A stretch of 36,529 nucleotides of DNA from Gemmatimonadota bacterium (lineage in GTDB: Bacteria; 4572-55; J002). The notes beneath the pieces were generated by a model, which made no database searches, was not told the DNA's origin, and was given only the letters and a program-made list of their open reading frames with translations. This document shows, piece after piece, positions 1 to 36,529 of the stretch. The stretch spans positions 1-36,529 of the forward strand of contig RFFQ01000096.1 of assembly GCA_003697105.1 (NCBI GenBank), in the 5' to 3' direction. Numbering within the stretch: position 1 is the first letter of the stretch; the number at the start of each line of letters is the position of its first letter. The position numbers and the translations under genes are program-made.

Positions 1-17
1 GGATGTTTATTTTCCAT
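1..17 (-). CDS. 5' end of a divergently transcribed gene (MENKH...), runs off the window; product unknown
   Basis: Minus-strand ATG at 17-15, preceded at 6 nt by a strong SD AAGGAGG (cctcctt at 24-30 on +). Only 5 full codons are visible. Confidence 0.6.
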
Positions 18-83
18 AAGGAACCTCCTTGATTGAATTTGTAAATTTATCAGTTAGTTACGTTTTCTTATTTTGTTTTGTGT

Positions 84-112
84 TTGACAATTTTTAAGGT
101 TTGTGGTACTGT
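84..112 (+). promoter_or_regulatory. sigma70-type promoter TTGACA-17-TACTGT with extended -10 TG
   Basis: TTGACA 84-89, 17-nt spacer, TG at 104-105, TACTGT 107-112. Implies the ORF-track GTG start at 103 is not the true start. Confidence 0.6.
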
Positions 113-177
113 ATCTCAACACCATAATCAATGGTTCCGCAAAAATGTATATGGTAATGTATAGGATGATGTCCCCA

Positions 178-753
178 ATGCAAACCGAACTCAAACGCAA
201 AGCGATTCACTTTTGGGGGGGGGTGTGTATTCCTCTTGGATATTATTTTTATCCGGCTGACCGGCTGGATGAAGCCCGGTATCTGATTTGGAGCGTTGCC
301 GTTGTTGCGGTATGCATCGATGTCCTCCGCTTGCATGTGGCACGGGTTCGTCATTATTTTCTTCGTGCTTTTGGAACGTTGTTGCGTCCCCATGAACAGA
401 CTCAACTAACTGCCGCCTCATATTTGCTGATGGCGTGCGCGCTAAGTGTGTCTATTTTCCCACACCGTATTGCCGTGACCGCCTTGATGTTTTTGGTGGT
501 AGGGGACACGGCGGCGGCGCTGGTAGGCACGTCGTTGGGTCGAATTCGGTTTGGTGACAAATCCCTTGAAGGGAGCCTTGCATGTTTTAGTGTTTGCTTA
601 GGAGTCACCGGGCTGTTTATGAATTTTTCACTTCTGTTTTGCCTCATAGCGGCTACTATCGCCACACTCAGCGAGGCATTACCGGGGATGGATGATAACT
701 TTCAGATTCCGTTGATCTCCGGAGTTGCCCTCTGGACTTTAAGTAATATCTGA
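178..753 (+). CDS. CTP-dependent polyprenol/dolichol/phytol kinase-like integral membrane protein (SEC59/DGK1/VTE5-like); start uncertain (ATG 166/169/178)
   Basis: Motifs ELKRKAIH, GDTAAALVG, KSLEGS and DDNFQIPL, plus multiple hydrophobic helices. Confidence 0.8.
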   Translation: MQTELKRKAIHFWGGVCIPLGYYFYPADRLDEARYLIWSVAVVAVCIDVLRLHVARVRHYFLRAFGTLLRPHEQTQLTAASYLLMACALSVSIFPHRIAVTALMFLVVGDTAAALVGTSLGRIRFGDKSLEGSLACFSVCLGVTGLFMNFSLLFCLIAATIATLSEALPGMDDNFQIPLISGVALWTLSNI

Positions 754-868
754 ATAAAGCACTTTTAATGCCAATTTAATCAGTATGATATGCCGTTTGA
801 GGTAGATCATCTTTTTTATCAAGCAATTCTTACGTACCGCCAACCTATCAACGTGTTAGGATTTATTT

Positions 869-1828
869 ATGAATATTCTGTTTATGGGAACACCTGAATT
901 TGCTCTGGAAAGCTTAAAAGCTTTGGTCGAACACGGATGGAATGTGGTGGGTGTGGTCACCCAACCGGATCGTCCGGCGGGAAGGGGGCGTCAAGTGCGA
1001 TATTCACCGGTTAAAACGTATGCTCTGGCACAGCAGTTACCGGTTTACCAACCTCGGCGCGCCTCTCGAAAAGAGTTTGTTGAACAGGTGAAAGCAATGA
1101 ACGTGGATTTGATTGTGGTCGTGGCATATGGTCAACTGCTAAAAAAGCGATTTATCGATATACCTCCCAAAGGCGTGATCAATGTACATGCCTCGCTTTT
1201 ACCGGCGTACCGTGGAGCCGCCCCCATTCAGTGGGCTATTGTTTGTGGTGAGTCCGTAACCGGTATCACCACATTTTATATCGATGAAGGTATGGATTCG
1301 GGCGACATCATCTTAAAACGGGAACTGCCCATTCTACCGGATGAAACTGCCGGTGAACTTCACGACCGGCTGGCGATCCTAGGCGCGGAAGTACTATTAG
1401 ATACGGTTCGCCAGATTGCCGATGGTACCGCCCCCCGTATTCCGCAAGATCACAACCAAGCCACCTATTGCCGTCAATTGACCAAAGCGGATGGGCACAT
1501 CGATTGGACAAAAACGGCGGTTGAGGTTTACAACCATGTTCGAGGGATGACACCTTGGCCCAGCGCATTTACAACGCTTACAACTGCTAAAACACAGAAT
1601 CCACCGGTGCTTAAAATCTGCAAAGGGCATGTGTACGACCTACAAACCCAACCCAACACGACTCCCCCCGGTACGGTGGTAGCCGCCCATCCCAAAATTG
1701 GGATTCGGGTTCAAACCGGCCAAGGCATTTATGTTTTAGATGAGGTTCAACCGCCAAATAAACGTCGCATGACCGTTGCGGAGTATCTTGCTGGAAATAA
1801 AGTTACTGAAGGGGATCAATTCAGCTAA
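869..1828 (+). CDS. fmt: methionyl-tRNA formyltransferase
   Basis: FMGTPEFA, VVTQPDRPAGRG, INVHASLLPAYRGAAPIQWAI, MDSGDI. Confidence 0.97.
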   Translation: MNILFMGTPEFALESLKALVEHGWNVVGVVTQPDRPAGRGRQVRYSPVKTYALAQQLPVYQPRRASRKEFVEQVKAMNVDLIVVVAYGQLLKKRFIDIPPKGVINVHASLLPAYRGAAPIQWAIVCGESVTGITTFYIDEGMDSGDIILKRELPILPDETAGELHDRLAILGAEVLLDTVRQIADGTAPRIPQDHNQATYCRQLTKADGHIDWTKTAVEVYNHVRGMTPWPSAFTTLTTAKTQNPPVLKICKGHVYDLQTQPNTTPPGTVVAAHPKIGIRVQTGQGIYVLDEVQPPNKRRMTVAEYLAGNKVTEGDQFS

Positions 1829-1843
1829 TTTATTAAGGTCGAT

Positions 1844-4279
1844 ATGGAACGTTTCCCCGTATTACGCACCGTACTTTGGCTGATGTTGGGTATTCTTCTT
1901 GCCAATTATATGACCCTGCCGGTCGGCGTATGGATTACGTTGGCGACCTTTTTTTCCCTCCTAAGTCTTCTCACTCATTGGTTTTCGACCCGGTTTACCT
2001 CCCCTCTGGTTTCATCACTGGCAAACGTATTTCTGGGTTTATGTCTGATTGTTGCGGGTGGGTTAAGCTATATTGCCCGGGTTGATGTTCTGCCGCCAAA
2101 TCACATCCAGTATTTTCTCAACTTACCGCGACCAGTCTTTCTCACCGGAAAAATTGTTTCCGAAGTTCACCAAACGCCATATCGATCTGCCTTTGTGATG
2201 CACGTTGAGGTGATCGATACGGGAGGGTTACACTATCCAGTACAAGGTAACGTTGAGGTTGAGGTGAGCGATTCCGCGGGTGTATGGGCATTTGGCGACC
2301 GGGTGCGGATCAAAGGCCGGTTGCGAGCACCAGAGGAGGCTCGGAATCCATTTGCGTTTGACCGGCGTACGTTTCTGGCGCGGAAAGGTATTCATGGAGT
2401 TGTGCGGGTGTGGCGCAAGGCAGATGTGGACCCGTTGGGGCAAAATGACGGAAATTGGTTTCTGCTCTGGGCTGTGTTTCCGGTGAAGCGCCATATTGAA
2501 AACACCATTGATACGGTATTGAGTGGAAATAGTGCCGGATTACTCAAGGGGATTTTGTTAGGAGACCGCCAATCCTTGCCTTCACGAGTACAAGCTCTAT
2601 TTGCGGACGTGGGTGTCGTCCATGTTCTGGCGGTCTCTGGGTTGCACGTGGGCTTGATCGCTTTTATCATGTTGCTCCTTTTTCAATCCACCTGCCGGAT
2701 GGTACCCGGTTTACCCTTTGGATTACCGTATGTATTGACGTCACTTGTGCTTATCTATTATGTGATTTTGGTGGGTGCGCCTCCGTCTGCCATGCGGGCG
2801 TCAATTATGGTCTTTGCCTTTTTCGGTGGTATATGGTTGGAGCGTAAACTGATTTCGCTTAATACGCTTGCTATTGCCGCCTTATTCATTCTCGTTTTAT
2901 CGCCTCAAATGCTGTTTACCGTCGGTTTCCAGTTATCGTTTACCGCAACATTTGCCATTTTGTACTTACACCAACCCCTAAAACAGGGTTTTCCTTCAAG
3001 TTGGTTTCGCTTCTCATTTTTACGGTATATCATCGAACTTCTGATTGTATCCTGTGCGGCAGTATTGGGTACCATTCCCGTGTTAGCCTATACATTCAAT
3101 CAAATTTCACTGATTTCAGTGATTGCGAATCTTTTTGTTATCCCCCAGATGATGTTTGTGGTCGCGCTTGGTTTAACAAGCGTTGTTCTCGGGGCAATTC
3201 ACCCGGCATTGGCGTTGCCTTTTTTGGCGGTTGACTCGATTTTATTACAGTTTACTCTCTGGGTGGTGGAATGCTTTTCTGCCTTTCCGTATGCCGCTAT
3301 TAAAGTGCCCACACCATCATTGATTTTTACCGGTTTTTATTATGGATTACTGCTGACCGTGTTCCATGTGCGCCAATCGATCTTGGCACGGAAGGCGTTG
3401 GTTTGGGTCCTGTTGATCAGTGCTTCTGCTGGGGTCTGGTCACAGGTGCTTTCCCCAGACCTGCCGGGAGAGCGGTTGCAAGTGACATTTTTAGATGTTG
3501 GGCAAGGGGATTGTTCGGTGATCGAATTTCCAAACGGAAAAACGATGCTGATTGACGGCGGTGACCCCGGTAATGGCTATCGGGTGATTTTACCCTATCT
3601 TTGGAAACGAGGGATTCATCATGTGGATTATGTGGTTAATACCCATCCCCACCGCGACCATCTCGGTGGAATTATGGATATTTTACCGCATATTTCCATA
3701 GGCGAAGCGCTAGATAGTGGGCAGCCATACCTATCATATACCTATCTAACGTATTTGGGGCGGTTGAAAGCGCACAAAATTCCTCGAAAATCGCTGAAAA
3801 TTGGAGATACTTTAAAAATTGATCCAAATTGTGAAATAAAATGCTTGCATCCTGATGAGAAATTTATTACCAATACGTCCCGTTTTTCGGAAGAAGAAGG
3901 GTTTAATCTGAATAATGTGTCGGTTATTTTGAAGATTGAGTATGGTTCGGTTAGCTTTCTGTTTACCGGAGATGCCGAACAAGAAGTGGATGAATGGCTC
4001 ATCCAACGGTTTTTACCGGATGATCTGCGATCCACGGTGATTAAAGTGCCTCATCATGGGAGCCGAACATCGAGCACGGTTTCTCTTTTACGTTGGGTAC
4101 GCCCGCGAGTTGCCGTGATTCAATGTGGCGTTGGAAATAAATTTGGTCATCCAGACCCGGTGATACTCCAGCGATACCGGCAATTAGGCACTCGCCTTTA
4201 TCGAACAGATGTGGATGGGGCCATACGCATCCAAACCGATGGACACCAACTTTTGATAGAACCAACGCTTTCAAAATGA
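1844..4279 (+). CDS. comEC: DNA internalization competence protein ComEC/Rec2 (OB-fold, Competence membrane domain, metallo-beta-lactamase domain)
   Basis: HVLAVSGLHVG, GFQLSF, FLDVGQGD, THPHRDHLGG, LFTGD, KVPHHGS, NKFGHP, YRTDVDGAI. Confidence 0.95.
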   Translation: MERFPVLRTVLWLMLGILLANYMTLPVGVWITLATFFSLLSLLTHWFSTRFTSPLVSSLANVFLGLCLIVAGGLSYIARVDVLPPNHIQYFLNLPRPVFLTGKIVSEVHQTPYRSAFVMHVEVIDTGGLHYPVQGNVEVEVSDSAGVWAFGDRVRIKGRLRAPEEARNPFAFDRRTFLARKGIHGVVRVWRKADVDPLGQNDGNWFLLWAVFPVKRHIENTIDTVLSGNSAGLLKGILLGDRQSLPSRVQALFADVGVVHVLAVSGLHVGLIAFIMLLLFQSTCRMVPGLPFGLPYVLTSLVLIYYVILVGAPPSAMRASIMVFAFFGGIWLERKLISLNTLAIAALFILVLSPQMLFTVGFQLSFTATFAILYLHQPLKQGFPSSWFRFSFLRYIIELLIVSCAAVLGTIPVLAYTFNQISLISVIANLFVIPQMMFVVALGLTSVVLGAIHPALALPFLAVDSILLQFTLWVVECFSAFPYAAIKVPTPSLIFTGFYYGLLLTVFHVRQSILARKALVWVLLISASAGVWSQVLSPDLPGERLQVTFLDVGQGDCSVIEFPNGKTMLIDGGDPGNGYRVILPYLWKRGIHHVDYVVNTHPHRDHLGGIMDILPHISIGEALDSGQPYLSYTYLTYLGRLKAHKIPRKSLKIGDTLKIDPNCEIKCLHPDEKFITNTSRFSEEEGFNLNNVSVILKIEYGSVSFLFTGDAEQEVDEWLIQRFLPDDLRSTVIKVPHHGSRTSSTVSLLRWVRPRVAVIQCGVGNKFGHPDPVILQRYRQLGTRLYRTDVDGAIRIQTDGHQLLIEPTLSK

Positions 4280-4330
4280 GTGTAGCGCGGTTTTTGTCAT
4301 CATTTGGCAAAATTTATTCGAAATTAGGTA

Positions 4331-4359
4331 TTGACAATCACCTTTATATTTCCTATTAT
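4331..4359 (+). promoter_or_regulatory. sigma70 promoter TTGACA-17-TATTAT for thrT-rpmG-secE-nusG-rplKA...
   Basis: Perfect -35 at 4331-4336, 17-nt spacer, TATTAT at 4354-4359, about 55 nt upstream of the tRNA. Confidence 0.8.
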
Positions 4360-4413
4360 CCGACGCTAACTGTCCCTGTTTCAAAAATTGTCGCGGAACG
4401 ATTAAACTAAAGA

Positions 4414-4490
4414 GCCCACGTAGCTCAGTCGGTTAGAGTGCATCCTTGGTAAGGATGAGGTCACCAGTTCAACTCTGGTCGTGGGCTCCA
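4414..4490 (+). tRNA. thrT: tRNA-Thr(GGT)
   Basis: Acceptor stem GCCCACG/CGTGGGC, D arm GCTC..GAGT, anticodon arm CATCC-TTGGTAA-GGATG, T loop TTCAACT, encoded 3' CCA. Confidence 0.97.
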
Positions 4491-4528
4491 TTTCGTATTT
4501 AAAGGAAAAACAAGCGAGGAGTATATTA

Positions 4529-4681
4529 ATGCCACGCGATATTATTCGTCTCTCGTGTGATTCATGTAAACGTCGGAATTACAATACCACCAAAAACAAA
4601 CGGAAGCACCCGGAACGGTTGGAAGTCAAGAAATATTGCCCGTTTTGTCGTACCCATACCTTGCATAAGGAAACTCGCTAG
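4529..4681 (+). CDS. rpmG: 50S ribosomal protein bL33 (zinc-binding C+ form), 50 aa
   Basis: [13 protein letters not shown]...[17 protein letters not shown], with SD GAGGAG upstream. The ORF-track start at 4481 lies inside the tRNA. Confidence 0.96.
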
Positions 4682-4728
4682 TGTCGGCGCTTCTATATTC
4701 AATGTGATTTGATGAAAGGTTTATACTG

Positions 4729-4932
4729 ATGGGAGACAAAGTTAAAGAATTTTTTCAGAAGAGCATGACTTTTTTGACGGAAGTCAAGGTGGAACTTGGT
4801 AAAGTGACGTGGCCCTCTCAAGGTGAACTGCAAGATTCAACTGTTGCTGTGTTTGTAACGGTGGTCTTTTTTTCGATATTCATCTTTGTATTTGATTGGG
4901 TTTTGAGTCGACTTCTTGATTTTATTTTCTAA
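4729..4932 (+). CDS. secE: preprotein translocase subunit SecE
   Basis: ELGKVTWPS motif plus a single TM helix; located before nusG. Confidence 0.95.
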   Translation: MGDKVKEFFQKSMTFLTEVKVELGKVTWPSQGELQDSTVAVFVTVVFFSIFIFVFDWVLSRLLDFIF

Positions 4933-4955
4933 TTGATTAAAGATGATACAGATTT

Positions 4956-5498
4956 ATGGAATGGTATGTTGTTCACACCTATTCAGGGCACGAGAATAAA
5001 GTAAAAAAAAGTATCGAGCGGGCAATTGCGACTCGTGAGGACTTAAAAGATAAGTTTGGGGAGATTTTAGTACCAACAGAAGATATTGTGGAAATGCGCG
5101 AAGGGAAAAAAGTCTCCATGTCGCGCAAGTACTATCCAAGTTATGTCATCATTCAGATGGAGATGACGAAGGAAACACAATATTTAGTGACGAATGTTAC
5201 GGGAGTAACTAGCTTTGTTGGCAGTGGCGCGGGCAAAAATTCTCGCCCCATCCCGCTTCGAGAATCTGAGGTAAAACGCTTACTTTCTCAAATTCGCAAA
5301 GATGAAGATAAAGAAGCGGTTGAAGTCCCCTTTAAAGTGGGGGATAGTGTGACGGTCATTGATGGTCCCTTCAAAGAATTTACCGGCAAGATTGAAGAAA
5401 TTAACCCCGAACGAAACAAAGTCAAAGTGATGGTTAGCATTTTTGGGCGGGCGACCCCTGTCGAATTTGACTTTTTGCAAGTAAAATTGATTCAGTAA
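4956..5498 (+). CDS. nusG: transcription elongation factor NusG
   Basis: WYVVHTYSGHENKV; KOW motif VIDGPFKEFTG; SIFGRATPVE. Confidence 0.97.
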   Translation: MEWYVVHTYSGHENKVKKSIERAIATREDLKDKFGEILVPTEDIVEMREGKKVSMSRKYYPSYVIIQMEMTKETQYLVTNVTGVTSFVGSGAGKNSRPIPLRESEVKRLLSQIRKDEDKEAVEVPFKVGDSVTVIDGPFKEFTGKIEEINPERNKVKVMVSIFGRATPVEFDFLQVKLIQ

Positions 5499-5522
5499 CG
5501 GTCGAATAAGGAGATTTATACT

Positions 5523-5957
5523 ATGGCGGCGCCAAAGAAGAAGCCCGTTGCCTTCATTAAAATTCAGTTACCGGCGGGGCAAGCTACTCCGGCACCTCCT
5601 GTCGGACCTGCCTTAGGTCAGCATGGGGTCAATATTGCTGATTTTTGTAAGGCGTTTAATGCGCGGACTCAAGCACAAGCCGGTTTAATTATTCCGGTTA
5701 TTATTTCAGTTTACCCCGACCGGTCTTATTCGTTTATTACTAAGACTCCTCCCGCCGCGGTGTTATTGCGGAAAGCGGCTGGGATTCCCAAAGGCTCGGG
5801 CGAACCAAACCGGAATAAAGTTGCCAAAGTGACCCGGGCGCAAGTGAAAGAGATCGCGGAATTAAAAATGAATGACCTCACCGCTTATGATCTGACTGGT
5901 GCAATGTCCATGATCGAGGGTACCGCTCGTAGCATGGGTATTGACGTGGTAGATTAA
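5523..5957 (+). CDS. rplK: 50S ribosomal protein uL11
   Basis: [20 protein letters not shown]. Confidence 0.98.
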
Positions 5958-5982
5958 TGTCTTGACATAATCGCTTAACCAC
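5946..5982 (+). promoter_or_regulatory. putative uL1-binding autoregulatory RNA site upstream of rplA
   Basis: GUGGUAG-AUUAAUGU-CUUG-ACAUAAU-CGCUUA-ACCAC. The outer GUGGU/ACCAC helix, asymmetric loop and inner hairpin resemble the 23S rRNA L1 site. Confidence 0.6.
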
Positions 5983-6003
5983 ATTTTTAGGAGATGTTCC
6001 ATT

Positions 6004-6714
6004 ATGCCAAAGCATACACGTCGCTTCAAAGAAGCGCTATCAAAAGTTCCCGCTGAACCGGTATCCGACTTGGACACAGCGTTGAACTTGGTGAAAGAGT
6101 GTGCGACTGCAAAATTTGACGAAACCATTGAAATGGCGGCAAAGTTGGGAGTAAATCCACGAAAAGCCGAAGAAATGGTTCGTACCACGGTAGTCTTGCC
6201 TCATGGTGTCGGGAAGACGGTTCGGGTGTTGGTGTTCGCCGAAGGAGACGCCGCTCGAGATGCCGAAAATGCCGGAGCTGATTTTGTAGGCGCCGATGAT
6301 TTAATTACAAAAATTCAACAAGAAAATTGGCTTGATTTTGATGTGGCGATTGCAACCCCCAATATGATGGGGCGTTTGAAAAACTTGGGACGTGTTTTGG
6401 GTCCGCGAGGACTCATGCCGAACCCGAAAGCCGGTACGCTAACGACAGATGTGGCGCGTGCCGTTGAGGAAGCAAAAGCCGGTAAAATTGAGTTTCGCAC
6501 GGATCGAACGGCAAATGTGCATGTTCCGGTCGGCAAAGCCTCATTTGATGTCCCGAAATTACATGATAATGTTGTGGCGTTTTTGCAAGCTTTGTTAAAA
6601 GCAAAACCTGCCTCCGCCAAGGGTACGTATATTCGGAGCTTAACGCTTAGCTCTACCATGGGTCCTGCCATCCGGCTGGATGTGCCCGCGATAGTCAATC
6701 AAGTAAAAGCATAA
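6004..6714 (+). CDS. rplA: 50S ribosomal protein uL1
   Basis: [28 protein letters not shown]. Confidence 0.98.
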
Positions 6715-6734
6715 CGAAGCAGGAGTTAGGGATC

Positions 6735-7277
6735 ATGAAACGAAGTGATAAAACGATTGTAGTAAATCAAGTGGCGGCGAAGCTTCAAAATGCACAAGCC
6801 ATCTATCTGGCGGATTTTACCGGTCTGAATGTCGCTTCTATCTCGGATTTGCGCAATAAATTTCGGGAAGAAGCGGCGAAACACGGAATTGAACTTGAGT
6901 TCCAAGTTATCAAAAATACGTTGATTCGGATCGCGGCTGCCGAAGCAGGTATTGAAGGTTTAGAACCTTACTTAGAAGGCCCTACAGCCGTTGCATTTAG
7001 TTCCGATATTGCCGTGCCGGCAAAAGTGCTGACAGACTTTTCAAAAGAGCATGACGGATTACCTCAGGTAAAAGCCGGTGTGGTGGAAGGTGACCTTTTT
7101 ACAGCAGACCAAGTTAAACAATTAGCGACGTTGCCACCTCGAGAAGTGCTGCTGTCTCAATTACTGGGTTCGTTGCAATCTCCCATTCAAGGATTGGCAA
7201 GTGTCTTACAACAGACGGTCAGCAAATTTGTCCGCGTTGTGGATGCTATTGCGAAGGAAAAAGAAACTCAATCCTGA
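6735..7277 (+). CDS. rplJ: 50S ribosomal protein uL10
   Basis: DFTGL, VIKNTL, LEGPTA, LATLP. The long C-terminal helix would fit three L12-dimer binding segments. Confidence 0.96.
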   Translation: MKRSDKTIVVNQVAAKLQNAQAIYLADFTGLNVASISDLRNKFREEAAKHGIELEFQVIKNTLIRIAAAEAGIEGLEPYLEGPTAVAFSSDIAVPAKVLTDFSKEHDGLPQVKAGVVEGDLFTADQVKQLATLPPREVLLSQLLGSLQSPIQGLASVLQQTVSKFVRVVDAIAKEKETQS

Positions 7278-7345
7278 TAAACAATATATCTTCATCTAAT
7301 TCATCCTCATTTCACTTACTGTTAAACGGAGGTTTGTTGTAAAAA

Positions 7346-7729
7346 ATGTCCGATAAAATCCAACAAATCGTAGAACTTGTTGAGAGTATGACTGTACTTG
7401 AACTCGTTGAGCTTGTTAAAACTCTGGAAGACAAGTTTGGTGTTACTGCCGCCGCACCCGTCGCCGTGGCTGCAGGTCCAATTGCCGGCGGTGCCGCCGC
7501 GGAAGAAGCTGAAGAACAAACGGAATTTGATGTGATTCTACAAAGCTTTGGCGATAAGAAAATCCAAGTGATTAAAGCGGTTCGCGAGGTTACTGACTTG
7601 GGCTTGAAAGAAGCAAAGGAACTCGTGGACAACTTACCTAAGCCCCTCAAGGAAAAGATCAGCAAAGAAGACGCTGAAAAAATCAAAGAAAAAATTGAAG
7701 CCGCCGGTGGGCAGGTTGATATAAAATAA
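7346..7729 (+). CDS. rplL: 50S ribosomal protein bL12
   Basis: [31 protein letters not shown]. Confidence 0.98.
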
Positions 7730-7748
7730 TTTTTGTGGCTTAGATATT

Positions 7749-7810
7749 GGGATATTGGGACTTCCGCCATAAACCGGCAGGATGTTCCCATTATCCCTTT
7801 CTTAGTTTTT
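7749..7810 (+). terminator. putative attenuator/terminator hairpin between rplL and rpoB
   Basis: GGGATA-TTGGGA...TTCCCA-TTATCCC stem (7749-7797) followed by TTTCTTAGTTTTT. Confidence 0.5.
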
Positions 7811-7945
7811 GGGTTTAATATTTTTAGCTTCTTCTTACTCCAATTTTAAAGTTGATTATGTGCTCTTATTCCCAGAGTGGCTCAACTTTAGTATTTATCC
7901 TGTTATGGATACCAACAACCTCATGATTAAGGAAGGTGAAGCTCA

Positions 7946-10900
7946 ATGAGTGTCGTACGTAAGCGTCCTCGGCGAGATTTTTCTCGTTTAAAGTCGGCGA
8001 TTGATATGCCAAACCTACTGGCGATCCAGATGGAGTCCTTTGAGCATTTTTTGCAAGGGCAAACCCATCCGGATGAGCGCCGAGATGAGGGGTTACAAGG
8101 TGTGTTTACGAGCATTTTCCCGATTAGTGACCCCAATGAAAATTTTACCTTGGAGTTTGTTCGATATACCTTGGGCGAACCGAAGTATACCGTTCAAGAG
8201 TGCCAAGAACGCGATGTAACTTATGCCGTTCCACTGAAAGTAACGCTCCGGTTGGTCATCCGCGAAACTGACAAATCTGAAAAACGCGTCAAGGATGTAA
8301 TCGAGCAAAATGTGTATCTGGGGGAGTTACCCATTATCACGGATAAGGGTACTTTTATCATTAATGGTGCTGAGAGGGTAATTGTCAGCCAATTGCACCG
8401 GTCGCCCGGGGTCTTCTTTGATGAAGAAATGCACCCGAAAGGCAAACGACTCTTTTCCTCACGGATTATCCCTTATCGCGGATCGTGGGTTCAGTTTAGT
8501 ATGGACATCAATGATGTCATGTATGTCCATATCGATAAACGGCGCAAAATTCCGGTAACCGTACTGCTGCGGGCACTGGGATATGCCACCGATGAGGTTT
8601 TACTGGATATTTTATGTTCAGAAACCATTCCGCTACATCAAATCTCCAAAACCGGAACGGTGCGGATTGAAGGGCGACGAACCGAAAAACTATTTGGGCG
8701 GATTATTACCGAAAATATTATAAATCCGGAAACCGATGAGGTTATTGCAGAAAAAGGAACACTGTTTGACGCCGATCACCTGGAAAAGATACGTGAAGCA
8801 AACGTTAAAGCGATTAAACTTCGGCTTTCAGACCAATCCCCGGCAATTGGCATGGTGGAAAATACGCTGAAAAAGGAGGGGGATGATTTTAAGTCCGAAG
8901 AAAAAGCATTGGAACGCATCTATAACTTATTGCGCCCCGGTGACCTCCCAAATATTGAAACCGCACGTCAACTGTTGGAACGCCTCTTTTTTAATCCCAA
9001 ACGTTACGACTTGGCAAAGGTTGGACGATATAAATTGAATCGCCGGCTCGGCTTGGATAATGTCGAATCGGCACATAATATCAAGAAAAAAGGCAAAGTC
9101 TCTGAAACATTGAGTGTTGAAGGGGAAATTCGGAATATCGAAGGTAATCCAGTCCAGAATGCGCAGGTTTCGATCACCTTTACCCGGCGGGATGCGAGCG
9201 GTACCGCCCAGTTTGGCCCCATTACAACCTATACGAATGCGGAAGGATACTATGAGTTTGAGACCCTACCCCAAGGAGATTATGCGATTACGGTCTCTTG
9301 CGAAGGTTACATTAATACCTCACTAACTGTTGAAAACGTAGAACAACCCTTGGAGATTAATTTCCGCCTCGACCAAACGATTCTGAGCCGGCGCGACTTT
9401 GTTGAAATTGTAAAGTATATGCTCCTGCTTCGTTCGGGTAAAGGTTTTGTTGATGATATTGACCATTTGGGTAACCGTCGAATCCGCAGCGTCGGTGAAC
9501 TTTTGGCAAACCAGTTTTCCATCGGTTTATCCCGAATGGCGCGGATCATCCGGGAAGGAATGACGCTCCATGATGCGGATAATATCACACCGTATGACCT
9601 GATTAATGTACGCACCGTGACCTCAGTTATTCAAAGTTTTTTTGGGTCGAGTCAATTATCACAATTCATGGATCAAACCAATCCCTTAGCTGAATTGACA
9701 CACAAACGGCGGTTGTCTGCGCTCGGACCCGGTGGTTTAACGCGAGAGCGCGCGAGCTTTGATGTTCGAGATGTGCATTATACCCATTATGGCCGGATGT
9801 GTCCGATTGAAACTCCAGAAGGACAAAACATTGGTCTGATTACTTCGATGAGTACCTATGCCCGCATCAATGAACATGGGTTTCTGGAAACGCCGTATCG
9901 TAAAGTGGTTGATGGACAGGTTTTGTCGGAAATCGAATACCTTTCGGCAGATAAAGAAGATTATTATGTGATTGCTGGGGCAAACACCAAAGTTGATGAG
10001 AACGGGATGTTTGTTGAGAGTGAAGTTATTGCACGGCATCGAGGGGATTTCAATTTTTATTCGCCCGATGAAATCCATTATATGGATGTCTCACCGAAAC
10101 AACTTGTGAGTGCGGCGGCGGCGCTGATCCCATTTTTAGAGCACGATGATGCAAACCGGGCGCTGATGGGGTCAAACATGCAACGCCAAGCGGTACCGTT
10201 GATGACCCCCCAATCTCCGGTGGTGGGTACTGGTATGGAGCAAAAAGTTGCGATTGATTCCAAAGCGGCGGTTGCCAGCGATGTGGATGGTGTCGTGGAA
10301 TACGTCAGCTCGGATACGATTCATATTCGCCCCGATGAACAGGAAGCACCCCGGAAAGTTCGATGGTTGGATATGGAACCCTCTTTGAAAACCTACCGCT
10401 TGACAAAATTCCGCCGTTCCAATCAGGATACGTGTATCAATCAACGCCCTATTGTGAAAGTTGGGCAACGCGTGAAAAAAGGACAACCCCTCGCAGATGG
10501 TCCCGCAACACAGTTCGGGGAATTAGCTTTGGGATCCAATGCGTTGGTGGCTTTTATGCCGTGGCGCGGTTACAATTTTGAAGATGCGATTGTGGTCAGC
10601 GAACGGGTTGTTTCCGGTGATAAGTTTACCTCAATCCATATCGAAGAATTTGATCTGGAAGTGCGCGATACGAAACGGGGTATGGAAGAAATTACGCGTG
10701 AAATCCCCAATGTTTCCGATGATGCACTCCGCAATTTGGATGAAGACGGTATTATTCGAGTGGGGGCCCATGTAAAAGCGGGTGACATCTTGGTCGGAAA
10801 AATCACGCCTAAAGGTGAAACGGAATTAACCCCGGAAGAGAATCTGTTGCGTGCTATCTTTGGTGAACGTGCGGGTGATGTTCGGGATGCCTCGCTAAAA

Positions 10901-12094
10901 GCACCTCCCGGCATGGATGGCATCGTCATTGATGTCAAAGTTTTTAGCCGCCGGGAACGGCATGATCGAGCCATCCGAACCGAAAAGAAAAAGATTGAAG
11001 AGATCAAAAGCATTTACCGCCACAAGTTAGGGGCGGTACTGGAACAACGCGATAATTTGCTTCACCAAATGAGTTCACTCTACCCGCTGGCAAATTCGTC
11101 CACATGGCAGAAAATCGAAAATGCGATTAGCGAAAAAGGGCAAAAACTCACCCAGAAATTGATCGATGGGCTTGAGTTTGAACGCTTGCGGGAACAAATT
11201 CAATTAGGTGGGGTTTTTGACCTTGATTTGGAAACCCGCCGCGAATTGAACGAACTGCTGATGAATGTGAATAGGGCTATCAGCGAAATTCAAAGCCAGT
11301 ATGAAAAAGAGGTTGATAAGATTACCCGCGGGGATGAGTTAGCGCCGGGTGTCTTGAAATTAGTTAAAGTGTACATTGCCCGCAAGCAAAAGCTCTCTGT
11401 CGGGGATAAAATGGCCGGGCGTCACGGTAACAAAGGTGTGGTTTCCAAAATTGTACCGGTTGAAGATATGCCTTATCTCGAAGATGGTCGTCCGGTGGAC
11501 GTGTTGTTGAATCCGCTAGGTGTGCCGTCCCGGATGAATGTGGGGCAAATTTTAGAAACTCACCTCGGCTGGGCAGGTGAACGCCTCGGGGTGAATTTCG
11601 CAACGAATGTATTTGATGGGGCTTCTATTGATCAGATTCAAGATTTGCTGGAAGAAGCCGGTCTGCCTCGAGATGGAAAAATGAGGCTCTTTGATGGTCG
11701 CACCGGAGAACCCTTCGACCTGAAAGTGACGGTCGGGGTGATGTACATGATGAAACTGGATCACTTAGTGGATGATAAAATCCATGCCCGATCTATTGGA
11801 CCGTACTCGCTGGTGACCCAACAGCCGTTGGGAGGTAAAGCACAGTTCGGTGGGCAACGGTTTGGCGAAATGGAGGTCTGGGCATTGGAGGCATACGGGG
11901 CCGCATATACCCTGCAAGAACTACTGACGGTCAAGAGTGATGATGTGTATGGGCGTTCCCGAATTTATGAAGCCATTGTCAAAGGTGATAATCCCCCAGA
12001 ACCGGGTATCCCAGAATCATTTAATGTGCTGGTGAAAGAGCTTCAAAGTCTTGCTCTCGATGTCGAATTGATCACGGACGACGAAGAAGAATAA
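7946..12094 (+). CDS. rpoB: DNA-directed RNA polymerase subunit beta, with an unusual ~100-aa insertion near residues 372-476
   Basis: [43 protein letters not shown]. Confidence 0.99.
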
Positions 12095-12099
12095 TTAAC

Positions 12100-12166
12100 G
12101 ATTTCGGATTTGGGTAACCGGATTACCGGCATTTGGCTGCTGATCCCAAATCCGCCATCCGAAATC
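12100..12166. repeat. heptamer-based inverted repeat in the rpoB-rpoC spacer
   Basis: GATTTCGGAT/ATCCGAAATC and CGGATTTGGG/CCCAAATCCG are both 10-bp perfect complements. Confidence 0.6.
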
Positions 12167-12181
12167 AGCAAGGAGGTTTTC

Positions 12182-15100
12182 GTGCAAGGACGAAATCAAA
12201 ATCTTTCCGAATTTTCAGCGATACGGCTACGGTTGGCGTCTCCCGATGTTATCCGTGAGCAATCCTTTGGTGAAGTGACCAAACCGGAAACTATTAATTA
12301 CCGGTCTTTCAAGCCGGAACGGGATGGGCTGTTTTGTGAACGCATTTTCGGCCCAGTGAAAGATTGGGAATGTAGCTGTGGGAAATATAAACGGATGCGC
12401 TATCGGGGCGTTATCTGTGACCGCTGCGGTGTGGAAGTAACGCTTTCCAAAGTGCGCCGGGAACGCTTGGGACATATCGATTTAGCCGTTCCAGTGGCTC
12501 ATATCTGGTATGTCAAGGGATTACCGAGTCGCGTGGGGAACCTGCTGGATATGTCCGTGCGGGATTTGGAGCGCGTTCTATATTATGAATCCTATTATGT
12601 GATTGACCCCGGTGAGATCGAGGGGATTGCTGCCGGCGAACTGTTGAGCGAAGATGAGTACTACGAACTTTCCCAACAATATGATTATCGGTTGGAAGAA
12701 TACGGGTTTGTCGCCGAAATGGGTGCCCCGGCGTTGAAAAAAATGTTACAAGCCATCAATTTGGAAGAATTGGCGACAGACCTTCAGGCGCGCTTGGGAG
12801 TGGAATCCTCAGAACAACAAAAGAAAAAAATACTGAAACGGCTTAAGATTGTAAAGTCCTTCTTGGATTCTGGTAACACCCCAGAAGAACGAAACAAGCC
12901 GGAATGGATGATCTTAGAAATGATTCCGGTGATTCCCCCTGATTTGCGCCCGTTGGTCGCATTGGAAGGTGGGCGGTTTGCCACCTCGGACTTAAATGAC
13001 TTGTATCGCCGGGTGATAAACCGGAATAACCGCTTGAAAAAATTGATTGAAATCCAAGCGCCCGAAGTCATCTTGCGCAATGAAAAACGGATGCTACAAG
13101 AAGCTGTGGATGCGCTCTTTGATAATGGACGCCGGTCGCGGGCGGTTCGTGGACATGGGAATCGTCCCCTGAAATCCCTCTCAGAAATGTTAAAAGGAAA
13201 GCAAGGGCGTTTCCGTCAAAACTTGCTTGGAAAACGGGTGGACTACTCCGGCCGTTCTGTAATCGTAGTGGGTCCCGAACTCGAAATGCACCAATGCGGG
13301 TTACCCAAAGCGATGGCGCTAGAATTGTTTAAGCCCTTTATTATCCGTCAGTTGGAAAGTAAAGGACACGTCCAAACGGTGAAAAGTGCGAAACGGTTGG
13401 TCGAACGAGAAACCACAGAAGTATGGGATATTTTAGAGGAGATTATTGCCGATCACCCCGTGTTTCTGAATCGTGCTCCTACATTGCACCGTTTGGGGAT
13501 TCAAGCATTTGAACCTGTTTTAGTGGAAGGAAAAGCGATTCGATTGCACCCTTTGGTTTGTGCGGCGTTCAATGCGGACTTTGACGGGGATCAGATGGCG
13601 GTTCATGTGCCGTTAGGATTTGAAGCCCAATTGGAAGCGCGGGTGCTAATGCTTTCCACTTTTAACATTTTATCCCCAGCAAACGGCCGTCCATTGGCAA
13701 CGCCCAGCCAAGATATTGTTATTGGACCTCACTATATGACCAAAATTCGGAAAGGTGGGAAAGGCGAAGGGCGTATTTTTGCCTCCACAGATGAAGCGGT
13801 GATGGCTCATGCCCAAAATCTAGTCGAATTACATTCGCGGATTAAAATCAAGGGTATTAACGTGATCAAGGAAGACCCCTCGTGGACGGAAAATGAGATG
13901 CGTGACCCCAATGCGTGGCAAGATTATACAACCGTCGGGCGCGTTCTCTTTAATCAGATTATCCCAGAGGGTATTTCTTTTCAAAATAAGGAATTGAAAA
14001 AGAAGGAATTAGCTGCGTTGGTTGGGGATGTTTACCGGCAATATGGGCCCATTCGCACCGCACAATTTCTTGACCGGCTCAAGGAAATCGGTTTTGAGTA
14101 TGCCACCCGTTGTGGTTTAACCGTCGGGGTGGAAGATATGATTATTCCGGAAACAAAACAGGCTCTCATTGATAAAGCTCGCACCGAAATCGAGGAAATT
14201 CAGCGCCAATATGATCGGGGTGTGATTACCGATGGGGAACGTTATAATAAAGTGATTGATACGTGGACCCATACCACTTCCGACGTCGCCAAGGAAATGT
14301 TTCGGGAGATGGAACTCAGCTACGATGGGTTTAATCCGATCTACATGATGGCGGACTCCGGTGCGCGGGGTAGTCGCGAACAGGTACGCCAGTTAGCGGG
14401 TATGCGAGGCCTGATGGCAAAACCGCAAAAGAAAATTACGGGCTCCGTTGGGGAAATCATCGAAACACCGATCCTTTCAAGTTTCCGTGAAGGGTTAACC
14501 GTGTTGGAATACTTTATCTCCACACATGGTGCGCGAAAAGGGTTGGCAGATACCGCCCTGAAAACCGCAGATGCGGGGTATTTAACGCGTCGTTTGGTAG
14601 ATGTGGCTCAGGATGCCATTATCACCGAAGAAGATTGCGGCACGGTGCGCGGGATTGACCGGATGGCGTTAAAAGAAGGGGAAGAAGTGATTGTCCCCCT
14701 TAAAGACCGAATTTTAGGCCGGGTTGCCTTGGATGATGTTGTTGACCCCATTACGGATGAAATTATTGTCAACGCCGGTACCGAAATTGACGAAACCGCG
14801 GCAAATATGATTGAAGATGCCAATATCGAACGGGTCCGTATTCGTTCCGTGCTGACCTGTGAAACCCGGCGAGGTATCTGTGTGAAATGCTATGGTCGCA
14901 ATTTAGCCACCGGTCGCATGGTTGAAGTTGGTGAGGCTGTTGGGATTATCGCGGCACAAAGTATTGGTGAACCGGGTACCCAATTGACCTTGCGGACGTT
15001 CCACATCGGGGGTACGGCGGCACGGATTGCGGCGCAATCGCAAAAAACGGTTAAAAGTGCCGGGAAAATCACTTATGAACAGCTTGATACCGTGACCAAT

Positions 15101-16360
15101 AAAGCCGGAAAGACGGTAGCAATTACTCGGAATGGGGTTTTAGTTTTAACTGACCGGAATGGGCGTGAATCCCGTTATGCCGTACCCTATGGGGCCATGG
15201 TGATGGTGTCAGATGGGCAAGATGTTGGAAAAAATCAAGTTATTTTTGAATGGGACCCTTACGCCGACTTGATTCTGGCTGATATTTCCGGTGAAGTCCG
15301 TTTTGTGGATATTGAAGAGGGTATCACAGTCCGAGAGGAATTGGATGAAAGCACGGGGCTTCGTCAGATGGTGATTGTGGAAGACCGGGAGCGCCAAAAA
15401 CACCCCCATATCCAAATTATGGTGAATGGTGAACGCCAACGTAATTACGCGATTCCCATCGGGGCTCATATCTTGGTGCATGACGGTGATAAGATTTCGG
15501 CAGGTGACCTGCTGGTTAAAATCCCCGGTGGGGTAACGAAAACACGAGACATCACCGGTGGTTTACCCCGTGTGGCAGAGCTTTTTGAAGCCCGGAAACC
15601 GAAAGATTGCGCGGTTGTTACCGAAGTTGACGGACGGGTGGTTTTCGGTGACATTGTTCGAGGTATGCGTAAGATCATCATCCAAACGGAGAATGAACTG
15701 GAGGATGGCACTAAGGAAGAACGCGTTTACCATGTCCCTTACGGAAAACACTTGCGGGTTCATGAAGGTGATAGGGTGGAAGCCGGAATGCGCCTATCCG
15801 AGGGTCCCGTAAATCCGCACGATATTTTACGCATTAAGGGTGAATTTGAAGTTCAGGAATATCTGTTGAATGAAATTCAAGAAGTTTACCGGTTGCAAGG
15901 CGTTGGGATTAACGACAAGCATATCGGGGTGATTGTTCGCCAAATGTTGCAAAAAGTCCAGATTGAAAATGCCGGTGATACCAACTTTCTAGAAGGTGAA
16001 CGGGTAGATAAATTCACGTTTCGTGAAGAAAACGAAAAAGTAATGGCTCAAGGTGGGGTGCCGGCAACTGCCCAACCGGTGTTGCTGGGAATCACCAAAG
16101 CCGCACTCTCCACCGAAAGTTTCGTTTCTGCGGCATCATTTCAAGAGACCACCCGGGTATTGACCGAAGCTGCCATTGAAGGGCGCCGGGATAATCTGCT
16201 GGGATTGATGGAAAACGTTATTATGGGTCATCTGATTCCGGCAGGTACAGGGGTTGGAATGTACCGTTCAGCAAAAATCGTGGAGAAAAATGTGGCTCCC
16301 GTCGAACCTGCCCCATCCGGTGGTAGTGATCTCTCAATAAAAAATGTGAGTGAACCATAA
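12182..16360 (+). CDS. rpoC: DNA-directed RNA polymerase subunit beta' (GTG start)
   Basis: Catalytic NADFDGD motif, N-terminal Zn-finger CSC..CDRC, trigger-loop insertion after TFHIGG; SD AAGGAGG at 12170-12176 before GTG 12182. Confidence 0.99.
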
Positions 16361-16456
16361 TTTTGATGATTTATATGCGGTTTAAGGTGTAAGTTACTGA
16401 TCTTGAATGGGTTAAATGGTTTTCCAGCGGGGGCATTAAGTCCTTCAAAAAAATGC

Positions 16457-16485
16457 TTGACTTTACTTGCCTGTCGCACTATCTT
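16457..16485 (+). promoter_or_regulatory. sigma70-type promoter of the str operon, TTGACT-17-TATCTT
   Basis: TTGACT 16457-16462, TATCTT 16480-16485, with an A-tract upstream of the -35. Confidence 0.65.
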
Positions 16486-16527
16486 TGGCAACCCGTTTGA
16501 CTTAAATTATTTTTTTATGAGGAAGAT

Positions 16528-16899
16528 ATGCCTACGATAAATCAGCTAGTTAGGAAAGGTCGCAAAGCGATTAAGAAGAAAACTTCGGCGCCGGCTTTGA
16601 AAGGGTGTCCCCAGAAGCGGGGCGTTTGCACTCGGGTGTACACCTCTACACCGAAAAAGCCGAATTCGGCGCTTCGTAAAGTTGCTCGGGTCCGCTTAAC
16701 AAATGGGGTTGAAGTTACCGCGTATATCCCCGGGGAAGGGCATAACTTGCAGGAGCACTCTATTGTGCTGATTCGTGGAGGACGTGTGAAAGATTTACCC
16801 GGAGTACGTTACCACATTATTCGGGGTGCTTTGGATTCCAGTGGCGTCAATAATCGTAAGCAGAGTCGTTCGAAATACGGTACGAAAAGACCTAAGTAA
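16528..16899 (+). CDS. rpsL: 30S ribosomal protein uS12
   Basis: [22 protein letters not shown]. Confidence 0.99.
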
Positions 16900-16916
16900 G
16901 ATCAAAAGAGGAAGGT

Positions 16917-17387
16917 ATGTCGAGGAAACGAGCCGCTGAAAAGCGACAATTATTACCAGACCCCAAATATCACGATGTCATGGTCACTCGCTTTATTAAC
17001 AATGTAACTAAGCGAGGGAAAAAGAGTGTGGCGGAACGTAGTTTTTACGCCGCGCTGGATTTGATCGAAGCCCGTACGGGTCAACAAGGTCTGGCAGTAT
17101 TTAAAAAAGCAATTGATAATGTCAAACCGATAGTTGAAGTCCGTTCTCGCCGGATCGGGGGCTCCACGTATCAAGTCCCCACCGAAGTTCGGCCCGACCG
17201 CCAGATTTCTCTGGCGATCCGGTGGTTAATTACCTATTCTAATGCCCGTTCTGAACGTACCTTAGCGGAACGGTTAGCAGGAGAATTTATTGCCGCATCC
17301 AAAGGTGAAGGCGCTTCCATCAAAAAACGGGAAGATACGCACCGCATGGCGGAGGCAAATAAAGCCTTCTCACATTACCGTTGGTAG
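16917..17387 (+). CDS. rpsG: 30S ribosomal protein uS7
   Basis: [27 protein letters not shown]. Confidence 0.98.
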
Positions 17388-17427
17388 TGCAATTTCTCTT
17401 CACACCCGATGATACTGTGGTTTCATC

Positions 17428-19518
17428 ATGAGACATTTTCCTTTGGAGCGATTGCGTAACATCGGGATTATGGCGCATATCGACGCCGGTAAAACGACCA
17501 CCACAGAACGAATATTGTATTATTCCGGTATGATTCATCGACCGGGAAATGTTGATGATGGCTCAACCGTCACCGATTGGATGGAACAAGAAAAAGAGCG
17601 AGGTATTACGATTACCTCTGCCGCCATCTCCTGCTTTTGGGCAGATCACAAAATCAACATTATTGATACCCCCGGGCATGTTGATTTTACGGTTGAAGTT
17701 GAACGTTCTTTGAGAGTGTTAGATGGTGCTGTTGTTGTCTTGTGCGGGGTTTCGGGGGTGGAACCGCAATCGGAGACCGTCTGGCATCAAGCAGATCGCT
17801 ATAATGTACCACGAATCGCTTATATAAATAAGCTTGACCGGGTAGGGGCAAATTTTGATGCTGCCGTTGCTTCTATTGTGGAACGATTGGGCGCTAACCC
17901 GGTTCGGTTGCAACTTCCCATTTTTGAGAAGGATGAATTTACCGGCATTATCGATTTGATCGAAGAGAAAGCGATCTTTTACGACGAGACCTCTTTAGGA
18001 CGGAAGTATAGCGTTCAGGACGTACCGCTGGAATTTTTAGAGTCCGTAGAGTTGTACCGTGAAGAAATGCTCGACGCAATTTCATTATATGATGATGAAA
18101 TGACAGAGCATTATCTGGAAATCGAGAATCATCATCTGCTAAATAAAGATTTGATTCGTCGAGCTATACGAAAGGGTACGATTTCCTGCCAAATTGTCCC
18201 GGTAATGTGTGGGTCATCCTTTAAGTATAAGGGCGTTCAACCGTTGCTTGATGGTATTATTCAATATTTACCCTCCCCGTTAGATGTTCCGCCAGTAAAA
18301 GGGATTCACCCGACGACGCAGATTGAACTTGTTCGGGAAACGGATGATAGCCAGCCGTTGACGGCACTTGCCTTCAAAATTATGGCAGACTCTTACGTCG
18401 GTAAATTAACGTTTTTGCGTATTTATTCAGGCTCTTTGAAGGTGGGCGATTCCGTGCTGAATCCCCGGACTGGAAAAACATCGCGGGTGGGTCGATTGCT
18501 TGAGATGAAAGCGAACCAGCGTACGAATGTGGAGCAAGCCTTAGCAGGTGATATTGTGGCTGCCGTTGGGTTGCGCGATTTTGCTACGGGAGATACCTTG
18601 TGTCTGCCCCAAGACCCTATCGTTCTGGAGAGTATGTCTTTCCCTGATCCCGTAGTCTTCACCGCGGTTGAACCGAAGACGAAAGCGGATGAAGAGAAGC
18701 TACAACAAACATTGCTCCAATTTGCTGAAGAAGACCCCAGTTTTCATGTCTCTATCGATAACGATACGGGTCAAACCTTAATTTCTGGGATGGGGGAACT
18801 TCATCTCGATGTTATTATTGACCGGATGGTGCGGGAATATAACGTTAATGTGAATGTAGGGCGTCCGCAGGTTGCTTATAAGGAATCCATTTTGGCTACG
18901 GCGGAAAGCACCGGTATATTTGAGCGGCAGGTCTCAAATAAAAATATGTTTGCTCAAGTCACATTGCGTGTTCGGCCATTAGAACGCGGCGCAGGATTCA
19001 CGTTTGATTCTGAAGTATCGGATGACATCATTCCGGGCATGTTTCTTCCGGCGATCCAAAAAGGTGTTCAGGACTCTTTGTCAAATGGTGTTTTGGCAAG
19101 TTATCCCCTGACCGATGTCGGGGTTACGGTCATCGACGGGGTGTACCGGGAGCTTGAATCGACAGAATTAGCCTATACGGTTGCCGGTTCTGTTGCGTTT
19201 CGACAGGCATTAAACCAAGCACACCCGGTCTTGTTGGAGCCGGTCATGGATGTGGAAGTGATGGTTCCTGAAGAATATGTGGGGGATGTTATTTCCGATT
19301 TGAACTCGCGGCGGGGGCGTATCCTAAATATTAGCGACCGCAATAATGTGAAGTTGGTTTCAGCAGATGTAGCACTTTCCGAAATGTTTGGGTATGCGAC
19401 CGCATTGCGGTCTTTAACTCAAGGGCGAGCGGTTTATTCCATGGAATTTAAATCTTACGATGTTGTTCCTGAGCAAATACAGAATTCTATCATCAACAAA
19501 TTTACAGGCAATTATTAA
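17428..19518 (+). CDS. fusA: elongation factor G family protein, divergent (EF-G2/recycling-type features)
   Basis: [22 protein letters not shown] and NKLD G-motifs; located between rpsG and tuf; domain IV loop motifs altered. Confidence 0.93.
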
Positions 19519-19578
19519 CGACTTCAACTACCATTTATGGTAACATTAGTTAATTTCTCTTAAGGAGGATATTTCAAA

Positions 19579-20784
19579 ATGGCTAAAGGTGTTTTTGAGC
19601 GGACAAAGCCCCACGTTAATGTTGGAACTATTGGGCACGTTGACCATGGTAAAACTACGTTGACCGCCGCAATTACGTTGGTACAGAGCAAGAAAGGTCT
19701 AGCTGAAGTTCGGGAATTCGGTTCCATTGACAAGGCGCCAGAAGAGCGTGAACGGGGTATTACGATTGCCACAGCTCACGTGGAGTATGAAAGTGAAAAG
19801 CGGCACTATGCGCACGTGGATTGTCCGGGTCACGCAGACTATGTGAAAAACATGATTACCGGGGCCGCGCAAATGGATGGTGCAATCTTGGTCGTTTCCG
19901 CCGCGGATGGTCCGATGCCGCAAACGCGGGAACACATCCTGTTAGCGCGTCAGGTGAACGTACCCTATATTGTGGTTTTTCTGAACAAAGTGGATATGGT
20001 TGATGACGAAGAACTCTTGGAATTGGTTGAGTTAGAAGTTCGGGAACTTCTCTCCCAGTATGACTTTCCGGGGGACGACTTGCCTGTCATCATGGGTAGT
20101 GCATTGCAAGCCATGGAAAATCCCGAAGATGAAGAAAAGACGAAGTGCATTCAAGAACTCATGGATGCATTAGATAGTTACATCCCTGAACCTGAGCGTG
20201 ATGTGGACCGCCCGTTCTTGATGCCCATTGAAGACGTTTTCAGCATTTCGGGTCGAGGTACTGTGGGTACCGGTCGAGTCGAACGGGGTATTGTTAAAGT
20301 GGGGGATAAGCTTCAACGCGTTGGTATTAGAGAAACCATTGATGTGGTGGTTACGGGTGTGGAAATGTTTAATAAGTCCATGCAGGAAGCCCAAGCAGGT
20401 GATAATATCGGTCTTCTGCTTCGGGGTATTAAGAAAGAAGATTTGGAACGCGGTATGGTTCTGGCGGCGCCGGGTTCAGTCACACCCCATACTAAATTCA
20501 AAGCTGAGGTTTACATTTTGACCAAAGAAGAAGGTGGGCGTCATACACCATTCTTCCGGGGTTATCGGCCTCAATTTTTCTTCCGTACCACTGATGTGAC
20601 GGGTTCTATCGTTAATATTACAAGCACTGATGCCGGTGAAGTTGAAATGGTGATGCCCGGGGATAACGTCCGGATGGAAGTGGAACTGATTACCCCGATC
20701 GCGATGGAAAAAGAACTTCGTTTTGCAATTCGCGAAGGTGGACGTACGGTTGGTGCTGGAGTTATTACCGATATTATCGAATAA
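19579..20784 (+). CDS. tuf: elongation factor Tu
   Basis: [33 protein letters not shown]; strong SD AAGGAGG. Confidence 0.99.
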
Positions 20785-20795
20785 AAACGTATTCC

Positions 20796-20852
20796 GAAAA
20801 CTGGGTTGTTGGCATGCGGCGTCGTATTAAGGCAACCCAGTTTTCTTCTCTT
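20796..20852 (+). terminator. long hairpin plus U-rich tail between tuf and rpsJ (terminator/attenuator or processing site)
   Basis: 13-bp perfect stem GAAAACTGGGTTG/CAACCCAGTTTTC extended by inner pairs, followed by TTCTCTT. Confidence 0.6.
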
Positions 20853-20876
20853 ACGTAAGATTGAAGGTGTAAGCTG

Positions 20877-21182
20877 ATGCAACAGAAAATACGAATCCGA
20901 CTAAAAGCGTATGACCATCGTGTTTTAGACCAATCAACCGCCGAGATCGTGAATACCGCTAAGCGAACGGGTGCACGGGTTGCCGGACCGATTCCCTTAC
21001 CGATTAAAAAGACGGTCTACACGGTCAATCGCTCTCCGCATGTGGATAAAAAAAGCCGGGAACAATTTGAAACGCGAATCCATAAACGATTGATTGATAT
21101 TCATGACAGTAATCCTCAAACGGTAGATGCGTTGATGAAATTGGAGCTACCGGCAGGTGTGGATGTGGAAATCAAAGTTTGA
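20877..21182 (+). CDS. rpsJ: 30S ribosomal protein uS10
   Basis: [25 protein letters not shown]. Confidence 0.98.
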
Positions 21183-21220
21183 GCATCGATGACATTTATT
21201 TAGGATGAAGGTTTAGAATT

Positions 21221-21844
21221 ATGCTAGGTTTAATCGGGAAAAAATTAGGAATGACCCAAGTCTTTGATGAGTCGGGTTTTTTGGTGCCTGTGACGGCGAT
21301 TGAGGCTGGTCCGTGTGACATTGTGCAGATAAAGACGCCTGAAAAAGAAGGGTATTCTGCACTCCAGTTAGGATTTGGGAAGCGGCGTGAACGGTTATTT
21401 AATAAGCCAACGAAAGGTCACTTTTCCAAGGCAAATGTCAAACCTCGTCCGGTTCTGAAGGAGTTTCGGGTAGATTCTGTTGAGGAATATGAGGTTGGTA
21501 CGCAAATTTCCGTTGATATTTTCGAGACGGGTGAGCGCGTTGATGTTACGGGTACCTCTAAAGGTAAAGGTTTTCAGGGTGTTATCAAGCGCCATAACTT
21601 CCATCGAGGTCCCAAAACGCATGGTTCTCATTCTTACCGTCGAACCGGATCCATCGGTGCTTCCGCAGACCCTTCTCGAGTAGTAAAAGGGAAAAAAATG
21701 CCGGGTCGAATGGGGAATAAACGCATTACCGTAAAGAATCTGGAAGTGGTTAAAATTGATACAGAGCGAAATATAATTTTGGTTCGGGGTGCAGTGCCCG
21801 GTGCGATCAATAGTTATATTATGATAGCAAAGCATAAGAAATAA
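21221..21844 (+). CDS. rplC: 50S ribosomal protein uL3
   Basis: GKKLGMTQVF, SKGKGFQGVIKRH, KKMPGRMG. Confidence 0.98.
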   Translation: MLGLIGKKLGMTQVFDESGFLVPVTAIEAGPCDIVQIKTPEKEGYSALQLGFGKRRERLFNKPTKGHFSKANVKPRPVLKEFRVDSVEEYEVGTQISVDIFETGERVDVTGTSKGKGFQGVIKRHNFHRGPKTHGSHSYRRTGSIGASADPSRVVKGKKMPGRMGNKRITVKNLEVVKIDTERNIILVRGAVPGAINSYIMIAKHKK

Positions 21845-21862
21845 GCAGAGGAAGAGGTTGTA

Positions 21863-22489
21863 ATGTCCACGGTTACCTATAAGAACAGTTCTGGAAGCAA
21901 TGTTGGTGAGATGTCCTTGGATGCGCGTATTTTTGATGTAGAACCCAACATTCATTTGATGTATGAAGCTGCAAAAATGTATCTGGCGAACCAGCGTCAA
22001 GGTACAGTCGATGTGAAGAGCCGGTCATTTGTCTCTGGGACAACCAAAAAGCCGTTTCGGCAAAAAGGTACCGGGCGGGCACGTCAGGGGAGCCATAAAG
22101 TTCCACATTTTAGAGGTGGAGGGATTCCTTTTGGACCGAGTCCTCGGGATTTTAGTTACTCCATACCGAAAAAGATGAAACGGCAGGCATTATTCTCTGC
22201 GCTTTCGGCGAAACGTCAAGATGGTGAGATGATCTTTTTGGATGAGTTTACGGTTGAGGCGCCGAAAACGCGATTAGCTCGTAATGTGCTCCGTAATTTA
22301 GGCATAGATGATAAAAAAATTCTGGTAGTCACGGATGGAGAAGACCGGAACGTCTATCTCGCGTGCCGAAATCTCCCGAATGTAAACGTCATTCGTGCTC
22401 AAAATTTGAATACATACCATGTGTTGAACTGCGAGGTTGTCCTGATGACACGAAAAGCGGTGGAACGTGTGGAGGAGGTCTTTGGTTAA
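21863..22489 (+). CDS. rplD: 50S ribosomal protein uL4
   Basis: RQKGTGRARQGS, FGPSPRD. Confidence 0.98.
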   Translation: MSTVTYKNSSGSNVGEMSLDARIFDVEPNIHLMYEAAKMYLANQRQGTVDVKSRSFVSGTTKKPFRQKGTGRARQGSHKVPHFRGGGIPFGPSPRDFSYSIPKKMKRQALFSALSAKRQDGEMIFLDEFTVEAPKTRLARNVLRNLGIDDKKILVVTDGEDRNVYLACRNLPNVNVIRAQNLNTYHVLNCEVVLMTRKAVERVEEVFG

Positions 22490-22490
22490 A

Positions 22491-22790
22491 ATGAAATCCA
22501 TTTATCAAATTATTAAACGACCTATTATCACCGAAAAAAGTACAATTCTTCGGGAAACAGGACACCAATATACGTTTGCCGTAGACCCGCGGGCAAATAA
22601 GATTCAAATCAAGCAAGCGATTGAGCAAATTTTCGATGTGCATGTGACGGATGTTCGGACGGCTAAAGTTCATGGCAAACCGCGCCAACAGCGTCCGTAT
22701 CGTGCCGGTCATGCCCCAGATTGGAAAAAAGCGGTTGTAACACTTCATCCTGAAAGTAAACCCATTGATATCTTTGAAGAAGTTGGTTAG
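22491..22790 (+). CDS. rplW: 50S ribosomal protein uL23
   Basis: IKRPIITEKS, ANKIQIKQAIE, DWKKAVV; ATG 22491 follows the rplD stop. Confidence 0.96.
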   Translation: MKSIYQIIKRPIITEKSTILRETGHQYTFAVDPRANKIQIKQAIEQIFDVHVTDVRTAKVHGKPRQQRPYRAGHAPDWKKAVVTLHPESKPIDIFEEVG

Positions 22791-22812
22791 AAACGACATA
22801 AGGTAGGAAACT

Positions 22813-23649
22813 ATGGCGATCAAGAAATATAAACCTACAAGTGCGGGACGTCGCTGGGCGAGTTCACTCACTTTTGATGACATCACTTCAACCGTACCGG
22901 AGAAGTCTTTATTGCGTCCGATAAAAAAGACCGGTGGGCGTAATAATAATGGCCGGATCACCTCTCGACATCGTGGCGGGGGGCACAAACGCAAATATCG
23001 GGTGATCGATTTTAAACGAACCAAAGATAATATCCCAGCAAAAGTGGCTTCCATTGAATATGACCCGAATCGGACCGCGAATATCGCTCTATTGCATTAT
23101 GTCGATGGTGAAAAGCGTTATATTTTAGCTCCAGTGGGGTTAAAAGTTGGTGAATTTGTCATGAGTGGGTCCGAGGCCGATATCAAGATTGGTAATTGCT
23201 TACCCTTACGAGATATTCCCCCGGGAACTTTGGTTCATAATATTGAACTCCAACCGGGACGGGGGGGTCAAATTGCGCGCAGTGCCGGTTCCGCGGCGCA
23301 GTTGGCTGTAAAAGAGGGTCGGTATGCCTTACTATCCATGCCTTCTGGCGAAGTTCGGCGGGTTTTGTTGGATTGCCGGGCGACTGTGGGTCAGGTGAGT
23401 AACGCGGATTGGGCAAACGTCCAATTAGGTAAAGCAGGTCGTGCACGATGGTTAGGAAAGCGCCCCCATGTACGCGGCGTGGCTCAAAATCCCGTTGACC
23501 ACCCGATGGGTGGTGGTGAAGGACGTTCCAGTGGGGGTCGCCATCCGGTATCACCTTGGGGTAAACCGGCTAAAGGTGGGAAGACCCGCCGTAAAAAACC
23601 GTCTGATAAATTGATTGTCCGAAGTCGAAAAGCTAAAAACCGTTCATAG
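22813..23649 (+). CDS. rplB: 50S ribosomal protein uL2
   Basis: [28 protein letters not shown]. Confidence 0.99.
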
Positions 23650-23676
23650 TTTGACTCTAATTGAGGTATTGTTTCG

Positions 23677-23961
23677 ATGCGTTCGATTAAAAAAGGTCCA
23701 TATATAGAGAAGAGCTTGCTCAAAAAAGTCGAGGATATGAATAAGCGGAATGAGCGCAAAGTCATTAAGACATGGTCGCGCCGTTCAACCATATCCCCGG
23801 AATTTGTAGGGCATACGTTTGCGGTGCATAACGGCAATAAATTTATCCCGGTGTATGTGTCGGAAAATATGGTGGGACATAAATTGGGCGAGTTTGCGCC
23901 AACTCGTACCTTTCGAGGTCATGCGGGCAAAAAGGCTGAAAAGGGTTCTAAAGTTAGGTAA
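23677..23961 (+). CDS. rpsS: 30S ribosomal protein uS19
   Basis: [21 protein letters not shown]. Confidence 0.98.
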
Positions 23962-24005
23962 ATCGATTAATCTAAGGAACTATGCAGGTATTGGAGAGTC
24001 GTTTT

Positions 24006-24353
24006 ATGGAAGCGAAAGCTACAACGCGGTATGTTCGTATCTCTCCGCGAAAGATGAGACAGGTCATTGATTTGATTCGGGGTAAAGATGTTGAATCCGC
24101 GTACCAGATTCTACGGTTTACACCGAAGCGTGCGGCATATCCGATCTATAATACGCTCCGATCCGCGGTCAGCAATATTGGGAATATTGCTGATGCCAGT
24201 GGGGTGGAAGTTGAAGATTTGTATGTCAAAAAAATCTTTGTAAATGAGGGTCCTACGTTTCGAGGCCGGTTTCGTCCTCGGGCAATGGGACGTGCGACGC
24301 GGATTCGTCGTCGGACATCACATTTAACCATAGTTGTTGCAGAGAAGAACTAA
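24006..24353 (+). CDS. rplV: 50S ribosomal protein uL22
   Basis: RISPRKMR, RPRAMGRA, RTSHLTIV; SD GGAG before ATG 24006. Confidence 0.97.
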   Translation: MEAKATTRYVRISPRKMRQVIDLIRGKDVESAYQILRFTPKRAAYPIYNTLRSAVSNIGNIADASGVEVEDLYVKKIFVNEGPTFRGRFRPRAMGRATRIRRRTSHLTIVVAEKN

Positions 24354-24368
24354 TAGGAGGTATTTCCG

Positions 24369-25019
24369 TTGGGTCAAAAAACACATCCGATCGGACTTCG
24401 AGTTGGTGTTATCAAAACCTGGCAATCCCGCTGGTTTAGCGAGAGAAATTTTGCAAACTTGCTGGAAGAAGACCAGACGATCCGAAAATATATCAAAAAT
24501 CGACTCAGCCGAGCCAGTGTCTCGAAAATTGATATTGAACGGACGGTGAACCGGGTGAGGGTTACTATCCACACTGCCCGACCGGGAATTGTGATTGGTC
24601 GTCGGGGTGCAGAAGTCGATAAGCTTCGGGATGAATTGAAACATCTGACCGGCAAAGATGTCCATATTGAAATTAGCGAAATTAAGAAAGCAGAATTGGA
24701 TGCACAGTTGGTCGGTGAAAGTATTGCCCGTCAGTTAGAAGGACGTGTTGCTTATCGCCGTGCAATGAAAAAAGCGGTTTCCGCTACCATGCGGGCGGGG
24801 GCAGAAGGGATTCGCGTCGCCTGTTCTGGGCGCCTCGGTGGTGCAGAAATGGCTCGGCACGAAGGCTACCGTGAAGGACGGGTTCCGTTGCATACTCTTC
24901 GGGCCGATATCGATTACGCCTCGGTAACGGCATATACAACCTATGGTACTATCGGTGTTAAAGTATGGATTTTTAAAGGTGAAGTGTTGGGTACGGAAGG
25001 TTCATTACCTTCTGCATAG
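24369..25019 (+). CDS. rpsC: 30S ribosomal protein uS3 (TTG start)
   Basis: [33 protein letters not shown]. Confidence 0.98.
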
Positions 25020-25064
25020 TTCCGATCTATAGTTGCGATGATATATTAAGGGAGTACTGGACAA

Positions 25065-25484
25065 ATGTTAATGCCGAAGCGTGTAAAACGACGGAAACAA
25101 CAGCGAGGAAATCGACGCGGTAAAGCCTACCGGGGCTCTACCATTTCATTTGGAAGTTACGGCTTACAGGCGCAGGAAGCGGGATGGATTACAAGTCGCC
25201 AGATTGAAGCGGCGCGTATTGCACTAACCCGTAAGATTCGGCGAGGCGGTAAAATCTGGATTCGTATTTTCCCAGATAAACCGATTACCCTCAAGCCCGC
25301 TGAGACTCGAATGGGGAAAGGTAAAGGAAACCCGGAATATTGGGTGGCTGTTGTGAAACCCGGACGAATTATGTTTGAAATGGAAGGTGTCGGCGTTGAT
25401 CTTGCCCGGGAGGCAATGCGACTCGCATCCTTTAAATTACCGATCAAAACAAAGTTTATTGTTCGTGAAGGAATAGAAAGTTAA
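25065..25484 (+). CDS. rplP: 50S ribosomal protein uL16
   Basis: [15 protein letters not shown]. Confidence 0.98.
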
Positions 25485-25495
25485 GAGGTTTGGTG

Positions 25496-25711
25496 ATGCG
25501 TGCTGATGATTTACGGGAATACACCGTGAGCGAACTGGAAGATCATATCCACGATTTAGAAGAAAATTTATTTTCGTTGAGAATGCAGCATGGTACTGGT
25601 CAACTGGATAATACCGCAAAGCTTGCGCAGGTTCGGAAAGATTTGGCTCGGGCAAAAACGGTGCTGAGAGAACATCAACTGGGAATTCGGACTCTGGCAG
25701 GACACAATTAA
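25496..25711 (+). CDS. rpmC: 50S ribosomal protein uL29
   Basis: [26 protein letters not shown] 25496 lies 7 nt after GAGG. Confidence 0.95.
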
Positions 25712-25731
25712 AGCTTGACAAGGAGAAAGTT

Positions 25732-25983
25732 ATGCGTGGACGGCGAAAAGTCCGTACAGGGACTGTCGTAAGTGATAAAATGGATAAAACCGTTGTCGTG
25801 AATGTCGAACGTCGCGTGCAACACCCGTTGTATGGTCGAATCGTGAAACGGTCAAAACGGGTCAAAGTACATGATGAGCATAATCAGTGCGGGATCGGAG
25901 ACCGGATTCGTATTATGGAGACGCGACCTTTGAGCCGGGATAAACGCTGGCGTCTTGTCGAAATTATCGAAAAAGCCAAATAA
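25732..25983 (+). CDS. rpsQ: 30S ribosomal protein uS17
   Basis: [20 protein letters not shown]. Confidence 0.98.
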
Positions 25984-26008
25984 TTGCTTTCTGAGGAGAT
26001 GACCTACG

Positions 26009-26377
26009 ATGATTCAATCCAATACTTATTTGAATGTCGCGGATAATTCCGGCGCAAAACGTGTACAATGTATTACGGTCTTAGGTGGAACACGGCGCCG
26101 GTATGCCCGTATTGGTGATATTATTACCGTGGCAGTAAAAGACGCGCTTCCGAATGCGAATATCAAAAAAGGTGACGTCGTTCGGGCGGTTGTGGTACGG
26201 ACACGAAAAGAAATCCGCCGGAATGATGGCTCGTATATCCGTTTTGATGATAATGCGGCGGTGATTATTAACGATGCTAAAGAACCAAGAGGTACCCGTA
26301 TTTTTGGTCCGGTGGCACGTGAACTCCGCGAAAAAAAGTTTATGCGCATCGTTTCGTTGGCTCCAGAAGTTATCTAA
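26009..26377 (+). CDS. rplN: 50S ribosomal protein uL14
   Basis: [25 protein letters not shown]. Confidence 0.99.
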
Positions 26378-26397
26378 TGTTATAGGTGAGGTGTGTG

Positions 26398-26778
26398 ATG
26401 CATATTGTTAAAGGTGATACGGTTCTGGTTATTTCAGGAAATGATCGGGGTAAAACCGGTAAAGTGCTTAAAGTCTTGCGGAAAGGTCGCAGTCGATGGC
26501 AACGGAATAAACGCATCCGGTCTTATGCTAAGGAGCGTTTAGTTGTGGTTGAACATGTGAATTTTATCAAACGCCACACGCGTAAAAATATGTCTCAGGC
26601 AATGCCCGAAGGTGGGATTTTGGAACGGGAAGCTCCAGTCCATATCTCAAACTTAATGCTTGTGTGCCCCAATTGTGGTGCCCCAACCCGTGCCGCTTCA
26701 CGTGTGTTAGATAATAATGAGCGAATCCGAATCTGCAAAAAATGCGGTGATGATATTCCGAAACCACAAAATGCCTAA
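26398..26778 (+). CDS. rplX: 50S ribosomal protein uL24 with a basic insertion and a C-terminal CxxC...CxxC
   Basis: KGDTVLVISGNDRGKTG (KOW), EAPVHISN. Confidence 0.96.
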   Translation: MHIVKGDTVLVISGNDRGKTGKVLKVLRKGRSRWQRNKRIRSYAKERLVVVEHVNFIKRHTRKNMSQAMPEGGILEREAPVHISNLMLVCPNCGAPTRAASRVLDNNERIRICKKCGDDIPKPQNA

Positions 26779-26800
26779 GTTGAAGGAGGTACGGTGAGAT

Positions 26801-27349
26801 ATGAGTGTGCCGCGTTTAAAACATCATTATCAAGAGACGGTATTGCCCGCTTTGACAAAAGAGTTTGGGTATAAAAACGTCCATCAAGTTCCTAAAATTG
26901 AAAAAATCGTCTTAAATATGGGTGTAGGAGAAGCCACGGATAATCCAGCAATGCTGGATGCAGCGGTTGAAGACCTCTCGATTATTACAGGACAAAAGCC
27001 TAAAATCACAAGAGCTAAAAAGGCGATTGCCAGCTTTAAAATTCGAGAAGGGAACCCCATTGGGTGCAAAGTGACTTTGCGAGGTGCCCGGATGTATGAA
27101 TTTCTGGACCGATTTATCAGCATTGCTATCCCGCGAATTCGTGACTTTCGGGGAATTCCACGTAAATCGTTTGACGGTCGTGGCAATTTTTCAATGGGTG
27201 TCACCGAGCAAATTATCTTTCCTGAAATTGATTATGACCGTGTCAAGAAAATTCGAGGTATGGATATTACAATCGTGACGACAGCAGAAAGTGATGCGGA
27301 AGCATTTGCCCTGTTGCGTGAACTAGGAATGCCATTTCGTAAAGCGTAA
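26801..27349 (+). CDS. rplE: 50S ribosomal protein uL5
   Basis: [23 protein letters not shown]. Confidence 0.98.
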
Positions 27350-27368
27350 CTAAAGTGAGGAGTTTCAA

Positions 27369-27554
27369 GTGGCTAAAAAGTCGATGATCGCCAAGCAGAA
27401 ACGAAAACCTAAATTTTCCACTCGCCAGTATAACCGTTGCCGTCAATGTGGGCGACCGCGAGCATATATGCGTAAGTTCGGTATTTGCCGCATCTGTTTT
27501 CGGGAAATGGCGTTGGAAGGATTAATTCCAGGCGTGACCAAATCGAGTTGGTAG
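27369..27554 (+). CDS. rpsN: 30S ribosomal protein uS14, type Z (zinc-binding, 61 aa, GTG start)
   Basis: [20 protein letters not shown]. Confidence 0.97.
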
Positions 27555-27605
27555 TTCTCGTTTCGTTTTTCTGAAATTTTAATTTTTTGTGGAGGTAGCT
27601 TCGCT

Positions 27606-28004
27606 GTGTCGATGACAGACCCTATTGCAGATATGTTGACCCGAATTCGGAATGCACTACATGCGAAACATCGCAGAGTGGATATTCCGTCATCTAAACT
27701 CAAAAAGAGTATCGCCAAGATTTTAGTAGAAGAAGGCTATTTGGATGCGGTAAAATATGTGGAAGATGGCAAACAAGGTACGATTCGGTTGTATCTGCGC
27801 TATGACAAAGATGAGCAGAGTGTTATTCGTGGCTTGCAACGTGTCAGCAGACCCGGATTGCGCAAGTATGCCGGAAGCAAAAGTATCCCTCGTGTTCAAG
27901 GTGGCTTGGGTATCGCTATTGTTTCAACGTCCGATGGGGTGCTGGTAGACCGGGATTGCCGGAAGAAAAATGTTGGCGGCGAAGTCTTGTGCTATGTTTG
28001 GTAA
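27606..28004 (+). CDS. rpsH: 30S ribosomal protein uS8 (GTG start)
   Basis: [29 protein letters not shown]. Confidence 0.98.
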
Positions 28005-28020
28005 TAATTAGGAGAATATT

Positions 28021-28563
28021 ATGTCTAGAATAGGAAAACTCCCCATCACCATACCAAGTGCCGTTAATATTTCTATTAAAGACCATGTTGTGACGGTGAA
28101 CGGTCCCAAAGGCGAACTTACTCGTGCCTTTTCGCCGGAAATGATAATTGAGATGGAAAATGGAACCCTCTCTATCCGCCGTCCGTCGGATTCCCCCTCC
28201 CATAAAGCATTACATGGGTTGACACGCTCGCTATTGGCAAATATGGTAGAAGGGGTGACCAATGGTTTTTCTAAAAAGTTGACGATCATTGGCGTTGGCT
28301 ATCGAGCAGAGCTTTCTGGAAAATCGTTAACTCTCCGGTTGGGCTATTCTCATCCGATTACCGTTGAACCGCCAGAAGGCATTACGTTTAGTGTAGATAA
28401 AAATGGTACCGAGATTGTTGTTTCAGGTTCGGATAAGGAAGTTGTCGGACAAGTGGCGGCGAATATCAGAGGGCTACGACCCCCGGAACCGTATAAAGGC
28501 AAAGGGGTCCGTTACGAAAATGAAAATGTTCGTCAAAAAGCGGGTAAGTCCGGTAAGAAGTAA
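28021..28563 (+). CDS. rplF: 50S ribosomal protein uL6
   Basis: MSRIGK, GVGYRA, RPPEPYKGKG. Confidence 0.98.
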   Translation: MSRIGKLPITIPSAVNISIKDHVVTVNGPKGELTRAFSPEMIIEMENGTLSIRRPSDSPSHKALHGLTRSLLANMVEGVTNGFSKKLTIIGVGYRAELSGKSLTLRLGYSHPITVEPPEGITFSVDKNGTEIVVSGSDKEVVGQVAANIRGLRPPEPYKGKGVRYENENVRQKAGKSGKK

Positions 28564-28604
28564 TCGTCTCTGGTGTTGTCCAGAGCTTGGTGGAGGCTTT
28601 ATAA

Positions 28605-28979
28605 ATGGAAACTATGAGTAAAAAGCGTCGGTTGGCTCGGGCGGTTCGCCGTCGCCGTGTTCGTAAAAAAGTCATCGGTACGGCAGAACGTCCACGCTTG
28701 AATGTATTTCGTAGTAGTAAGCATATCTATGCGCAATTGATCAATGATAAAAATGGTACGACGTTGGCATCTGCCTCGACATTATCAGAAGATGTTCGAT
28801 CTCAAGTCACCGCAGAAATGAAAAAGTGTGAACGCAGTAAACTCGTTGGGAAAGCAATTGCTGAACGAGCACGCTCCAAAGGAATTACCGCAGTGACGTT
28901 TGATCGAAATGGGTATGTGTATCATGGGCGGATTCAAGCGTTGGCGGAAGGTGCCCGCGAAGCCGGTTTGGAATTCTAA
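28605..28979 (+). CDS. rplR: 50S ribosomal protein uL18
   Basis: [20 protein letters not shown]. Confidence 0.98.
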
Positions 28980-29003
28980 ATTAGGTAAGAAAGGAGCAGA
29001 TCG

Positions 29004-29516
29004 TTGCAACGGGATCGAAATATGAATGCAGAAGGCATGGACCTCATGGAACGCGTTGTGGCTGTAAACCGATGTGCCAAAGTGGTGAAAGGTGGACGAC
29101 GCTTCCGTTTTAATGCAATTGTTACGGTTGGAAATGGCAACGGTGTTGTCGGAATTGGTTTAGGGAAAGCCAACGAAGTAGCCGATGCGATCCGAAAAGG
29201 GACAGAAGACGCTCGCAAGAACATGATCCGGATACCCCTCGTTAAAGGCGGTACGATTCCGTATCGTATCGTCGGTAAGTATGGTGCCGGAAAGGTATTG
29301 CTCAAACCGGCCGCAGATGGCACCGGCGTAATTGCCGGTGGTGGGGTTCGGGCCGTATTAGAAGTGGCTGGGGTGAAGAACATCTTGACAAAGAGTTTAG
29401 GTTCAAATAATCCGCACAATATTGTGAAGGCAACTTATACGGCACTCAAAAACTTGCGTTCTGCATCTGAAGTTGCAAAAGCGCGAGGCAAGAAGGTCGA
29501 AGAGATTTATAGCTAG
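29004..29516 (+). CDS. rpsE: 30S ribosomal protein uS5 (probable TTG start)
   Basis: [33 protein letters not shown] 7 nt before the TTG. Confidence 0.97.
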
Positions 29517-29544
29517 TCTGTTTGTAGAGATAGGGTAGATAATT

Positions 29545-29739
29545 ATGATGCTGAAAGTGACTCAAGTTAAAAGTGTGATTGGTCGTCACACAAAACAAAA
29601 ATTGACCATGCAAGCGTTAGGTCTGCGGAAGATAAATCAAACGGTACTCCATCATGATACGCCTCAGATCCGTGGAATGCTGGATAAAGTTCAACACCTG
29701 GTTTCGGTAGAGGAGGTCGAAGACGATGCAATTGCATGA
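29545..29739 (+). CDS. rpmD: 50S ribosomal protein uL30
   Basis: KSVIG, ALGLRK, IRGM. Confidence 0.96.
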
Positions 29740-30181
29740 TCTAAAACCGGCAAAAGGCGCGGTTCGGAAACGGAAACGAGTGGGTCGCGGACAAGGTTCT
29801 GGAAAAGGTCGGACGGCGGGTCGAGGGCATAAGGGCCAACGCTCGCGTTCCGGTTTCAAAAGCCGTCCCTGGTTTGAAGGGGGGCAAATGCCTTTAGCGC
29901 GGCGATTACCCGGTAAAGGGTTTAACAACAAAAAATTTAAAACCATCTATCAGATTGTCAATGTAGCGGATTTAGCGAATCTGGAAGGTGAGGTGAATCC
30001 TGCTATCTTAAAAGAGCGGGGATTGATCCGTAAAACTACAGTACCGGTCAAAATCTTAGGTGATGGAGACCTTACGAATCCGTTAACTATTACAGCGGCT
30101 GCATTTAGCCGTTCTGCAAAGGAGAAGATTGAAAAAGCCGGTGGTCAAGCGATTGTTCAATCCGCAGGGAGACACAAATAA
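29726..30181 (+). CDS. rplO: 50S ribosomal protein uL15 (overlaps rpmD by 14 nt)
   Basis: [19 protein letters not shown]. Confidence 0.98.
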
Positions 30182-30183
30182 AA

Positions 30184-31509
30184 ATGCTGAATAGCTTTCA
30201 AAATATCTTCAAGATTCCGGAGTTACGTAATCGGGTTATCTTCACCTTGTCGATTTTGGTTGTGTACCGGATCGGAGCACATATCCCCGTACCGGGAATT
30301 GATAGTGCGGCAATGGGTGAGTTTATGCGACAGCAGGCAAGCACACTTTTCGGACTATTTGATATGTTCGTGGGGGGTGCTTTGGCAAAAGCGAGTATTT
30401 TCGCACTGGGAATTATGCCGTATATCAGTGCCTCCATTATTCTCCAATTGTTTACGGCGGTCTTCCCGTATTTTGAACGATTGAAAAAAGAAGGTCCCGA
30501 AGGACAGAAAAAAATTACCCAATATACGCGTTATGGAACGGTCGGGCTTTCCGCTTTGCAAGCATGGGGGATGGCGGTTTTTATTGAAAGTATGAATAGC
30601 GCAGGTTTAAACGTCGTTCCAGAACCGGGATGGGGTTTCCGCCTGCTCACGACGTTAACATTGACCGCCGGGACGGTTTTTGTGATGTGGCTCGGTGAGC
30701 AAATCTCAGAACGGGGTATCGGTAACGGGATTTCGCTCTTGATCTTTATTGGGATTGTCGCCACCTTTCCACAAGGTGTTTTGGAATCTGTGGAGTATTT
30801 TCGCCAAGGGTTGATGTCTCTATTCCAAGTAATTTTGTTGGTTGTCTTGGCGGTGTTAGTGACGGCGGCAGTGATTTATATTACCCAAGGACAACGTAAA
30901 ATTCCGGTACAATATGCAAAACAGTTCCGAGGGCGGAAAGTTTACGGAGGGCAAAGTACACATATTCCATTGCGTGTCAATACGGCGGGTGTGATTCCAA
31001 TCATTTTTGCGCAATCATTGATTATGTTTCCCAGCACCATGGCGGCGGTTTTCCGGGTTGAATGGATGCGGGTTGTGGAATCATGGTTTGCGCCCGGCGC
31101 GCCGTTATATCTAATTGTGTATTCCCTGTTGATTATCTTTTTCGCTTATTTTTATACTGCTATTATCTTTAACCCCGTTGATCTTGCCGATAATATGAAA
31201 CGGTATGGCGGGTTCATCCCGGGCATTCGTCCCGGTAAACGGACGTCCGATTATATTGATCGTGTCTTGACGCGGATTACATTACCCGGTGCTATATTTT
31301 TGGCGTTGATCTCAATCTTTCCCTACTTTTTGATTCAGTCCATTCATGCTCCCCAATTGTTGAGTTACAATTTAGGGGGAACTGGATTGCTCATCGTTGT
31401 CGGGGTTGGGCTTGACACGTTGCAGCAAATTGAAACGCATTTACTGATGCGACACTATGATGGTTTCATGAAGAAGGGTAAAATTAGAGGGCGGATTGGT
31501 CGCGGATAA
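30184..31509 (+). CDS. secY: preprotein translocase subunit SecY
   Basis: SIFALGIMPYISASII, GIGNGISL, IPGIRPG. Confidence 0.99.
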   Translation: MLNSFQNIFKIPELRNRVIFTLSILVVYRIGAHIPVPGIDSAAMGEFMRQQASTLFGLFDMFVGGALAKASIFALGIMPYISASIILQLFTAVFPYFERLKKEGPEGQKKITQYTRYGTVGLSALQAWGMAVFIESMNSAGLNVVPEPGWGFRLLTTLTLTAGTVFVMWLGEQISERGIGNGISLLIFIGIVATFPQGVLESVEYFRQGLMSLFQVILLVVLAVLVTAAVIYITQGQRKIPVQYAKQFRGRKVYGGQSTHIPLRVNTAGVIPIIFAQSLIMFPSTMAAVFRVEWMRVVESWFAPGAPLYLIVYSLLIIFFAYFYTAIIFNPVDLADNMKRYGGFIPGIRPGKRTSDYIDRVLTRITLPGAIFLALISIFPYFLIQSIHAPQLLSYNLGGTGLLIVVGVGLDTLQQIETHLLMRHYDGFMKKGKIRGRIGRG

Positions 31510-31532
31510 GCCTTTGATAAAGGTCTGACACA

Positions 31533-32180
31533 ATGCACTTATTGCTGTTGGGTGCCCCCGGTTCCGGAAAAGGGACACATGCCAGTCGCTTACAGCATGA
31601 CTACGGCATTCCCCAAATCTCGACAGGTGATATCCTGCGAGAGCATATCCGTAAAGGTACGAAATTTGGGCATATTGCAAAAAAGTATATCGACCAAGGA
31701 GATTTGGTACCGGATGATGTCGTGTTAGATATGATTTCGGTTCGTCTCGATGCCCCGGATTGTAAAAATGGGTTTACCTTGGATGGATTCCCGCGGACCA
31801 TCAATCAGGCGGAAGGGTTAAGCCGGTTACTAAATGCCAAAAATGCTATGTTGGATCATGTCATCAAATTAACGGTTTCACCGGATGTCTTGGTTCACCG
31901 GTTAACGAACCGGCGTATCTGTTCCCAATGTGGGGCGGTTTATAATTTAGTTATAAATCCTCCCCAAAAGCCTCGTGTGTGTGATCGCTGTGGTGGAGAG
32001 GTCATTCAACGTCCTGATGATAATGAACATACGATTCAGAAACGATTTTCAGTTTACATGAATCAAACGCGTCCTTTAGTGGAATATTACCAATCAAAAG
32101 GATTGCTCGTTGACATTTCGGGTGAAGGCTCATTTGATGAAGTTTATCAGCGGATTTTGAGAGTTATTAAGGTGAAGTGA
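31533..32180 (+). CDS. adk: adenylate kinase (zinc-binding LID)
   Basis: GAPGSGKGT, LDGFPRT, CSQC...CDRC. Confidence 0.98.
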   Translation: MHLLLLGAPGSGKGTHASRLQHDYGIPQISTGDILREHIRKGTKFGHIAKKYIDQGDLVPDDVVLDMISVRLDAPDCKNGFTLDGFPRTINQAEGLSRLLNAKNAMLDHVIKLTVSPDVLVHRLTNRRICSQCGAVYNLVINPPQKPRVCDRCGGEVIQRPDDNEHTIQKRFSVYMNQTRPLVEYYQSKGLLVDISGEGSFDEVYQRILRVIKVK

Positions 32181-32186
32181 TACAGG

Positions 32187-32975
32187 ATGATCGTCCGAAA
32201 ATCGAAGCGGGAAATTGAGAAAATCCGCGAGAGTTGTCAGATTGTTGCCAAAATCTTGCGAATGCTTGAAGCTGAAATTAAGCCTGGTGTTTCCACGGGT
32301 TATTTGGATACATTAGCAGAAACGTTTATTCAGGACCATGGTGGTTCTCCGGCATTCAAGGGATATAAAATTAAGCAAGAAGGAAAAACCCTTGTTTTCC
32401 CGGGTAGTATTTGTGCTTCCATCAACGATGAGGTCGTTCATGGTATCCCAAATCCGCAACGCTATTTGAGAGAGGGTGACATCATCAGCATTGATGTGGG
32501 TGTGAAAAAGAATGGCTACTATGGGGATTCTGCCTGGACATTTCCTGTGGGTGATGTTAATCCAGACATACAGCGTTTGCTGGATGTCACCAAAACCTGT
32601 TTAACTCTTGCAATTCAGAATGCCCGGGCGGGCAATCGAGTGTCGGACATTGCCAGTGCCGTTCAAGGCTATGCGGAAAAACATAACTGTTCGGTTGTTC
32701 GGGAATATGTAGGACATGGCATCGGACGCAATATGCATGAAGAACCTCAAGTTCCGAACTATGTTCCCTTTCAAAAAGACCCGGTTTTGAAAGCCGGATA
32801 TACCATTGCCATTGAGCCAATGATCAACCTTGGGAGTGCCGAAGTGCGTGTGTTGGATGATGGTTGGACGGTTGTCACCGCAGATGGGAAATGGTCAGCT
32901 CATTTTGAACATACGGTTGTTATTTTACAAGATAAAACTTTGGTTTTAACTCAACTCGATGAGGCATACGGATAA
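32187..32975 (+). CDS. map: methionine aminopeptidase type I
   Basis: SINDEVVHGIP, GHGIG..MHEEP, IEPM, SAHFEHT. Confidence 0.98.
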   Translation: MIVRKSKREIEKIRESCQIVAKILRMLEAEIKPGVSTGYLDTLAETFIQDHGGSPAFKGYKIKQEGKTLVFPGSICASINDEVVHGIPNPQRYLREGDIISIDVGVKKNGYYGDSAWTFPVGDVNPDIQRLLDVTKTCLTLAIQNARAGNRVSDIASAVQGYAEKHNCSVVREYVGHGIGRNMHEEPQVPNYVPFQKDPVLKAGYTIAIEPMINLGSAEVRVLDDGWTVVTADGKWSAHFEHTVVILQDKTLVLTQLDEAYG

Positions 32976-33197
32976 ATGGCTAAAAAAGAAGATACAATTC
33001 AAGTTGAAGGTACGGTACTCGAATCCTTACCAAATGCAATGTTCCGGGTTGAGTTGGAAAATGGGCATGAAATTTTGGCATATGTTTCCGGTAAAATGCG
33101 GATGCACTTTATCCGGATTTTACCCGGTGACCGGGTGACCGTGGAGATTTCACCGTATGATCTGTCCAGAGGTCGTATTACTTATCGATTTAAATAA
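32976..33197 (+). CDS. infA: translation initiation factor IF-1
   Basis: [29 protein letters not shown]. Confidence 0.99.
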
Positions 33198-33212
33198 TAA
33201 GGATAAGGAATT

Positions 33213-33329
33213 ATGAAAGTTCGTCCCTCAGTAAAGCGAATTTGTGAGTATTGTAAAGTGATTAAACGACGGGGAGTTATCCGCGTTATTTGTTCGCGGA
33301 ATCCAAAACATAAACAGCGACAAGGTTAA
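33213..33329 (+). CDS. rpmJ: 50S ribosomal protein bL36 (C+), 38 aa; absent from the ORF track
   Basis: Manual translation [45 protein letters not shown]. Confidence 0.97.
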
Positions 33330-33340
33330 AGGAGGTTTTC

Positions 33341-33724
33341 GTGGCTCGTATTGCTGGTATTGACTTACCACGAAATAAGCGGGTAGAAGTAGCTTTGACC
33401 TATATTTATGGGATTGGGCGTACCTCTGCCAAAAAAATTTTGGATGCCGCAGGTGTGGATTATAGTACGCGCGTCCATGACCTAACCGAAGGTGAGATCA
33501 ATCGCCTTCGCCGTGAAATTGAAGCGAACTATAAAGTGGAAGGCTCGCTTCGTGCGGAAGTAAATATGAATGTGAAACGACTAATGGATATTGGATGTTA
33601 TCGGGGTCTGCGCCATCGTCGAGGGTTGCCGGTGCGAGGACAACGAACCAGTACCAATGCTCGTACACGGAAAGGTCCTAAACGTACTGCCGGTTCCGGA
33701 CGTCGTAAGATTACAAAGAAATAA
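33341..33724 (+). CDS. rpsM: 30S ribosomal protein uS13 (GTG start)
   Basis: [23 protein letters not shown]. Confidence 0.98.
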
Positions 33725-33751
33725 TTAATAAACCATAGGAGTAGCAATTCA

Positions 33752-34147
33752 ATGGCACAACCGAAGAAGAAACGCGGTCAGAAAAAGGTTAAAAAAAGAG
33801 TAGAGGCGTTAGGGGTTGCCCATATTCGGGCAACATTCAATAACACTATTGTAACCATCACCGATATGTCAGGAGGAGTTATCTCTTGGGCAAGTGCCGG
33901 AAAGATTGGTTATAAAGGCTCCAAAAAAAGTACTCCTTTCGCGGCAGGTCAAGCCGCTGAGGCGGCTGCAAAAGAAGCAATGGATATGGGCCTGCAAAAA
34001 GTTGAAGTTTGGGTGAAAGGTCCAGGCTCGGGTCGAGAATCTGCCATTCGTTCCTTGCAAGTGGCAGGATTGACCATTGTCGCAATTAAAGATGTAACCC
34101 CTATTCCTCATAACGGATGCCGTCCGCGTAAGCGTCGTCGGGTTTAG
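33752..34147 (+). CDS. rpsK: 30S ribosomal protein uS11
   Basis: [25 protein letters not shown]. Confidence 0.98.
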
Positions 34148-34162
34148 TGAAGGAGATCATTG

Positions 34163-34783
34163 ATGGCAAGATATACGGGTCCTGTTTGTAAATTATGTCG
34201 TCGGGAAGGACAAAAGTTATTTCTCAAAGGTGAACGATGCTTTTCGGACAAATGCGCAATTGAGCGTCGTAATTTTATTCCGGGCCAACACGGTCAGCGG
34301 CGGCGGTCTAAAATTTCCGAGTACGGTATTCAATTGCGGGAAAAGCAAAAAGTTCGTCGAATGTATGGTGTTTTGGAACGTCAATTTCGGACGTACTTCA
34401 AAAAAGCGGCACGCAAATCCGGTGTGACCGGGCATAACCTGCTTCAAATATTGGAACGACGCTTGGATAACGTCGTTTATCGCTTAGGTATTGCGCCGTC
34501 TCGTCAGGCAGGTCGCCAATTGGTACGACATGGCCACTTTTTGGTGAATGGCCGGAAAGTCAATATTCCATCCTATCTGGTCAATGCCGGGGATGAAATT
34601 ACCGTGCGAGAAAAAAGCATGGAAGTTGTTCGAAATTTATCCCGGAAAGGTCGGATAAATATCCCTGCATGGTTGTCCCTCGATGCCCCTAAACTGACCG
34701 GCACCGTTTTACAATTACCCACCCGGGATGATATTACGGTTCCGATTCAAGAACAGCTTATCGTGGAGTTGTATTCAAAATAA
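34163..34783 (+). CDS. rpsD: 30S ribosomal protein uS4 (zinc-binding form)
   Basis: [33 protein letters not shown]. Confidence 0.98.
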
Positions 34784-34879
34784 ACACAACTTGTACAGAT
34801 GCTGGAATACGATTCTGTATGTTAAATTCTGCTCGAATCTTTCACAGAATTTTAACCTAAAAAAGGATAATAGCGTCAT

Positions 34880-35899
34880 ATGAAATTAAAAGGCTTTCAG
34901 ATGCCTCGTTCGATCCAATTTGATGAGGACACCCTGACTCCCCAATACGGTGAGTTTATTGTCGAACCGCTGGAGCGAGGTTTTGGTACAACTCTTGGTA
35001 ATGCATTGCGCCGCACGTTATTGTCATCTATCGAAGGTGCCGCGGTAAGCGCCGTTAAATTTGATGGTGTCTTACATGAATTTTCCGCATTGCCCGGCGT
35101 CGTTGAGGATGTGCCGGAAATCATTCTGAACTTAAAAAGTCTCGCGGTTCGATTGCATGGCGATGAAGATAAGAAAATATACTTAAATGCCAAACGTGAA
35201 GGTGAAATTACAGCGGCGGATATTCGTACGGACGGTACCGTTGAGATCGTAAACCCCGATTTATATATTGCTACGCTCAATAAAGGTGCAGAACTCAATA
35301 TGGAACTCACTGTAACCAAAGGGCGCGGGTATGTGGAAGCGGTTAACGGGCAGAATCACTCGATCGGTATGATTCCAATCGATGCGATTTATTCCCCGGT
35401 AAAACGAGTTAATTATCGGGTCATGAATACCCGTGTGGGACAACGAACAGATTATGACCGTTTGCTCTTGGAAGTGGTTACGGATGGGTCGTTATCGCCA
35501 GATGATGCGGTAATTCAAGCCGCACATGTGCTACGCGAACACCTCTTGTTATTTGTCAACCTGCGGGAAGAACCGGTAGATGTGGAAGAAGAAGAGGTCG
35601 ACCGAGAACGAGAACGGATCCAAAAGCTATTGCAGATGAGTGTAGATGAACTTGAACTTTCTGTTCGCTCCAGCAACTGCTTGCAAGCCGCAAATATTGA
35701 TACCTTAGGTGATTTGGTGCAAAAAACTGAAGTGCAAATGCTGAAATATCGGAATTTTGGACGGAAATCCCTGCAAGAAATTTCTTCAATTTTAGAAGAG
35801 CTCGGTCTGCATTTTGGAATGGATGTAGCCCCCTATCTGGATGAAGCACCGGTGGAAGATTCCGCTTCGGATGCTGATGTGACAGAAGATGATGAATAA
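34880..35899 (+). CDS. rpoA: DNA-directed RNA polymerase subunit alpha
   Basis: EPLERGFGTTLGNALRR, ELELSVRSSNCL, NFGRKSL. Confidence 0.99.
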   Translation: MKLKGFQMPRSIQFDEDTLTPQYGEFIVEPLERGFGTTLGNALRRTLLSSIEGAAVSAVKFDGVLHEFSALPGVVEDVPEIILNLKSLAVRLHGDEDKKIYLNAKREGEITAADIRTDGTVEIVNPDLYIATLNKGAELNMELTVTKGRGYVEAVNGQNHSIGMIPIDAIYSPVKRVNYRVMNTRVGQRTDYDRLLLEVVTDGSLSPDDAVIQAAHVLREHLLLFVNLREEPVDVEEEEVDRERERIQKLLQMSVDELELSVRSSNCLQAANIDTLGDLVQKTEVQMLKYRNFGRKSLQEISSILEELGLHFGMDVAPYLDEAPVEDSASDADVTEDDE

Positions 35900-35924
35900 A
35901 CCTTAACCAAAAGTGGTGTGATTA

Positions 35925-36326
35925 ATGCGACATCGTAAATCTATTGCAAAACTCGGTCGAACCGCAAGCCACCGGAAGGCACTGATGCGGAATATGGCAC
36001 TCGCGCTTTTAAAATACCGTCGAATTCGGACGACACAAGCAAAAGCAAAAGCGCTCCGGCCGTATGTGGAAAAGTTGATAACCCTCGCCAAACGAGGTGA
36101 CCTCCACGCTCGACGCCAAGTGTTGAAACATATCCAAGACCCCAAATTGGTCAGAGTGTTATTTGATGTGTTGGCGCCGCGTTATATGGATCGACCCGGA
36201 GGTTATACCCGCATTTTGAAGTTAGACAATCGAACCGGTGATGGTGCGCCAATGGCGATCTTGGAACTGGTCGATGAAGATTTTGAAACTTTCGGTACGG
36301 ATTCTGACGAAAACAGCGGGGAATAA
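35925..36326 (+). CDS. rplQ: 50S ribosomal protein bL17
   Basis: [25 protein letters not shown]. Confidence 0.98.
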
Positions 36327-36350
36327 CGGGTTTAGAAAATATTCAATCAA

Positions 36351-36401
36351 GTTCAATAAAAAAGACAGATAGCATACCACTATCTGTCTTTTTTATTGAA
36401 C
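36351..36401. terminator. bidirectional intrinsic terminator closing the alpha operon
   Basis: Perfect 22-bp inverted repeat GTTCAATAAAAAAGACAGATAG / CTATCTGTCTTTTTTATTGAAC with a 7-nt loop; A6 and T6 tracts flank the core stem. Confidence 0.88.
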
Positions 36402-36529
36402 AAAGGGAAACAGTCTGGGGCGGTATTTATCCCACATTGAGCAGTTGCCCCATGTAAAAAAATGATTTATCGTGATAGATTTTGTTTTTGGTCTTATTTT
36501 GGAATCAGTTACGTTGGTTCCAGTTGATA

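What the first reader, a model, noticed from the sequence alone, without database searches (positions are those of the whole stretch)
9059..9373. RNA polymerase beta subunit carries an inserted carboxypeptidase-regulatory-like (Ig/transthyretin-type) beta-sandwich domain
Seen: about 105 in-frame residues lie between the conserved [11 protein letters not shown] and [13 protein letters not shown] segments of RpoB. They comprise a basic linker (NIKKKGK) followed by [23 protein letters not shown]...[29 protein letters not shown]...INFRL (about residues 389-475, nt 9110-9370). Established: E. coli has only ~10 residues here (GRMKFNRSL..GILSKDD). The pattern G.V.D..G.PV..A.V....T.T...G.Y....LP.G.Y...VS..GY....FxL is the signature of CarboxypepD_reg-type domains, usually found in TonB-dependent receptor N-termini and surface proteins. 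The known lineage-specific RpoB inserts I recall at this beta-lobe site (e.g. in Firmicutes) are BBM2-type modules. Inference: an envelope-type adaptor fold has been grafted onto the beta lobe near downstream DNA. It could be a docking site for a lineage-specific transcription factor, a membrane/ribosome tether, or a DNA contact via the basic linker. I know of no description of this insert.
Basis: partly seen in the sequence, partly recalled or inferred. Interest (0 to 1): 0.9.

Follow-up and report, generated by a model that had tools for sequence, protein, structure and literature searches.

The report
Envelope-type beta-sandwich inserted in RpoB
The RNA polymerase beta subunit of this hot-spring bacterium carries an extra folded domain of a kind normally found in outer-membrane and secreted proteins, at a loop where other bacteria carry a different insert; a second uncultured lineage shares it, and what it does is not known.

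Summary
rpoB (7946-12094, +, 1382 aa) has 101 extra in-frame residues (A376-D476, nt 9071-9373) between two conserved beta-lobe segments. They are a 14-residue linker plus a CarboxypepD_reg domain: PF13620 scores 45.4 bits against a cut-off of 32.3. AlphaFold2 gives a seven-strand sandwich (pLDDT 88.2), and the best Foldseek matches are the transthyretin-like domains of carboxypeptidases D and N.

It is not an assembly artefact. Contigs of two runs span it without a difference, and a separate assembly encodes the same insert.

It is not unique. A second RpoB cluster (P0165/P0337, 65% identical overall) has a colinear homologous insert at the same site. On an RpoB tree the insert-bearers form one clade (100/100), sister to the insert-less family that holds the only two other genomes of the phylum, so one gain is enough. 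It was not found in 608 other genomes searched.

The site is the known beta-i5 position. Firmicutes carry two BBM2 modules there, and other lineages carry unrelated pieces, including a ribosomal L1 fragment.

The insert is only 35% conserved between the two lineages, against 71% for the rest. The basic linker is not conserved, which weakens the idea of a DNA contact. The most likely reading is a peripheral lobe appendage. No function has been shown.

The parts
7946..12094 (+). rpoB, RNA polymerase beta subunit, 1382 aa
   Evidence: ORF. TIGR02013 scores 1848.8 bits against a cut-off of 801. Six Rpb2 Pfam domains. Operon context.
9023..9070 (+). Conserved lobe segment before the insert (G360-S375, [16 protein letters not shown])
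   Evidence: Aligns with insert-less RpoBs up to S375. Pfam RNA_pol_Rpb2_2 stops at residue 377, profile position 155 of 190.
9071..9373 (+). The whole insert, A376-D476, 101 residues
   Evidence: Absent from G001 and G002 and from 38 of 39 aligned orthologue segments; one segment has a different 36-aa piece. Present and colinear in P0165 and P0337. GC 0.459 and GC3 0.465, against 0.475 and 0.474 for the rest of the gene.
9071..9112 (+). N-terminal linker, A376-L389 ([14 protein letters not shown]), net charge +3
   Evidence: Lies outside the Pfam domain. pLDDT is 55-74 in the model. The counterpart in P0165 is 12 residues with net charge -1.
9113..9370 (+). CarboxypepD_reg (transthyretin-like) beta-sandwich, S390-L475
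   Evidence: PF13620 scores 45.4 and 51.6 bits. hhalign 96.7% against an independent profile. AlphaFold2 pLDDT 88.2 with seven strands. Best Foldseek matches are carboxypeptidase D/N transthyretin-like domains.
9182..9220 (+). Lengthened stretch between the second and third strands (T413-P425). It is shared in length, not in sequence, with P0165.
   Evidence: Most of the 34 own-genome copies have a gap here. P0165 has an even longer stretch at the same place. Model confidence is lower here, with a block mean of 79.
9374..9418 (+). Conserved lobe segment after the insert (Q477-Y491)
   Evidence: Alignment with insert-less RpoBs and with solved RNAP beta chains resumes here.

Best explanation
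[quoted passage not shown] It consists of one CarboxypepD_reg / transthyretin-like seven-strand beta-sandwich (86 aa) tied in by a 14-residue N-terminal linker, with almost no C-terminal linker. It sits in the surface loop known as the beta-i5 site, where Firmicutes carry two BBM2 modules. On the RpoB tree a single gain is enough: it falls in the common ancestor of this organism and of a second uncultured lineage (P0165/P0337), after the split from the insert-less sister family that contains the two other genomes of the phylum.

INFERRED (origin): The domain was captured from the large pool of such domains in envelope and secreted proteins. This genome alone has 99 copies in 56 ORFs. It landed in a loop that tolerates foreign pieces. 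No close donor survives.

INFERRED (function): It works as a folded, peripheral appendage of the lobe that takes no part in catalysis, like the E. coli beta-i4 and beta-i9 inserts. Selection visibly keeps it foldable but keeps little else. Any function is most likely modulatory: adding bulk or a protein-contact surface to the mobile lobe, and so affecting promoter opening or the access of regulators. A nucleic-acid contact is less likely.

ODDS: about 0.9 that it is a genuine, inherited domain insertion of this fold; about 0.55 that it is a dispensable or merely modulatory appendage rather than a dedicated docking platform.
For: Fold:
- PF13620 is above its cut-off in P0001, P0165 and P0337.
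- An independent profile gives 96.7% and 95.9%.
- AlphaFold2 gives pLDDT 88.2 and seven strands.
- Foldseek finds 112 PDB matches at E<=0.001, led by carboxypeptidase D/N transthyretin-like domains. 5aq0_A and the SusC NTE 9hfj both reach TMt 0.74.

Real sequence:
- Per-run contigs of X1 and X2 (4002 and 7050 nt, depth 22 and 24) cover 8500-9900 with 0 differences. They come from one study and may be the source.
- P0164, from another assembly, is 1381/1382 identical and has the same insert.
- The insert's composition does not differ from the rest of the gene.

Site:
- Chain 6wvj_C has residues 284-376 between the same two flanks. Chains 9n9p_C and 8gzg_C have none.
- The Firmicute insert is named beta-i5, made of two BBM2 modules, with function unknown.
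- The beta-2 lobe is described as a hot-spot for inserts.

Single gain:
- The insert-bearers form a clade at 100/100, sister at 85/86 to an insert-less clade. One change of state is enough.

Rarity:
- 1 of 3 genomes of the phylum, 1 of 401 and 0 of 208.
- Only P0001 and P0165 carry PF13620 among the 120 RpoBs listed in each.

Donor pool:
- 99 domains in 56 ORFs. 9 of 9 ORFs examined are TonB-dependent receptors, secreted peptidases or T9SS cargo.

Peripheral role:
- The insert is 35/99 identical between the lineages, against 71% for the rest. That is as low as the two other variable stretches.
- Charge is not conserved.
- E. coli beta-i4 and beta-i9 deletions give minor defects (passage of PMC2939025).
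- Unrelated pieces occupy the same loop elsewhere.
Against: - Only two lineages and four protein sequences are known. All come from metagenomes, and no DNA could be fetched for P0165 or P0337, so no dN/dS could be computed.
- There are no expression or protein data.
- The insert's position relative to DNA, the beta-prime jaw or sigma could not be modelled: pLDDT is 44-65 for the insert in the lobe model.
- A domain that still passes Pfam's cut-off after a path of 0.58 changes per column on the core, with only three small gaps, has been kept folded. That fits a function as well as mere tolerance.
- No clustering of clade-specific substitutions on the lobe was seen (9 positions), so there is no sign of a co-evolved docking surface either way.
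- The sister relation to the insert-less clade has only moderate support (85/86). A gain plus a loss cannot be excluded.
Confidence: 0.8

Rival explanations
1. The domain is a dedicated docking platform. A lineage-specific transcription factor or RNAP-associated protein binds the beta-sandwich, much as regulators use the E. coli lobe insert Si1.
For: - The fold is kept in both lineages after deep divergence.
- Beta-sandwiches of this family are typical protein- or ligand-binding modules, and the SusC NTE is needed for transporter function although its role is unknown (passages of PMC7782687).
- In E. coli, DksA works through contacts with the lobe insert Si1 (passage of 10.64898/2026.02.09.704077).
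Against: - Identity in the insert is only 35%, with no conserved charge pattern.
- No candidate partner was identified.
- There is no partner insert in RpoC.
- Clade-specific substitutions do not cluster.
- With two lineages, a conserved surface patch cannot be told from the fold's core.
Confidence: 0.25
2. The insert contacts nucleic acid (downstream DNA or nascent RNA) through the lysine-rich linker.
For: The linker [14 protein letters not shown] has net charge +3 and pI 10. The lobe borders the main channel (passages of PMC7749167 and PMC7749165).
Against: - The equivalent linker in P0165 has net charge -1 and keeps none of the lysine run.
- The domain is net -8 here and net -1 there.
- The linker is the least confident part of the model.
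Confidence: 0.04
3. The envelope-type domain tethers RNA polymerase to the membrane, the envelope machinery or the ribosome.
For: Only the usual homes of the fold point this way: TonB-dependent receptors and secreted or T9SS proteins in this genome.
Against: - RpoB is cytoplasmic, whereas the known partners and settings of the fold are periplasmic or extracellular.
- Pfam and NCBIfam hits on the insert are all beta-sandwich families. Hydrophobic or lipid-binding segments were not scanned for.
- Nothing else in the data speaks for it.
Confidence: 0.03
4. The insert is an artefact: a chimeric assembly, a binning error, or a mobile element or intein caught inside rpoB.
For: When first searched, the insert was found in one contig only.
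Against: - Two per-run assemblies span both junctions with 0 differences.
- A third assembly gives the same insert with one substitution elsewhere in the protein.
- A 65%-identical RpoB carries a colinear homologue.
- The frame is intact and the composition is native.
- There are no flanking repeats beyond chance-sized ones.
- No intein or Hint family appears among the Pfam hits at E<=1.
Confidence: 0.01

Closest known systems
Firmicute beta-i5 (beta-ln5) insert of RpoB (Bacillus subtilis, Clostridioides difficile)
   Same: It is in the same loop of the beta-2 lobe, between the same two conserved segments: chain 6wvj_C has residues 284-376 there. The size is similar, at 99-121 aa. It is lineage-specific, lies on the outside of the lobe, and its function is unknown.
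   Different: That insert is two BBM2/BEAN modules (CATH 3.90.105.10). This one is a single all-beta CarboxypepD_reg sandwich. The profile comparison with the lobe, including its BBM2-like part, gives probability 1.3%. That insert marks a whole phylum; this one is seen in two deep branches of a small uncultured lineage.
E. coli beta-i4 (Si1) and beta-i9 (Si2) inserts
   Same: They are lineage-specific and peripheral, and they lie in (beta-i4) or near the mobile parts of beta. Their deletion is tolerated (passage of PMC2939025). Beta-i4 is used by DksA and TraR to act on lobe mobility. This RpoB has its own BBM2-like stretch at about residues 222-293.
   Different: They are at different sites and have different folds (BBM2 and a helical ladder). 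They are ancient and widespread rather than restricted to one small lineage.
CarboxypepD_reg family (PF13620 / PF13715): transthyretin-like domain of carboxypeptidases D/N/M, and the N-terminal extension of SusC/RagA-type TonB-dependent transporters
   Same: Sequence family and fold agree. The seven-strand sandwich has no enzymatic role of its own.
   Different: The known hosts are extracytoplasmic, and the domain sits at a terminus or in tandem arrays (passages of PMC7782687). Here it is a single copy nested inside a cytoplasmic, essential enzyme, with a lengthened stretch between strands two and three.
Other occupants of the same RpoB loop seen here
   Same: They are at the same insertion point. 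They are a Ribosomal_L1 fragment in a Thermodesulfobacteriota MAG (L114) and unassigned pieces of 129, 71, 68, 62 and 36 aa in other lineages.
   Different: Their sequences are unrelated to this insert and to each other. None is a beta-sandwich by Pfam.

Membership tests
Pfam PF13620 CarboxypepD_reg (clan of transthyretin-like / prealbumin-like sandwiches) | Score above the family's curated cut-off (32.3 bits) over the whole profile | tested here: met
   P0001 scores 45.4 bits (51.6 for the insert alone) over profile positions 1-81 of 82. P0165 scores 34.1 and P0337 34.3 bits over the same positions.
Pfam PF13620 CarboxypepD_reg (clan of transthyretin-like / prealbumin-like sandwiches) | Seven-strand beta-sandwich superposable on solved members | tested here: met
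   The AlphaFold2 model has pLDDT 88.2, pTM 0.76 and seven strands. Foldseek matches include 3mn8_B at 2.6e-6, 2nsm, 1qmu_A, 5aq0_A (TMt 0.74) and 9hfj (TMt 0.74). This is a prediction, not a solved structure.
Pfam PF13620 CarboxypepD_reg (clan of transthyretin-like / prealbumin-like sandwiches) | Homology to bona fide members, judged without the RpoB sequence in the profile | tested here: met
   A profile of 34 own-genome envelope copies (A5) gives 96.7% (E 4e-10) against P0001 and 95.9% (E 6.2e-9) against P0165.
Pfam PF13620 CarboxypepD_reg (clan of transthyretin-like / prealbumin-like sandwiches) | Usual setting: extracytoplasmic protein, terminal or tandem position (typical, not defining) | tested here: not met
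   The host here is cytoplasmic RpoB and the domain is nested in a loop. All 9 other hosts examined in this genome are envelope or secreted proteins.
BBM2 / BEAN insertional domain of RNAP beta (CATH 3.90.105.10) | Sequence-profile or fold similarity to BBM2/BEAN modules | tested here: not met
   hhalign of the insert family against the lobe alignment, which includes the BBM2-like part, gives probability 1.3%. There is no RNAP chain among the 44 PDB sequences hit by the insert profile, nor in the Foldseek rows shown. The model is all-beta. No dedicated BEAN profile was at hand.
Beta-i5 insertion site of bacterial RpoB (nomenclature of Lane and Darst 2010, as used in 10.1101/2022.01.17.476619) | The insert lies in the beta-2 lobe between the same conserved segments as the Firmicute insert | tested here: met
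   phmmer aligns P0001 305-372 to 6wvj_C 218-283, and 481-539 to 377-435. The 6wvj_C row lists 6zca as having the same sequence, and the preprint names 6ZCA as B. subtilis. The original 2010 papers were not held.
RpoB, bacterial RNA polymerase beta subunit (NCBIfam TIGR02013, equivalog) | Score above the cut-off, full length, single copy, canonical operon | tested here: met
   1848.8 bits against a cut-off of 801, covering residues 6-1375. There is one match in the genome. The gene lies in rplKAJL-rpoBC.
Intein / mobile insertion | Hint or homing-endonuclease domains, or terminal repeats | tested here: not met
   No such Pfam family appears at E<=1. Only chance-sized repeats of 9-14 nt lie around the junctions.

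The most novel reading that the evidence does not exclude
An envelope-type Ig-like module has been recruited into the transcription machine as a working part. On this reading it is a receptor on the mobile beta lobe for a regulator found only in this lineage, or for a small ligand. Promoter opening or pausing in this uncultured hot-spring lineage would then be controlled through a surface that no studied RNA polymerase has. It would also show that RNA polymerase kept acquiring new, non-BBM2 domains late in bacterial evolution.
Probability: 0.12. Interest if true: 0.8.

Novelty: new variant of a known kind. Interest (0 to 1): 0.5.

Why it matters
Lineage-specific inserts are the main structural difference between bacterial RNA polymerases. 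Most have no known role.

The 2024 catalogue I read (PMC11515920, sections 2.1, 2.2, 2.6, 3.1) assigns the beta-subunit inserts to one fold, BEAN/BBM2. It concludes that insertion tapered off after early bacterial evolution.

This case does not fit that picture. A different and very common fold, normally extracytoplasmic, was inserted at a known hot-spot and inherited within a small, late-branching uncultured lineage. The same loop holds a ribosomal L1 fragment and other unrelated pieces in other phyla.

Taken together, the beta-i5 loop looks like a permissive site that still captures domains. That offers a natural experiment on how an essential enzyme tolerates or exploits new modules.

For practical work, the insert is a clean signature indel for this lineage. 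It also marks a site where foreign domains can apparently be grafted onto RNA polymerase.

Tried and rejected
Searches that missed or were swamped
- the first protein search, on residues 355-495, found only the window's own RpoB, which wrongly suggested uniqueness. The word index missed P0165, which the wider region 150-560 found.
- the exhaustive representatives search was swamped by giant tandem-repeat proteins. It cannot show RpoBs that are hidden in 50% clusters, and the window's own RpoB was not listed. It is uninformative.

Alignment and models
- the mixed alignment A1 spread the short domain rows over the whole length and was dropped. A2 and A3 were used instead.
- the lobe-plus-insert model has pLDDT 44-65 in the insert, so its orientation and any distance to DNA were not interpreted.
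- Foldseek of that model only returns RNAP beta chains.

Runs
- no RNA holder was listed.
- run X3 has next to none of the stretch.

Sequence features checked, with nothing found
- flanking repeats are only chance-sized.
- promoter and terminator scans over 7200-12300 are at the level of shuffles.
- clade-specific substitutions number 9 and do not cluster.
- RpoC has no partner insert.
- the closest paralogue in the own genome is 33% identical over 75 aa (E 0.002). The best match among 161 fetched proteins is 37.5% over 72 aa. No donor can be named.
- the Atlas look-alikes score 0.78, which makes them leads only.

Not available
- the Lane and Darst 2010 papers were not held, so their catalogue was not checked directly. 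Supplementary tables of PMC11515920 were not seen and may list rarer architectures.
- dN/dS between P0165 and P0337 was not possible, because no DNA could be fetched for them.
Full report
WHAT IS THERE

The interval lies inside the only long ORF of the region, 7946-12094 on the + strand, 1382 aa. It is rpoB. NCBIfam TIGR02013 scores 1848.8 bits against a cut-off of 801, and all six Rpb2 Pfam domains are present. The gene sits in nusG-rplK-rplA-rplJ-rplL-rpoB-rpoC-rpsL-rpsG-fusA-tuf, with rpoA further on.

Pfam finds PF13620 CarboxypepD_reg at residues 390-475, covering positions 1-81 of the 82-position profile. It scores 45.4 bits in the whole protein and 51.6 bits in the insert alone, against a cut-off of 32.3. 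PF13715 is also above its cut-off. The lobe domain RNA_pol_Rpb2_2 is split at profile position 155 of 190.

Alignment with insert-less relatives sets the boundaries at S375 | A376...D476 | Q477. That is 101 residues, nt 9071-9373. A 14-residue linker (376-389) is followed by the domain, which runs straight into the next lobe segment.

IS IT REAL?

Base composition of the insert does not differ from the rest of the gene. GC is 0.459 and GC3 0.465, against 0.475 and 0.474. The standard deviation of 303-nt windows is 0.026 and 0.042.

Two public runs hold the stretch. Their own per-run contigs (4002 and 7050 nt, depth about 22 and 24) cover 8500-9900 with no difference, no gap and no joint. They come from two samples of one study, labelled hot springs metagenome, and may be the source of the window.

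The protein's 90% cluster has a second member from another assembly (P0164, contig 40,263 nt). It is 1381/1382 identical, the one change lies outside the insert, and the insert is identical. The genome has a single rpoB. There are no flanking repeats beyond chance size and no intein-type families. A misassembly or a mobile element is therefore excluded for practical purposes.

FOLD

A profile built only from 34 copies of the domain in envelope proteins of the same genome, with no RpoB row, matches P0001 391-475 at hhalign probability 96.7% (E 4e-10).

A profile including the insert hits 44 PDB sequences at E up to 0.01. Among them are NOMO2, a TonB-linked receptor (9gbc_A 27-102), the C-terminal domains of carboxypeptidases D, N and M, and the N-terminal domains of SusC and RagA. 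No RNA polymerase chain is among them.

AlphaFold2 was run on the 109 residues 372-480 with that 35-row alignment. It gives mean pLDDT 88.2, pTM 0.76 and seven strands. The first 16 residues, the linker, score 55-74.

Foldseek against the PDB gives 112 matches at E<=0.001. The list is led by the transthyretin-like domains of carboxypeptidase D and N (3mn8_B at 2.6e-6, 2nsm, 1qmu_A). The isolated domain 5aq0_A and the SusC NTE 9hfj each reach TMt 0.74.

The insert is not BBM2/BEAN-like: hhalign of the insert family against the 57-row lobe alignment gives probability 1.3%.

DISTRIBUTION AND HISTORY

The phylum holds only three species in the genome collection. The other two (G001 and G002, same class, another family) have RpoBs of 1258 and 1262 residues, and their alignment skips query residues 372-471. 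The 141-residue query (insert plus flanks) matched at E<=1e-10 in 1 of 401 genomes from some 270 families, the window's own. It matched in 0 of 208 genomes of a neighbouring phylum.

My first protein search suggested that the insert was unique. A wider one did not. With residues 150-560 as query, the top hit after self was P0165. This is a 1408-aa RpoB from a 6.1-kb contig that scores 473 bits, against 360 or less for the other 118 listed. It is the only one of those with PF13620 in its precomputed domains. The reverse search gave the same two.

P0165 is 65% identical to P0001 overall and has a colinear insert of 102 residues at the same place. Its cluster mate P0337 (1410 aa, another contig) has it too. 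Both pass the PF13620 cut-off, at 34.1 and 34.3 bits. P0165 414-502 matches the independent envelope profile at 95.9%.

On an RpoB tree from which the insert columns were dropped (24 rows, 1261 columns, IQ-TREE LG+G4), P0001, P0165 and P0337 form a clade with support 100/100. That clade is sister, at 85/86, to a 100/100 clade of insert-less RpoBs containing G001 and G002. One change of state is enough. A 44-row quick tree agrees.

The insert is therefore an inherited character of a lineage with two known deep branches. It was gained after the split from the sister family. The moderate support for that sister relation leaves a gain plus a loss possible.

HOW CONSTRAINED IS IT?

Between P0001 and P0165 the insert is 35/99 identical, against 71% for the rest of the protein. 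It ranks with the two other most variable stretches, around residues 1001-1031 and 211-231. There are only three small gaps.

Both inserts share a lengthened stretch between the second and third strands. Most of the 34 paralogues lack it.

Between the close pair P0165 and P0337, 3 of the 34 differing columns fall in the insert, and all three are conservative.

The linker is net +3 here and net -1 in P0165. The domain is net -8 here and net -1 there. So the fold is kept, but neither surface charge nor the lysine run is.

No clustering of clade-specific substitutions was seen on the lobe (9 positions in all). RpoC has no matching insert.

WHERE IT CAME FROM

A home-made profile finds 99 such domains in 56 ORFs of this genome. 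The 9 ORFs I examined, of those 56, are:
- five TonB-dependent receptors with the domain at the N-terminus;
- S8 and C25 peptidases;
- a sortilin/BNR protein;
- a six-fold tandem protein.
Three of the nine carry a T9SS sorting tail.

The insert scores better with PF13620 than with PF13715, like the secreted-protein copies and unlike three of the five receptor copies. No close donor survives. The best own-genome match is 33% over 75 aa, and the best among 161 fetched proteins is 37.5% over 72 aa. The origin, capture from this pool, is an inference.

THE SITE

phmmer aligns P0001 305-372 to chain 6wvj_C 218-283, and 481-539 to 377-435. Chain residues 284-376 therefore fall between the same two flanks. 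8x6f_C is alike, and 8i23_C and 7l7b_C carry a longer piece. 9n9p_C (372 to 375) and 8gzg_C (271 to 274) have none.

The 6wvj_C row lists 6zca as having the same sequence. The C. difficile preprint names 6ZCA as B. subtilis. It states that the Firmicute lobe insert is beta-i5, consists of two BBM2 modules, is 99 aa in B. subtilis and 121 aa in C. difficile, and has unknown function (passages). The HelD paper calls the beta-2 lobe a hot-spot for lineage-specific insertions and calls beta-ln5 enigmatic (passages).

My own survey of this loop:
- Of 107 RpoB ORFs from other genomes, 98 have five or fewer extra residues and nine have 12-129.
- Of 173 further RpoB proteins, 131 have none, 35 have a 16-residue basic stretch, one has 14, four are four residues shorter at this point, and only P0165 and P0337 have the domain.
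- One of the nine longer inserts, in a Thermodesulfobacteriota MAG, is a Ribosomal_L1 fragment (PF00687, 55.8 bits). The others have no Pfam family above its cut-off.

HOW IT MOST LIKELY WORKS

What is shown: a folded seven-strand sandwich hangs on a loop of the mobile lobe, and it has been inherited and kept foldable.

What is inferred:
- Geometry. In a seven-strand sandwich the two ends lie at opposite poles. That would explain why both lineages keep a 12-14-residue N-terminal linker of free sequence while the C-terminus joins the lobe directly. I could not test this on coordinates.
- Role. The E. coli inserts beta-i4 and beta-i9 are peripheral and can be deleted with minor growth defects (passage of PMC2939025). 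The site accepts unrelated pieces. Conservation here is low. I therefore take a catalytically dispensable appendage as the most likely reading. Any effect it has would come through lobe bulk or mobility, or through a contact surface. The precedent is DksA acting on the E. coli lobe through Si1 (passage).

A dedicated docking platform is the main rival. Nucleic-acid contact, an envelope tether and an artefact are unlikely, for the reasons given under the rivals.

The lobe-plus-insert model has pLDDT above 90 for most of the lobe but 44-65 for the insert. I draw nothing from its orientation.

COMPARISON AND NOVELTY

By position this is a beta-i5-site insert. By fold it belongs to the CarboxypepD_reg family and not to BBM2/BEAN.

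The 2024 catalogue describes the beta inserts as BEAN domains at five sites. It infers that insertion ceased in later bacterial evolution (PMC11515920, sections 2.1, 2.2, 2.6 and 3.1 read).

Four full-text searches found no paper that describes a carboxypeptidase-regulatory-like, transthyretin-like or Ig-like domain in RpoB. The Lane and Darst 2010 papers were not held, and supplements were not seen, so a listing there cannot be excluded.

I rate it a new variant of a known kind: a lineage-specific lobe insert made of a fold not reported in this role.

VERDICT

The finding is of moderate interest as a case of late domain capture by an essential enzyme. Its function is unshown.

Noticed in passing
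L114:2294-2599 (+); same genome G401:C56:11577-11963 (-), with true rplA at G401:C56:14589-15161 (-): The RpoB of a Thermodesulfobacteriota MAG (1517-aa frame) carries a Ribosomal_L1 fragment at the very same loop: PF00687 scores 55.8 bits for the excised piece and 62.2 bits in the genome search. It is 48/126 (38%) identical to the genome's own L1, whose gene lies about 2.6 kb upstream in the same operon. Whether it is real or an assembly artefact was not checked.
   Followed up: partly
L154:2213-2647 (+) and L015:1075-1509 (+): A 129-residue insert at the same RpoB loop in a Geobacter sp. MAG and in genome G036. No Pfam family is above its cut-off.
   Followed up: partly
L119:2219-2479 (+), L133:2216-2476 (+), L115:2387-2638 (+), L025:3685-3918 (-), L132:2060-2215 (+): Further unrelated inserts at the same loop: 71 aa in Hydrogenophilaceae and Accumulibacter MAGs, 68 aa in an Acidobacteriota MAG, 62 aa in G022, and 36 aa in a Chlorobiales MAG. 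Pfam, run on the first four, gave no hit at E<=0.1.
   Followed up: partly
proteins P0199-P0335 (35 of the 173 RpoBs): A 16-residue basic stretch, rich in K and R and ending in P-D-D-like residues, occupies the same loop in one group of uncultured RpoBs of about 1285-1306 aa.
   Followed up: no
P0165, residues about 110-136: The second insert-bearing RpoB has an extra 27-residue charged stretch after the position of P0001 residue 109. P0001 lacks it.
   Followed up: no
window 8609-8824 (P0001 residues 222-293): This part of the lobe weakly matches rpoC models (TIGR02386 at E 4.2e-5, NF002724 at E 2e-5). That is what a BBM2-type (beta-i4-like) module shared between beta and beta-prime would give.
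   Followed up: no
genome G000, e.g. L229 (C45:15308-17572), L230-L237: The genome is rich in CarboxypepD_reg domains: 99 in 56 ORFs by a home-made profile. They include a protein with six tandem copies and several T9SS-tailed peptidases.
   Followed up: partly
window 1844-4279 (+), 869-1828 (+), 4414-4490 (+): Upstream of the ribosomal cluster lie a ComEC-type protein (Competence + DUF4131 + metallo-beta-lactamase), a formyltransferase and a single tRNA-Thr(GGT). No other Rfam family was found in the window.
   Followed up: no
genome collection: The organism's phylum holds only three species genomes (G000-G002). NCBI names the G002-identical RpoB (P0168) 'Candidatus Cloacimonetes bacterium 4572_55'. 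On the RpoB tree the group sits among FCB-type lineages.
   Followed up: partly

Follow-up and report, generated by a model that had tools for sequence, protein, structure and literature searches.

A str-operon elongation factor G with a rewritten domain IV tip, probably specialised for ribosome recycling beside a canonical paralog

Does the fusA gene of a str operon encode the translocase of its organism? The question is raised by the window analysed here, a stretch of 36,529 nucleotides of contig RFFQ01000096.1 from a Gemmatimonadota bacterium (GTDB lineage Bacteria; 4572-55; J002), in which fusA occupies its slot in the order rpsL-rpsG-fusA-tuf (Table 1). Such a position is one of the criteria for EFG I in the sense of Margus 2011 (PMC3150367), and by position the product, P0001, would pass for the organism's translocase. 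It also passes the equivalog cut-off for EF-G (TIGR00484, 954.7 bits vs 659.4), and annotation pipelines call the gene plain "elongation factor G". The initial annotation read it as defective in translocation and specialised for recycling.

Table 1. Coordinates of the str operon and of the P0001 features discussed in the text (positions in the window).
Feature	Position	Strand	Basis
rpsL (S12), gene 1 of the str operon	16528..16899	+	ORF; tblastn
rpsG (S7), 40-nt gap 5' of fusA	16917..17387	+	ORF
fusA paralog P0001, 696-aa five-domain EF-G	17428..19518	+	open frame, translation
P-loop AHIDAGKT (G1), intact	17473..17496	+	motif reading
Pre-switch-I segment, aa 34-51, variant, non-diagnostic	17527..17580	+	GNVDDGxTVxDW wording
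Switch II DTPGHVDF with catalytic His, intact	17665..17688	+	motif reading
G' segment EIENHHLLN with 3-residue insertion	18118..18144	+	alignment of 73 EF-Gs
Domain IV loop 1, aa 500-511, conserved Gly-Gly to S503/N504, next conserved Gly to N506	18925..18960	+	alignment
Domain IV third tip loop VSDDIIP, aa 530-536 (G532D, G533D)	19015..19035	+	alignment
Domain IV loop 2, aa 571-580, conserved His to Arg574, DSS to EST	19138..19167	+	alignment
tuf (EF-Tu), 60-nt gap 3' of fusA, strong AAGGAGG ribosome-binding site	19579..20784	+	ORF

The setting of the gene is that of ordinary translation machinery. All five EF-G domains are recognised by Pfam (GTP_EFTU, D2, EFG_III, EFG_IV and EFG_C), and the AlphaFold2 model has a mean pLDDT of 88.0 and a pTM of 0.78, with the blocks of domain IV at a pLDDT of 86-95. 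The codon adaptation of fusA lies in the 91st percentile of 2478 ORFs, similar to that of rpoC, and its Shine-Dalgarno pairing is the weakest of the 31 cluster genes (-2.2 kcal/mol, vs -10.7 for tuf). The str-operon site and the rpoC-like codon adaptation would also suit a main factor, which is a counterpoint to the recycling reading. With the S12 protein of the window as tblastn query, rpsL was found to adjoin fusA in related loci at 79-86% identity. The whole window is also present in contigs of two public DNA runs from one study, labelled as hot-spring metagenomes, with identical loop codons; one of the two runs may itself be where the window sequence came from. The fusA copies in these contigs differ from that of the window at five positions, all outside the loops and three synonymous, which is too few for testing.

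It is above all in domain IV that P0001 departs from an ordinary EF-G. The G motifs, including G4 (NKLD), are intact, and the motif changes noticed by the initial annotation were all recovered where it had placed them, with the Arg in loop 2 as residue 574. Both the loop-1 Gly-Gly and the loop-2 His of the conserved EF-G tip are absent from P0001, and a third tip loop, absent from the list of the initial annotation, is altered too: the other two paralogs of the genome read IVGGxIP where P0001 has VSDDIIP. With conserved sites defined as those at least 90% conserved among 43 canonical or partner EF-Gs, 13 of 30 in domain IV are changed in P0001, compared with 11 of 118 in the G domain, 2 of 31 in domain II, 1 of 22 in domain III and 1 of 21 in domain V (5-9% in each domain other than IV). 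In three canonical controls, the differences amount to 0-1 of 30-31 conserved sites in domain IV and 1-2 of 118-119 in the G domain. The damage to domain IV of P0001 is focused on the three tip loops and goes beyond ordinary variation. A further peculiarity, the 3-residue insertion in G', is limited to three of the 73 aligned EF-Gs, namely P0001, P0005 and P0009.

One region singled out earlier turned out not to be diagnostic. The segment before switch I had been taken to set P0001 apart, and GxVDxGxTxTD to be a signature of the spdEFG2 type; the same GNVDDGxTV wording is found in two str-operon EF-Gs, L103 and L110, that retain both an intact loop 1 and the His, and the supposed signature is absent from the spdEFG2-like sequences gathered here (L127, GEVHNGEAIMDW; L125, GEVDDGEATMDW). 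The signature is characteristic of EFGII-like paralogs and of certain str-operon EF-Gs whose tips are intact.

Tip-less EF-Gs similar to P0001 occur in at least 4 of the 30 other genomes sampled. P0005 (66% identical to P0001) and P0009 (58%) likewise have loops without Gly-Gly and an Arg at the His site, as does L080 at the latter position; the combination of Arg574 with E-x-E-S-T recurs in P0005 and L080, and close variants of it are found in P0009, P0124 and P0147. Each of nine degenerate-tip genomes, chosen for that feature, has one or more further EF-G-family genes whose tip loops are intact. One 98% complete genome (G013) has only a degenerate-tip copy (L109) and an EFGII-type paralog with Tyr for the switch-II His. 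Since G013 has two non-canonical factors only, one of them must translocate, and a degenerate tip may therefore not abolish translocation.

The genome under study does hold a second fusA with intact QSGG and YHDVDS-type motifs, as had been predicted. This copy, P0002, lies outside the str operon (G000:C120:11122-13188); it reads KQSGGRGQYAHV and GSYHEVDSSE at the two loops, scores 1082.5 bits against TIGR00484, departs from the conserved residues at 1 of 30 domain IV sites, lacks a KDG insertion and is 49-50% identical to P0001. It has an AAGGAG ribosome-binding site of its own and a promoter-like TTGACA...TATTTT, the latter read by eye. Its codon adaptation is in the 67th percentile, and its GC content is 0.51 vs 0.485 for the genome. 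Contig C120 is typical of the genome in tetranucleotide composition (distance rank 58 of 151), and the neighbouring asd gene has the two same-phylum genomes as its second- and third-best matches; in this 199-contig assembly, the link between the contigs of P0001 and P0002 rests on binning. P0003, a third copy, is EFGII-like, with Tyr for the switch-II His. P0001 is one of three EF-G-family genes and not the only EF-G of the genome, which also has a single frr gene for RRF (G000:C101:41977-42501). The copy that appears specialised is the one that has kept the ancestral str-operon slot.

The family placement of P0001 was examined by FastTree trees with SH-like supports and by fixed-topology AU tests, on a set that included no named Borrelia or planctomycete sequences. 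In full-length trees P0001 groups with spdEFG2-like sequences (SH-like 0.963 and 0.977). Among these are L125, found in a Spirochaetaceae MAG, and L127, found in a deltaproteobacterial MAG in which a KDG-insert EF-G is present as well. A single clade unites the 23 degenerate-tip sequences when every column is used (SH-like 0.977). After removal of domain IV, their monophyly is rejected (p-AU 0.0067), and the subclade of P0001 joins the core spdEFG2-like subclade at 0.797 only. A sister relation of P0001 to the EF-G of its own phylum is not rejected (p-AU 0.21 and 0.135). Grouping P0002 with the EF-G of the phylum is rejected without domain IV (p-AU 0.036), but the test is not significant with all columns (p-AU 0.195). 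Outside domain IV, no clean synapomorphy uniting P0001 with the core spdEFG2-like subclade was found: His120 is common to P0001, L127 and L125 but occurs also in two partner sequences and one canonical sequence, and the best discriminating site, Leu265 (14 of 17), is absent from P0001. The kinship with spdEFG2-like proteins suggested earlier may hold: it shows in the full-length grouping and weakens without domain IV. The partner is not of the spdEFG1 type.

Two other families were tried for P0001 and rejected. It is not an EFGII, scoring 461 bits against NF009377 (cut-off 890) and 455 against NF058620 (cut-off 1000), and its switch II reads DTPGHVDF, not the DTPGY that defines the EFGII-type G domain in the examples of this set. 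Nor is it a ribosomal protection protein of the Tet(M)/Tet(O) type (NF012153, 432.3 bits vs a cut-off of 775). A search of PDB sequences gave 795 bits to bacterial EF-G vs 531 to mtEFG1 and 527 to mtEFG2, a result that has no bearing on clade membership.

We give a probability of roughly 0.6 to the reading, drawn from sequence, that P0001 is a translocation-impaired EF-G specialised for RRF-dependent recycling and that the C120 copy is the translocase. P0001 would be a folded, GTP-hydrolysing EF-G stripped of the domain IV tip on which tRNA-mRNA translocation depends; it would work only or mainly with RRF, splitting post-termination ribosomes, and translocation would be carried out by the canonical P0002. 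We infer these activities of both proteins. In PMC8203779, the loss of just one loop-1 glycine is the rationale for the inability of EF-G2mt and B. burgdorferi EF-G2 to translocate, and mutations at the loop-1 tip have a negligible effect on disassembly of the bacterial ribosome; a review is cited for the same argument (PMC9067457). The recycling role proposed at the outset draws support from the literature in that the lost residues are tied to translocation and not to ribosome splitting, and the role itself is an extrapolation from them. Recycling also depends on domain IV, and the rewritten tip could affect that activity as well.

Three rival explanations have to be weighed against recycling specialisation. 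P0001 may still be the housekeeping, bifunctional EF-G, its odd tip tolerated or compensated by the ribosome, with P0002 an accessory or recently acquired copy of conditional use. The str-operon position, the higher codon adaptation of P0001 than of P0002, the deviating GC content of P0002 and the existence of G013, which apparently lives without a fully canonical EF-G, are all in line with this, and the rejected grouping of P0002 with the EF-G of the phylum in the absence of domain IV fits a foreign origin. That rejection, however, is lost when all columns are used. Both loop-1 glycines and the loop-2 His, residues tied to translocation in PMC8203779, have gone together; the Shine-Dalgarno pairing of fusA is the weakest of the cluster, whereas tuf and P0002 have strong or recognisable sites; and a degenerate-tip EF-G is the sole EF-G in none of the nine genomes. 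A housekeeping P0001 is in our judgement quite unlikely.

A different derived job on the ribosome, such as splitting ribosomes that have stalled or are in hibernation, or clearing the A site of a factor or drug, would make the charged tip of P0001 an adaptation and not a loss. Altered domain IV loops are also a feature of ribosomal protection proteins, which are related to EF-G, and the derived loops here are conserved, not random: they recur among the relatives listed above, and domain IV of P0001 is 57% identical to that of P0005. We nevertheless hold such a job to be unlikely, given the score far under the Tet-type cut-off, the plain translation-machinery setting of the gene and the fact that the literature consulted documents no second function other than recycling for paralogs of this kind. 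The remaining explanation, a decaying, functionless P0001 with both EF-G functions taken over by P0002, could account for the faster evolution across the whole protein, visible in the G domain relative to the canonical controls and in an identity of only 54-55% to same-phylum EF-Gs. The gene is not decaying, though, judged by derived loops that the 66%- and 58%-identical relatives retain, the confident fold and the high codon adaptation, and its 696-codon frame is intact with all G motifs kept; this explanation is highly improbable.

The recycling reading can be carried further, if only tentatively. It is possible, though rather doubtful, that the resident str-operon fusA repeatedly and independently lost its tip after a second EF-G had arrived, candidate lineages being this three-species phylum and Neomarinimicrobiota, with the locus keeping recycling and the newcomer translocating. 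The same conjecture includes a three-way split in the present genome, in which P0001 is a GTPase without the tip, P0002 has both, and P0003 has the tip with a His-to-Tyr switch II that might allow hydrolysis-independent translocation.

Should the split be real, the gene for the actual translocase of this organism lies elsewhere, and position in the str operon does not guarantee the function of a gene. The case adds to the evidence that the two EF-G jobs separate easily, possibly repeatedly, and bears on the origin of the mitochondrial pair. As a naturally tip-less EF-G whose GTPase is intact, P0001 may help to tell the mechanics of ribosome splitting apart from those of translocation. The advance is incremental, as pairs that divide the EF-G functions, and a str-operon copy biased towards recycling, have been described before; the extension of the range of the split that had been expected is likewise modest, since Atkinson 2015 had recorded spd-type EF-Gs beyond the three spd groups, with spdEFG1 in Fibrobacter as one example (PMC4342817).

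Among known systems, EFGII (T. thermophilus EF-G-2 type; NF009381 / NF009377) resembles P0001 in being an extra paralog and in its VDxGxTVxD-like wording before switch I, but the EFGII-type proteins of this set retain the glycine pair of loop 1 and the His of loop 2 and have Tyr for the switch-II His, the reverse of P0001. The spdEFG2 proteins (e.g. B. burgdorferi EF-G2) are closer: like them, P0001 coexists with a putative translocase paralog and, as the second EF-G, has a damaged glycine pair in loop 1, and loss of one or both of these universally conserved glycines is the mark of spdEFG2 and mtEFG2 in PMC8203779. P0001 differs in lacking both glycines and the His as well. According to PMC3150367, spdEFG2 co-occurs with spdEFG1, recognised by a KDG insertion in switch I, in genomes without EFG I; the partner here, by contrast, has no such insertion, scores as an ordinary EF-G and is clearly unlike the KDG-type sequences L130 and L140. 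The C-terminal helix is also full in P0001, P0005 and P0009, but in the core spdEFG2-like subclade it has been lost by 8 of 11 members (L127, P0124, P0166, P0170, P0184, P0186, L146 and L115).

Mitochondrial EF-G2 (GFM2 / RRF2mt) and EF-G1mt share with P0001 and P0002 the proposed division of labour. The same source (PMC8203779) describes EF-G2mt as having an altered loop 1 that cannot enter the decoding centre and a C-terminal helix shortened such that RRF can bind beside it, and GTP hydrolysis as unneeded for subunit splitting in mitochondria and required for it in bacteria. The mitochondrial protein is distant (527 bits for P0001 to 7l20_w, vs 795 to T. thermophilus EF-G). In P. aeruginosa, as given in PMC3832671, the str-operon copy EF-G1A is a poor translocase that acts with RRF, EF-G1B outside the operon translocates, and both are EFG I. 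P0001 is likewise a putative poor translocase in the str operon with P0002 outside it, although the P. aeruginosa pair is 84% identical, compared with 49-50% here. In function, P0001 most likely corresponds to EF-G2 of B. burgdorferi and of mitochondria and to EF-G1A of P. aeruginosa.

The product of the str-operon fusA (P0001) scores 954.7 bits against TIGR00484, the EF-G equivalog model (cut-off 659.4), and all five Pfam EF-G domains are found in it. Downstream of tuf, rpsJ is followed by the genes of the S10, spc and alpha operons, and the whole series lies on the plus strand of the window. Translation of the ORF returned every motif quoted in the initial annotation at its nucleotides, with the arginine at residue 574, and in the alignment the GTPase motifs are intact as claimed (P-loop, switch II DTPGHVDF and NKLD). 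We also noticed that the third tip loop is altered too, reading VSDDIIP versus IVGGxIP in the two other paralogs of the genome. The pre-switch-I wording, which had been put forward as a distinguishing mark, is uninformative because GNVDDGNTV(T/M)DW also occurs in two str-operon EF-Gs (L103 and L110) in which loop 1 and the His are retained. A Shine-Dalgarno sequence is not recognisable for fusA in window 17388-17427, and it pairs more weakly than any other of the 31 cluster genes scored (-2.2 kcal/mol; tuf -10.7; scored with a general anti-SD string rather than one from the 16S of this genome); tuf, 60 nt downstream, has AAGGAGG within 19519-19578.

Coordinates of rpoC and the str-operon genes of the window and of the two other EF-G genes of the genome (G000)
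Feature	Position	Strand	Remark
rpoC	12110-16360	+	window gene
rpsL	16528-16899	+	window gene
rpsG	16917-17387	+	window gene
fusA (P0001)	17428-19518	+	ORF translation, 696 aa
tuf	19579-20784	+	window gene
P0002	G000:C120:11122-13188	-	49-50% identity to P0001
P0003	G000:C181:650-2710 (= L003:629-2737)	+ in L003	EFGII-like; 37% identity to P0001

The departure of domain IV from ordinary EF-Gs was counted in an alignment of 73 EF-G-family sequences, hand-chosen from fetched loci and proteins, which comprises 23 degenerate-tip sequences (altered domain IV loops), five partner paralogs, 38 canonical EF-Gs, four EFGII-like and three spdEFG1-like sequences (L130 and L140 with the KDG insert, L114 without it and assigned by tree position); about 60 further sequences from the loci, most of them canonical near-duplicates, were omitted. 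At sites conserved to at least 90% in the canonical and partner rows (43 in all), domain IV of P0001 departs at 13 of 30 (G503S, G504N, G506N, Q507M, G532D, G533D, E538M, G558S, S572V, H574R, V576L, D577E and F583Y), versus 11/118 in G, 2/31 in II, 1/22 in III and 1/21 in V. Canonical controls are changed at 0-1 of 30-31 conserved domain IV sites, and P0002 at 1/30. By these counts, the tip loss in P0001 is real, focused and far above background.

The genome (4.18 Mb in 199 contigs; completeness 96.9%, contamination 0.66%) has three full-length EF-G genes and one frr gene. A second fusA with intact tip motifs had been predicted elsewhere in the genome, and P0002, outside the str operon, is such a gene: its motifs are HKIGEVHDGAATMDW, KQSGGRGQYAHV, IVGGAIP and GSYHEVDSSE, and it scores 1082.5 bits against TIGR00484. 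It is flanked by an asd-like gene on one side and a glutamine-amidotransferase-like gene on the other, and is preceded by an AAGGAG ribosome-binding site and, by eye, a promoter-like TTGACA...TATTTT. There is no sign that its contig is a binning error, as judged from tetranucleotide distance to the genome mean (rank 58 among the 151 contigs that reach 8 kb) and from asd matches in 30 other genomes (best 65% in G030; second and third, at 59% and 53%, in two same-phylum genomes). One such asd match (G003:C130:4243-5310) has one in-frame TGA, and in G007, a 1.2-Mb genome, the sole EF-G gene (L112, G007:C1:204038-206101) has one in-frame TAG; these stops may be due to recoding, to an alternative genetic code or to errors in sequencing. 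Also beside P0002, an ORF (L002:4354-5061, minus strand) has an end segment, NYPNPFNPQTTITF..., which we take to resemble the C-terminal sorting domain of type IX secretion substrates and which would fit an FCB-group host. The third copy, P0003, best matches NF009381 (930.5 bits), keeps the tip loops and has Tyr for the catalytic His in switch II (DTPGYPDY), as do all six EFGII-like paralogs aligned, from this and five other genomes; in these motifs, its pattern is the mirror image of that of P0001.

An explanation of P0001 as a pseudogene or artefact is very unlikely on three observations. The AlphaFold2 model (50-row alignment) is confident, with mean pLDDT 88.0, pTM 0.78 and domain IV blocks at 86-95. 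Codon adaptation of fusA, referred to the window's ribosomal protein genes in a genome with weak codon bias, is at the 91st percentile among 2478 long ORFs (tuf 98th, rpoC 93rd, P0003 87th, P0002 67th). The whole 4.7-kb stretch is also present in contigs from each of two public DNA runs belonging to the same study, one of them possibly the source of this DNA, with six differences from the window (16803, 17853, 17897, 18029, 18057 and 18711); five are in fusA, of which three are synonymous and two nonsynonymous (the G'-region changes N157S and L201Q), and none is in the tip loops. Among the best 8000 word-sharing candidates scored from a 5.8-billion-protein collection, the only protein more than 58% identical to P0001 is P0005 (66%), with loops RQVAAKNHFGHV, SSELIP and GTYRELESTD, and the next match is P0009 (58%), with RVISGKQQFGHV and GSWRETESSE. 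A three-residue G' insertion is common to these three and absent from the remaining 70 aligned EF-Gs. Identity between P0001 and P0005 is 68% in G, 65% in II, 68% in III, 57% in IV and 71% in V, so domain IV is the fastest-evolving domain yet still constrained.

According to Koripella et al. 2021 (PMC8203779), two loop-1 glycines admit domain IV to the decoding center, and both EF-G2mt and B. burgdorferi EF-G2 have a replacement at one of the two; mutating the loop-1 tip severely impairs elongation but leaves bacterial ribosome disassembly almost unaffected, and bacterial splitting requires GTP hydrolysis. A review (PMC9067457) describes the division of labor in Borrelia and P. aeruginosa in the same way. 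Both loop-1 glycines, the following glycine, the third-loop GG and the His are gone from P0001, and it keeps every GTPase motif, the profile that would be expected of a recycling-only factor. We infer such a role, as the initial annotation had proposed, from the sequence state and its conservation, from the fold, and from the set of paralogs with just one RRF gene. The weak Shine-Dalgarno pairing of fusA and the strong ribosome-binding site of P0002 would fit a P0001 needed in lower amounts than its neighbors. Counting against the recycling-only reading are the str-operon position and high codon adaptation of P0001, and also G013 (98% complete), in which an EF-G with intact tip and catalytic His was not found: its two EF-G-family genes are a degenerate-tip EF-G located away from the str operon (L109, G013:C3:4077-6140) and an EFGII type whose switch II has Tyr (L158, G013:C14:48200-50900), its sole intact-tip gene.

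Degenerate-tip EF-Gs occur in at least four of the 30 other genomes sampled in the relatives search (G008, G013, G015 and G024) and, via named loci, in four more: a Spirochaetaceae MAG (G033), a deltaproteobacterial MAG (G035), a Neomarinimicrobiota MAG (G036) and an uncultured bacterium (G037). A domain-IV-only search gave more, some of them under the names Desulfobulbaceae and Desulfurivibrio dismutans. The degenerate copy is in the rpsG-fusA-tuf slot in G000, G036, G015 and G037, and outside it in G008, G013, G024, G033 and G035. All nine genomes carry a further EF-G-family gene with intact tip loops, a count that is descriptive because the genomes were chosen by the degenerate tip itself. 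The str-operon EF-G of G036 (L080/L138) reads NKTQYAVI and EYRENESTE, with two further paralogs in the genome; in that of G037 (L042/L136), loop 1 and the GG loop are gone and the loop-2 His remains (GIHHEVDSSE). G037 also has an EFGII-like gene and, 24 kb from its str-operon EF-G within one contig, a KDG-insert spdEFG1-type gene (L140). The phylum comparison covers three species genomes; besides G000 these are G001 and G002, which belong to the same class and a different family. Their str operons hold a canonical EF-G (L093 and L094), each genome has one EFGII-like gene as well, and no third copy was found in either.

The tip state of P0001 may stem from common descent with spdEFG2 or from convergent loss in place. 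With all columns, FastTree unites P0001 and every degenerate-tip sequence in one clade (SH-like 0.963 with 118 rows, 0.977 with 73). Domain IV columns were removed because the group was defined by that domain, and the clade of 23 is then lost: 17 stay together at only 0.797, two other degenerate-tip groups pair with canonical sequences, and L080 moves beside the canonical Neomarinimicrobiota L077 (SH-like 0.893), which suggests that independent loss in Neomarinimicrobiota is likely. In AU tests (LG+F+G4, 10,000 RELL replicates; constrained topologies came from FastTree, so a better constrained tree is possible), one clade of all 23 is rejected on the 571 columns without domain IV (p 0.0067) and not on all 693 (p 0.40). 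A sister relation of P0001, P0005 and P0009 to the phylum's own L093 and L094 is not rejected (p 0.21 and 0.135, respectively), and P0002 with L093 and L094 is rejected without domain IV (p 0.036) and not with all columns (p 0.195). In the 73-sequence alignment, no residue outside domain IV was found that cleanly unites P0001 with the core spdEFG2-like subclade; 8 of its 11 members have lost the last C-terminal helix, whereas P0001 retains it. K/E-rich C-terminal tails occur in the non-str partner paralogs P0002, L147, L139 and L148 and in KDG-type sequences; the lost helix and these tails are reminiscent of EF-G2mt, whose helix is short, and of EF-G1mt, which has a C-terminal extension. The KDG insertion, a mark of spdEFG1 (PMC3150367), is seen in L130 and L140 and not in P0002.

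Split EF-G pairs are known from spirochaetes, planctomycetes, deltaproteobacteria and mitochondria (PMC3150367), and scattered spd-type genes from further groups, including spdEFG1 in Fibrobacter (Atkinson 2015, PMC4342817). In P. aeruginosa, the str-operon copy is a poor translocase that acts with RRF (PMC3832671). No description of the present combination of features was found in the open-access literature searched. Compared with the known pairs, P0001 shows a more complete tip loss; as the degenerate copy it sits in the ancestral operon slot, and it has a retained C-terminal helix and a private G' insertion. In addition, the partner P0002 is EFG-I-like without the KDG insertion, an extra EFGII-like copy (P0003) has the reverse loss pattern, and the host phylum is very sparsely sampled.
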